Source: Entomortierella parvispora E1425
Lineage: Eukaryota > Fungi > Mortierellomycota
Assembly (NCBI GenBank): GCA_020891255.1
Contig: BQFW01000007.1
Coordinates: 1,364,001-1,428,000, forward strand
DNA: 64,000 bases
Reading direction: 5' to 3'
Shown here one piece after another: positions 1-64,000 of the stretch. How positions within the stretch are numbered: the stretch's first letter is position 1; every line of letters starts with the position of its first letter. A program made the translations under genes and the position numbers. A model generated the notes under the pieces. It was not told the DNA's origin. It saw only the letters and a program-made list of their open reading frames with translations, and ran no database searches.

Positions 1-1
1 T

Positions 2-436
2 ATGCTTCACTTTTTGAAACCAATTCCCGATAGGGGTTATCACCCCAACAAGGACAAGACGGTACCACTGCTGCAAGACAAGCGGTTCGAGTCTGCTCGG
101 AGAAAGTCCGTCTCTTCTGGGTATATCAGGACAGGCAAAAACGGGGATAGAGAGGATGGCACGACGGACCATGTCGTGTTTGATTCATCAATGTTTTCGA
201 ATTCGACCCCGTCCATCCTTTTACCACCAGCATTTGATACCCTGTCATCCTCCTCCTCTTTGCACCATCCGGTTCCAGCTTTGCCAAGGTCATCAAGACC
301 GATGTCTTCGCTGATGGATATCGAAGGAACATTGGTCCCGAACATGACAAGGCGGTCAGAGATCCATCACCTTGACCAGCCGTATATGGATTCCAGGCAC
401 ACAAAGACGGGCCATTGGCACATGTATGACCAATAA
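2..436 (+). CDS. 3' end of a gene entering from the left; low-complexity Ser/Pro-rich C-terminal tail, product unknown
   Basis: Frame open from the window edge to TAA at 434-436; composition resembles a disordered C-terminus; no recognisable domain. Confidence 0.5.
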   Translation: MLHFLKPIPDRGYHPNKDKTVPLLQDKRFESARRKSVSSGYIRTGKNGDREDGTTDHVVFDSSMFSNSTPSILLPPAFDTLSSSSSLHHPVPALPRSSRPMSSLMDIEGTLVPNMTRRSEIHHLDQPYMDSRHTKTGHWHMYDQ

Positions 437-653
437 AAAAGGCAACATGAAAATCCTCTTGGTATCACTCTGGACAAATGCTTGATCAGGCACCGTCTTC
501 TTTATTGACATCTTTGTTTTCCAGAATAACCAAAGATGCAGAAATGAGTATGTACATTCTCGCGCTGAGAAAAAAACCATGGAGCGCCAGGATCTTGAGG
601 TTAGGACCTTGAGATTATATTGGAACGGGCTAGTCAATTCGGTCATCCTGGTC

Positions 654-2560
654 CTATACGCTGCTACTACCATCGTCAACTGTGCGAATATGACTCAGCT
701 GAATATCCAATGCTGGTCTGTACGTCTGAATCTCTTGCGCTTGGGAGACCGACATGCCGTACCCACCCTTGATCATCAACCTTTCCAACATCTTCATGGG
801 CATCGAAGTAGCCACTGTTTCCTCGTGGGTCGTGCCATCCATATTCTGGCTTTGAAGGCCACTCAGCCAATCAATCTCTGGTTTTCTCAGTGGTTTCTCA
901 AGTCCTGTCCATTCCAAGGTCCGAAGTCGATCCAGTTGACCTAATCTCCAGAGTCCCGTGGACAGTGTTAATGGCAGGCGTAAGTCTCGCATGTGCAACG
1001 ACTCCAGATCCGAGAGACGCTCAATTTGGCTATAGATCTGCTTCAGGATCAATTGGCGCCTGTACTCTTGAGCAGAGTGGACGTCGGGCGACGGAGGAAT
1101 GTTGCCATGAGGTTGTGATGTGGATGACGTCCCAGAGAAGGATGTGAGTCCGTCCATTGTATCCAAGTCTGTCTCGTCTATCGCCTCAGGTGCCGGTAAT
1201 TGCATGGGTGCTCCAAGGATCTGGTATTCGAGGTGTGGATCAAAAAAGCCGGCGGCTGTGGGAAGAACCGACTGTGTTGCCATTGCACCAACGCCTCCTA
1301 ACAACGGCTCACTGATTGTGTTTGTCATTCCAAACTCGATCAGGATCTGATGAAGACTGTTGAGTGAAAACTGAAGCTCCTTTAGCTTTAAACACTTCCA
1401 GAGTCGATGAAAGAACACGGCTGCAGTGACCCGGTGACAGTACAGAAAAGACACGGATGTGAGCGATGCGCAAGTCGTCAGTAGGTGTCGGAGACCGCTA
1501 TCAGACATGTGTGCGCAGCAGTTAAGGACAACCGTATGCAGGTCTGGGTTGTTGTCAGCGAGAAAGGTGAGCGCCCTGTCCTCGACCCTGGTTGACATCA
1601 GGTTGACGTCCTGGAGATGCCGAGAATGCTCAAACAAGGCTTCGAACCCCACCGATTCGATTTGATTACAGTTTGAAAAGTTGACGATGGTCAACTCTGT
1701 CCATTGATGATCGACTGTGAGTGACGGTAATGATCTCAGTGAATCGCCTTTGTCCTCAGACTCCTTTGAATAGGAGATATCCAGGGCCTCGCACCATCGG
1801 ACCAATCCTCTGTGAGTTAAGGAGCGGTTACCCGAGACGGTCAGGACTTGGATGTGAGGAGATGTTTTTGTGATCTGAAAGAGCGCCTCATCCGTCATCA
1901 GATGAGTTTCCGTCATGTCCAGATACCGTAGGTTTTTAGACCCTTGAAACGAAGGTTGGAAATAGCGATTGTCCTCAGGATGAGATCCTTGTAGCCTGGG
2001 GACTGAGAGTCGCTCCAGTTTTTGAAGATGGATAGCTGCCTCCAGTAGATCAGAGATGTTCCAGCTCGCCTCCAATTCCAGTAGGTTGGGTGTGTACTCT
2101 AAGGCTGCAACGAGCTGAGGACATAAATGTGTCTTCAGAGGTGAAAAAAAAAGGATGAATGTAGTTAGTCTTTCAAGTTGACTCTGGAGACGATAAAGGA
2201 GATGCGATAGCGTGTTCTTACAAATGATCTTGCAACAGTCAGGCGCTGACAATAGATACCACAACGAACCACACCAAGTTCGAAGCTGGTCATGTTGAAC
2301 CCCAGTACGCCAATGTGGACATCGTTGTAGAGAATAGGGCAGCAGATTGAATGCCAGGTCCTATTGATTCTACTTGCGCGCGCAAGACTGGCCTTGCAGA
2401 GATACGAGGCAATACAGCTGGCAATCTCGGGCAATTCGACCGGCGACAGGACCTTCCTCTGTGTGATATAAGGATGGGAAAAGTTGGCGGTGCTCATACT
2501 TGGAGATGCCATGGTCAAGAGAGCTGGAGGCGACAAACAGGCGAGAGTTTCCAGAGCCAT
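654..2560 (-). CDS. F-box / LRR (RNI-like, FBXL-type) protein, 2 exons (2560-2222, 2132-654)
   Basis: F-box-like LPEIASCIASYLCKASLARASRINRTWHSIC in exon 1; intron 2221-2133 (GTAAGA...CTAAC...AG) joins in frame; AMN1/FBXL-type repeats (LRYLDMTET, LTIVNFSNCNQI, LQDVNLMSTRV, LHTVVLNCCAHM, LTSVSFLYCHRV). Confidence 0.85.
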
Positions 2561-2715
2561 GGAGTGCAGACGGGGAAGGAATGCAAATGCAATGCTCTAG
2601 CAGAGAAGGAGAAGAATGCAAGTAGAGTGAAAGTGCGGGGATGAAGAGACCAATGAGGAAGAACGAGGAAGGGTATTCAATAAAAGAAAGAGAAAGGCGA
2701 GTGCAAGCAGGAAAG

Positions 2716-2743
2716 GAACGAACGAACGAACGAACGAACGAAC
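2716..2743. repeat. (GAAC)7 microsatellite; a short GTG(C/T)GAG tandem repeat lies nearby at about 2839-2865
   Basis: Read directly from the sequence upstream of the F-box gene. Confidence 0.9.
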
Positions 2744-3389
2744 AAAAGAAGGCAGGCAAGTATAAATAGCCGTAGGCCGATGAAGAAAGAGCTGATCTGC
2801 ACACCCTGCCCACGGACACAGTTTTTCAGCGAGGTGGAGGTGCGAGGTGCGAGGTGTGAGGTGTGAGAGCAAGAGCTTCTTTTCGATGGGAGCATTGCAC
2901 AGTCGGTCTGTCCAGGGCTTGCTCCTTCTTCCTCTGCACCCTCTTCCCTTCCTTTTCTTTTCTTTCCTCCCTCGCCCAGTCTGTCAAGCTATCTGTCCCT
3001 CTCTCTCTCATGCCTCCCTCCCTTCCTTTCGCTGCTGCCGCCAGGCTACGCTCTCTCAGAACACACACAGGTACAGCGAGTGTCGACTCTGCCCCTGTTC
3101 CTTGAGAGACGCATGGCTTTTGGTTCCACCTTCTTCGAGGCGAGGTGACTGCAACGCCTCAACTCTGTTTCCGCACAGACTTGTTTTTTTGTGGCCACAA
3201 GGTCACAACGACGCGGCGCACAATCACAATCACAACTTCATCCATTCGTCCCATCCCTCCTCATCCTCTCCATCACGTCATTCCAACACGGTAAAGCCTG
3301 GATCATTTTTCCGACCTTTACAACTATTACAGGAACGTGCTGTTCTAAAAGGCAACATGTCTTCAGTAAAGCAAGAAGGCGGTGCCGTT

Positions 3390-4571
3390 TTACTTTTCAA
3401 ACATGGACATGATGGATCTTTCCTCATATCCTACCAAGCTTCTAACTGCGGGGTTATCCATACCAAAGGGGCTGGACTTCACTGGCGACTTCTTTTTCGA
3501 TGCATTGGACTGCAGCGTATGGTCTTCATCGTTCACTTGGAGCGGATAAGGCCAATGTGTCGAAGTTTTGAAATTCGTATAGGCCTTCTGTCGCTGTAAA
3601 AGTTCAGACTTTGGTGCACTGCCTCTGGGCAACATGCAGATATAAGAGACTGCCCTCGTACGACCATCTGCCGTGGGTGGTCTGTTGCAATGGATAAGAC
3701 GCGAGTCCCAAAGCAGTAAACATCCTGCAGGTGTTCTCAGGACGGCAGCATTTTTGGGATCCACCTCGGCAAAAGTGGATCGGATCCTATACCAGTCATC
3801 ACTCGTTTTAGCCTTCTCATCTCGCTCAGTCCAGTCAATCGTGTGCGTTCTTGGATACACGACCAATCCACCGTCGCCTGGGCCTGTGTTTGGGAGCATG
3901 CTGTACAATCCCTGGATGCAGATCCGGTCTTGTCGTGAAGGTTTTTGATCACGATGAGGCCACATCTGATAACGTCCCGTTGTGTGGACCAAACCCAGCT
4001 TGTCCGCCCCTATCTTGACGGATGCTGGATGCAAAGATGCCGGACTTGCTGCTGCTATCTTGACCTCTACTGATCGGCCTTCCTCTCCATCGCCATGTCC
4101 ATATGGGATCTGCACTGTCCTGGTTTCGAGTTCGCTCTCGCCCTCTCCGACTGCGTTATGGGCATAGCGTGGGTTCGGAATCATGTTGGCACCATCAAAG
4201 CTGGTCAACAGTTTGGTAGCAGGAACTTCCCACACATTTGCAAAAGTCTGGACTACGTTTGGTTCAATGCGCGCTTTCCATGCAAACTCTGCTTGACCGA
4301 CACCAAATCCAAATACAATCCCATGCATCTGTTGTGGCCAAGTGGAGGCTAAATTCCAGGTGGAGGGATCATTGCGTGAGATCCCTGACCCAAGGTTCTC
4401 GAGAAAGGTCCAAAACTCAGAGTATCTTGCTTGGGCCTCTGCCGCGCTTGTCACCTGCACGGCAACATACCCCTCTGCTTTCAAGTAGTCTTGGATCTCG
4501 TCTGTCTGAGAAGGGTCAAATACCGGTGGGTACACATTGGGGATGTCGTTTGGATTGTTCACAAAGGACAT
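3390..4571 (-). CDS. Phytanoyl-CoA dioxygenase (PhyH)-like Fe(II)/2-oxoglutarate dioxygenase, intronless
   Basis: HxD motif in WPHRDQ, CIQGL, GDGGLVVYPRTH, distal His in LLWDSRLIHCN and GRTRAVSYICM; ATG at 4571 (MSFVNNP). Confidence 0.85.
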   Translation of the reverse strand: MSFVNNPNDIPNVYPPVFDPSQTDEIQDYLKAEGYVAVQVTSAAEAQARYSEFWTFLENLGSGISRNDPSTWNLASTWPQQMHGIVFGFGVGQAEFAWKARIEPNVVQTFANVWEVPATKLLTSFDGANMIPNPRYAHNAVGEGESELETRTVQIPYGHGDGEEGRSVEVKIAAASPASLHPASVKIGADKLGLVHTTGRYQMWPHRDQKPSRQDRICIQGLYSMLPNTGPGDGGLVVYPRTHTIDWTERDEKAKTSDDWYRIRSTFAEVDPKNAAVLRTPAGCLLLWDSRLIHCNRPPTADGRTRAVSYICMLPRGSAPKSELLQRQKAYTNFKTSTHWPYPLQVNDEDHTLQSNASKKKSPVKSSPFGMDNPAVRSLVGYEERSIMSMFEK

Positions 4572-4902
4572 TTTTGACGTTATTCGTTTGCTGGAAAGAA
4601 AGGGAATGGACGAAAGGTAATGAGAGAAAGGAATGAGAGGAAGGAATGAAGGGATGCAATTCGAATGCTGCGGCAACAACAAGAAACAAGGATGAAAAAA
4701 TGCACAGCCTCCATCATCTGCGCCGCCGCGTTGTTTCTCGACAGAGGCAAAAGCCCAACAATAAACATTCTGGAGAACCTTACAACGCATCTATGGCTCG
4801 CGTGTTTGCTCTTCGTTCTATGCCAATGGCATTGCACCTTGTACATGTACAGAAATTCAAGAAATGGTGGCGTTACGTGTCAATTTTATTGTTGGGTCAT
4901 CT

Positions 4903-7131
4903 TTACTCCATTTTCTCGTCTGCATCAACAACAGCACTAGCAACGGGCATAGAAAACACAAGACAGCGTTCCGAGTCCTGGTTGTCCTTCAAGGCGCGCT
5001 CAAAATTCATGAATGAAAAGATCTCTCGGACACGCGATCCCATTCCACTTCCAATCTCCAAGATCACATACGCGCCCTTTGCCATGATGCAACTTGTTTC
5101 CTTGGTCGTCTCTCCAGCCGCTGGCTGTCGTTTCTGCCAATCCAACAAGAGACTGTTGGCCAAAAGCTCGTAAGCTCCATACCCACCCTTTTCTGCAAAG
5201 AGCGCTACGGAGGGTTCATGTTCTGTGCCCGCAAAGGTTTTCTTCAGTCTGGTGGCCTTGCTGCTGTCCAAATACGGCGGGTTGCAGACAAGAATATTAA
5301 ATTCCTGAAAGATATTGCAAGAAGCCTGCAGGTTGCCGAGATCACCGTGCTGAAAAGTGGCCCGATTTGTCATGTTATGAAGCGCCATGTTGATCTGTGC
5401 GACATTGAGAGCCTCCTCACTAATGTCCACACCGAGCCCGCTCGAAGATGAAGGGAGAGAGTGAAGAAGGGCGAGAAGCAGACAACCACTGCCTGTACCG
5501 ACGTCGAGGACTTTGATGGGGGACGGCAAGTTTTGAGAGTAATCTATGGCGGCTTGCACGAGCGTCTCAGTACTGGGTCGTGGGATGAGTGTTGCTGGGG
5601 AGACCTTGAATCTCAGTCCACAGAAATCCTGACAGAGATGAAAAAAAAAGTATGATATTGGCACAAGGTCCTATAAATTCATCGAATCTACGAAGGACAG
5701 AGGGTACTCTTACCTTTTCACCGACCATGTAGGCGATAGGCAGATCGGCTTTCCGATCGTAATTCTCTCCTGCATCCTCTAAACCTCCTCGACGAAGTTC
5801 ATCGCGTTCGTCCGCCTTTCGTTTAAGTCTCGCCTTTTGCTCCCTAATCCTCAACTGCTCAAACTTCCCAGGCTCCTCCATCTCTACAGAAACCGTTTGC
5901 GTTTCCTTGGAAGGATGCAGAAATTCCATCTTGACCAAAGCCGACATGAGTCCCTTGTTCCTATTGGCTTTCAACGGTCGAGTGTTGCCACTGTCGCCTA
6001 CCATTGGATGTCCTGCTGCCATTAGGTATCGACGAATGTTGACACCCATCGAAGCTTTGGAGGGCCGGATCTCCAAAGTTGAGAGGTGTCCTGCTTCGTT
6101 GGAGTGGCTGAGCTGAACGACTTCGATGGATTGAATAAAAGACGCATCTTCTAATGTAGAATCAATTGGGATGACACTTCCGGCGCCAAGTAAGTCATCG
6201 ACTGATGCATTTGACGTATCGGCAGAGGGTATCTGTTGCTGTTGTTGCTGTTGTTGTCCCTGATCATCAATGGTTGGTCGAGCCCAAGCTCCATGGCAGA
6301 TAACTCGAAATGTCCGAGAAATTTCTCCCGATCTAAACATCTTTAAAAGTTTTAAGCGCATGTCGACCGTCTTCGCGACCAGCACCTATTCGTCAAGAGT
6401 TCCATAAATGACGGTCATCATTAGTTTCTCAAGATTTTGTGCAAATTTCGACTTATTTCCCAGAATTTTTACACTTACCAGTCCATTGGCAGCCTTCTCC
6501 AGTCCATGAATCGCACATGGAACACGCTGGATTCCTACGGCAGGCGAAATGTTCATTGGGATCTCAAAATCTTCGTCGTCATTGTCTGCTCCTTCTCCTG
6601 CTTCATCGTCGTCCTCGATCAAAAGTTCCTCCACGTCAATGCCTTGTGCCTCCTGATCAACATGGGCGGAGGACGCCTGCAATGAATACGGAAGCATGAA
6701 TCCAAACGCCACCATAGTCCTGCCGGATGGTTTGACCACTACGGCCAATTCCTCATCCTCGTACCGGACGCCCAGCTTTTCCTTTCCATAGACGCTCTTG
6801 TGTGCGGCCCGAACATCAAATCGTAGTTGGACCACATCATTGGTCGCCAAGATTCTTGTCACTTCAGCCAGTTCCCCATTGACCGTAACCTGTCAAATTC
6901 CCAACACCATGCAGTAAAAGAAGATGAAGAGACATGAGTTTTGTGGTTTCTATTACCCTTTCGTCCTACGACTATTTCAGCAATGGATGTGAGGTTACGT
7001 ACCTCTTGCCTCTTGAAGCACTGGCGCATCTGCTCCCGCGACTTGACAATAGCCTTCCATTGACTCAGTACAAACTTCCAGACTCTGTTGCCATGGTCAA
7101 CCTCTGTCACGATAGCTTCCAGGGTCTTCAT
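4903..7131 (-). CDS. Fusion protein: S4 domain + degenerate RluA/RluD-family pseudouridine synthase + PrmC/HemK N5-glutamine methyltransferase; 4 exons (7131-7003, 6889-6479, 6385-5714, 5628-4903)
   Basis: Three phase-0 GT-AG introns give RQE|VTVNG (S4), NGL|VLVAKT (RluA motif II region) and PIAYMVGEK|DFCGLRFKV (PrmC). RluA motifs VVVKPSG, GHPMVGD, EFLHP; PrmC motifs LIPRPSTE, VLDVGTGSGC, NPPY, HEPSVALFA, LEIG. Confidence 0.85.
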
Positions 7132-7554
7132 GGGATTTCTATATGGATGATTGGAGTCAGTGTGTGTGTGTTACTCAACACCAATGCGACAACAAAGAAG
7201 GAAAAAAAAAAAAGGCTCGTGACTGCTGGTCAATTTCAGGCACCAATCGCAGCCGCAGGTCGGCCATGCACGGGAGACAAAGCCGTCAACAAATAACTTC
7301 CGAAAGGAACGAAAGAAAGTTGTCCTTCAACGGTCATCTGAAGTCATAGCACAGCAGTACATTTCTCCATCTTCATCACACCTTACACAGACATAGACAT
7401 TGACACAAATACACAATGCGACAGTAATTATATGTAAAAAAAAATTGTTTAATCTTCATATCGAGCGTCTCTTTAATGAAAAAGAAGACATCGTCTAAGT
7501 TATTAGGACAATATTTCTGTACTCTTTTCAGGATGTGAGAAAAGGTCGAAATAT

Positions 7555-8931
7555 TTATCCGGAACCACCAGAGTAGGCCTTTCCGAAGAAGATGACCTGG
7601 AGCTGATCGTATCCGGACAAGACACCAGCACCGGCAATAGCACGGAGAACGTTGGCACCGGCACCCTTGAAGAGGGACTTGTAACCCTCCTTCTGGACAA
7701 TCTGCTTGAAGGCATCGGCCGAGGACTTGTACTTGACGGCCTCACCAGAGGTCATCATCATTCTGCGGCGGACGGTATCAACGGGGTAGGAAGCGAGACC
7801 AGCCAAGTTGGTGACACCGAATCCGAGAATGAAGGAGGCGAGGAAAGATCCCTGGAGGGAAGAGGGCAACAAGGGCTTGACGGAATCGTAAAGACCGAAG
7901 TACAAACCACGGTAAATGATAATACCGAAAGCAGAGAGAGGGAAACCACGGTAAAGACCGGCAACACCATCGGTGGCAATGGTCTTCTTGTAGACATCAA
8001 TGAGACCGTTGAACTGACGGGCACCGCCGTTCTTGCCCTTGGCATCGTTGGCCAAACGGGTACGGGCGTAGTCCAAAGAGTAGACGAAGAGGAGGGAGCA
8101 GGCACCAGCGGCACCACCGGAGGCGATGTTACCGGCGAACCACTTGGCATAGCCATCGCGCTCCTTCTTGAAGTTGAACATGGCCTTGAAGTAATCCTTG
8201 AAGGCGAAGTTCAAAGCCTGGGTGGGGAAGTAACGGATGACGTTGGCAGTGTTACCTCTCCAGAGGGGCTTGATACCCTCATCAGCAATGACACGCTTGA
8301 AGCAGTCACCGATACCCTTGTAGGGGTGGGAGAGACGGCCAGTCTTGAGCATCTCATCCTGGTTCTGGAGGAGAAGCTTGATACGCTCAATGGGGGCAGC
8401 AGCGGTCTTGGAGACAGCGGCGGAGACACCACCCTGAAGAAGAGAAAAGAAACAAAAGAGAAGAGATAGGATTAGAAATCGATTCGTTTGAAGGTAAAAG
8501 GTTGTGTGAGGTTGAGGTGAGAAAAGTTGAGAAAACTGATCAGGCAGATTCCGAATCTCTTTTCAGGGTCGAGATGGTTCCGAGATGGTTCCGAGATCAG
8601 TCGAGGAGATCTGCAGGTCAACTTTGTCTGTGTCCAACGGTCGTTGTCCACTTGACTCTGCTGCATCTGTGCTGTCTCTATTCTTGATTGTTCCAGTCCA
8701 ATAAAAAAGGGGGGAGGGGGGGGGGACAAACACAGCAAGAAAGGGGAAAAAATCGATGTGGTCGTCTGACTGTCGATAGGAATGATTGTCGTTGTGATCG
8801 TCCGATCGTATCCGTCCAGGGGGCGAAGTAGAATAGAAACCAAGAGAGGAAGAGAGGCATGGGCGACTCACCATGAGGAAATCGGCAGCGAAGGCCTTGG
8901 CGTCCTTTTGCTTCTTGACGGGAGCAGACAT
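7555..8931 (-). CDS. AAC: Mitochondrial ADP/ATP carrier; exons 8931-8872 and 8433-7555
   Basis: DFLM|[51 protein letters not shown] signature, C-terminal GKAYSGGSG; 438-nt first intron (GTGAGT...TTCAG); strong codon bias. Confidence 0.98.
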
Positions 8932-9145
8932 TGTGATGAAGAGTGGGGAGGAAGGGAGAGAGGAGGAACGTCCGGGGGGCCGTTGGAGGTGAGCTTTTAT
9001 TCGGCGGTGGCTGATGTTTACGACGAAGACGATTTTTTTGCAGATTTCGATGTCCGTCCAATTCGAGAACCCGGGGACAGGAAGCATTTGCGATCGAGAC
9101 GATTGCGGTGGTGTCATCATTTTATTTGCACGTGACTCGATTTTT

Positions 9146-9179
<34 letters not shown>

Positions 9180-9372
9180 GGTCTGGCATGCATGGTTCAA
9201 GGCAGCAGTCCTAGCATGTCGCGCAGAAAAGATCACCTTTCCCCATAAGACAAGACATCCTAAGCAACATCACAAACCATCAGAGCCAGCATTCCACAGA
9301 CCGCCGCAGACGACGCTTTCCTCCCCCACCTCTTTAAGGATAGCCACCTTAGCCATACCAGAGACTCAGGAC

Positions 9373-12300
9373 ATGGCTGCGCGTCAGGAGGACTCTATCG
9401 CGCAAGGCAGCACGCAGGATGGACAGGAGGGCGACTCTGGTTCACTGACAGGAGGGCAGATCACCGCCGAAAATGTCAAAAATTTTAAGCGCAAGGTCAT
9501 CAGCATCGCCAAGTTGAAGGAGGTCTTTGAAAAGAAGGAGCAAGGTACGAAGATCAACATTGCTACATTTAATCCGCGGATGTGCCCGTTGAAATTTATG
9601 ACTTTTGCTAACTTGATATGCCGTTGATATTCGCACTTCTAGAACTAAGTGGCGTCAAAAATGAACTGAAGGAAGAGCAGCAGAAGAACGCCGATATTCA
9701 ATCAGAATTGACACACTATTCCATTACAAAAGCCGAATTGAAGCAAACAGCGACATTGCTGGCGAAGCATATGAAGATTGCCGAGCAGCTGAAAGTGGAG
9801 GCTGAGGCTGCCAAACTCAGCCAGGGAATTCTCGCCAAGAGCCTGGAAGAGGTGACACAAAGATCCAAAGTAGCTGAGATCGCAAGGGCAAAGCTAGAGC
9901 ACAACACGGAGACATCAAAAACCGCATTGGAAAATCTCAAAGCAGAGTACAACAAACTACTCCACCGATCCAATGCTGTGTAAGAAGAGAGCTTGACTTG
10001 GTATGAACTGAAGAAAGGATTTCAGACCATTTTATATTCTAATCTTTGCTTTATCGACTTTTTAGCAAAAACGAGCTAACGGCCACCAAGGGTGACCTCA
10101 TGCGCTCCAAAGCAGAAATCGGAGAAAAACGGGCCTGGCTTGCAGAGCAAAAGGCACTATGGGAACAGGATGAGTCCAATCGTCATGCGGAGCGGACAAA
10201 GGAGCTCACAGATAAACTTAAGGAGCTCGAGCATCAATTGGAGGACACGGCAACAGAACACGAGGTAGAAATGGGGATGACCCAGGAGGATCTGCGAAAC
10301 ACCAAGCAAGAGCTCATGGATGCACAGTCCCGATTGGAAACGCTCGAGCAGACCATCTCAGACCTTCGATCTCAAAATGCAGAGCTGGAGCAGGAGCGAC
10401 ACTCAAAGGAAGATCATACGAACCCTGAAATGGATTGCTTTGAGGAGTTTGAAGAATTTGTGCCCGAAATCAGAAAACCCGCCCTACCAACGGTGACCAC
10501 TGCACCACTTCCCGATTCGATCACGGCGCCTACTGATGTCATCACACCTACGCCAGTACTTCCAGCATCGGATCTGACGCCATCCTCTCCTGCGCCCATG
10601 TCTGTGTCTACCCGTCGTTCTTCAAAGTCAAAGGATCCAGTGGTTTCTGCTATCCCAGTGGCGCGTGATGTTAACCAACTTCCTGGAAAGCAGCTGGAAG
10701 AAGCCCTGCGAACTATGGAGGATCTGAAGGCTCAATTTTCAATGCTCAGTTGGATTCATGGAACACAGACTGGAAGCCAGCGCATGGAAGCTCTTGAGAG
10801 CCAAGTGAAGATACTTCTGAAGGAAAAGCAGGCTCTTCAGGATGAGTTGACACGGGTCCTTGTTTCGCATCGCGACGACCGTCGTCGATCCGTAACATTT
10901 CATCCAGGGGTGGCCACTTCTCCTCCTACCTCGGTCGTTGCGTCAGTACCTTCACCTCAGGTGCCAACAGCGGCGGATACAGTGGCCAGTCCAACAACAC
11001 CGAAGGAAAAGAGAGGAAGAAAACGTAAAGTAGAGGAGGCAGATAGCACCACGACACAGTCAACTGGCAAGGCAGGAAACGAACGAGAACTCTTTTCACC
11101 AGAACTGGACGGTCCCAATTTCATGTCTGAAGACGAAGCAGCGACTGTACCCATTCATCCAAAGGAGAAAAAATCTCGTGCAACTAAATCCCCCGCTGTT
11201 GCAGTCGAACAGAAATCAAAACGCGGCAGAAAACCAAAGGCTGTTTCAAGCTCGAATTCTTTTGCTGACTTGGAGATTCGAAATATCTCTCTCAACCCGC
11301 TCGTTCCACTGATATCAGAGCCGATGACATGTAGGTGAATGGATACGGGTTGTTTACTGGAACACAAGATGCGTCGTAGCTTCTAACACGTAATCTTTTC
11401 TGTTTTTTTCTTTTTTTTTCTATAGACTTTTCATCCGTCATGGATTCGCCAATAGTGCACGACAGCGGGCCATTTACGAAAATGAACGTCATGGCGAAAT
11501 CACTGCCTCAACATTTAAACGCGCTATGCCAGGCTGTAGTCAGGAAGTCGATTGGGCTGGCCAAAGATGTTGCTGCCTATCGACAAAGCCGCGATATAAC
11601 GAAGGACGACACCGAGGACTGGAACTTAGACGGCTACAAGACGATGTCAATTTCCAACTCTCTAGAACCACAAGAAATCAACATTGTTCAGCTTGTTTGC
11701 TTGCTTGGATCGGCCTCTCCAACTGTAAGTACTGATGATGCCCGCTTTCGGTTGAATTTTTACCAATACTTAAACCCGATGTAACCTCCCACATAGATCA
11801 ACGTTCCTAAGAAAGTCGTAGCCTTTCTTTATGACAGTATCTTGCAGAAAGCAGCCTCTGGAGAAAGTCTCGAGGGCATCTGGTAAGTCGTATTTGTTGC
11901 TCACTGTTTGAATGCAATGCGGAGTGTCATTCTAACCTTGAAACGAATACTCTACTAGTGTTCTTGTTCGAGTTTTGGTCGGGATCTGTAGAACTGAAGG
12001 AGATATACGCCTGGCCCGCGTGTTGTCGTATGATCTTCTAAGGGAGCTTGATCGACCAAAGCACTCTCTCATCCTAAGCGAAGCTATTGCTAGCATATGG
12101 CCCGACGTTTTCAAAGTCGCCGAATATGTGGAAAAGGATGGTAAGTGCCCATTGCATTTAAATGCTCGTGGTAGGTCTTTTTCACGACGTTTTGCTGACT
12201 TTGCACGTCCTACATTAGATCCCAGTCAATTTTTATTGAAGGCAATGCAAGGATCGCTTGGGACACTGCAAGAGATGTTCAAGAATGAAGAGGTAAAAGC

Positions 12301-12925
12301 AATTTGCATGTATGTATTGCTGAAATGGGGTGAACTGTTGACTAACTTTCTGACACTCATTCCATAGATCTCGTTCGGATTTAATACGTTCACCAAAAAG
12401 TGTGGATGGCCAGCTTTAGAAGACGCTCCTTTCTTGGATGAGCTTGCTAAAGAGGTCATGGACATTGTGCGCTCTCCTCAGTTTGTTGAAAAGTGCAGTA
12501 CCGAGCCCGGCTTCGAGTTTACGATACGCAAAACTCTGGAGCTGGTGTTTATTCAGGGATACGAGTGGATCGAAGTGTTCACTGACTTTATAAAGCCGGA
12601 GTTCCTTGCGATGGTCTTGGACCCAAGTCGCCATACGTTTGCGATCCCACTCATCGCATCTGTAACTCGTGAAGCGCGATTTGGATCCTCAAGCACTTCC
12701 GGGTCCTCTACCAAAGATGATAACCCCGTTCGCCAAGTGTTTGAGGCCATCCTTGCCTCAGAGGCCACAGTGCAACATCAAGTTGTGTCAGCTCTGGCCC
12801 TTGTCAGTATGAGCAACGGCCAAGTCGACCGCCTTGAGAAGACGAAACTGTGGTTCCAGAACCTGGATCAGGGTGGCAAGATAACCCTGCCAGAACCAGT
12901 GCGCACTCTGCTGGAAGCAGCGTGA
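9373..12925 (+). CDS. Multi-exon nuclear protein: N-terminal coiled coil, disordered middle with AT-hook-like/NLS motifs, C-terminal helical domain resembling ICE1 (little elongation complex subunit 1)
   Basis: Introns 9545-9642 and 9980-10065 plus several more between 11330 and 12370 join the ORFs; heptad-rich 9643-10400; C-terminal RVLVGICRTEGDIRLARVLSYDLLRE...IASIWPDVF and HQVVSALALVSMS...KLWF...LPEPVRTLL. ICE1 similarity is from memory of the human protein. Confidence 0.7.
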
Positions 12926-12985
12926 GAATAGCGTCTTCCTGCGCACATGTACAATATCAAAATAATACAACTGAGTGGAGTCAGA

Positions 12986-13020
12986 GCGCGCGCAGTGCAC
13001 GCGTGCAACGCGCGTGCGAA
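12986..13020. promoter_or_regulatory. Cluster of MCB/E2F-like CGCG elements upstream of the MBF-type gene
   Basis: GCGCGCGC, palindrome TGCACGCGTGCA (12996-13007, MCB core ACGCGT at 12999-13004) and ACGCGCGT, about 280-310 bp upstream of ATG 13299. Confidence 0.5.
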
Positions 13021-13298
13021 ACATTTTCGTTAATTTGTGACCTCTTTTTTTTTTTTTTTTTTTTTTTCTTCTGTCTCGTGCTGGGTTGGACACACGGCCA
13101 GCCGCATTGCCCAATGCCCGCTCCGCTCTTCCATTGCTTCTTTCCTCTCTTGCTCAATCATCCAGCCTGCCATTCCCTTGTCACCCATCGTTAATCGTCA
13201 TCCATCCGTCGCCTCCCTCTACATCACATCGTATACTCAATCGTCGACCAGCCTTATCTCATCATAATCAAATACATCATCCTCTTTACCGCTTCATC

Positions 13299-15879
13299 AT
13301 GGCAGACAGCAGTGCCAGCAACATTTACACCGCAGTCTATTCCGGCGTGTCTGTGTATGAGCTCATGTGCCGCGGCATCGCTGTCATGCGCCGCCGGACA
13401 GACTCGTACTTGAACGCAACACAAATCCTAAAGGTCGCTGGAATAGAAAAGGGCAAGCGGACAAAGATCCTGGAGCGTGAAGTGCTGCCAGGCGAGCACG
13501 AGAAGGTCCAGGGTGGATACGGCAAGTATCAAGGCACTTGGTAAGCGACGCGTTCTGTCACCCTCAATCCTCTTTTCTTCTTTTCAGTCACTGCCCATCA
13601 TCTATTCATCTTCTCCTTTTGCCACTCAGTTGATCATCCCTTTTTTGGGCTTTGCATCCCCGTCCGATCCGATATTGACTTTGATGCGCCCATGTGCGTC
13701 CTTGCTTTCTATTGCGCCTTTTATTGCCTATGTGTTTCTTCAGGGTGCCCTTCCAGCGTGGCAAGGATCTGGCCAAGCAGTACAAAGTCGAGCCTTACTT
13801 GCGCACTCTCTTCAACTATGAGATTCCAAAGGGCGAGAACGATACAACAACACCTACGAAGGAGATGGTCCAAGCCGCACAAAAGGCAAGAGATGGACCC
13901 AAGATCAAGAAAGCATCCGCCTCCCCTAGAGTCAGTCCTGGACTCAAACGCGAGCGGCACTCGTCAAACAAACCCAGCGGAGCGCAATTCCATACGTCCT
14001 CAATGACACCTTCTCCCCTCCACCCATCCTTCTCCACCTCTTCACCCTCTATCCCCGCCTCACCACAATGGCCACAAGATCAGCCTCCTAGGAAGCGATT
14101 CCGAGCTCAGAACTCCCCCCCACCAATGCATCAGTTTGAGGATGAGAGAGAAGTCCTCCAGCAACTGGAACAACATGTCGCACACCCCTCACATCACTAC
14201 CACCATCATTCTCAACATGGCGATCCATACGCTGACCACCATGGTGGTCACTACGGAGGTTACGAGCCATACCACGAAGAACCGCAGTTACATGGGGAGG
14301 AAAAGTACAGAGCCATCTTGATGAGTATATTTCTAAGCGACGACCAGGATATGATTCCAGATCTCTTGACAGATCCATCGACACCTTCGGATCTGGACAT
14401 CAACTTGGTTATCGACGATCAAGGACACACGGCGTTGCATTGGGCTGCTGCGCTCGCCAAGACGACCGTTCTTGATTTGCTGGTTCAAAAATATGCAGAC
14501 ATTCGACGTGTCAACTACAACGGAGAGTCGGCCTTGATTCGGGCAGTCTTGGTAACCAACAATTTCGACAATCAGTCCTTCCCACGTCTGTTGGATATCC
14601 TCCACACGGCCATTCCTTTGGTAGATCGCAAGAACAGGACACTACTTCACCATATTGCTATTACAGCGGGAATGCGAGGCCGGGAAATGAGTGCCAGATA
14701 CTACATGGAGTGTCTGCTCGATTGGATTGCTCGTCATGGTGGAGACTTTTCATCTATTGTGGATGTCCAAGACCGGAACGGCGACACGGCTCTGACGATA
14801 GCGGCTCGTGTGGGCGATCGGTATTTGGCAAAAGCCTTGTTGGATGTGGGCGCAAATCGTGAGATTGAGAACAAAGTTGGCTTGAAAGCAGAAGACTTTG
14901 GCATGAGTGACATCAAGGTAAGGTGATTTCTCGTTTTCTTTTCATTTTGATAAAAATGGATTGTCATTAACGCTTTGTTTATTATTTCAGCCAACTGGTT
15001 CTACCAATCAAGCGGCAACACCTCGGCCTTCTTCATTTGTCTCGAGTGCAGATGCGATCCCAGTGTCAGCGGGCGGGCGTGGAAAAGAACTATTGTCAGG
15101 TAAATATTGGTCTATGTAATACAGATAGAGATGGAGCGCTGGTAAAGAAAGCTTTGTACTCACTCTACTGTTTTCGTGTGGAATGGAATCCTCTATTAGT
15201 TGTACAAAAAATGGTGGATGAACTCGATATGGAATTTTCCCGTGAGATGTTGGCTCGTCAAGGACAATTGCAGGATACTCAGGCAGTTCTTCGCCGGGCC
15301 ACTGCAGACTTGGCAGAGTCCCGTCGGACTCTTAAGCAATGTCGCGCCCAAGCTCTTCAGCTGACAGAAGCGCAACAAAAGGTCAAGAACCTGGAGCAAT
15401 CACTAGAAGAAGAAACGAAAAAGGCCAAGAGTCAAAAGGGCTACTCAAGTGCTGTACGTCCCAAGGAGGGCGAAGTTGAGGACATTGACCATCTATTCAA
15501 CGTGGCGGATATCTCTCCAGATCAGTTGGATCCGTCCATGACTACGGAGGCGCGGGCACAGCAGCAGGTAGTGTTGCTGAAGGCACGCGTTCGGGCCTAT
15601 GAACAAAATTCAAAGGAGCTAGCACAAGAGCTGGTTGATATCCAAGATCGATCGTTAGACAAGGAACTACAGTGCCGCAAGGTGATTTCGATCTGTTGCA
15701 ACATCCCTCTCGAGAAGGTGGACGAGATGCTTGTGCCTTTGACGTTGGCAGTTGAGAGCGACGGGGCTAGCTTGGATCTATCGCGGGTAGCAGGATTTAT
15801 GAGCAAAGTCAAGCAGCAGGACGGCGTGGCTTTGGCAATGGACTCTCTCGGTATGGATGTCGAGAATGGAAGACAATGA
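13299..15879 (+). CDS. MBP1: MBF/SBF-family G1/S transcription factor (KilA-N/APSES + ankyrin repeats + coiled coil; Mbp1/Swi4/Res1-like); exons 13299-13540, 13744-14917, 14991-15099, 15200-15879
   Basis: [47 protein letters not shown]|WVP; ankyrins [38 protein letters not shown]. Exact orthology among Mbp1/Swi4/Res is not resolvable by eye. Confidence 0.93.
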
Positions 15880-16224
15880 TGACTTAATACAATACTCTAT
15901 ACAACTAATATACAAAAAAAAACATCCACGCCCATTGATTTCATGAACGATGCACTTCCATGCGATGGACCCTTAAGTCAACCCAAAGTTCCTTTTTTTT
16001 TTTTTTTTTTCCTCTGCTCTGTACCATCGACTCCGACAACCCCTTCTTCCATCCTCTCCCTCGCCCTCTGTTCATCTGGAGAAGCTTGCCTACCTGCATC
16101 TTCTGTTTGCTTGCCTTCCTCCAGTCTCCATCATCATCAGAATCCTACCCGGCTCGCATCTACCTATTTCTTCAACCTATAGCCTTATAACCGCCATTCT
16201 TTGTGACTGAAAGAAGACGCAGCG

Positions 16225-18012
16225 ATGCCCAACATCTACTATAAAGGCCAGTTTAGGCCTCCGCCACCGGCCTACCATCGAGGAAGTCTACTCCAGACTC
16301 TCAAGCGCATCTTGCTCACAAGGAGGAGTGTATGTGCCCTTCCATGCTCTGTTTAATGCTGCCGCTGGATGTCATTGTTCTCGGCGGCATCACTGGACCA
16401 AAAAAAAAAAAAAAAAAAAAAATCTTGCGGATACCGAGCTCTCTCCTTTTTGTGCTGACGAAGAGTCCAACGGTTTCCTTGTATGTTTCTTTAGATTACC
16501 TACATGCTCGGAGGACTGCTGTTCGCTTGGTTTTATATCCTGGTCAAGATCTCCTTTTTAACTCATTCTCCCTATGGTATGTTCTGTTCATCTTGTGCAA
16601 ACAACGCAAAGGCCCTTCCAGAATACCGTGCGTGCAGTGCGTGCGTGCGAGTATATATATTATATGACCTAATCAAATCTCGTTGATACATTTTCCTCCC
16701 TACCGCCACCATTAACAACTTATTCATAGATCTCGACTGGGATCTTGAGAGGCGCCTGGCTGGATCTAGATCTGTGATCAAATCGTCTCGCAAAGTGGAC
16801 AAGAACCCAACTCGATACCAACCCATTGTCAGACAGCCACTCCCTCTCCAGCCGACCGAAGCCATCTGGCCTCCCAACATTGATATCCCTCTCTGCAAAC
16901 CCAAGATCTATGTCTATCCCGATCCACCAGCCATTCTGAAAGTTTACGAGACTGTCCCGCCCATGAATACGCCGTACATCTCTGAACGGATTTTGTTGGA
17001 GCAACTGCGAGACCCTACTTCGAGTGCCTACAAGAACTATGTGACCCTGAACCCCGAGGAGGCCGATTGGTTCTACATTCCGTTTTTGGGCGCTCGTTAT
17101 CTGAACCACTGCTGGTTCATCTTGCACGAGAAAGGCGACTGTGATGTGGACGAAAAATATGTCGCACCATGGATGAAATACGTTCAGGAAGAATTGCCTT
17201 ACTGGAAGCGAAGCAACGGCGAGGATCACTTGATGGTCCACCCAATGGATCGCACTTCACGCTACTATGAAACCAGGGAAAAGATGGAGAACGCCACTTT
17301 CTTGACGACCATTGGCGACTTGAGGCCTGTAGGGGCTGCGGTTGTGGGCGCGAGACGATACAAGAACATCCCCATTCCCTCTGCAACGGCGCTGTTAGAT
17401 CTGGTCAAGGCTGATCCATCGAAATATCTGACCTCAGATGGCTACCCCAGGAACAAGCGTCGTGATATCTTTTTGCTGTTTGGAGGACGCTACAGCGATG
17501 TCGAGGCCACAGATGTCTATTCGGCAGGAGTCCGCTCGTTGCTTTTAAATGGATTTGACAAGCAGAAGGACTATGTGATCTCGCCTGGTTGGGAGTCGGA
17601 CAAATATATGAAACTCCTCTCGAGATCGCGCTTCGGATTGGCGCCTCTAGGTCACACTCTGGACACCACCCGTATCTGGGAATACATCGCCTTTGGAGTC
17701 GTCCCTGTCATCATTGCGGACGGAATCTTGGAGCCTTATGAGGACGATGTGGACTGGAACAGCTTCAGTATCCGGATTCCTCGCAAGGATGCCCATCGCA
17801 TGGATGTGATTCTGAGAGCCATTCCCGAGGATGAGTACCAGCGTTTGAGGGAAAGAGTTTGGAACTACGGACGGAGGGTATTGTTGACAAGGGATTCTTG
17901 GCATTTGATTGTAAGGGACCTTTGCCGGAGGAACCATATGGAGGGCATGCGGACGATCGACCGCAATCATCGGGTACCACTGGAGGCTCCCTTTAATTCT
18001 CTCAAGGTGTAA
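16225..18012 (+). CDS. Exostosin-like glycosyltransferase (GT47), type II membrane protein; exons 16225-16329, 16495-16576, 16730-18012
   Basis: Exon 2 encodes a TM helix (ITYMLGGLLFAWFYILVKISFL); KIYVY, TLNPEEADWFYIPF, PYWKRSNGEDHLMV, SRFGLAPLG, TRIWEYIAFGVVPVIIAD, LEPYEDDVDWNSFSIRI are GT47 hallmarks. Confidence 0.88.
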
Positions 18013-18266
18013 CTTAGAGAATCTCATGGAATTTATATACAAAAATCGCAATAATAATAGAATCAAGCAGAAAAACTCATCGTGCAAAGGCAATGCAACG
18101 TCTCCCGAGTAGATTTTGACGAATGTTGGTAGACATCAGCTTCAGAAACGAGCCATTCGGCCCACACTTTTCTTTCAGTTGTCAAGTCATCACAGGTGAA
18201 TCGAACAATGTGTTTTTTGCCTTTCAGAAGAAAGAAGGCATTGTTATTGTACACAGTCAGGGCAAA

Positions 18267-19061
18267 CTACTTTGGATCTCTTCTCATGTAGGGCCAGAAG
18301 TATGTACCCCACTCTTTCTCCGATCCATCTTCTTGCTTCCACTTGATCCCCTGGGCATAGTCATCGAGTCTGAGCTCTAATCGTCCGACCTCCACATACC
18401 CGGCCTTGGCGTAGGCACCCTTGGCCCCCATGGACGAGCTGACCCAGCTATAAACTTGATCCTGATCTGCATGATCTGTGACCCATTTCATCAAAGCCGA
18501 TCCGACTCCTTGACCCTGATAACTTGGTGCCACTGAGCATCCGTAGATGACTCGACATTGCGCTCCGCGCGGCATCAAGAGTCCACAGTAATGGGACATG
18601 GCCCCGCTGGTGGTCTCCTCCAGCTCCTTGACCGTCAACACCTGTCCTTCTGATGCTTGAATAGGTGCTGGGGGTGATGGCAACAAGTCGTTTTCGGTCC
18701 TCTTGGTCAATGCATCACGGGCGGCGATGCGGGCGGCTTCTACTTCAGGATCTGGGTTGGGGTATTCATGTCTGACAGCCATGATAAAGCCAATGACTTC
18801 ACCCTCTCCCTCGAGTCCCTTGCGAGCTACAAGGATATCGAAGCGGGGGTTGGATAAGGCAGAGACGAAACGCTCTTTGGAACCTTCGCGGTGGAAATCC
18901 TTGCCCTTCCAGATGGCCTTCAACAACGTGTGCGAGTCATCCAGGAAGGAGTCTCCCGAGATATCTGCGATTGCATCGGCGTCAGCGACTGTAGCTGGGA
19001 CAACCTTGAAAGCAGTCTTAGTCTGTGGAGGTGATCTTGATGGTGTCTCTGTCATGGTCAT
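18267..19061 (-). CDS. GNAT-family N-acetyltransferase, intronless
   Basis: Acetyl-CoA motif A VAPSYQGQGVGSALM and motif B SSMGAKGAYAKAGY; N-terminal VVPATVADADAIADI. Confidence 0.88.
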   Translation of the reverse strand: MTMTETPSRSPPQTKTAFKVVPATVADADAIADISGDSFLDDSHTLLKAIWKGKDFHREGSKERFVSALSNPRFDILVARKGLEGEGEVIGFIMAVRHEYPNPDPEVEAARIAARDALTKRTENDLLPSPPAPIQASEGQVLTVKELEETTSGAMSHYCGLLMPRGAQCRVIYGCSVAPSYQGQGVGSALMKWVTDHADQDQVYSWVSSSMGAKGAYAKAGYVEVGRLELRLDDYAQGIKWKQEDGSEKEWGTYFWPYMRRDPK

Positions 19062-19874
19062 GTTTGCGGTGTTGTTGGGGATGGGGGATGGTGAAAGTGG
19101 TTGGTTGCAAGAGAAGAAGAAGGAAAGAAAAGAAAAACCCCCCTCTTTTTACCCCAGCCCGCCCCTTCACATCATGGACCGGCTAAACGATGAAGGCATC
19201 ACAAATTGAAGCAAAAGAAAGAGATTTGGACAATCCGTCCCCTTGGATCCATTGGAGCTTGTTCTTGCTCGATCGTCCCTGCAGGGCTCACAGGCACACC
19301 GATGCCGTCCTTGGATCGTCATGGTCGCTGTCTCTTGCTCCACCCAGCACCTAGATCTATCCCGATCGACTGCTGTCGTCTACGTGCTTGTGCTCACTAA
19401 CTACGCTCCATAGAGCTACTCCATGACATCTCTCCCCTCACATGTCAATGAACCAATGCACTTGACTCATTCCCCTTGCAACAGTACCACATTGCCCCTT
19501 GTTCATGCAACCTCTTGCCCACACCAGCTTTTCTGATTTCTGAAAAGACAGCCTGTTTTCACATATACAAAAATTGCCGCAGCTACTTCTTGAGCACGAT
19601 TTTTGTGCTTTTGCCATCTATGACGCCCAGAGTTTGTACCATTGCCAGTCAGGTTTTCCATCTAGTATAACTGAACGGCTAAAGCAACTGCAGCCCGAGG
19701 CACTCAAGTCAACTCTGTTCAACTTACCCATCAATTCTAGCAACTAAACGTACAGCGCCTGCGCCAGCTGCCACATGTGGTATTATGTTCAATAAAGACG
19801 GCAACTTGTTTCCTTTCAAAACTCGCCCATCTGCAAGTGTCTGAATTGCTCAAAGATTTTATATTTCTAAAAGA

Positions 19875-20384
19875 CTAGAGTTTGCAGACCTGCTCGCCAT
19901 TAGATCCCATGGCAAGCCGATCGTTACAGCTCCCGACCAACTGCCAATAGTAATCTTCACACCACCCAGGCAGATCAGCGTCAAAGCACTGAAAGACTCT
20001 CGAAGTCCAAAGTCTACAACAGGGTGGGACACTCTGATGACAATGACGTACGCCCGGTTGAGAGTCTGTTGTAAAGGTCGCCCCATCGGGCCGTGTCACA
20101 CGAACGCTAGAAGCAGAAAGGCCGGTGCAGCCCATATCTTCGCCGCAATCAAGGCGAACGGTCCATCCGTTGTTTTTCAAGGTCACTTGGAACGCAAAGA
20201 CCGTCGTCCTGTATTGGGCTGCCTCCGCTCCACTTGAATCCCAAACATGAAATGCAGAGATGGAGGTCCCGTCATATGACTGTTGGACAGGTGTGCCCGC
20301 GGCACACACGGCAAAAGCTGCTTCACAACTTTTTAAAAACATTTGAAGTACCAAGAGAAGAAGGGCTGCTCGTAAGAACGACAT
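19875..20384 (-). CDS. Small secreted cysteine-rich protein (orphan); possible in-frame 63-nt intron at 20051-19989
   Basis: Signal-peptide-like MSFLRAALLLLVLQMFLKSCEA; 7 mature Cys if spliced, 10 if not; no known domain recognised. Confidence 0.6.
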   Translation of the reverse strand: MSFLRAALLLLVLQMFLKSCEAAFAVCAAGTPVQQSYDGTSISAFHVWDSSGAEAAQYRTTVFAFQVTLKNNGWTVRLDCGEDMGCTGLSASSVRVTRPDGATFTTDSQPGVRHCHQSVPPCCRLWTSRVFQCFDADLPGWCEDYYWQLVGSCNDRLAMGSNGEQVCKL

Positions 20385-21656
20385 GATTTTTGGTCTAGGT
20401 GATCAAATTCCGGCAATGGGTTGAGTTATGGATGAACGCTCTTCAATTGCTATACCAAAAAGGGCTGGCTATAGTCTTACCTGGAGATGGGAAGGAGAAA
20501 GGGAGAAGGGGGGTTGCAACTAGTCTTTTGTCAATAGTTGATGTGAGTCTCGAAAGTGGTGTTTGATGTTGTTTGAAAGGCAAGTTGGGATGAGCTGGAG
20601 AAAATTCGGTGGACCGCGATACTGAGAATCTTCATGCGAGCAGAGTAAAGTCAGGGTGAAGCAGGTTGAGATGTTGAAAGGACGAAATCGGACACGAGAC
20701 AAGGCGTTACCGGGTAGTGATTATGAATGGCTCCTCCGCCGGGAATTACCGTTCCTTTATATGTTTGTGGCAATGTGATAGGGGATTGAAGTCTCCATGC
20801 CAAGGCTGTTTGCAATTTTTTTTTCCAGCAATTCGCGCACTTGCCTGGTTCTCTCCGTTACTCAAAATGCTGTGTCCATGGCTTTTGGATGCTGTGTCCA
20901 CGACTTTTTGCATTATCGATCGTGGGAAGCCGCAGTGACTGAAGGGTGACTGACTGAAAGAAGAGACCCGGCGACCTGGCGACCTGGCGACGCTAATTTG
21001 AACGGTCATCCCCGTTAACATGCCACAAATCCAGCGAATAGACGTAGTTTTGGTCCCCAAAACGAATGGTCGCCTGCTTTTTCAATGTCCCTATTACTGA
21101 TGATAATACCAACAGTCTGCCGGTTGACCAATTGGCATGGCCGCCAGAGGGCTCAACATGAAGTGCCGTCCACAACACAGTCCAAACTAACCAGCTAACC
21201 AGTTATCAATTCTGCCCCCCTAAAAATCACCACCGCAACCACGAGCGCCTGCTTGTCCTTCAAACGAGTGTGGGAAAAAAAGAGAGGTCCACTTGACTGG
21301 ACTAACAATTGGGAATGCCGGGTAACAGACAAGCACATCAGTCAAACATGTAGTATAGTGCTGGCTGCACACAAACTTGAGAGCAGTTCGTGTCCACCTC
21401 CGCCGTGGGGTGGGGCAGAGAACAGCCCATCATGACCAACAAATGGTACTTTTTAAAGTCCCATGTTCTTCATAGATTGTTACTGAGCGTCGTCAGCTTG
21501 GCGTTCGTTGTCTCCTTGGCCTCAAACCGTTCTTTGTCAACGAAAAGTACTTTATTAAATATTGAGCACGCATGGGATTTTTCTTTGTATGCTTGGAATC
21601 AAAGTTGCGCCTGGTCAAAATATTGGGTATCTGACTGTTTAGCACCATGTTCAAGT

Positions 21657-24600
21657 CTACTTGGGACTATCCTCCTGATGTGGAGGGAAGGGCGGGTGAA
21701 CATGCAAAGGCACAGGTTCATGAGGCACCTCTGACAAAAGGATCTCACTCTGGGTCCTCCTCGGTGTCACCTCTGGAGCGCCGCTACTGCTCGTACCAGT
21801 GGTAGGTGGGTGAGTCTCAATCTGGTGTGATTCTGCTGGCTCCAGTTGTGGATGACTGGCTGATGGTTTTCTCCTAGGAACATCCCCTTGGAGAGTCGAG
21901 ACTTCGTCCCCCTCGTCTTCATCATCGTACAATCCGTCGTCATCGCTATCCCTACGCCATCTGGAAGAGACTTGTTGACTATGTCCACCATAACTACTAC
22001 TGCTGCTGGTGGTTATAGTTGTGGTCGTAGTCGCACTGCTCTTTATCCGTGCGTGAGGTTGAACATAGATAGGGTGTTCCATATTATTCTCCTCTCGAGC
22101 CTGATGACTCTTGAGCGCATCGTCCATCGTATGGACAACGGCCAATTTCTGCTGCAGGCGTCGCTTGAGTAGAGCCTGAGTGTCCTTGACCAGAGATCCA
22201 CCCATAGGATCGGGCATCTCCACAACTTTATAATGAGTTGAGGAGGACGATGAGGACGGTTCTGGGTAATAAATGGCACCAGATCCAGGAAGTTGGCCTG
22301 CCAATGTTCCCGATGTCAGAGGAATACTCGACTTGACAGATGGGCCAGGTGCTCCAAAGTGAACAGTGGGTCCGTAGGTCGTCGGTGAGTCTGTTTCAAT
22401 CGCTGAGGGACTGACTTTGGGTCGTCCAGCAGGAATCTGCACCTGACTTTGTTGCACAGCTGCTGGTGCAGTAGATTGCTTCATTCCTCCCCGTCTTGGC
22501 CAGCTGCCAAATGCGGAGGATCTCAGGACACCACCTGGAGGCGCACCTGCACTTCCAGGTGGAGGAGGTGCACTCGAGGACCAGCTTGCTCCAGATGTTC
22601 CAGGTGCAGAGGGGCCCATAGTGCTAGCTGCGCTTGGGGGAGGGCTCGTGGGGCTAGAAGGGAGAACCCTGGATGTTGCCGCTCCACTTTCGGACGTAGG
22701 TGACTGACTCAACTCACTTTCTGTGCCTGGAGTTGTGACCGTAGTTGTGGAGACTGTGGTCGGCGCTGTGGTTGTGGTGGTTTGGGCCAGATAAGCCGCC
22801 ATCAACTCTGTCAACTGAGAAAGATCCTGATTGAATCCATTCTGGGCTGCCTTGAGATCCACCAACTCTTTTGCGACCGCCTGAACGTCCCTCAGAACTG
22901 CTCTTTGAGATCGCATCGCATCCTTTTGTTCGCTTGAGACGGTGTCGACCAGGAATCGATTCTCAATCGACAAATTGGATTTGCTGGCAATGTAATACTT
23001 TGACTCGTACAGTTCTGCCTCCTGTTCACTGGCTCCGTAATAAATATAGTCTGGGAAATAGTTGCGGTTCTGTCGAGCTCCAGGAGTCATGAGGAAAACT
23101 TCCACCTCTGAAGGTAGCAACAACATGAGTTAGTCCTGAGGTGGCTAAAGCGAGCATAGATTGAGAACATTGGGTCCAAAAAAAAAAAAAAAAAACCTAC
23201 CGGCAATCACCTCAGACCACTGTTTGAGCCAGGCAAGCTGACCCTGATCCTTACTCTCATTGAACGCATCGTTCATCAAAGCTATGTAACATCAACCATT
23301 CGAAAAAGTTAGCTAGCAGCGACATAAACTAGCCCATTGCTATCATATAAATGTCGACAAAAAAACCTGTCGCACATACCAATAAGAATGTTCAGAAGCA
23401 GGATGGCCGTGAAAAAGTTGAAGATCACCATCATGATATGGAAACTGGTCGATCCATAGTCAAATTCGTTTGATACAGGATCATATCGTCCAGCCTATTC
23501 GTCATAGAAGAGAAATAATTGGTGTTGGTTATTTGGATTCTGGTATCCCTTCACCACTCCTTCTCTGCTCAAATTCGAAACAAAGAGATGTTGTCACTTA
23601 CAAGGAAAAAATACGTTGCGGATAAAGCGGACCAGAAATTATCAGGATAGCCAGGGCCATCTGAAGAGTTGGTGGGAAGGCCATCTATTTCATTGGGGTA
23701 ATATGCATCTGTTTTCATCAGGTGCAAGAGCGCATGCGTAAAACTGATCAAAAAAAGGCCAAAGACCAAAAAGAACCAGACGATTCTGCGCGTAATATTC
23801 AAGATGATGTTGACGACAATTCCCAACTGCTTGATGACTCGCAGTTCAAAAAGCTACGCGTAATATGGTTGTGAGTTATCAGTACATCGATTGGCATTCG
23901 TAATGATATAATGCAGACACGCACACGCGCTTACAATGTTGATGTACAGGGCAAGAATTGAAAAACTCAGGACCCAGACTTGACGAGGCTGGGTTTCCTT
24001 TCCAATCTGGTAGTCCAAGAATAAGAAACAGCCAACTACTGGCATTACGTAGGCCGCCAAGTCCATATAATTGTACGGGGAACTATCAGGAGAACAGATG
24101 AAAAAAAATTCTACTGTTAGTTTCAAAGCTTCTATTCCTTACCTAGCTGCCAGTGGCTCTTTCCTTACGCGATATATTTCTTGGGAGAGTCCATAAACTG
24201 ATATGCCTCATAAGCAATGAGAACAAATCCAAAGGCAGTCGTTGTATGGAACACTGGTCGCCAATTTTCCATGAATCGCAGTTGAAGGTCCTCTCCAGGT
24301 TTAGCCGTTGCCTCGAAAATGCTAATTTGCTCCGCCGTGATAAGAATGACCAGAATGAAAAACACGGCCACGATCATGAATCGAAGAGACCAATAGAAAA
24401 ATCCAAACTTGTGCCTATAATCGAAATCCAAAAAGGAGAAGGATCAGTGGCCTTTTCTTCTCATAAATCGAAGAGACAAAAAAAAACATGCGACTTTAAC
24501 AATGAACAAGTCTCTGCCCTTGTCACTTACCATTTGAACTCCAAAGTTGAAACCATAGCCGGACTGTCGAAAAAGTCCTGGCCAGCAATATCGATGAATG

Positions 24601-27600
24601 CAGACTTGGAGGTTGCTTTGCCAGATGTCCAAGGTTGATAGGTACCATACATGGATAGCTTTGGGAAAGGCGTGACAAAAATCTTGTGAGAATAGGGCGA
24701 CTGCATAGCCCTCTTCTCATCTTCGGCTGCAATATCTCTCTTTGGCGGGAATTTGTTGTGACGCTTATCGCGAATCGAGGTCTCGATATTCAAGATGTTG
24801 AGCATGCGCATGGCCCTGAATGGCAATTGAGACCGCAGACTAAACACTGGTCGCTCGTAGTCGTTCACATTATTGGATTTTTCAAATTTGGGTGTCCAGA
24901 ACATGAGCTTTGACTTGAGCCATTCCCCGTACTGGTGGTTTGCAATGATGGCGTGGGAGGATACATAGCCATAGTTGTGTGCAGGGACGTATGAGGCCTT
25001 ACGGAACATGTCTGCCAACATGGCTGGGTACCGATCTGACAGCTCGTTAAGGCACTGGACGGCGGGCATAAGGTAGGCAGGGTGGTACTTTTTGGCATTC
25101 TTGATGCAGTACTCCAGGAAGGCCTCAACCAAAGGTCCATTCCTCACTTCAATCGCTCGCTTGATGGGATTCAGTGCCTTGTTATCGCGAGGGATCCAAT
25201 CACCATTGGCAGAGTTCAGCAGACCCTCCACGAAGGTATGGTTCGTGCGCTTCAGATAAGGATGGTCCAGCAACAGAGTCAAGACTGTCACCACATCCGG
25301 TCGTGCTTTAGCTGGCGTCATGTTGATTGGGAGTGCTTCTCTCTGGCTATCCTCTCGGTCACGATGGAGTAGATGAAACTCGTCGTCTTCATCGTCTTGA
25401 CGCCTGTTAGCATTACCATGCATCGTGAAGTCTTCGCCGACAACGACAGGTGCCTGTGAAGGTGAGGAGTTGGCGCCTTCATTGCCTAGAGCAACAGCGG
25501 CGGCTGCAGGACGAGGTGACTCCCTGCGACCTCCAGGGGATGACTTTCCTTGTTTCTCGTCACTAACATCCTTCTCAGCCATATCTGGGGATTTTCCTGG
25601 TTTTGGCTGTCTAGGAGGCTTTCCTGGTCTGTTTTTTGGAGAGTAAACGCCAATCGACATCATACGGTTGATATGCTCTCGTGTAAACCGAAGGATAGCG
25701 TCTGCGTGATCCTCAAACGTGAACGACTGCTGAGCTCCATCTCGACTTGTTTTTTTGCTCTCCCGATTTGAGTATGAGTAAGCCGCTGCCAAAAGGTGGA
25801 CACTCCGGAAACAAAACAGAATGGCATACCGGGCCCCAACAGATAAAGGTCCTGGGATCGAGATCATCTTCTTCCTTTGCTTCTCGTTCATTTTGATCTC
25901 CGCTACGGTATTCCACGAGGTCGTATCGACATAGACCGAAGTACTCAACGTATCTTGGTAATAGTCGTACACATTCGTCGACTTATAAGCGGATCCACCC
26001 GGCTCAATCTCTTTGTCGTCTTTAGGCTGACTCCAGAAGCACTGCAGACTGCACTTTGTGTTCTCGAGCGTCGGTAAATTCCAAACTTGGAGCGACTGCA
26101 TGCCGTTGACTGCAAAGCGTGTCCAGTCTGGAAGGAAAAAGGCCGTCAGCAAGTTTTCTGGGTGGACCACATCAGCTGTGGTGGCTCTCATCCACGGCTC
26201 TGGGACAAATGAAAAGATAATCTTTTGTGTCTTCTCCAAGATGTTCTCCTCGATGACCTCTACACGATGGACAAAGTATGAGACTCCGTCGCCTTCAGGT
26301 AAGAGTTCTTTGTGGAATCCAGTCTGAAGTCGATACTTTTTGTGTTCCTCAAATTGAGAGTCGCAGGAGATGTCCGTAGGCTCTGCCAACTCGACAGCCT
26401 CATTGGTCTTGATGACTTTTGAGCTCATTGGCTGGTGAGAGATATAACAGTTAATCTTTGAGCCGTCGGGTTCGCAGATGATGCCTCTGTTCCAGTTTCC
26501 TTTAGTGTAGAAGAAGGCGAGGGTTGTAGTGCCAATCGATGGAATCGGGATCTGGTTGATGGGTGTTTGCGATTTGAGTTGAAGTGTGTCGAGAATGCAG
26601 GATTTCAGTTCAAACGTGACGCTGTCTCGCAGGATCACAAAGAGCTGGTCATCCTGAGCATGAAATCCCACATGCTCAATCTTGTATCCAGGGAACTTGC
26701 GGTCATCAATAGCCATTCCTGTGTTGGCAAAGTACGTTGTCAGACTGCCGTCAACACTCGCCAACGCCACGATGGACTCGTGAGGGGAGATCGCCATTTT
26801 GGTGTGACCACGAAAAGTCGATCCTTTGAACCGTGCGTTCTCAATACTGGAGATGTGAGCGATATTGGACCCTGTCAGCAAATTCCAGATGGTACAGCTG
26901 CGACCTCCATCTTCGAGCCACATAAACGTATTGCTGCTAATCGCCTCCATCATCATCTTACAGGTGATTCGTCTTGAGAGAGTTGGGATAAGGTCGCTCA
27001 AGGTGATGGTGTGCAAACGACTCCACTTTTTCTCTGGAGATATCTCGTAAACATCCAGGTAAAGTCCGTTGCAAGTGACAAAGAGAGAGTTTCGAGTAGT
27101 CTCATGTGATTTTCCTCCATCAGCCACGTTCGATTCGTCGCCATTTTCGTCCTCGGTAGAAGTTCCAAGTGCGGAATTGACGTCGTTCTTTTCCCAGTCA
27201 CTCTTTTTCATCTCCGGTAGGAATGTACCGAAGCCAACAAAAGTTTGAAGCAGCGAGCTGTCCCAGGTGACGTCAATAAGCTGGACAGGACCTGTCGCAT
27301 CGACAGGAGGGTCTGCAGTGTTGTAGCTGGCGTTTCTGTCGTTGCAGGGTCGATCCTCGGTTTGATCAGGCGATTTTTCGTCCATTATACTAGGCTGTGG
27401 TCCATCGATGTCCAAAATAACGTTCTGTTGGCGAACCAATGGATTGTTGAAGAGTCTGAAACGGAAGGATGCCTTTTCAATGTCTGCTCCATCTGCCCAT
27501 TGACCAATCTTGGGTTCTTGAAAGAGGGCAATTTGATCTCCTGTGGTAGAAATAGCGAGCCCGATAGCCAAATCCCCGACTCCTTCGTGTCGGATCGTAC

Positions 27601-29283
27601 CGATTGCAGCTTCTTTGTAGAGCTTGTTCAGACTCCTGGACGCGTTGGTTGGGTTTCGTACGATACCCATATCATATACTTTTATAAAGGCTACATCCTT
27701 GGTCATACCCAGTGTCGCGAGGAACCGGCTGCCTTTAGAAACGGCAATACGAGTGATTGGGGCTGGTGAAGACAACAAGGATGCTTCCTGGGGGATGAAT
27801 TGAGGCTTGGCAGTGTCGATGGTGAAGTTGGGGATTGCCGCGCGCTTTGCCACCATGTTCCAAACGTCATCTATGAGAAAGAGTCAAGGTTAGAGCGACT
27901 GAGGCACAATCCCTTGGTCTCATGTCTTTGAATGACACTCTGTCCAATGTGGATTTCATTTCAAGGAGTCGGACTATTTACCTTGTGCCTCCGCCTTCAA
28001 CGCCATGGGTCGGATTTCGACGTGCTCAATGACCAGTCCTGCATAGTCGTCTCGACTCTGGTTCTCGTTGTTACAGAGGATGACCTGGACCTTGCAGTTG
28101 CCAATATGGGGCTGGATCACTAGTTTCTCCTCCAACATCAAGTTGTACCAGCGGTCCTTGGCTACAAGAAATTTAAAAACAGTTTAGCTTTCCGATCCGT
28201 GCAGCCTGATTCTAAGATAGTACGTGAAACTGCAATTAGCCATGCGGGATGGTCAACGGGATGCTTACCGAGCAAGCTGAGTTTATGAGCAGGCATTATG
28301 ACGTCCAAGGTACCACTGATGTCAGGCTCGGTCTAAAGTGCACCCCCGAAAGGCCGACAGCGGTGTAAAAGTTAGTCCCTGTTTACAACAAGCAGCAAAC
28401 AGGCGCGGGCTGAGCTACCGGAAACAAAACAAAGGATACTTACTTCGTACCAGACATTGACCACCAAGTGGAGACCATTCGGGATGGAAAAGTTCTCCAG
28501 AGCCTTCACCCGCCAATGGACGCTGTAGTGGCCCGCGCTGTAGTTTTTGAATTCGGCGCAGAGCTGAAAAGGATGAAAAGGAGACGTCAAGTTGGAAAAG
28601 ATCAGAATCAGAGTGATCGCCCATTTTTTCTTGGATCAGAATCTAGGGGCGGTCGTTGCCGAGGAAACTTTCCTCGGCCGGATGACATACCTTGAACGCA
28701 GCAGTCTCGGCGGGGAGGCTGGCAGCCATGTCGGGTCTAGATGTGGCAAGGAAGTGGAACGTCAACATGGGGAGATCAAAGAGGAGACTGAGAGAAAGAG
28801 TGCACGAGAGATCGATGTGGTTGTTGGGCCTTACAATGGTCGGAAATGGGGTCTCCTGAGATAGGAGAGCAGAGCAAAGGAGAGAGTTTGTCAGCTAAAG
28901 CAGGCAGGAACCATTTATTGCAGGTACTTTGCTGTCGACACACATGAACAAACTTACTGGACCCTGCCGCTGACGGTGTACATCCTTGCGCGGGAGAAGA
29001 ACATGTCGTTCGAGAAAAAGAAACGTCTCTGAGGGAACTCGCACGGATCCGCTTTCTTTGGCCCTTCTGGGGTTGAGGACAAGACAGCGGCGCGCAACTT
29101 TGCGAACGAGGACAACGGCTTCTCCTTCTGCTCATCCTCATGGTCGATATCGGCCATGGTGGGGATGGATGAATAGGGTGCGTTAGTGGCGGTCGTTTCG
29201 GTGGACGAGGGGACAAGGGGGGGACTCTCGTTCATGTCTTGAAGCTGCACGGTCGAGTCTCCGCGGTGCTTCTTCCAGAACAT
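21657..29283 (-). CDS. Large multi-exon TRP-like cation channel: PP2-like lectin domain, WD40-like beta-propeller, degenerate ankyrin-like segment, 6 TM with pore, coiled coil and disordered tail
   Basis: About 14 exons joined by GT-AG introns; LEFK|W before S1; SPYNYMDL (S3), FELRVIKQLG (S4-S5 linker), pore helix NFWSALSATYFFL|AGRYD, S6 FTAILLLNILI|ALMNDAF, post-S6 AWLKQWSEVIA; propeller-like strands AVSKGSRFLATLG, AISTTGDQIALF, CTIWNLLTG, SLQVWNLP. Confidence 0.85.
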
Positions 29284-30563
29284 GCGTTGATGCGGCTGTG
29301 TTGTCCTTGCCGCCAATCGTCGGTCTGCGGCTGTGGACAGTCGTGAGGTTTGTGGTTGTGGTGCAACGGCTATCGATAAATAAGAATAAGATCGATTGCC
29401 GAGGGAGAGGCCAAGGGAGGTGTTGGAGTAGACGCGTAAAAAGGGGAATGAGGGGTCGCGAAGAGACGGATGGATCGACCCAATGAGATGCAAAAGTGCC
29501 CGATGAGGATGGAGGATGAGGGATGTGAATGGAGGGAGGGAGGATGCAAAGGAGAAAGAAAAAGAAAAAAAAGAGGACAAAGACGCCCCCGCCCATGGTC
29601 TGTTTGTTTGTTTGCCCTCCTGCTTTCAAATACACTTTGGGCGGGGCACAGCCTGGTACCCTGTGGCCCATGGTCCAATGGTGGCTGGGCCAATGTCGGT
29701 TTGTTCCGCCTCCTTGCAAGCAGGGAGACACCTCTCCATCCCCTCTCCTTCCAAGAACCCCTGTTGCTTCTGTCCTTGCCGTTGTTGTTGTTGTTCGCTC
29801 AAGTTCAGGTGCACCCATCTTCCCGTCCATCTCCATATTCATCCCTGCCTGCTCATTGTTCACGTAGTCCATCTGGTATCAATCACCCCGACCCCTTTCT
29901 GCTCTGGCTTGCTCTCAATGTCATGGCGAGATGATGGCTCTCTGTGTGGTCTAGCCCTCTCTAAATCTGAGCATCGATCCAAGAGAGGACAACAAACGGA
30001 CCTTGGCGGTTCTCCTCTTTGCTTGGTTCCCTTTTATTTCTCCGCCATCCACGGTATTCTGCAATGGATCGATCATTGCTCTTCCGCGGCAACATCCTTT
30101 TTTTTTTTTTTTTTTTGTTTTTTCATGATTGCGCCTCCATGCATCATTAACTGCATGCTCTCTTTTGCTGCACTCCCACTGGTGTGCTCCTCCCCATTCA
30201 TTTCCCAGTCGACTTTTTCTTTCCTTGTCCAGGAGACCTCTTTTTCCCTTCTTCGGATATCGCCCAGGTTGACGCTATTTTCTGCATTTGATCCCGTTTT
30301 CAGCCTGCTCCAACTCATGCACGTTTACGCCTCCTTTTTTTGTGTTTTCCAACTTCCGAGAGCAGCAACAGACATTTAGTCGTGGGATTTGGTTCAACTC
30401 GTTTCCAGGGTCTCGACCATGCATCTTTTTTCTTTATTTCTTTGTCCGATCAGGGTCGCGTGGCCTCATTCGGTGATCGGACCTCGTCTTTTCTTTGCCT
30501 TCTTCGCTGACCTTTTGCCGGGACAAAGGGTTAAAACCGTCTTCTTGACCCTTCTTGACCACA

Positions 30564-30790
30564 TCAATGGGAAACTGCATTCCCTGAAGCTGCATCGATC
30601 AACTTTTTGGATGACTGGTGAGTCTTCAACTTTTCCAAAGCCTCACAGAGGCACTTTGTGATATCCAAGAAGCCAACGACTTCGCCATCAGTACTGAGAC
30701 AGGGCAAGTGACGGAAACCGCCATCGACCATTTTGTTGAGTGCCTCCGTTGCGTTGGTAGACACAGAAAGGGTTCTGGAATAAACGATGT
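30564..30790 (-). pseudogene. Decayed CBS-domain exon of a Mug70/CBSCBSPB-type (CBS pairs-PB1-TM) gene
   Basis: NPFC(frameshift)STNATEALNKMVDGGFRHLPCLSTDGEVVGFLDITKCLCEALEKL followed by a premature stop; preceded by an intron-like acceptor (CTAAC...TTCCAG). Confidence 0.75.
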
Positions 30791-32361
30791 AAACGAGGCG
30801 TTAGGATGAACGCCCACTTTTCTCTCTTGGTCCAGCTCTGCAGCTTTCAAAAGTTGTATAGGGATCACCAAGCTGGTCCTGAACAGGGTCCGTTTGGATA
30901 GAGCCATGTTCAAGTCTAGCTGCCCGACTCACAATGCTTATTTCGCAATCATGCAAGACGAATCCTGGATACTATTTCCCGAGTTGCACGATCCCATTCC
31001 GAAAGCGGCCCATTCTTTTTGAAAGTCCTCCAGGCTAGAAGCCCTGGCTTGGGAGCTGGTGGAGAAGGTACCAGCGTACCAGCGTACCAGCGTGGACAGT
31101 TCTATTTGTTCGCGCTCTTTGCGCAGTACAGGGATAAAGTCGAGGATTGCGGAAACAATATAATCGGTGCTGGTTGCGATTAGCCCCGACTCGATTCACC
31201 CACAGGGAGGATTTGAACCGCTCTCTGTTCAGTCAAGATATTCTGATTGAGCAGTTAGAGAGTTGCCCAAACAGCCTGGCTACGTGCATCTGACTGGATT
31301 TTCTTTAAGAGGTTATGGCTTTCTGGCAGAATCCAGTATAAATGAAGGGTTCTCAAGGCTCTCAAGGGCAGGAAGGATCATTGTATTCTGTCTTTATGGA
31401 CAATATTTCCTGGGTGTGTCGCAGGCGAGAATAAAAAGGACACGTTGCTGGTTCCCATGAGACATGGTGGAATGTAACCACCTTTGTCTGATTGTCCATT
31501 CTCGCGTGGTCATGCAGCTATTCGCTGCTCCATTCCATGCAGGCAGACTCGCGGGCCAATCACACGTCCAGTCCAGCGAGAGTGCGTCAAAAGCCCGGGA
31601 CAGATTTACAGGCCGAGAATGACCAGGGACGCGCTCGCTGGACGAATGTCAATTTCCTGGTCCGTGTGCACGCACCTGTTTTTGCACATGTACGCCCCTC
31701 TGCTACTTTCTCTCTCTCTTCACTCTCTTCCTTTCCTCCCTCTCAACCACCACCCTCACCACCATTCCTAATCCACCTTGACATTCGCATTCCATCTCGG
31801 TCATGCTCCATCCCTGCCATGACCCAAGGTTGCCCGAGTGACCCTCACTCGCATGCACTCACGCAAGAGTACTGCTCGCGTGCTTTTAAGGTAATTTGAA
31901 ATCCAACCAACCAAACAAACAAAGGCGCGCCTGCCCTTGCACAGCGACCCCCGCCCCCTTGCATGCCACCTTCTTCCTCAAGTGCTACCAACGTAGTACT
32001 GCCACGTTCAGCCCCACCTTGCTGCTAGCCAGGCGCAAACACACCACGCCATGCTATCTGCCTCTCCAGGGCTCTATCCGGCAAGCTGGCCTTGTGAGGC
32101 GCAGTCCCTGAAAAGCGCCTCTCTGAAGGTCACCAAGGGGCCTACCTACCTGTCAGCAAGTGTTCTCTCTGTGCAGAGAACCCTGTCCTTTGTTGTCCGC
32201 CGATTTTCCTAGAGGTCCCTCCCCTCATGGTCGCTGAGGCCGAGCGATGCACTCCCCAGCTCCCACAAACTCAGCTTGGATCTCAAGAAAGTTCTCTGCT
32301 TTTCAAGACCATCGTCTGCCAAGAGACTCTCTGTAAAGTAAGTACACCTCTCTGAAGCACA

Positions 32362-32362
32362 C

Positions 32363-32414
<52 letters not shown>
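32362..32414. repeat. C18 homopolymer joined to a (CA)n microsatellite
   Basis: Read directly from the sequence. Confidence 0.95.
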
Positions 32415-32417
<3 letters not shown>

Positions 32418-32914
32418 CTCCACCCATCGAAACGCCTCTCCCCAGAGCTCCCACAATCCACTCACTCCTGCGCCCACCTTTGCTTTTCTGCCGCGCAGTC
32501 TGGTCGCGTCAATACAAAAAAAAAAGCAGTCCAGCTCAATTTTTTGATTTTTCGCCAAAATCCAAAAAAGACGCGTCTTCCATCCATCCATCCGTCGAAG
32601 GTCCTTGAGGAACAAAGTATGCGCCTTCCATCCAACCAACACCCTTATCGGGAATCGCAGGGTAAGTCCTCTCACTCTTACTGGATGTACTTTCCTCATA
32701 TGTAAGAGATGACTTCTAACAACTCGGTATCATTTTTGACCGCTTTCTTTCAGGTCCGACTTCCATTCAAAGAAACGTGCCTGATGTCTTCGCCTAGCTG
32801 TCATCCGCCTGTGTACATGAAAAGGTAATGGCGACAAGTTTGATTTTATATGGTGTTTGTTCGTGTTTTGACGATGAAGGAGATTATGAAGAAGGACAGG
32901 GAGGCGGGAAAGAG

Positions 32915-33275
32915 CTCTGTGGCTGTCATTGTTTCGGAAGACGATGTGGGGCTTCTACCTGACTAGAGTAATAACAGAGTAAGAGGGAGAGGACAACTCT
33001 GTGGCTGTCACCGTTACGGAAGATGGTGGGGGCCTCTACCTGACTAGAGTAATAACAGAGTAAGAGGGAGAGATGGATCTGATAGTGAATAGAGTATGAA
33101 AGGAGAGATTCCAGGAGAGAACTCTGTGGCTGTCACTGTTACGGAAGACGATGGGGGCCTCTACCCGACTAGAGTAATAACAGAGTAAGAGGGAGAGGAC
33201 AACTCTGTGGCTGTCACCGTTACGGAAGATGGTGGGGGCCTCTACCTGACTAGAGCAATAACAGGGTAAGAGAGA
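32915..33275. repeat. Minisatellite: about 4 copies of an 81-82 bp unit with an extra purine-rich insert between copies 2 and 3
   Basis: CTCTGTGGCTGTCA...CGGAAGA...CTACC(T/C)GACTAGAG(T/C)AATAACAG...TAAGAG starts at 32915, 32997, 33122 and 33203. Confidence 0.92.
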
Positions 33276-34117
33276 GAGGTGAAGGTCAAGGAATGGGAGA
33301 ATGAAGGGGTCAAGAAGAAGGCGATAGTCAACGGACCGCAGGAATCAGGACAACGACCGATTGCCCAACAGCACCTCAAGTTCAAGGAGCTACAGCCAAT
33401 GTACCTCGCCGTCAAGTTATCAGAGCCGCAAGGAAAGGTCAACATCATTTACGACAACACGACCACGATAGCCCGCGTCTCAGAAGTTCGGAGGAACTCG
33501 GTCCCCACAGTTGATGATAATGCCAGACAAGATATGGCAACGTGGTCAAGCGACAGGAACCCGTTTAAAAACCTTCCCGTCAGCGGTCAACCCAGCGGAC
33601 AGCTCATCGCGACGGATGGCACAATAATAAGTGGAATGGAGATCAGATCGCTCCTTTCCCCAGTATCTAGACTCAATCCGCACCATCTCAATCTATTTGA
33701 ATCGACGAAGAACAACCAACTCCAACGTTCTTCTCGTGTAAACTACACTCGAAAGCATCAGTGACAGACGCCATGAACCAACCGTGGAAAGGATGGGGTC
33801 GACCACCTTTACATCTGCCCTCCACCGCAAGGAATCTCATCAGTCACATCCTGGCACCTCAGAAAGGAGAAACTGGAGGCCACTGCAAGATATGTTTCTT
33901 CCTAGTCGTCCTCCTCCGAAGAATCCCACTCGTACAGACAGGAAAAAAATAAAATATTTTTTTTAGAACAAAAAAAAAAACAATGAGTTGCCATCGATCT
34001 TGCTCATGTTCATGAGAGACGCAAGCCCACAGTTCGCACTGAAATTTCTTCCCAGCGTGTGCTCAAGATCGTCGTGTTTTTAATCATTCCAGTCGTTTCG
34101 TTTCTCATGCGATTTAT

Positions 34118-34545
34118 TCATGTAATTGAGATAAATATGTGTCGCAGTCGGAAGAGATACCTCTGTTTCTTCATGAGTCCAAAGGCCAAAGCAATAACAA
34201 CACCGACACCGAGTCCAACGGCTCCTGAGACACAGGGTCGTGGCCTGCCGTCGTTTTCGCCGCTTTCTTGGAGTTTGTAGTGGTCACCGAGAGGCGAATC
34301 AAAGGCCATTGGTTCCCGTAGGCCATTTGGACAGCCTCGACAACATCCGTGTTAGTCAAGAGCAAAACCTGGTCGTTTTCTTCGTCACAATAAGTCAAGA
34401 CCACATTCGAGCCAGTTTCGAGTCCAGCGCCCATCTTTTCTACAATCTTGTCGTGCAACTCAGTAAACGACCGTGTGCTCGAACCAAATCGATGGACCTG
34501 TCCACTGGGCTCCTTGAACTTGAACGTCCGGATCTGACGAGGATG
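34118..34545 (-). pseudogene. Decayed PB1 domain and C-terminal TM tail of a Mug70/CBSCBSPB-type gene
   Basis: TFKFKEPSGQVHRF...FTELHDKIVEKMG...LTYCDEENDQVLLLTNTDVVEAVQMA (PB1 with OPCA acidic motif); the TM tail GAVGLGVGVVIALAFGLMKK is in a different frame; no intact 5' part. Confidence 0.75.
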
Positions 34546-34805
34546 CAGAGTGGGTCAATGGACAGATCTTGAGAGTCAGTGGAGGCGCTGCTGTTTGACT
34601 TGATCCACCAAATGGCCATCATAAAGGTGCAGCGATTCAAGGCGCACTTGTCGCCGAAAGATAAAAAATCATAAATGGTGGCGTCTGTCCAACCTATGCA
34701 GGGCTGAAAAGCAAGTTTTTTTCATGATGATTTCTGTTTTTATTGACACTTTGTCGAGCGTGGGAGGACAAAGAGCTGCTCAGTCGCTCTGTTTCCTTTT
34801 TTTTT

Positions 34806-35600
34806 TTACAACTTGGACTTGAAGAATCCAATCTTCTCCTGGGTATCCTTCATCATGTTCTCCAACTTGAGGGCCAACATGATGGCGCCCTTGACCTTGA
34901 TCCTTCCAGTCATGAAGGCCTTCTGGCCGTTGATCTTGTTCAAGAACAGATCCACAAAGTCTTTGTCCTTCATCTCCAAGGTGATATCGGGCTTTAAGCC
35001 ATCGATCTTGCCCTTCTTCATCTGACCAATGCCGTTCTTCATGTCCATCATCCACACTGCAGTATCGCCCTTGCCGTTCTTGACGTTGAACAAGAAGACA
35101 CCCTTGACCTTTGCCACCTCGGCCTTGCGCTCCTCATCCGTCAAGACCTGCAAATACTCGGCAATCTGGAGAATCAAGAACGAGGACTCGAAACCGTCAT
35201 AGCCCAAATCGCCCTCGGCTCCCTTGGGGGGTCCCATGCCCAAGGAACGGAAGATCACATCGAGCTTCATGGCCATCATCATAGGGCCCTTGAGTCCGAT
35301 CCTATCCGTGATGAAGGCGCGTGCTCCAGAAAGGTCTCCGACGGCAAGGGCGACCATGTCTTCGTCCACGAGGTAAAGAGTGATCTCGGGTGTCTGAGGG
35401 GCAGGGCCAGCTCTGATCACACCCTGGGTCTTGACCTCGGCGTGCCAGATCTTGACTTCGGCGCCGGGAGAGTTGTCCTTCTTGATGTGGAACTCGAAAA
35501 TGCCGTTGACCTGCTTGACCAGCTCCTGACGCTCTGAAGGCTCAAAGGCGTCCAAGGCCTCATTAAGACGAGCAAAGATTTCCTCCGATTGGAAAGTCAT
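34806..35600 (-). CDS. Peroxisomal sterol/lipid carrier protein with two tandem SCP2 domains, intronless
   Basis: Two repeats (VNGIFEFHIK...TPEITL...AFITDRIGLKGPMMMAMKL; VKGVFLFNVK...KPDITL...KAFMTGRIKVKGAIMLALKL); ends in -SKL (PTS1). Confidence 0.92.
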   Translation of the reverse strand: MTFQSEEIFARLNEALDAFEPSERQELVKQVNGIFEFHIKKDNSPGAEVKIWHAEVKTQGVIRAGPAPQTPEITLYLVDEDMVALAVGDLSGARAFITDRIGLKGPMMMAMKLDVIFRSLGMGPPKGAEGDLGYDGFESSFLILQIAEYLQVLTDEERKAEVAKVKGVFLFNVKNGKGDTAVWMMDMKNGIGQMKKGKIDGLKPDITLEMKDKDFVDLFLNKINGQKAFMTGRIKVKGAIMLALKLENMMKDTQEKIGFFKSKL

Positions 35601-37624
35601 TGTATATATGTGAGAAGTTTGAAAGTTGTTGGTTGACGGGTATATAGGTGTGTTTGCTGAAAGGTACGTCGCTGGGGTTATAAGACGAGAGACCGAGTCG
35701 AGAGAGAGAGTGAGTGAGTGCGGGCGAAGTGATGAGAAAAGGGAATGAAGAAAAAAAGAAAAGAGGAATGAGAGGGCGATGGTAGGGGCTTAAATAGTGG
35801 GTCAACGAACTAACGTCTGACCAAAAAAAAAAAGGTGTGAGCACGAGCAACGGATTGTAGAAGGTCAAGGAAAAAAAGAGTTAAGAGGGGAGCCGGTGCG
35901 GATCTTGTGGGGTGAGCAAGAGAAGCGAACTGGACGGGATGAGAGCCAAGAAACAGAGGATTTGAACTTCAACCCTTCGTGGGTGTGTTGGGGGAATTGA
36001 GACGAGGCGAGACGAGAGACAGACTTGGCTGGAGCACTCAATTGCACTCTATCCCCCCATTTACCTCTTTCCACACTTCTCCACTCCACTCGACCCTTTC
36101 GCTCTCGTTTACTCCTTCTTTCCCTCCTTCTCTTCCATCTTCATTCTCTCCACTAATGTACATACGTTTTGCACAGGAAGTCAAGAACAAAGATCAAGCA
36201 AAGTCACCACGTAAAGTGAATGCAGCCAAAGTGAAAAAATCCAAAGGTGTGAGCACAAACTGCAAAGTTGGCTCTGCGACCCCATTGGCCCAACGGCGGC
36301 CGACTTTCACTTCCTTCTCCACTTCCCACTGCGTGGAGGGGTGTGTGCGAAGCGAAAAAGAAGGACGACATGAACATGTTTGTCGGTGCTCTTTTTTTTC
36401 TCCCAGACCCTGTTTGCCTGTGTTTGTTGTCGCTGTTGGACCTTGACCACTCTGTCATCTCGCATTGGCTTCCATGTGAAAGAGTTGCCGTCCTCCTCTT
36501 TCTACGCTCACGTACCGTCTGGCAACTGGGTTCCACGAAGACGTTTGTGTCCCCACACATGCATGAGACGAGGTGCTGTTGCCGGCCTGGGGTCTTGGCG
36601 CGCGCCCTCTCTTCCGACCAAAACGGCATCACTGTCACACGGAGGTGGTCCTTGTTCTCGTGTGAGGGAGGCTATGCTGTTTCTCGTGCTTGTCGATCAA
36701 GAACCAGCAGTCGCCTGAACCGAGAGTTGCGTGTGCTCATATCGCACCCGCTCCATTCCTTTTCTTCACAGCTTATTGGCTTTCTGACCATCATAATGGT
36801 TTTCTTGATCGGTCGTTCTGCTTTCTCGTTTCAATTTACCTGCTTCTTGTTTGATTAACCCCCAAAAAAAACCGTGGGGATCGGCTGAAGACTCTCATGA
36901 TTCTTGGTGCCAAAACTCAGGGCAAGAAAGCTTGGGGCTCGGAAATTGAATCCTCCCTCTCACTCCTGCCTGCCCACTCCCCCCTCTTTTTCATTGAATA
37001 TTCAGCATGCTCTTGACACTCTCACGAGAAGAAAGATGAGTATCTACTCTGCCCATGAAGGAGATTTGTAGATGTCGATCTACAGTTGTATTCTCTCTTT
37101 TCAATCTCCCTGTATCCTTCTAGACTTTGCGCCTAGACTCTCAGCTACAAGATCAGCGGTAGGCACCAAGACTAACGTCAAAGAGTTTCGAACAACAATG
37201 GTCATTAAAGACAAAGACCACAGGATCGGACTGTGAACGCGAATCAGGCGCCTGGGCGCCACCAATCGCGCCGCAGCCCGGAAACAATGTGGGTCTAGCC
37301 GCATTCCCTTGAGCCTGCCCATGCCATTACAACGCGGACAGCGATGGCCCTTTATTTTCTCTACTTTCCCGCCAGCCACCAACCACAGTTCTTTCTTTAC
37401 CCACTCAACCTCCAAGGAGGACAGCTGGCCACCCAAGGCAAAGAAAAAGGAAAAAAAAAAGAGAGTCGCGTCCTATTGGCTCAAAGGCTCTTTCTTGTTC
37501 CCTGTTGGCAGTCTGTCGGCTGTCCTCCCAAGTGGAGTCGTTCCCTTTTCTGCCTTTCTGCACTGACGCTCTCGAATTCATTGTTCACATCACTCTTCAT
37601 TTCATCGCTTCTGTCCCTCCTACA

Positions 37625-38155
37625 ATGTCCGGGAGCGACACCGCTCTGTTTGGGACCATCTGCGCAGACTTTGAAGACATTCTCCCAACCGATCTCCATG
37701 ACGCCATCTCCAGGGCTCTCGGGGCCCAATACCTCCAAGAGACGAATGATCCCAACCATCAGAAAAGGGTCCGAGGTATAGCATGGGGAGCCAACCTCCG
37801 GCCAATCATTTCGCTCCATGTTCAAATCACCGAATCTATTCTCACCCTCTCGGGTACCAAACGTCCTGTTCACGTCCATTTTCTGTACTTGGCTCCCTCC
37901 CCTCAAACCTTTCTCTCTGACGAGACGTTGAGAGTTCTGGGGATCGAAGACGCGGTCGTAGTCGGTGAAGCTCAAAATGAGGGAGCCGTGCGGCTGCCAG
38001 TCAGGATCAACGGATACACCATCCATGTTCAGAGGTCGCCCTTGGACGGTCACTTTGCACATCTCAACATCCTGGGTCAGGATTTCGTCCGTTTGACAGG
38101 TGCCAAGGTTTTCTTTGGTGGAGAGATCCCTCGGTTCGAAATCAGTTTTCCCTGA
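37625..38155 (+). CDS. Retropepsin/aspartyl-protease-fold protein lacking the catalytic D(T/S)G motif, intronless
   Basis: VHFLYLAPSPQTFLSDETLRVLG sits where FLVDTGS...TFLS is expected; downstream NILGQDFV matches the hydrophobic-hydrophobic-LG-x-DF motif of retropepsins; ATG 37625. Confidence 0.65.
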   Translation: MSGSDTALFGTICADFEDILPTDLHDAISRALGAQYLQETNDPNHQKRVRGIAWGANLRPIISLHVQITESILTLSGTKRPVHVHFLYLAPSPQTFLSDETLRVLGIEDAVVVGEAQNEGAVRLPVRINGYTIHVQRSPLDGHFAHLNILGQDFVRLTGAKVFFGGEIPRFEISFP

Positions 38156-38799
38156 AGACAGGCGATCGCTGCTAGAGCGCTGCTAGAGAAAAAGAAAAAC
38201 ACAACAAGCGTTCATTTCGATCGCCCAAACATATGCCCCATGTTCCGTCGATGCGCCTCAATCTGGGCTAATAAAATATGTCTTTAGCCGTTTTCGCTCC
38301 AAGGATGCTTTTTCGCATCGTAGACTTATAGGGGTCCAACTGTAGCGGAGTCAGGAAGGGTTTGATTCCAACTCGATTTGTGTCTGGGCTCAATCCTTCC
38401 TTCCAGATTGAGTTCAAGATCCAATACGTAAAAAATCAATCCGTTTTCCTCCCAGGGTCAGAGTCCAGTTTTACTGCTTTTCCATTCAGCTGAAAACCAC
38501 AGATCTCGATGCCTCTCCTGCCCATGTTTTCCTGGGTCGTTTGGTGACAAAGCTCAAAACGTAAAGAGAGTTCCGATGAGCCAAAAAAAAAAAAGCCTCT
38601 ATTGAAAGTGGAGTCTCAAAGTCACAGGGAAAAACAACCCACGTTCCGTTTATTGCATTTCAATGTTCAACGGTGTGCTGCGAGGCCTGCCGCTTTCCCA
38701 AAGTGTCAAACCAGGCATGAACAAGGTCTCGAAAAATCTCCAGTCTCCATCCTTCCTAGAAAATGAAAGAGACATATCCTATGATGCCAAGTTTAGTCC

Positions 38800-40336
38800 T
38801 TAGAGGTGCAAGTTGCCCATTCCACGGCTGAGTCCTGTGCCCCAAATGACGAGCTTGCCGTCAATGCCCGAGGTCGAAAACTGCTCGACGTGGTCGCGGG
38901 ATCCTGAGAAGGCGCGGATAGAGTTGATGGTGTTTTGGTGATGGGTATGAACTTCGGTGTCGTTGGTGGCGGTGGCCTGCGCACGACTGGCCATGCGACG
39001 GAAGGTGTCCCTGGCTGAGGTGCCAACGTCGGCCTTTTTGACAGCAGAGTCCAACGAAGCCGAGAACGACCTGTAATAAAAAGCAATAAAGAAAAATCAG
39101 TATTCACTCGTTGCAAAGCCTACAAAACACATGATTCCATGTCACCTCACCATTCGTTGCCCTTCTTCTCAAACAGATGGGGTGCGCAATCATGACCAGC
39201 AGCGACAATCTGGCTCTCATTCAGCCACAAGACCGAGACATAGGGGAGGTAGGGGGCGCGAATGGTCTGAACAGATCCTGAGGCTTGATCGACAACAGTG
39301 ATGGTGGAATCATGGCCAGTGAAGGCCAACGAGTTGCCATCGGGTGAGAAGGCGACACCATGAATCCAGCCTCCAGATCCGCTCGAGAACTCGCCGCAGA
39401 CAGTGTTGAAGGGCAGCTTCTCGCCCCAGGGTGTGGGAGCAGGCCTATGAATTGAAAACCATCGGGAACGTTTAGTAAACAGTCAAATAATCCCATCCTG
39501 AGTATTGAAACAACGCGCACCCACGACGTGGTGATAGAGTCTTACTTCTTGTCAATGCCCTTGATGAAGGCGGAAAAAACGCGTGCCTGAATCAAGAGAT
39601 GTGGATAATGGTTAGTCATATGACCTTGGCGCAAGTGGGCTGTTGAGGGGAACCAGCCAAAACAGGCTTCGGAGCGAGCATCGGTACCTTCATATCTGCG
39701 CATCCAGCGGCAAGAAGGACGTTGTTGGGGTGCCAATCCAGACTAAGAACCGTCGAGCGGATGGGCTTCTTAATGTGCTTGCCAACCCACCAGTCGTTGT
39801 CCTCTTCAAAATAGCAGACACTAATGCAGCGAGAGCCCGAGGCCACGGCAAACTTGTCCTCCTCAGGAGACCAACGAACAAAGGTGGCAGCACGATTGAT
39901 GCGCAACAGGACCAGTGTGGGCTTCCACTGCTTTTGGCCGTCCAGGGTCCAGACATAGGCGTTTCTGTCCTGGGAACAGGTCACGATCCTGTTGGACTTT
40001 GGGGCCCAGTCGATGGATGTCACGGGCTTGTCATGCTCGGCCAAAGTCGAGCTCAAGGTCCAAGAACCACCAGATTGGCGGAAAATGCTGACGACGTTGG
40101 AGTTGAAGCAGACAGCAAGCTCTGTAGTCGCAGGAAGCAAAGATGGGGGATGATTAGCGAGACTGCAACAGCCATGTGTCAACATTTATCAGACTCGATG
40201 GTCTCGAGAATATCAAGCAATGACAATTACAGGCATGCAAAGACGGGCATATAATATTACCGGAGCGATCCTGGTTGAAGGCATGGCATGAGATGGGACC
40301 GAGGCCAAATTCGTTGACGATGGGCTGGTTAGACAT
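38800..40336 (-). CDS. ARC40: Arp2/3 complex 41-kDa WD40 subunit (ARPC1/Arc40), multi-exon
   Basis: [96 protein letters not shown]. Confidence 0.97.
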
Positions 40337-40725
40337 TGCGTGAGTGGAGCGAGGGTGCGAGAAGAGAAGAGAGATGAGATTAAGGGTAGTCGGACGCTAG
40401 CAGTCTACGACGAGGGATCAGGGCAAGGAGGATGGAGGAATGGTGGGAGGAGCAGGGAGGGGCGGGGAGGGGAAGGAGAGGGTTGATGATGAAGAATAGA
40501 AAAAGAAAAAGAGCGAGGCATCCTTGACGCACTGCGTCTTTCTTGCGGGAGAGACAAACGACACAAGGAGCAGACTTCATTAAAGCAGACGAGGACGCGC
40601 GCTGCACGTGACGATGCGTTGCAACACTCAATCGTAGTCTTGTCCATTCATTCCTCCATCTTCCTTGTTCTTGCCCTTGCTCCCGTCTCCTAGTGTCACT
40701 CCCTGCAATCCTTGATCCTGTCGCA

Positions 40726-42537
40726 ATGTCTGCCGCCACTGCTTCCAGCTGGAGGTCCACATTCACAAGTGTGCCTCCACTGACAAAGAGCATCGTCACC
40801 GCCATGACAATCATGACCTCGCTCGACCTCCTCCTCCGATTCAGAGACCTGGCCCTCTCCAGCGCGGACGATGGCACTGGCAATCCTGACTCGGAACTGT
40901 CCCTTATTCCACTTTTGGCCATGGTCCCAGTCTCGTAAGACTCGTTCTATTCTTTTGTCCGCGGTGGGTGCCCAGACTCCTGACTCTGTCCAACTTCCTA
41001 ACTTGTTCATCCTCTGTCAACGTTTCAAATTCTCTTTGGGGGGGAGGATCAACGGTAGTTCTCCTTATTTCTTCTGGACATTTGCAACTGCTTCTTTCTT
41101 TGAAAGGAGTCTTCTTCAGGCAAGGAACTACAACGTTTTGGCTGCAACGATGCGCCATCTTTTTGTTCATGCCTCGTAGGCTTGAGCTCTAACGAAATGT
41201 CTTTTTTTTTCTCAAAAAATAGTTCCTTTTCAATGGAGCCATCATGCTTGGATGCGGCAAATATCTGGAACGCGCTTGGGGATCACGCGAGTTCTTCAAG
41301 TTTCTGGCGATCACCAGTGTCGGGACCATGATCGCCATTTACGCCACCTGTCTGTTCGAGTTTGTTGTCCGGGGTAGAGAAGACCTTTTGTAAGTTTGAT
41401 CTCTCGACGACAAGCGTGTTGAAGTTGATTTTTTTTCTGAAAAGAATCCTAATGATATTTCTTCCTCTTCAACGTAGGTATTCTACACGGGCGTATGGAT
41501 TGACTGCAGTACAGGCTGGATTTCTCATTGGATTTAAACAGCTGGTGCCTGAACATTTGGTGACACTCTATGGTATCATTTCCGTCCGCGTCAAGGTAAT
41601 GGTTTCTTTATGAAAATCTCATGACAAAACCCGAATCGTGAAATTATTCGGAAATAGTTCCATTCATTGAGGATCCCACTGATTTTTTTTCTTTTACTTG
41701 TTATTTTCTAGACCCTTCCTATGATCTTTGCATTGTTCATGCTCTTTCAATCTTTGGTCTTCCAAAGCCAGGTCCAGTTGTTGATGGGGATCTATGGTCT
41801 GTTCATCTCTTGGATCTATGCTCGATTTTTCAAAACTCAGGATGGCGTCAAAGGCGACAGGAGCGAGACATTTTCATTCGCATCTTTCTTCCCTGAACCT
41901 GTACAGTAAGTATCTGGCAAAGACGACGGCCAACCTTGACGGTATGATCTGGTATTATCAACATATTAACGCTTTTACTTTGCAATAGACCTCTGGTCAA
42001 ATCAATCTCAAACATTGTGTTTGGACTCTTTGTGAGTCTTCACATTTGCTCGCCTGTAGGATATACAACTGGAGGTCATCATCAAATCTTGGAAGATAGA
42101 CTTCCTGGAGGCATGGAGCTTCCAACAACACAGCCAGCCAACCTTAGAGCAGAGGCCGAGCGGAGAAGGTAAATCTTGAAAGGATACATTCACGGACCCA
42201 AACTGAGTAAGGTTGTTTGGTACTGGCTCTAAATCAATGATTCTCTTTATGACTGCCCTCCATCACAAATAGAGCTTTGGCTTTGAAGGCTCTGGACATG
42301 CGTTTGCATGCAGCAGCAGGAAATAGCGCAAGTCTTCCAGGATTGAGTCAAAAGACATTTCTGGGACCCACTGCTTCTTCTGCAGGTACTCCTCCACCGA
42401 TGGCGCCCTCTTCATCCAACACGGCGGCCGCAGCATCATCATCATCAACAGCAGCTTCTGCACCACCAGTATACGAAGACAAGGACGTTTTGTTCGAGAC
42501 AACAGCCATGGACGAAAACGGCTCGTCAAATCAATAG
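40726..42537 (+). CDS. TMEM115: TMEM115/DUF1751 rhomboid-like Golgi membrane pseudoprotease, multi-exon
   Basis: VPPLTK, PYFFWTFATASF, GKYLERAWGSREFFKFL, GFLIGFKQLVPEH, SWIYARFF, GDRSETFSFASFFPEPVQ. Confidence 0.85.
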
Positions 42538-42680
42538 CCTTTTCCACCTTCACAAAGAATGAATTATCTTCCAACAAAAAAACATAAAAAAAAGTTGTTA
42601 TTTACAGAATTTTTTTTCCCAACGAAACTACCATGGCGGCGATGTTTTTTTTTTTTAAATCCCTCCCCCTCTTTGGTTAT

Positions 42681-44669
42681 TCACTGGTCGAGTCCCAGCC
42701 TGACGACCATGACGCTGATATTATCCGTACTAAACTTTTGAAGGGCATGGTCTAACAAGAGCCGGCTGGCCTTGGTAGGATCTGCCACCTCTTGAATCAA
42801 CTCCACCGCCTCCTGATCACTGCATACATCCCAAAGCTATCGATCGAGAAAAAGAAATGAGAGTTTGTCAGCCATCTTGCTTTCTTCCCATGGTGCTCAA
42901 AGTCCAAGTCTTGAATTATAAAAAAAAAAGAAAAAAAAATTACCCCATCGCATGCCAGAATTAGATATGGGCAGTCGGCTCCAAGCTCGGTTCTTGTCGT
43001 GTAGGGAGATCCGATAACAAACTCTTTCATCGAACTGTCTCCTAAAGCTCTTGTAACCGAGAGAACGCCTAGAACAGTTTGAAGAAACGGTTAGGAGTTC
43101 CCAAAAAAAGGGGCGGCAGAAAAAAAGAAAGGATGACATAAAAAAGGAGAAGAAGTGAAAGAGAAAAAAAAGTCAGTCGTTGCTAAGCTTACTATTACAG
43201 TTAGAGGAAGACTGGGGTTTTTTTCTGAACAGCACCCCTTCCTTCCAGCATGCATCACCAATCAAATAATAAAGAACGATAAACAACAACAACACGACCA
43301 CTTTACCGTTGACGCGGTTATTCATCACAAAACCACCAACGTCCAAGATCCGCTGAGCCTCTGTATGGTCGCTGCCCTTGTGGTCGTACGACAATCGAAT
43401 TGCCTTATTTCCATGGCACAAGACTGCTCGTGCATCGCCCACATTTCCCGTGTACAAGACGCGCTTTTTTTTTTACAAGACGTCAATCAGCAGAAAAGGG
43501 TTAATACAAAACATGCAAATATACAGACGCGCACCAACACCTCCTCTGGAGATGTGCGGTCAAAAAAAGAGCCATGGCAGATTGAGAGAGCGAGTGAAAG
43601 TGTACCTTGTCTCCTTCCTTTCGAATGTAGGCCACAATGGCCGTGCATCCACTCGACCGCCCTTGCTTTAGTGCTTCAGCCAACTGCTGATCCGCTTCCA
43701 AAAATGCCTCGTTGACAATATCCTGAAAGTCTGTCTCTGGCAAATCCCCCTTCTCCTCGAGGATGCTACCAAGAACCTATAGAATGAATTGTACGTCATC
43801 ATGCGCATCATTCATTCAGAGAAGGAGATGGAGAAATAAAAAAAGAGTGTTGCGTGAGCGATCAGAAAAAGAGAATAGAAAAAAAAAGCAAAAAAAAAAG
43901 TCGTGAGAACAGAGAGGGACCCCTGCTTCGCACATCGGTTGCCCGGCGCTAATTTTAGCCCTGTCTGTTCATCTCCCCCACACTCCCTCGAATGAACGAT
44001 GCCGACCTCGCCCCGAAAAAAGGACCTTTTCGAAAATAAAATACCTCGTGGAAGTGCTGCCCACACCAGTCCGCGGCGGCTTTGCCTGCATGACCATCAA
44101 AGATGGCAAAGAATCCGTGTCCAGTGATGCCCTCGTAGTTGTAAATGAACGCGTGCGTGTCCTAGAAAAGAAAGACAAAAAATATGATGTGAGTTTCGAT
44201 TTGCACCCTTTACCCTTGCACAAGCACAAACGAGCCAAAGCAACCTTTTCTCCTGCAAAAGGGAAGGGGAAGTAAGGAAGGGGAAGGGGTTGTGCACACG
44301 TACCTCCATTGAACGCCTGCAGCGCTTGTTCCTGTCTTCAGACACACCCACGGAAAACTCGAACTCTTCCAGGTCTTTGATAATGGCCTTCAGGGACTCA
44401 ATCTCTTCTGCATTTGCTCCATTCTCGTCTGCGGCGTCAACTGCTGTTGATGCCGCTGTTGTTACCGCTTCAGAGGTGTCGTGGTGGTGATGGTGGAGGT
44501 GATGCGAATGAGCAGCAGAGGGTTGCGCCGTGTCATTGTTGTGTTGGTGATTGTGGTGATGCTGGTGGCTGTGTGCATGCTCCCCCTGCTGCTGCAGTCC
44601 TTGCTGTTGCTGCTGCACATGCAGTGGGTCATGGGCGGGTGGTGTCTCGCTGCTAGTACGACGGGTCAT
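42681..44669 (-). CDS. PTC1: Protein phosphatase 2C, Ptc1-type, multi-exon, with His/Gln-rich N-terminal extension
   Basis: RRSME|[41 protein letters not shown]-region, LILACDG|[14 protein letters not shown]. Confidence 0.93.
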
Positions 44670-45067
44670 ATCTTTCCTCTATTGGCTAGGGCTGGAGGGG
44701 AGAGGCGGTTGCTGGTGATACGTGGGGTGTGGTCTGTAGGTCAGGTCAAGTGGGTATGAGAAGAGTAAGATGTGCAGGCGATAGAGAAGGAAAGAAAGGT
44801 GTGAAAGAGAGTTCAATGAACAAGCGGATGCAGAAAAAGAGGGATTTGAAGGAGGATGGATGAACGGGGATGCAAAAGCCAGAACAAAGAGACGAAACGC
44901 TTGCCTAAAATCATCAGACTAAAAAAGATGCGATTACCCTTAAGAATGCCTTTGATCATCACGTAGTGGGGATATTATTTATTACGGCTAATAATATTAT
45001 TATTCTAACTAAAATTATTTGGGTATAGAGTGTGGCGACCCGATTGAAGGATCGATCAGGGCAGAAT

Positions 45068-45922
45068 TTATTCCCACCACCACTCCTCATTTTTGATCCC
45101 TTCTCCTTCGTCCCCTTCTTCAGGAATCCTCGTACTAGCCCTAGATGAGACGAAGGATATGGCACCGCTGCTCCACCTTTGTCGGCGGGGACGTTGTTGC
45201 TCTTGATGGTAGTCTCGTGTCATTTCATTATTCCTGGAACGAGAACTGGGTGCAGATCCTGCGGAGGCAGATCGCCTGATTGTCATACCTTGATCATATC
45301 CCGCAGAGTAAGACAAAGAGGAGGCAGAGGAGGCAGAGGAGAAGGTGGAGCGCTGTCGAGGTGAGGACACAGTCGAGGACAATGGAGCTATCGGTGTACT
45401 AACGCCTGGTAGCGTGAAATTGCTCTGAGCAGTCGGCTGCTGTTGTTGAAGTCCTGCTGGACACACATGGGCTGCCGTCGGAGTCGTATTGACCTGGTAC
45501 AAGGTTCCCGCCGCCGCTGTCACAGGCGATGAGGATGAAATGGCAGTGACTGAAGAGGAGGAGGAGCCAACGGCGGGGCAGGAGGATGATGATGACGAAA
45601 AGGATGAAGAGTAGGATGGTATAAAGGTCGAGGTTGGGGAAGTTGGCGTCCTGCACATGTACGAGTGGGAAGTAACAGCTGTTGAAGAGGAGTGGTTGGA
45701 GCTACGAGAGTTGGACCTGACGTGGTACTGCTGGTGTGGATAACTGCTGAGTCGCGCTGATTCGTCTCCAGCGATGATCTTTAGGTCTCCGCCACCGTTG
45801 GTGCTGCGACCCACGAGAGTCTTGTTGGATTTTTTGTTCCTTTGGTGCTTAATCCAATTCCAGACACCGTCCTCTTTGTGTTTCCGGCCGTCAGTGCCAA
45901 AGATTTGGTCGAGAAACGACAT
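45068..45922 (-). CDS. Ser-rich low-complexity hypothetical protein
   Basis: 284-codon ATG-initiated ORF with a plausible N-terminus (MSFLDQIFG...WNWIKHQR) and a long Ser/Thr/Pro-rich body; no domain recognised. Confidence 0.55.
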   Translation of the reverse strand: MSFLDQIFGTDGRKHKEDGVWNWIKHQRNKKSNKTLVGRSTNGGGDLKIIAGDESARLSSYPHQQYHVRSNSRSSNHSSSTAVTSHSYMCRTPTSPTSTFIPSYSSSFSSSSSSCPAVGSSSSSVTAISSSSPVTAAAGTLYQVNTTPTAAHVCPAGLQQQQPTAQSNFTLPGVSTPIAPLSSTVSSPRQRSTFSSASSASSLSYSAGYDQGMTIRRSASAGSAPSSRSRNNEMTRDYHQEQQRPRRQRWSSGAISFVSSRASTRIPEEGDEGEGIKNEEWWWE

Positions 45923-47832
45923 GCTACTATGATGAGAGCTGTTGAGATGCAGGGTATTGATGAGTGCAAGTGCAGGTGTGAATATGTGCGTGAGTGTTCA
46001 GAGCAGAAAAAAAAAAGATAGAAGGAGAGATGGCAGGCATCAAGTACCTCTGGGATTGACAGACTTCCATAGTCGTGGTGTGATTATAACAGATGTGGAC
46101 TCGGAGGAAGTGGCCAGTAGCGTGCAGGTGGAGAGCGAGGGGTAAGGGATGGTTGTCGGTGGGGAAGATGGCTTCTCAGGATGGGGTCAGGCGAGGAGGA
46201 GCAGGAGGAGAGAGACTGACAGCGCACGGTGATGGCAGGAGAAGCAAAGGAGGAGAGGGGACGAAAGGGACGGCCGCGAGAGAAAAGATAAGACCAAAAG
46301 TGGAGAAAGAAAAAGAGTCGGGGAAAGTGTTTGCGTCTTTTTATTTGAGACCAACAATGGACCAGGGTACGATCATGATCCTCTCTACATCCTTTGGCGA
46401 AGCGGCAGGCAAGCCCCCTCTTCTGTCCGTCTCGATGCACACTGTCATCACCACCTTCACCGTCGGCAGCATCAGCAGCATCATTATCCATTACCTCCTA
46501 GTTTGGCCTCTCCGTGTCTCTCTCCTGTGTTTCTCCACCCTGTCTATCAAATCGACTCATGGATCCATCCCTTAGAAACCGTCAGATCGTCTATTCCCGT
46601 GGCCCACTCTTGGCTTCAACTGGGATCCCGGCAGACAGTAGTCTCTCCTTGCCCTCTCTTGCGCTGTCTCTCTCTCTCTCTCGGTCGGCTAATAAAAGGT
46701 GGCCTATCCTCTCTCAAACGCACTCACGCACTTCTCAAACCTCGGCTGTCTCCTCCGCTCAGCCCACCTGCTCCAAAAGACGATCGCAGCACCAAATTTT
46801 CAAAAAAAAATTGCTTCCCCGAAGCTCTCTCTCTCCCTCTTGCTCCCTCTTGCTCCCTCTTTCTCTTCCTGTTGTTCTCTCTCTAGAGTGCTAAAGTTGT
46901 GTGGAGTAAATAATTCTAATAATCCGATCTATTAACATGCATGCAGCTCAGAGACGATTTCATGCAAATCCTGTTCACTGTGAGGTGCCCATTTTTGGCC
47001 TCTTCCTTGGCGCACTTGTGTGCTGATGTGTCATCGGCGAGAGCGATAGAATCAAAGTCCAATACGCAGAGGGACAAATAAAAAAAAAACGGTGGGCAAA
47101 CAAACAGGGACAAACAGGAATGGAGGGAGTTTTTTTTTCATTGTACCTACATGTATCTTGAGTTCAATACACAACAGGACACGCTTGATCCTTCGTTGAG
47201 AGCCCTATCCGCAAGCACATGGGATCCACTCTTCGAGTCGGGGAGGGCACTAACGTATCACAAAAACTGGAGATCAAATCGCTCCCTCCTTCGGATTCTG
47301 CTCTGCTGCTGCTCACTGGAATGGTGACATTCGGGCCGAGAGCGAGGTGATTTTCAAAGGGTCAACGCCCTGTCTCTTTCCCTGGGATTAGAGTCGACCA
47401 AAGCACAACACCGAGTGAACAGACAAAATACAAAAAAAGCGACAGGGGTTCCATCTTTGATCGGTGGTTGTTTGTTTTGCAACCTTTCGTCGTCCTTGTT
47501 TTTAATCTTTAGTTGGGATGGGCGGGGGGCTAGACCGAAATGCCCATATGGACGTTGTGTTGTGTCACCACAGAAAGAGGATACACCCTTTTGACTGTTG
47601 ACAACAATATGTACTTCAAAGGTGACGAAGCAAGAGAGCACAAAAACGACGCGTTCCTTTTGGTCAGTCGTCCTTCCTTCCAGGTTCCATTGCCACCTAG
47701 AGGCCTCTCTTTTTGGCTGCTGTTCAGACCAACTGTGGACCGTTGTCCTTGCATGTCGGTCAATCCTCTTGTCCTTCTCTTCACTCCTCCAAACCCTCGT
47801 ATTGTCATCACAGTGCGACTGACATAAAAAAA

Positions 47833-50800
47833 ATGCTCCAGGCTCCCGCTGCATCGTCACAGCCACCCTCGCCAAGCGCCTCCTCCCCGTCAGCCTCAGT
47901 GACAGTCCCTCACAAGGTTGGTCACCATCGGCGGCCCTCAGATCTAACGTGCGCAGAGATGGACGAAGGCTTGTTGGGGGTGTTGAGCCCAGGGCCACAG
48001 TCGGCGGCGCTTAATGCCAAGACAGTCTTCCACTCTGTTAGTCCCACCAAGAAATCGGCTGTTGATCAGCACATTCTGCGCTCCTGCCAAGAGTTTAATT
48101 CACATGCCCCACAGCCACAGCCTTCGTCAAGCTCCTATTCATCTCCGTCGCAACAGCCGCTGCCCGCCCTGCACTTCTCGGGTTCTACCACATCGGGCCA
48201 TCCTTCCGGTAGATTCTTTACCCCGGGCTCCTTCTTCTCTCCTCCGTGCACTCGTATCGGCTTGGGTACCACATCGCCTGTCGGTGGCATCAGCGCTGGT
48301 TCATCACCTGCCCTGAAAAGGACTCAGCTCAGTGCAGAGTCGAATCATTCACCTCAGCATCCGCATTCAGAACGACAGCGTGCCCTTTCCCATACCAATG
48401 GGACTTTTTCCCCTCAACCTCATCATCATCAAAGCAGTGTTAGTTGTGGTCCCCGTCATGGTCATGGCAGCGCTTGCCATCATGCCGCAGCATCTGCGCC
48501 CTCCGTGTTTCGACCAATTCTATCTCTGATGGCAGCTTCAACGGCCTCTTCTACCATCAAATCAAATGCCCCTGCAGTTGTTGGTCTTCCTGCTTCCTGG
48601 AGCAACGAGGATTTGCCTTCTCCAATCTATAATCATGGCAGTAACGACAACCTGCATCGACATGGGGCAGCACCCTCTGGAGCAGTCTTTCCAAATCGAT
48701 CCGCCTCCACGTCTTCGGAATCTGTAACTGAGGTTGCCGCACTATCTGCAAATAGGAGAGGGGGTGATGACGGTGGTGGTCTCCAACCGCTTCTAGAGAT
48801 CAGAATCCAGTCTCCTGGACTGTCCTCTGTCACGGTGACAGGATCATCTTTTGTAGAAGAGGTCCTCCACCCTTTTGCAGATGCTCCACCGAAAGATATC
48901 CAATCCAACAGCAAGGTCGCTCTCCAGAAGGACAGTCATGGAAACGACACCAATGACCATGATGAGAACGACAAGTACTTGGCAACCACGCCTCTATTGG
49001 ATCTTCAAGAGCAAGGTTACGTGGTTGTCGGGAGCGTGGGTCTGAGAGACTTTGAAGAGGAGACGCCAATGCGACCGGAGCTGGTTATCGACACCACGAT
49101 CACTCACAAGAGTACCCTACCCCAAAGACAGGAGGAGTCAAAAGTCGATGGTAACATCAGCGACAATCCACTCCCTGTGAGCACAGTGGGTTTGGAATAT
49201 TCTGCAGAAGCCCCCTTGTCGGCAAGTCTTGATGAGAGATATTGGCTTCCAACCATGTCCATTGAGGACCTTGGTGCGATCCAAGAGGAGTTCGTGGAAA
49301 CTATGGTCGACTTACCAGAGGTGACGGATTTGATCGAGTCACTCCCAAAATCTGAGATCGAGCCAACAGAGGATCAAGCAGAAGACCACGACAGACAGTG
49401 TGTAGGTAAAGAGACACTTCTGTTCTCGGATCTGGTCCCCATCTCGCTGAAAGAGATGGAAGACCAATTGATGCAGGAGCAGGCGACTGACAGTGCACCC
49501 AGGACGCACTCATCCGACGACACTCAAACCGCGGAAGAGGACGATGTCTTGGTTATCCACATTGATTTCGAGCGACTGATTCGACTTTGTGCAAACTATG
49601 AGCGCGAGAAGGAAGAGTGGCGCCAGCTTTGGGTTCGAGGCGGAGGACTGGAGCTAGATCTGACCTTTGATGATGGTGAACTCGAGACCTCGAAGACTTT
49701 GGAGCAGCAACAAGCTGAAGAGGAAGAGATTCTGCGAAGCAGCTGTATCATTGACATGGAAGGTTTGCTTGGATGCTCGTGGCAGCAGTTGAAGGACCAG
49801 GAAATGGAGCAGAGGCGGCATCACGATAACCTAACTTGCACTGACGGGGAGGTCTTGCTTAAGGAAGAGCCTCTCAAGGAGGTGGAGGAGATTGTGAAGG
49901 AGGTAGAGAAAGAAGGGGAAGAGACAGAGGAAACTACCATGGATACATCACTTTTGGCGGACGACCTGCTTCTCGACCCTATGCCTCTTGCAAGACGTGT
50001 CCAGTTCGATCCTATGATTCAAGTCTTTATTATTGAAGATTCGTCCCCTCAATCCGTTACAACAGAGGAAGATGGCATCGACTGTGCCAACTTAGTCGCC
50101 TCCCCTTCCCCTGAATGGGTCGCCTTCAGAGTATTCAGGCCAGACCATTTCACAGTGTTGTCCGATCAAATCCTGCCGTCTACATCACCCAAGGTGCGTG
50201 AACAGAGTGAAGCCAAGGCAGTTGTAGCCTTAAAGGAGTCTCTGGTCCAAGAGCCTGCTCGTCATGTTTTGTCCATTGCGACGACAGCAAACTACCCGCC
50301 TTTGCCACCGTCGCCTTTGTTGGACACCAGTGAATCCCAGACCGATATCAGCAGCCCAATCAGCGCCTCAAGCGAGTCCAGTCAATCTAGCACCTCGACA
50401 GTGACTTCTCAGACCGACACAAACTACAACATGTACATCTCAGTGGAAAAGGAGGCTTTGGAGAGTGAGATCACTTCCCAAACAACCGCTGTAGCCTTCA
50501 TCGAAACATCGCTGGACGTGAGTATTCTTTGCCCTTTATCTCACAATGAGAAGGATGACACGACGCCCACTCCAACTTCACCTCGCACTTTGGAACTAAA
50601 GGCAACACGGATGCAGCTTCAGTACTGGATCGAAACAGCAGCTCGGCTTCGAGATCGGGAAGTGATCTTGACTGACAAAATCGATGAGTTGGTTCAGGAC
50701 ATGGCCAGCATGCTTGATATCTATCAAGACGCCGAGATGGGCCGACAGGCGACGGAGATGGCAGTTCAAGAACTGAAGCAGGAGCTAGCCAAGGTACAGA

Positions 50801-51624
50801 GTACCGCTGTGATAGCGTCAATGCGAAAGAAAGCCATATTGGTTTGGTTTGATGGAACAGTTCTGATTGTTTGTTGTCTTGTTATATCTGCCTTCTAGGA
50901 GCAAGAGATTGGATTTGCCTCCATTCAAGAAGCGGCACTTTCGATCCAAGAAAAGCAGGTACTGGAAATGGCACTGGCTGCAACGAGGTCTGAACTAGAA
51001 TTGCTGCGCGAGGCATGGTCGTCGCAAAAGGCATCCGTAATCGAAGAACAACAGCGCTCTGAAGGCGGCGTGGAGGAGGCAGACCACCCCGTAGGTAATC
51101 CTATCAACGATAAGGTGTTGATCGATGAATCAGGACTTGGAATGGAACTAAGGATCATGACGCCTACATTGCAAAAATCGACTGCGCCTGCGATTTTGAA
51201 GCAAGCGACTCTGGCGCTGCTTTTCATTTTTTCCACTGCCAGTCTCTTGGTTCTCCTCTGCGGACACCAGCATCAACTCTACACGATTGTCCATACCTTC
51301 CAATCGTCGATCTTGCATTGGAGCCATTTCATCACGAATTGTGTCCGACTTGAGCTACCGCAAAAGACCTGGGTCTGGCAACATCCAGACTATACCCACA
51401 GTGGGTCCCTTGACGCCACTCCAATTCTTTCATCCATGGAGGAATGGCAACACTCTTTGCTACAAAGTGACCAGGCTCAGTGGCTCTTGGAGGGAGGAAG
51501 CAACTGGGCCGAGGGACAGATCCAACATTGGACTTTGTTGTTTAATACTTTGTCAGAGCTCTGGTTGGATCTGACCCCAATAGATATTTGGAGAGGGTAC
51601 CGTCTCAGTCCACTGAGGTCCTGA
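47833..51624 (+). CDS. Large mostly disordered acidic protein with C-terminal coiled coil and one TM helix; intron 50794-50898
   Basis: About 990-codon first exon; in-frame splice AKE|EQEIG region (AAG|GTACAG...TTCTAG|GAG); coiled coil LQYWIETAARL...LELLRE; TM ATLALLFIFSTASLLVLLCG. Confidence 0.75.
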
Positions 51625-52220
51625 GCACTTTATTCTTAAAGTGCTATCCTAATAAATACGAATCGATCTCTGCGAACAAAACCTGCCCAAATATTCTCGC
51701 CGGATGATGATGAGTGGTGAGTGAGTGCAGGTACCTGCCTCTTTAGACGACCATCACTCAGCCCTCTGGACGGGATGATCGCCAAGTGAGGTTTCTGCCC
51801 TCCTTGCAAAGCTCTGTCAACCCAAAAAAAAAAAAAAAAATGTCGAAAAGCAGCTAACATCGCCCATCATCACCCGATATCCTCACGATATTGTGGCTCT
51901 CCCAGATGCGACCAGGTCCCACCAGAACAAAAAAAAAAGAAAAAGAAAAAGTAAGCGTTGTCTTGAAGAGATGATCCATCTTGCCATCACTTGAGCAGAC
52001 GAACGAGTTGAAAGAGCCACTCCCTTGGTCACAAACACAAGGTTGCCGAGCTGCCGAGGCTGTGTTTGGAAAGTTGTTCCCATGAGTTGAGCGGCGCCAA
52101 TATTTAACTGAGCTTTTCACCTCGACTTTGTCGCTTTTCCTCTCTTCGTTCTAACTTTTATTTTCGCCCTCAATCAAATCCACCTTATTGTTCCATTTCT
52201 CCCTTCCACGAACCTCAATC

Positions 52221-54230
52221 ATGGCACCTCTGCATAGGGATGTCGTATTCTCCATTCCCGAGCTGATAGCAGAAATCCTGGATTACCTCGGACCTCGATC
52301 TCTTTGTTCGTTACGTCTGATCAGTCGCAGCTTCTATCAGGCATGCATTCCCCACTTTCGCATCGCTCTTCAGTACTCTGGGCCTCTCTCATGGACTGCC
52401 GCCATTACTCCAACCGAAACTGATCAGTCGAAGCAGCACGGCATCTTTCAGCTTTTCCCTGTCAAGGCCTCGGGTCATCTCGTTAAGTCGCTCGCCCTTT
52501 CGAATTGCCACCCGCGCACCCCACAAGAAGAAATGGTTCTGAAAGAATGGTTCTCGTCCTTGGGAGGTCTTGAGTCGTTCTTCCTTCAAGAGTCTAGTCG
52601 AGGGCTCGATCCTGACACCGCAAAGACAGTGCTCCCTTGGATTCAACAATGTCCGTCCCTCAAACACTTGCGACTGCGGCTCTCGGAGATCACCAGAGAT
52701 GAGGTCTTGCAGGCCCTTCTTCTTGGACTAGGTTCTTTGACAGCAATTTCCCCAAGGCTGGAGTCACTCTCAGTCGAGATCCGACGGGGAAGACGTGGAC
52801 CTGGCGTGAACCTGCGCTGGGAGGTATTGATGGAAACATTGGCCAACCTGCCTAGACTGAGCAGTCTTTCGCTGCATGGGTTCACTGTTCTTCGCCCGGA
52901 AAAAGACATGGATGTCGAGAACCATGACCATGGAGACCCTGCGGGTGGTGCTCAGGCTGCGGCAGATGGAGAAGATGAAAATGACGCAGAGGAAGAGTTG
53001 GAGCTGTACTGCAACTTTCCAAAGATAACACAATTCCAGGCTTTCAATTGCTCCCTTCCGAAATTCAACTTGGCTCGACTTTTTCCCAATGTCAAGAGCC
53101 TCGGAGTCTTTTCTCTGGACGACAGGTTCCAAACAGGGCCTCTCTCATCCGACGCTATCTTTAATAATGATGAAAACAGTGGTCAAGGCAGCAACGGCGG
53201 CACAAGCATGGATCCGAGCTCAGCTTCTCGACCTTTGAGTCTGAACCGACTTTCCTTAGGTGCGTTAACGGCCAGCAATATGCACGCTGTCCTAGACGCC
53301 CTCAGTCCAGGCCACGGTCGAATGCGTCCCTCCCTCGGCAGTAGCGGACTGTACGTGGACGTGCGGACAGCTTTGAAAAAGACCATCAAACCTATAGCCC
53401 TGTCGATTCAAATCATGAACTGGATCGAGTTTGAGCCTTTCTCGGCCGCCCTTCAAAGCCGCGGGATTGAAGTGAGAGAGTTTACTTTTACAAAAGGTCT
53501 CAGCGCTCAAGCCTCGATGCTCTCCAAGCCCTGCTTCAAGAACCTGCAGGTCCTAGATGTGACCGATCTCGGGCTCCAGTTTGGAAATTGGTTGCTCGAG
53601 CTGCAACCACCCACAACCATCGACGCTCCAAGGGGCGGCGAATACGACGCAATGCATTCAAACGCGCTCCGTGATGGTGAAGAGGCCATGCTGGCCTCTG
53701 TTGACAGGACGTTTATCAATTCCAAGATACCTTTTGCACAGACTTTGCGGAGCTTGCACCTAGGCGCAGGGGACTTTGGAAATGGTCGGTTTGCAGAGCG
53801 TGAAAGAAACCACTATCGCTTTGTAGTTCAGGGTAGAGCTCAAGACTACAGTCAACGATCTATCACTATGGTCTTGCGGCGAATCCTGGCTTGCTTGCCC
53901 GCTCTAGAAGAGTTCTCACTCGGCACAGCACTGGAATGCTTGTCGTTGTTTGAAGGGCTGGGCCGATGTGACCCAATTGAGAGACGGGGTTTCTGGAGTG
54001 AGTGGCAAGACTTTGCAGTGGCGAAGGCGGACGTAAAGAGTCTTGAAGTCAAAGGAGGCGAAGAAACGAGTGAGAACTGGCTGAAATACGAAAGGCCATT
54101 TTTGAGGAGTCTGAGGATCTATGCAAGCGCAGACACGGCCAAGAAACACAAAGCGAATATTACGGCGTGGCAAAAGTCATTGGAGTACAGGTTCAGGTTC
54201 TTGGAAACTTTACAGATAACGTTGGATTAA
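52221..54230 (+). CDS. F-box / LRR-like protein, intronless
   Basis: F-box VFSIPELIAEILDYLGPRSLCSLRLISRSFYQAC; LxxLxL repeats (LKHLRLR, LESLSV, LSSLSL, LQVLDV, LRSLHL, LEEFSL, LRSLRI). Confidence 0.85.
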   Translation: MAPLHRDVVFSIPELIAEILDYLGPRSLCSLRLISRSFYQACIPHFRIALQYSGPLSWTAAITPTETDQSKQHGIFQLFPVKASGHLVKSLALSNCHPRTPQEEMVLKEWFSSLGGLESFFLQESSRGLDPDTAKTVLPWIQQCPSLKHLRLRLSEITRDEVLQALLLGLGSLTAISPRLESLSVEIRRGRRGPGVNLRWEVLMETLANLPRLSSLSLHGFTVLRPEKDMDVENHDHGDPAGGAQAAADGEDENDAEEELELYCNFPKITQFQAFNCSLPKFNLARLFPNVKSLGVFSLDDRFQTGPLSSDAIFNNDENSGQGSNGGTSMDPSSASRPLSLNRLSLGALTASNMHAVLDALSPGHGRMRPSLGSSGLYVDVRTALKKTIKPIALSIQIMNWIEFEPFSAALQSRGIEVREFTFTKGLSAQASMLSKPCFKNLQVLDVTDLGLQFGNWLLELQPPTTIDAPRGGEYDAMHSNALRDGEEAMLASVDRTFINSKIPFAQTLRSLHLGAGDFGNGRFAERERNHYRFVVQGRAQDYSQRSITMVLRRILACLPALEEFSLGTALECLSLFEGLGRCDPIERRGFWSEWQDFAVAKADVKSLEVKGGEETSENWLKYERPFLRSLRIYASADTAKKHKANITAWQKSLEYRFRFLETLQITLD

Positions 54231-54737
54231 TAAAGCTCGCTGACCCTGGGTCTTTTCTTCAAAGACCTCAGCATCAGTGTCTCATGGACATTGAAGACTA
54301 TCTCAATCGAATCGCTTTTGCCGGCGGTTGTGCCAGCAGAGATGTTTGGTAGGTAAAGTGCAAACAGAGGTCAGACCGGTCGTATGTTGTTTTAGTGATC
54401 CATCTCCAGAATGAGCGGAGGTGGAAAAACTACAGTAGACCATCCTCCGCGAATCTGTGCCGCAGTCAGCCTTGGACGAAAGATCAACAAAAAAAAAGGA
54501 AGCAGTCCGCACAGACGCGTTGGCTGCGGTCCAATTTCGCGTTCCCTGGCTGCGGTCCTTGATCTTCATTGCCGCCACATTCTCTGACTACCATAAAACG
54601 ACCCTGCTACCGCTCATCCCGCTCTTTGTCCCACTAGGCCTTCCTTACCTCCCTCTTAACCACCTTACCATTGTGCCCGCCCCTTTTAACGACCGTCTGA
54701 ACTCTCCCCTGCTACACCACAGTTACTTCCACCTTCC

Positions 54738-57275
54738 ATGCCCTCTTCCAGAAGACGCACTCTGGCAGATTATACCCTCGCCAGTATCCTGTTTACACAA
54801 CACCAGCCAGAGCGCGTCAACGATGCAACAGAAAGCACTGGCCAACACTTTTACAGCACGAGCTCTGACCTCGATGATTCGGAACTAGAGAATCCGGATA
54901 ATCCGTGGGACCAGGACATCATCTTCCAACCCAAGACAACAATCCAACGCTCCAAACCTAGCTCACGTCAACGCCGGCGTCAGCGGTCCTTGGCTCTCTC
55001 AAAGTCGCATTCCCTGCACCCTCGGGCCATGCCTCTCATTCCTGTGGCAGCGAAGCCGCTGATATTCCCTCTCGAAGTCTTGGAGATGGTCTGTCATTAT
55101 CTCAGTCAAGCCACGCTTCGGTCCAATGCGAGTCTTGTGTCCCGTCGATGGAACGCTGTTTGCAGCCCGTTCATCAAACGAACAGTGACCTGGACGGCCT
55201 GTTCAGATGATCACGATCAGTTTGTCCTTGATACACTTCGAGATATCAAATCGCTCGAGTGTTGGCTAAATGAAGACCCTGATTTGAAATACGAATGGCT
55301 GCCCTACATACGTTCTGCGTTCAGACGGGAGGCTTGGGAAAAGTTCTGGCCGAAGCTCCTCGTTCCAATCGACCAAGTCGACAATAGCAATATAGACAGC
55401 ACTGAGCGCAGCAGGAGTGTCGAGAACTCTGACAATCTTTGTCTGATGGATACGATTCGGAACCTGCGCGTCTTTTGCGATGTAACTGCTCAGCCTATCA
55501 CGGTCTTGAATGATCTACAGTCCAACTTCCGGTCCTTGCGCACATTGGAACTCAGGGTGAACGGAAACCCCTCCAACCGGCTTTCCATTTTCACTCTTTT
55601 GGACAACAGTCCAGAACTTCGCCAGCTCAAGATCACTGGCCCAGATCTCCGTCAATTGGAGTTGATCTCTGGAGATGCTGAGGACGATATTATTGACATT
55701 CCAGAGCCAGTGGTCGATCCCGAGACGGCCCACTTCCCTGTCAAGCCCGAAATAGTCATTCCTCCCAACAAGTCTTATCCTCAAAGGTACCGTCTTGAAG
55801 TGTTTGATGTCTTTCAGGCGAGTGCGCATCAACGAGTCCTAGAGCGACTCATCTCCACCTGTCGAGAGCTTCGAATTTTAAGGTTTCTGGAGGCCAATGC
55901 TCCGCAATGGAGAAATGGAATTGGACATGTCGCCAAAGTATTGAAGCTCCTGCGCTTATTTGAGCATGCGAAAGAATGCTGCCCAAGACTCGTGTCCATG
56001 GAGGTTTTCCCCAAAGCATTTGAGGCATCCGACCATATCTATCTCGATCAGATGGAAAAGTTCTTCCCAGATGCCACCAGGTTGACTCTCAACTGCTCCG
56101 GCTACTTGCCTACCGCGCCCAGTCTTGAAGGGAGGAGGTTGTTGTCCCAAATCACCTTTCTGGAGATAAGAAAAGTGATCATGATATCGCCTTCGTCGGC
56201 CACATTTAATCGGATCTTGTGCTTGACTCCTCAACTCTTGCATCTGGTCTGCAACGAACTGCTACTTCACAGTGAGAACCTGAACTTTCTTCCACTGGTC
56301 GCGGAGGATCAAAAGCGGCCTCAGTTCATTTCGCACAACCGGACACGCAAGCATGCTGTGCGTGAAGAGCGCCGGGCTCGTCGAAGGGAGTCTCTGATGG
56401 CTATCGAACAGGCTTCAGAGAGGGCACGTCTTGCACGGGAGGGCGTGGTCAGCGCCACTCTTCCGGAAGTACCTCTTTACTGGCAATTCCACGATCTTCG
56501 GACTATGGATCTTTCTGTGACATCCATCTTGAAGCTGGGGGAGTACGCACAACAGCATCAACTCTTTCAGAAATTGACCTCTCTCAAACTTCGGGTCACA
56601 TTACTGATGGTGGGACAACTCCGGAAAGCTCCAGATTGTAAAAAGTTGCCTAGTGGTTTCAAGTCCAAGGCCAAAGGTGTCGGTCAGAATGGTGGTAATG
56701 TTCCAGCAGAGACATCAAGTTCGACAACAGCAACTCGAACAGCGTCCCAATTTGGATCTTTGCCCGATGAAGTGATCCCAGAGCGACACACGGACCATCT
56801 GAAGACTCTTCACAACCTACCTTCGCTTGAGCTATTGGTCATCTACACGCAGCAAATACAAGGCATGGTGCATTCCTCCGACTTTGAGTTCTTGCGTCGC
56901 GTCCCGCCTTCTGCGGTGCCGGTTGTCTCGCCGCCTTTGAACGGGTCCTTTTCGTCTTCCTCTTCCTCGTCCGCGTCGCCAGCGTCGTCTACACCTACGG
57001 AAGGTGTTTGGCCAGAGGACATGGTAACTTTCAGTCCAGCAGAGGCTAGAGTCACAGAGCCTGAGCCTGCAAAGATAGGTCACCAGAAGGGCGATGAGGA
57101 GGGTCAAGACCGGCAACAGACTTGTTGGCCCCGACTGCAAATGTTCAAGATTCGATACGCTCAATCCATCCTGCCGACGGACTATTCCAAGGTAGTTGCC
57201 GGCATGGAGCAGATTCGACCTGGAGTCGAATTCCAAATCAAATTACTATTGTATAGCTCTATGAACTTCAACTAG
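54738..57275 (+). CDS. F-box / LRR-like protein, intronless
   Basis: F-box FPLEVLEMVCHYLSQATLRSNASLVSRRWNAVC; LxxLxL repeats (LRTLEL, LRQLKI, LRILRF, LTSLKL, LELLVI) and C-terminal WPRLQMFKI. Confidence 0.85.
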   Translation: MPSSRRRTLADYTLASILFTQHQPERVNDATESTGQHFYSTSSDLDDSELENPDNPWDQDIIFQPKTTIQRSKPSSRQRRRQRSLALSKSHSLHPRAMPLIPVAAKPLIFPLEVLEMVCHYLSQATLRSNASLVSRRWNAVCSPFIKRTVTWTACSDDHDQFVLDTLRDIKSLECWLNEDPDLKYEWLPYIRSAFRREAWEKFWPKLLVPIDQVDNSNIDSTERSRSVENSDNLCLMDTIRNLRVFCDVTAQPITVLNDLQSNFRSLRTLELRVNGNPSNRLSIFTLLDNSPELRQLKITGPDLRQLELISGDAEDDIIDIPEPVVDPETAHFPVKPEIVIPPNKSYPQRYRLEVFDVFQASAHQRVLERLISTCRELRILRFLEANAPQWRNGIGHVAKVLKLLRLFEHAKECCPRLVSMEVFPKAFEASDHIYLDQMEKFFPDATRLTLNCSGYLPTAPSLEGRRLLSQITFLEIRKVIMISPSSATFNRILCLTPQLLHLVCNELLLHSENLNFLPLVAEDQKRPQFISHNRTRKHAVREERRARRRESLMAIEQASERARLAREGVVSATLPEVPLYWQFHDLRTMDLSVTSILKLGEYAQQHQLFQKLTSLKLRVTLLMVGQLRKAPDCKKLPSGFKSKAKGVGQNGGNVPAETSSSTTATRTASQFGSLPDEVIPERHTDHLKTLHNLPSLELLVIYTQQIQGMVHSSDFEFLRRVPPSAVPVVSPPLNGSFSSSSSSSASPASSTPTEGVWPEDMVTFSPAEARVTEPEPAKIGHQKGDEEGQDRQQTCWPRLQMFKIRYAQSILPTDYSKVVAGMEQIRPGVEFQIKLLLYSSMNFN

Positions 57276-57378
57276 ACGGTATAATTGAAAAAGATCAACA
57301 ATAAAACGATTGAGCAGAGGCCATGCTGACCATGCGTACCAAAAAAATAAAAATAAAATAGATGAAATTGGTGGCGTA

Positions 57379-57821
57379 ACGCGTACGGTGTACGTGCCTG
57401 TCAACTGTGACCTTTGTTTCCTCTGCATTTTTGGGTGGATGGTTCCTCTCTGCCCCTTTGCACCTCCCTTCTCTTAGACCATTGCTCGCAGGACAAACCC
57501 CCCTGCCTGCACTCTTTGCTTCTCAACTTGCGTGTTCCGCTCCCGCGCGCGATTATCCCAGCCACAAAAAAAAAAAAAAAAAAGAGGCGATTTCTGCCTG
57601 CATCCCAGGACGCGGGATATCCTTCATTCTTTCTCAAAGCGGTCCATCCTGCTAGCTCATTCTCTCTGATGACTTGTGAAAAGTCTGCAACAACGCGTGT
57701 GGTGCATCCATCGCTGCATGCGCGAGAAGAAACTGGCCCCAATGTCGCCAATGCGCTGGCGACAGCGGCGTCTGTTGTTCAGGACAATAGTGCCATTCAT
57801 GGCGAAGCCTCATGCACGCGT
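57379..57821. promoter_or_regulatory. Three perfect MCB cores (ACGCGT) plus CGCG-rich sites upstream of Cdc25
   Basis: ACGCGT at 57379, 57693 and 57816; CCCGCGCGCGA near 57543; GCGCGAGA near 57720. Confidence 0.45.
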
Positions 57822-58042
57822 GATTCTCTAGCCTCGTACTGTTTTTGTTTTTGTGTTTTTGTTTTTTTATTTATTTGGCTGATATTGCAGAATCCTTTGT
57901 GCGTGTGAATGTGTGTTGTACCGATGAAAAACTATTACCTAACCATTGGCATGCTATCTGTTTCACATTGTCTAGTTCCACGCTACCCCATCTCCAGGCC
58001 GCTTCGGCCTCTGACCCAAAATCCTTGGACGCTCCTTCATCA

Positions 58043-60531
58043 ATGGACAGCACAATCGATATAATTGCCAAACCACTCAAAGATATCCTTGGTACCCATG
58101 ATACCATACTTCAGAAACCTATCGATGGAGTGGGTCTCGACTCCATGTAAGCAAAAAGACAAAATCATAGCAAAACTGGGTCTTTTTTTTTTTTTTTTTT
58201 TATGGCGGTGATTTTGGTGTTTTCTTGCCCCTGTTGACCCTCTCCTTTTTCAAAGAACAAAACTGCAGATTAAAACCGCAGAACATTTTCACACAGAGGC
58301 AGACAAGGAAAGTTCTGGCGATAGCGTCAGCGTGCTGCCGTCTGTCGTAACCGATACCCCCAACCTTTCGCCCACAGCAGTTCAAGAAAGGAGGTCGCCT
58401 ATAGCAGAGCTTTCTCAAAGGGTTCACGACTCGTGTCTTTCTTCTGACGAGGCCAACTCTCAGACACCAGGAAAAGCTTACCTGACCAGCCCGCCGCCGA
58501 GGAAACCGAGACATGACAGCGGTTGCGCTTCAGGATTCTTTTCCGACAATGACGATTCGAATCCTTTTATTCGAAGAAAAAAGTCTAAGAGTTCCTCTTC
58601 AGTTGGATTGAGCAACGATCGTATGTCCTCGCAAGCAACTGCAGCAGAGCCGTTCTCACAATCGCAACCCACCAACCCTTCATCCTCAGCGCCGTCTGCT
58701 TCTGCCTCTCATCCAGTTCCAGGAGGAAAACGCGAGGAGGCAATCATGAAGCCCATAGGCGAAGAGGCTATTATGAGCACTGCAGGCATGCAACAGAGAC
58801 GCGTGAGCGATATATCGACTTTACAAACTGGGAAAAGCCGACCCAAATCTCAATTCCTCGATAAAGAAAAGTCGTCCTTCTTTTCTGACAACGAAGACTC
58901 AAAGCCCACGCTGAAAATTCGTCGCAGGAGTTCCTCCTTCAAGCGACCGGTGGAAGATTCGGGTCTCTTTTCAGGGGACGAAGGAGAGCCTAGACCTCGG
59001 CGTAAGAAGATTGCGCGGGTTAGACCCACTGATTACGTCCGCGCCACCCTTGAGTAAGTCCGAGGAGGATGGTGTTTGCTGCAATTTATGAAGGAGGATT
59101 GAATCACGTCTTTCTGACTATATCGTTTGGGAATTTCACACAAAAACAGTAATAGCAAGTCTGCCAACAACCATTTTTCTCTCAGCAGCACCCGATCAGC
59201 CAAATCCTGTCGGGCGGAGAAGGCGGATATGGGGATCTTGGATGATGGAGACAAGATCATGAAGGAGGTTGATGACACTGAATCCAAGGATACCACAACA
59301 AAAGTACCCAACATTCATCAAGGGGATCAGACTAAAGTCCAGAACACGTCGCCGTTTCTCACAGGCTTCGAACCAGAGCCTTTGGTGAGGTCGATGACTG
59401 CCATTGGATCTGAAGGCGCACATGGACATTTGAAGCTGAAGAAATCCATGCCATATTTCAACCCTACACCACTGTATTCAAAAGACAGCGCAGGCTGCTC
59501 CCTGGGCAGCAGAAACAGTGACCCAACATCTACCATGGGATTGAAGAACAAAGTGTCCAAAGTGTCTTCTAAACAAGGTTTGATGTTGCCACCGACCACT
59601 GCAATTAATACAGAGTCTGAAACTGCACCTGCACTATCTTGCTCTTCACGGCCTGCAATGCTCAAGGCCTTTGGCCGTTCCCAGACAATGATCTCGCGCC
59701 GAGAAGAGTTCATGGATACCTTGGAATCAAATCGACATGCAGCCATCGAGCTTATTCAACAAGGTCATCGAGTTTCACGGCAAGGAATGACCATTATACC
59801 GACAGAGGCTCTTCCTAAGGTAGCACCGTTTGCTCCTCCATCCTATGTCCCTGATCCAAAAGTGAAAGAGTGCCAGATCTTGCCCTGTATCGACTTTGAG
59901 CCCAAGCCGAATGATAGCACTCGTCGAGTCTCGCCACAAACAGTAAGAATACCTTTTTTTTTGGGGGGGGGGGTGTGCATCATGATCCAATTTTCAGGAA
60001 CCGTTGCTAAGACGCGACGCTGTGTGTTTTTGTCGGCTAGGTTGTTGATATCCTTGAAGGCAAGTACAAGGACAAGTATGACGAATTCATTCTAGTGGAT
60101 TGCCGCTTCCCTTATGAGTATGAAGGAGGTCACATCAATGGAGCCGTCAACATTAACACACTCGACGAACTCGAGAAGCAACTGTTACAGCCAGCGATTA
60201 CGGACAAGCGCGTCCTGTTGATCTTTCACTGTGAATTTTCCTGCCATCGAGGACCTCGCATGTAAGGCAAACTGTTTGCTGCGAGAGAGCAGTTCTTTTT
60301 CCTTTTTTTGTTTTACCCCTTTGGTGTTTTCTTTGTATTCTTATGGCTCTCTTTGTGGTTTACAGGGCGCGCCACCTGCGCAATCAAGATCGGCATGCGA
60401 ACGTGGACCACTACCCGGCGCTCTTTTACCCTGAGGTCTATGTCATGCAGAGCGGGTACTCTGTCTTTTTCAGGGATCACAGGAGTCATTGTGTCCCTGA
60501 AGCCTATGTTCCCATGGATATCGTTGACTAG
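58043..60531 (+). CDS. CDC25: Cdc25/Mih1 M-phase inducer phosphatase, multi-exon
   Basis: ILVDCRFPYEYEGGHINGAVNI, LIFHCEFSCHRGPR|M, RHLRNQDR, YPALFYPEVYV; long Ser/Lys-rich N-terminal regulatory region. The start codon is the least certain part. Confidence 0.92.
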
Positions 60532-60822
60532 AAAAACGAGGCCTCGTAGTAGCGGCTTGTTTTCTTTCCTCTGTTTCTTCCATACCCCTTCAACGCATGT
60601 AATTCCATATCCTTATCCTTATCCCTATTCTTTCCTCATTTCATTCTGTACATTAATCATCTGCTGTGAAGACAATAACACTGTCCTTTTTTATGATATG
60701 AGGTACAAACAGGGGGATGAAGAAAGAAAGCTGTATGGTGTCTTTTGACTGGCAAAATGGAGTCTGGAATGCTGAAAAAAAATTGCCTTGAGAGAGAAAC
60801 GAGAAAAAAAGAACATTGTCCT

Positions 60823-63569
60823 CTAATCGATATCCATATCCTTGGACCCATCGTCCTGTGCGTCAGGCGTGGGGGACTGCTTGGGCTCCGGAGTAGTCGA
60901 CTCGGGGGTCTCGACGACCACAGGCGTGGGCTTGGGCTTGTTCAAGATCGGGGTCGCGAAGTAGATGATCTCGTCGCGCTGCTTCCTGATCTCGATCGAG
61001 GAGATCACAGGCTCCTCGTACTTGTGCTGCATCGACTGACGCTCCTCCTTATTCTCGATCCAGGTCTGAGCCTTGGAGATCTTCTCCACAATCTTGTTCT
61101 TTTCTTCCTCAGGGATGTGGGCATACCTCTCCTCGGAGCTCGTTGCTTGCGACATCAGCTGGTTGATCGTCTCTCTGAGCTCGCGGGCGGCCGTGGGGCG
61201 CGCCTCGGCCTCGCGGTAGCGGTGGATGACGGGGTTACCCACGACCTGCAACTCCGCCAGCTTGGCCGCATACACAGACTTTGTAGCCTCATCGCCCTCA
61301 TCATACAACCAATTCTCGGCATCGTTCAATTGCTGCACGAACGGTGCCTTGTCGGCAGGGTTGACATAGGCCTTGTAAACGCCATCGAGCTTGGAGCGAG
61401 TGTCGTAGATATACTCTTCCAAGCTGTTCTTGGCCATCTCTGTGTCCACCACCAGCTTGTCAGAAGCAATCATCTCCATCTCCTTCTCCCTCAGCTCGTT
61501 CAAGACGGATCGGTCCAATCCAGAAGTTGCGCTGACTACTGTCAAGTCACCCTTCTTGACCAGCTTCTTAACCTTGCGGGAGATAGGCGCATCGGAATCC
61601 TCGGCATTGATCTCCGTCTCATCCAAAAGCTCCTCCTTGATCACCTCCTCGACCACATAGGCGCCTTCGACCGCCAAAACGCCATGAATGTTCAATCTAG
61701 CCTTGACCTTGACACATGCAGGTTCGCCATTAACGGGCTCGACCTTCTTGACAGAGAAACGTCCAATCCAAGGGTTGATACCCGCTGGCAAATTCTCGGG
61801 CTCTGCGTACTGGGCTTCCAGGTCAAAGGGCTCGGATCTGTAAAAAGTCAGGATCTTGGTCGAAGGGATCGAGTTGTTCTTGTTAAACACCACAAGCTCG
61901 GTCTCCTCCTCCTCTGGTGTAGGCTGCCAAGTCATCTTGATAGGGTAGTTGGTGATGTCCTGAACAGAAAAGTCGCGGACCTTGAAGGCTGGAGACAAGA
62001 TGGCGCACTGCAGAGCGCATCCACGGGCCACGGCCTCATCCTGGTTCAAAGTGGAAGAAAGCTCCTTTTTGAAAAAGGCCGCAATGCGCTCCTTGAGGGC
62101 AGGGATACGAGTCGAGCCTCCGACAATCTCCACGGCATCGATATCATCCACAGTCATGCCTGCTCCCTCCAAAGCCTGCTGAAGAGGGGCTTCCACACGT
62201 CTAATCAGGTCCTTGGCCAACTCTTCAAACTCGGCACGGGTCATCATCGAGGCGACGTCACGGTCCTCCATGATGGATTCGATGTTTAATGGAGCCTGGG
62301 CGTTGGCAGAAAGGACCTTCTTCAACTTTTCGCATCCAGTCATCAGACGGATCATAGCCTTGCCGTTTGACTTGACGTCAATCTTGTACTTGTGCTGGAA
62401 CTCGGCCGCAAAGTGATCCAGCAACATGCGGTCAAAATCGCGTCCTCCAAAGTGGCGATCAAAGGCGCGCGACTTTACCGTAAGCTGACCCTTGACAAAG
62501 GATACAATGGAGGCCGTGTAGGTAGAATGGCCCACATCCACAAAGCAGATGTTGCGGGGTTTATCCTCGGGCAGGTCCGTCTTTGTGATACCATAGCCCA
62601 GGGCAACGGCAGTCGAGTCGTTCAAGAGTCTCAGCACGTTCAAACCTGCAATCTCAGAGGCGTCCAAAACAGCGCGGCGCTGGACGTCGGTGAACCAGGA
62701 AGGAATGGCAACAACACAGTCCGAGACAGGGAGCTTGGTCTCATGCGTAGCAATCTCTTTTATCTTTGTGAGATACATGGCAAAGAGTTGGACAGTGGTG
62801 AAGGCCGTTTCTTGTCCTTGGTAGTTGACCTTGACGGCCAACTGGCCATTGATGTCGACCAGAGGAGCCGTGAGGTACCTTTTCTCAATCTCCTGAACCT
62901 CCCGATCTGCAAAGGTGCGACCGACAATTCGCTTCAGTGACGAGACCGTGTTCTTGAAGTTTGAGATCTCTTGCGTCTTGGCCGTCTCTCCGAGATAACG
63001 TTGCTTTGGACCAAATGACACCAGGGTCTATCAGCGGGGTGGCACAGGATTCGATCTGGTTAGATTTTCTTTTTGTTGATATTGTTGTTGGGTGGGTGGT
63101 GGTGGCCCTGAACATTTTTTTTTTTTTGTTGTTGTTGTTTGGTCTTGATAACTCATGCCATGCCCGCACAGCGGTATTATGCAATCTTTCATTATTATCA
63201 TTTTTTTGCCAGGGTCCCCTTATCCCCTTGTCCTTTGAAGAAAGGTCCCCATCATGCAAAGGCTGTCCAAGCAAACAAGACGATCAAGAGTGGGGAGGAA
63301 AAGAATAAACAGAATAAACTTACGGGTGTGAATCTGTTGGAAACCTCATTGACAATAACATCAATACCGCGGTTTCTGGCCACGGCAATGACCGACTGCA
63401 GGTTTCCGAAATCAATACCTGGACAAGGGAGAGAGAAAAGAGTGAGAAAAGAAGAGGTTAGTCCAGACCTAAGTCGACGAGTGTGGGACATGGGGACTGC
63501 GAAAGTGACTATGAAACAGGCTCCAAGGCGGAGCTGGAAGGCAGACTTGAACTTACCGACAACCGACAT
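60823..63569 (-). CDS. SSE1: Hsp110 (Sse1/Hsp88) nucleotide-exchange chaperone, 3 exons
   Basis: MSVV|[32 protein letters not shown]|[55 protein letters not shown]-terminal MDID. Confidence 0.97.
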
Positions 63570-63888
63570 GGTGGTATGTGTGTGGAATGAGAAGAGGAAT
63601 GAAGGGAAGGAGAAAAGGGGGAAAAGAAGCAAGCTAGAGGTGAAACAACGCAAAGAAAGGATGCAGATGCAGGGGATGGGGGAGAATGAGGGAATGAGAG
63701 AGAAGAGAGAAAGATCAGTTCGAAAGATCACTCCTTTTTAAAAAGAAAAAAAAAAAGAGAGACAACGCGCGCGCACGGGCAGAACGAGACTTGAGCTCTG
63801 AGCCAGTGTAAGACACACTCGATCAGGAAGAAGGTGTGGGCGTTTTAGCGCATGTCGGCCTGCACGTTGCGCCAGTGACGACGAGAGG

Positions 63889-63913
63889 GTTCCACGAGGT
63901 TCGAATGGCTTCC
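63889..63913. promoter_or_regulatory. Step-type heat-shock element upstream of Hsp110
   Basis: TTC at 63890, 63900 and 63910 (exact 10-bp spacing, nTTCn-N5-nTTCn-N5-nTTCn), about 320 bp upstream of the ATG; two more 10-bp-spaced GAA at 63946 and 63956. Confidence 0.5.
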
Positions 63914-64000
63914 ATGGCCCGAGTACCCCTAGGCGTGGATGGATGGAATGCCTAGGAATGAAGACGGGACGAAAAGAGGACGAGGCGAGAGGGAAGGGGA

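Follow-up and report, generated by a model that had tools for sequence, protein, structure and literature searches.

A candidate fungal homologue of the little elongation complex scaffold ICE1 in Entomortierella parvispora

A conserved intron-containing gene

Analysis of a 64-kb window of DNA (the whole stretch that was examined) from Entomortierella parvispora, a soil fungus of the Mortierellomycota, identified a spliced gene of eight exons on the plus strand, at positions 9373..12925, with a product of 990 aa. In the spliced model the exons occupy 9373-9544, 9643-9979, 10066-11330, 11426-11724, 11797-11882, 11959-12140, 12219-12292 and 12368-12925, the last including the stop codon. All seven introns have GT..AG ends, and CTRAC-type branch sites were present in introns 6 (12141-12218) and 7 (12293-12367), the two that were inspected. 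The spliced 990-aa product matched the public E. parvispora protein EMPS_05215 letter for letter. EMPS_05215 is collinear with a 1090-aa homologue from Gryganskiella (53% identity), and the exon junctions introduced no breaks in the alignment. RNA support for the splicing was sought in four runs carrying the same species label at 85% likeness, and only one spurious 95-base contig piece was recovered; the seven-intron splicing of 9373-12925 is a predicted gene model. The 990-aa protein is encoded by a genuine gene that contains introns and is conserved.

The original prediction was made for 11959-12925 on the plus strand, an interval that runs exactly from the start of exon 6 to the stop codon and comprises exons 6-8 with introns 6 and 7. 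The peptides quoted in it were all present in the spliced product, again on the plus strand: VLVRVLVGICRTEGDIRLARVLSYDLLRELDRPKHSLILSEAIASIWPDVF (aa 721-771; 11960-12112), KTLELVFIQGYEW (12530-12568), HQVVSALALVSMS (12776-12814), KLWF (12845-12856) and LPEPVRTLL (12887-12913). Scanning all 64 kb of the window for Rfam families and tRNAs, in search of neighboring snRNA genes, found nothing.

Protein layout and family distribution

An N-terminal coiled coil, a disordered middle and a C-terminal helical domain had been proposed for the protein, and this layout was reproduced by a full-length AF2 model of the 1090-aa Gryganskiella homologue, which contains helices at residues 51-103 and 119-302, disordered stretches and a folded region at 679-1090. 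The long helices of this model place the N-terminal coiled-coil region of the E. parvispora protein at aa ~28-285 (9454..10411, plus strand, across introns 1 and 2). At the start of this region lies a motif from the family consensus, ENVKNFKRKVISIAKLKEVFEKKEQEL (aa 33-59; 9469-9647, plus strand), which is conserved as far as Geosiphon (BLASTP E 6e-6). Pfam analysis of the coiled-coil region returned only sub-threshold matches of the coiled-coil type. The disordered middle is interrupted at aa ~377-443 (10685..10885, plus strand) by a second conserved element, a pair of helices or a short coiled coil, which corresponds to helices 427-450 and 454-493 of the Gryganskiella AF2 model; L470, K474 and L477 of this pair are invariant in the family alignment. 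Two basic NLS-like or AT-hook-like motifs were read from the P/S/T-rich disordered region (11003..11239, plus strand), namely KEKRGRKRK (aa 483-491; 11003-11029) and KSKRGRKPK (aa 553-561; 11213-11239), and RGRKRK forms part of the majority consensus of the family.

The folded C-terminal domain starts at about aa 588 (~11318, the end of exon 3), earlier than the 11959 of the original prediction. As modelled, this domain of ~400 aa is all-helical, with a helical extension after a MIF4G-type module. The MIF4G-like first half, whose limits were set by VIA-align and whose coordinates were mapped by homology, spans aa ~588-822 (11318..12418, plus strand), from the end of exon 3 across introns 3-7 to the start of exon 8, and includes the exon 6 motif VGICR...YDLLRE...IASIWPDVF (11960-12112, plus strand). 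Exon 8 encodes the terminal helical sub-domain (aa 806-990; 12368..12922, plus strand), and the Foldseek alignment to human ICE1 1911-2259 runs to the last residue. In position and length exon 8 matches Pfam ICE1_C (193 positions).

An exhaustive phmmer search with exon 8 against 1.84 billion representatives revealed ~16 cluster representatives, from Mortierellomycota and from Geosiphon and Ambispora (Glomeromycota), and reached no animal protein. Apart from two fragment entries, these proteins are about 950-1250 aa in length, and all are unnamed or annotated as 'hypothetical'. Homology searches from the Geosiphon and Gryganskiella regions returned only close fungal relatives. The C-terminal domain is conserved across genera with a mean column identity of 36%, and comparison of EMPS_05215 with the Geosiphon member gave a BLASTP E of 2e-25, so this conservation is not due to chance. 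Judged by these sequence searches, Mortierellomycota and Glomeromycota have retained the family.

Structural comparison with ICE1 and MIF4G proteins

The structure query was an AF2 model of the C-terminal domain of the Gryganskiella homologue (pLDDT 87.8, pTM 0.86), which is 65% identical to EMPS_05215 in this domain. Searching the AFDB Swiss-Prot set (550,129 models) with Foldseek revealed the C-termini of mouse and human ICE1 at ranks 1 and 2 (E 1.1e-4, probability 1.00, TM 0.56, rmsd ~6 Å, query residues 50-434, ~420 columns), the matched ranges being 1869-2224 of 2241 in mouse and 1911-2259 of 2266 in human; identity in this alignment was only 13%, with predicted models on both sides. The structural match expected of a fungal ICE1, as originally proposed, was thus found. 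From rank 3 onward, among the matches listed, TM values were 0.16-0.29 and rmsd values 15-25 Å, and the best match was not to another helical-repeat family. Analysis of the AFDB clusters revealed further matches with TM 0.59-0.62 and rmsd ~5 Å, all of them located at the very C-terminal end of longer proteins, for example F1QX51 (1136-1484 of 1491). The ranges matched on the ICE1 side stop 7-17 residues short of the C-terminus, and the fungal domain forms the very end of its protein, preceded by an N-terminal coiled coil and a long disordered region. Foldseek analysis of the PDB identified no solved structure at E ≤1e-3, with TM values of at most 0.29, and the ICE1 match is therefore not generic solenoid similarity; a generic HEAT/ARM solenoid was also rejected on the scores of importins, STU1, PP2A-A and others (TM only 0.16-0.29). 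A shape search of the ESM Atlas gave bacterial TPR and other uninformative matches. The Atlas model of EMPS_05215 is poor (pTM 0.30), and the structural matches based on that model therefore carry little weight. Taken together, the two top Swiss-Prot matches, the C-terminal placement and the MIF4G-like first half make it likely that this fungal gene product is related to ICE1, the little elongation complex (LEC) scaffold, as a strongly diverged homologue and probably as its orthologue.

The likeness to ICE1/KIAA0947 (human Q9Y2F5, mouse E9Q286) covers the C-terminal ~350-380 residues, which superpose on the fungal domain, the position of this domain at the very C-terminus and a long disordered middle in both proteins. 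Animal ICE1 also has an N-terminal coiled coil. The two differ in length, the fungal protein having 990 aa, less than half the 2266 aa of human ICE1. They also differ in sequence (~13% identity, with the fungal protein under the Pfam ICE1_C threshold), and the partners and function of the fungal protein are putative.

Support from sequence and profile comparisons did not reach significance. Pfam scans of about 30 sequences and pieces, including exon-wise pieces, EMPS_05215 and family C-terminal domains (17 to at least 25), identified no family above its cutoff, and ICE1_C (PF25817) was not matched by EMPS_05215 as a whole, by its C-terminal domain or by exon 8. A match to ICE1_C was observed in only one of 17 C-terminal domains, that of Geosiphon (E 0.19, 11.9 bits compared with a gathering cutoff of 27 bits). 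It covers profile positions 15-82, begins at residues homologous to the start of exon 8 and is collinear with the structural alignment; as ICE1_C was the pre-specified family, this E value is equivalent to about 8e-6 per family. Sequence searches of the PDB with pieces and the family profile returned only designed repeat proteins and chance matches, and a family-profile search of a 5.8-billion-protein set, restricted by word and length limits, gave no match at E up to 10. The human ICE1 peptide strings given in the original prediction did not occur in the literature searched. The proposed relationship to ICE1 is supported by structure and architecture but not by significant sequence or profile matches, where ICE1_C reached E 0.19 at best. 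EMPS_05215 is not filed as a member of Pfam ICE1_C; it is classed only as a structural homologue and a probable remote orthologue.

The first half of the domain was examined with VIA-align. Residues ~19-265 of the model (~245 residues) superpose on solved MIF4G domains, with Z scores of 10-13.3 for 15 or more (about 20) different entries and an rmsd of 3.5-4.3 Å over 185-217 residues. The highest values included UPF2 MIF4G-III (13.3), eIF4G HEAT1 (11.8), CWC22 (11.8), Not1 (11.3), Gle1 (11.0) and CBP80 (10.7). The model contains the five antiparallel helical hairpins that define the fold, superposable on solved MIF4G domains, and no sequence match to Pfam MIF4G was detected. MIF4G modules of several of these proteins dock DEAD-box helicases. 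These results raise the alternative, which we consider rather unlikely, of a lineage-specific adaptor unrelated to the LEC, in which a MIF4G/HEAT module on a coiled-coil dimer would dock a DEAD-box helicase or an mRNA-decay or export factor and the resemblance to ICE1 would be convergent or at the level of the superfamily. In its favor, every one of the best matches among solved structures is a MIF4G domain with a role in mRNA metabolism (UPF2, eIF4G, CWC22, Not1, Gle1, Paip1 and CBP80), the sequence link to ICE1 is not significant, and middling structural scores are frequent among helical repeats. However, UPF2, eIF4G, CWC22, NOT1 and CBP80 are all in the Swiss-Prot library and none exceeded TM 0.29, compared with 0.56 for ICE1 over both sub-domains. 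Moreover, the ICE1 match continues ~170 residues past the MIF4G part into the extension equivalent to ICE1_C, and the layout of the whole protein is shared with ICE1. The five-hairpin arrangement shared with canonical MIF4G proteins (UPF2 MIF4G-II/III, eIF4G HEAT1, CWC22, CNOT1, Gle1 and CBP80) covers only the first ~245 residues, half of the fungal domain, at 6-12% identity and a whole-domain TM of at most 0.29, and the fungal coiled coil and disordered linker are unlike those proteins. Human ICE1 itself has been proposed to carry a putative C-terminal MIF4G domain that binds eIF4AIII (PMC5896957), and a MIF4G fold is therefore no argument against ICE1.

It appears very improbable that the protein is a structural coiled coil associated with golgins, the centrosome or the cytoskeleton, one that takes no part in transcription and uses its C-terminal domain for targeting: the N-terminal ~260 residues gave a sub-threshold Pfam match to HIP1 clathrin-binding (E 2e-5, 25.2 bits compared with a 28.8-bit cutoff), and Filament and CENP-F were matched below threshold as well, but such matches below curated cutoffs are typical of coiled-coil composition, the conservation of basic motifs of the KRGRKRK type points to the nucleus and the C-terminal domain specifically matches a nuclear transcription scaffold. 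The least probable reading is a subunit related to Integrator and INTS2-like in its C-terminal region, since INTS2 is absent from the top 30 Foldseek Swiss-Prot matches (INTS5 ranks 11, TM 0.20) and no Pfam INTS2 match was detected; INTS2 fragment clusters were the top language-model feature matches of the Geosiphon member and EMPS_05215 (0.90-0.92, a level that gives leads only), but their shared-feature counts of 139-142 lie below the 159-160 of the KIAA0947/ICE1_C cluster, the highest for both proteins, and the alignment of 7cun_B (human Integrator-PP2A complex) to the MIF4G-like part, at Z 7.9, is within the helical-repeat background.

Possible role and evolutionary range

In human ICE1 the N-terminus binds ELL and the C-terminus binds ICE2 and ZC3H8 (PMC5493778), and residues 1191-2266 have been reported to bind ICE2 and ELL (PMC7044329). 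If the fungal protein is an ICE1 homologue, its coiled coil would dimerise it, the basic motifs would carry it to the nucleus, and the terminal domains could, by analogy with human ICE1, dock partners whose human counterparts are ELL/EAF, ICE2 and ZC3H8, with eIF4AIII on the MIF4G-like part. Such a protein may act as a platform through which Pol II acquires an elongation factor at genes of the snRNA type, as a link to the exon junction complex, or as both. No gene for ELL/EAF, ICE2 (NARG2) or ZC3H8 was identified within the 64-kb window.

To our knowledge, the LEC and ICE1 are regarded in the literature as animal factors. The fungal host is a further difference from known ICE1 proteins, as ICE1 was reported not to be found in the fungi of an earlier survey, which sampled Dikarya only (PMC6351623). 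The structural matches from Swiss-Prot also included no equivalent from S. cerevisiae or S. pombe. The modelled domain suggests that some fungi have kept ICE1, and homology to ICE1 at the level of the fold in Mortierellomycota and Glomeromycota would place the origin of the scaffold at least at the fungus-animal ancestor.

The range of the fold may be greater still. A representative of the AlphaFold clusters, Arabidopsis EMB1611/MEE22 (At2g34780; O64742), matches the C-terminal domain with E 5e-3, probability 1.00 and TM 0.53; the superposition, one of predicted structures, is weaker than that of ICE1 (rmsd 10.5 Å). The EMB1611 gene is essential and has no known biochemical role (PMC5717279), and no description of a relationship between EMB1611 and ICE1 was found in the literature searched. 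These predicted structures suggest that the fold predates animals and fungi and extends beyond them, and since ICE1-like folds occur in non-animal AlphaFold clusters including EMB1611, the original description of the fungal complex as animal-like may be too narrow. As a tentative extension, ICE1 could be an ancient eukaryotic scaffold, with Mortierellomycota and Glomeromycota keeping a working ICE1-ELL/EAF LEC beside SNAPc-like and Integrator-like factors, a 'metazoan-type' snRNA system that would have been dismantled in Dikarya; EMB1611 and the unnamed proteins of other eukaryotic AlphaFold clusters would then belong to the same family.

If the family is ICE1, these conserved "hypothetical proteins" would gain a name. 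At 990 aa, a fungal ICE1 would be much smaller than its animal counterpart and useful for dissecting how the scaffold works, and some of these fungi are probably transformable (Mortierella alpina). The Pfam ICE1_C model misses the fungal relatives, and structure comparison detects them.

Gene model and protein layout

The segment 11959-12925 starts at the first base of an exon and ends at a stop codon. Reading outward from it and joining GT..AG introns yielded an eight-exon gene on the forward strand, with exons at 9373-9544, 9643-9979, 10066-11330, 11426-11724, 11797-11882, 11959-12140, 12219-12292 and 12368-12925. The coding sequence (2973 nt) is in frame and its 990-aa product is identical in every letter to the public protein P0041 (EMPS_05215 of Entomortierella parvispora), which places the source of the window in Mortierellomycota. 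Alignment of the spliced model with P0001, a 1090-aa homologue from Gryganskiella, ran end to end at 53% identity and left the exon junctions undisturbed. The original prediction of a gene at this position was thus borne out, and the peptides it quoted all occur in the spliced product at the places it assigned them. Four sequencing runs bearing the same species label yielded no usable evidence on splicing, and the intron positions are predicted from sequence logic and homology only. Intron 6 (12141-12218; 78 nt) is in frame and stop-free, so its retention would add 26 residues in a MIF4G-like loop with no truncation; intron 7 (75 nt) likewise keeps the frame, and the only in-frame stop within it is the TAG at its acceptor site.

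P0001 was modelled over its full length with AF2 from a 17-sequence alignment, and the features of the model were mapped onto the window protein. In P0001 a disordered N-terminus is followed by two very long helices (51-103 and 119-302), disorder, a helical pair (427-493), long disorder and a compact helical domain (679-1090). The corresponding forward-strand features of the window protein are a predicted coiled coil (aa ~28-285; 9454-10411), which begins with the family-conserved motif ENVKNFKRKVISIAKLKEVFEKKEQEL, a helical pair (aa ~377-443; 10685-10885) and a folded domain (aa ~588-990; 11318-12922). This order of coiled coil, disorder and helical domain agreed with the layout originally described, but the domain starts ~130 residues before the start of the segment to which it had been assigned. 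The P/S/T-rich disordered region contains the basic motifs KEKRGRKRK (11003-11029, forward strand) and KSKRGRKPK (11213-11239, forward strand); RGRKRK is a majority consensus in the family, which suggests that the protein is nuclear.

Comparison of the C-terminal domain with ICE1

P0001 and the window protein share 65% identity over the C-domain, and the AF2 model of the P0001 C-domain (16-sequence alignment) was confident (pLDDT 87.8, pTM 0.86). This model of a close relative was compared by Foldseek with AlphaFold models of all reviewed UniProt proteins, both sides being predictions. The analysis ranked mouse ICE1 first (residues 1869-2224 of 2241) and human ICE1 second (1911-2259 of 2266), with E 1.1e-4, probability 1.00, TM 0.56 by query and rmsd ~6 A over about 420 columns (model residues 50-434). 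Generic solenoids (STU1, importins, MMS19, PP2A-A, TOR) followed from rank 3 onward, at TM 0.16-0.29 and rmsd 16-25 A. Among AlphaFold fold clusters, too, the best matches were to the very C-terminal ends of longer proteins: A0A1X0QP43 (530-870 of 875; TM 0.62, E 1.7e-8), A0A6Q2Z6I9 (408-756 of 764) and F1QX51 (1136-1484 of 1491; TM 0.59, rmsd 5.0). No solved structure in the PDB matched the whole C-domain by Foldseek (TM 0.29 or less).

When VIA-align was used, the first ~245 residues of the C-domain consistently fell on MIF4G domains, with Z scores of 13.3 for UPF2 MIF4G-III, 12.0 for UPF2 MIF4G-II, 11.8 for both eIF4G HEAT1 and CWC22, 11.3 for Not1 and 11.0 for Gle1; Paip1, DAP5 and CBP80 were also matched. 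This fold agrees with the MIF4G domain predicted by Baird et al. in the C-terminal ~30 kDa of human ICE1, a region sufficient for eIF4AIII binding (PMC5896957). A lineage-specific MIF4G adaptor, resembling ICE1 at the superfamily level only, is an unlikely alternative: canonical MIF4G proteins in the same Foldseek library score far under ICE1, and the ICE1 match runs on through the extension beyond the MIF4G part.

The proposed likeness to ICE1 held at the level of structure (Foldseek ranks 1 and 2) but not of sequence, where the Pfam profile ICE1_C (PF25817; 193 positions, cutoff 27 bits) gave no match to the whole window protein, its C-domain or its exon pieces. Across 17 family C-domains the profile matched only that of Geosiphon, below the cutoff (11.9 bits, E 0.19). 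As ICE1_C had been named beforehand, the per-family probability is ~0.19/24736 = 8e-6, or roughly 2e-4 once the scanning of ~30 related sequences is taken into account. The match covers profile positions 15-82, and its first residues are the homologues of those that open exon 8, from where the length to the C-terminus is about that left in the profile; it is a hint consistent with ICE1 homology, short of proof. Family-profile searches of the PDB and of a 5.8-billion-protein set returned no match. Sub-threshold coiled-coil Pfam noise is the only support for a cytoskeletal coiled-coil protein, which is highly improbable. Language-model features of the Geosiphon and window proteins alike placed the KIAA0947/ICE1_C cluster top in shared-feature counts (159-160); INTS2 fragments scored slightly higher overall, so we treat the ICE1_C result as a lead only. 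An INTS2-like Integrator part, which neither Foldseek nor Pfam supports, is the least probable identity. Taken together, we consider the fungal C-domain likely to be homologous to that of ICE1.

Family distribution and evolutionary reach

An exhaustive phmmer search with exon 8 against 1.84 billion representatives returned 18 matches, two of them repeat-protein noise. The 16 genuine relatives (~950-1250 aa, two being fragment entries) are all named "hypothetical" or "unnamed", and none carries a precomputed Pfam domain. The family occurs in Mortierellomycota (Gryganskiella, Mortierella, Linnemannia, Dissophora, Podila, Modicella, Actinomortierella, Gamsiella, Haplosporangium and Entomortierella) and Glomeromycota (Geosiphon and Ambispora); between the window and Geosiphon proteins, the C-domains match at E 2e-25 and the N-terminal motifs at E 6e-6. 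The reviewed-UniProt model library covers the proteomes of S. cerevisiae and S. pombe in full, and no protein of either species lay near the C-domain fold by Foldseek, consistent with loss of an ICE1-type protein in both yeasts. A published survey whose fungal sampling was limited to Dikarya reported ICE1 as not found (PMC6351623). The present finding would place ICE1 loss in fungi after Mortierellomycota and Glomeromycota had split off.

Further cluster representatives, matched at lower quality, look neither animal nor fungal: O64742, 'Uncharacterized protein At2g34780' (TM 0.53, E 5e-3), D2V286, A0A1W0A2D0 and A0A2N9J8T1. At2g34780 is EMB1611, an essential Arabidopsis meristem gene (PMC5717279); our literature search found no paper linking it with ICE1. 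Because of these matches the "animal-like" framing of the original prediction is perhaps too narrow: judging from the models, the ICE1-C-like family may span the eukaryotes, and EMB1611 may be the ICE1 of plants.

Proposed function and genomic neighbourhood

The window protein probably descends from ICE1. It scores below the ICE1_C threshold, has less than half the length of ICE1 and occurs in fungi, and was therefore classed as a divergent variant rather than a database member. In animals the little elongation complex (LEC) has ICE1 as its scaffold. According to one review, ELL binds the N-terminal part of ICE1 and ICE2/ZC3H8 the C-terminal part (PMC5493778); another study reported direct binding of ICE2 and ELL to residues 1191-2266 and of CBP80 to the N-terminal half (PMC7044329). 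By analogy, a role in an LEC-like complex can be put forward tentatively. The fungal protein would dimerize through its coiled coil and enter the nucleus by its basic motifs. Docking sites would be provided by the coiled coil with its conserved N-terminal motif and by the MIF4G and ICE1_C-like terminal domain, so that an elongation module of the ELL/EAF type would be assembled on Pol II at snRNA-type genes, and the MIF4G part may also touch an eIF4AIII-like helicase.

No Rfam family at gathering score and no tRNA gene was found anywhere in the 64-kb window (1-64000). Upstream lies a reverse-strand gene for an ADP/ATP-translocase-type mitochondrial carrier (7558-8352, extending to ~8930; Pfam Mito_carr, E 2e-56), divergent from the ICE1-like gene; the ~450-bp region between them contains a 35-base poly(T) run (about 9146-9180). 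A second long poly(T) run (13047-13068), preceded by the GC-rich near-palindrome GCGCGCGCAGTGCACGCGTGCAACGCGCGTGC (~12988-13020), lies just 3' of the ICE1-like gene, where the promoter region of a downstream Swi6/Mbp1-type gene is placed (13299-14926, forward strand). The Swi6/Mbp1-type gene has a KilA-N/APSES domain (13299-13541) and ankyrin repeats (ORF 13694-14926). In Linnemannia elongata the ICE1-like and Swi6 genes are joined in a single public model, P0032 (1762 aa), which is named 'transcriptional regulator swi6'. As a result, genuine Swi6 (about 840 aa) and the ICE1-like family (about 1020 aa) share one 90%-identity cluster, a database artefact; the fusion of adjoining genes also indicates that ICE1-like/Swi6 synteny is conserved across Mortierellaceae.
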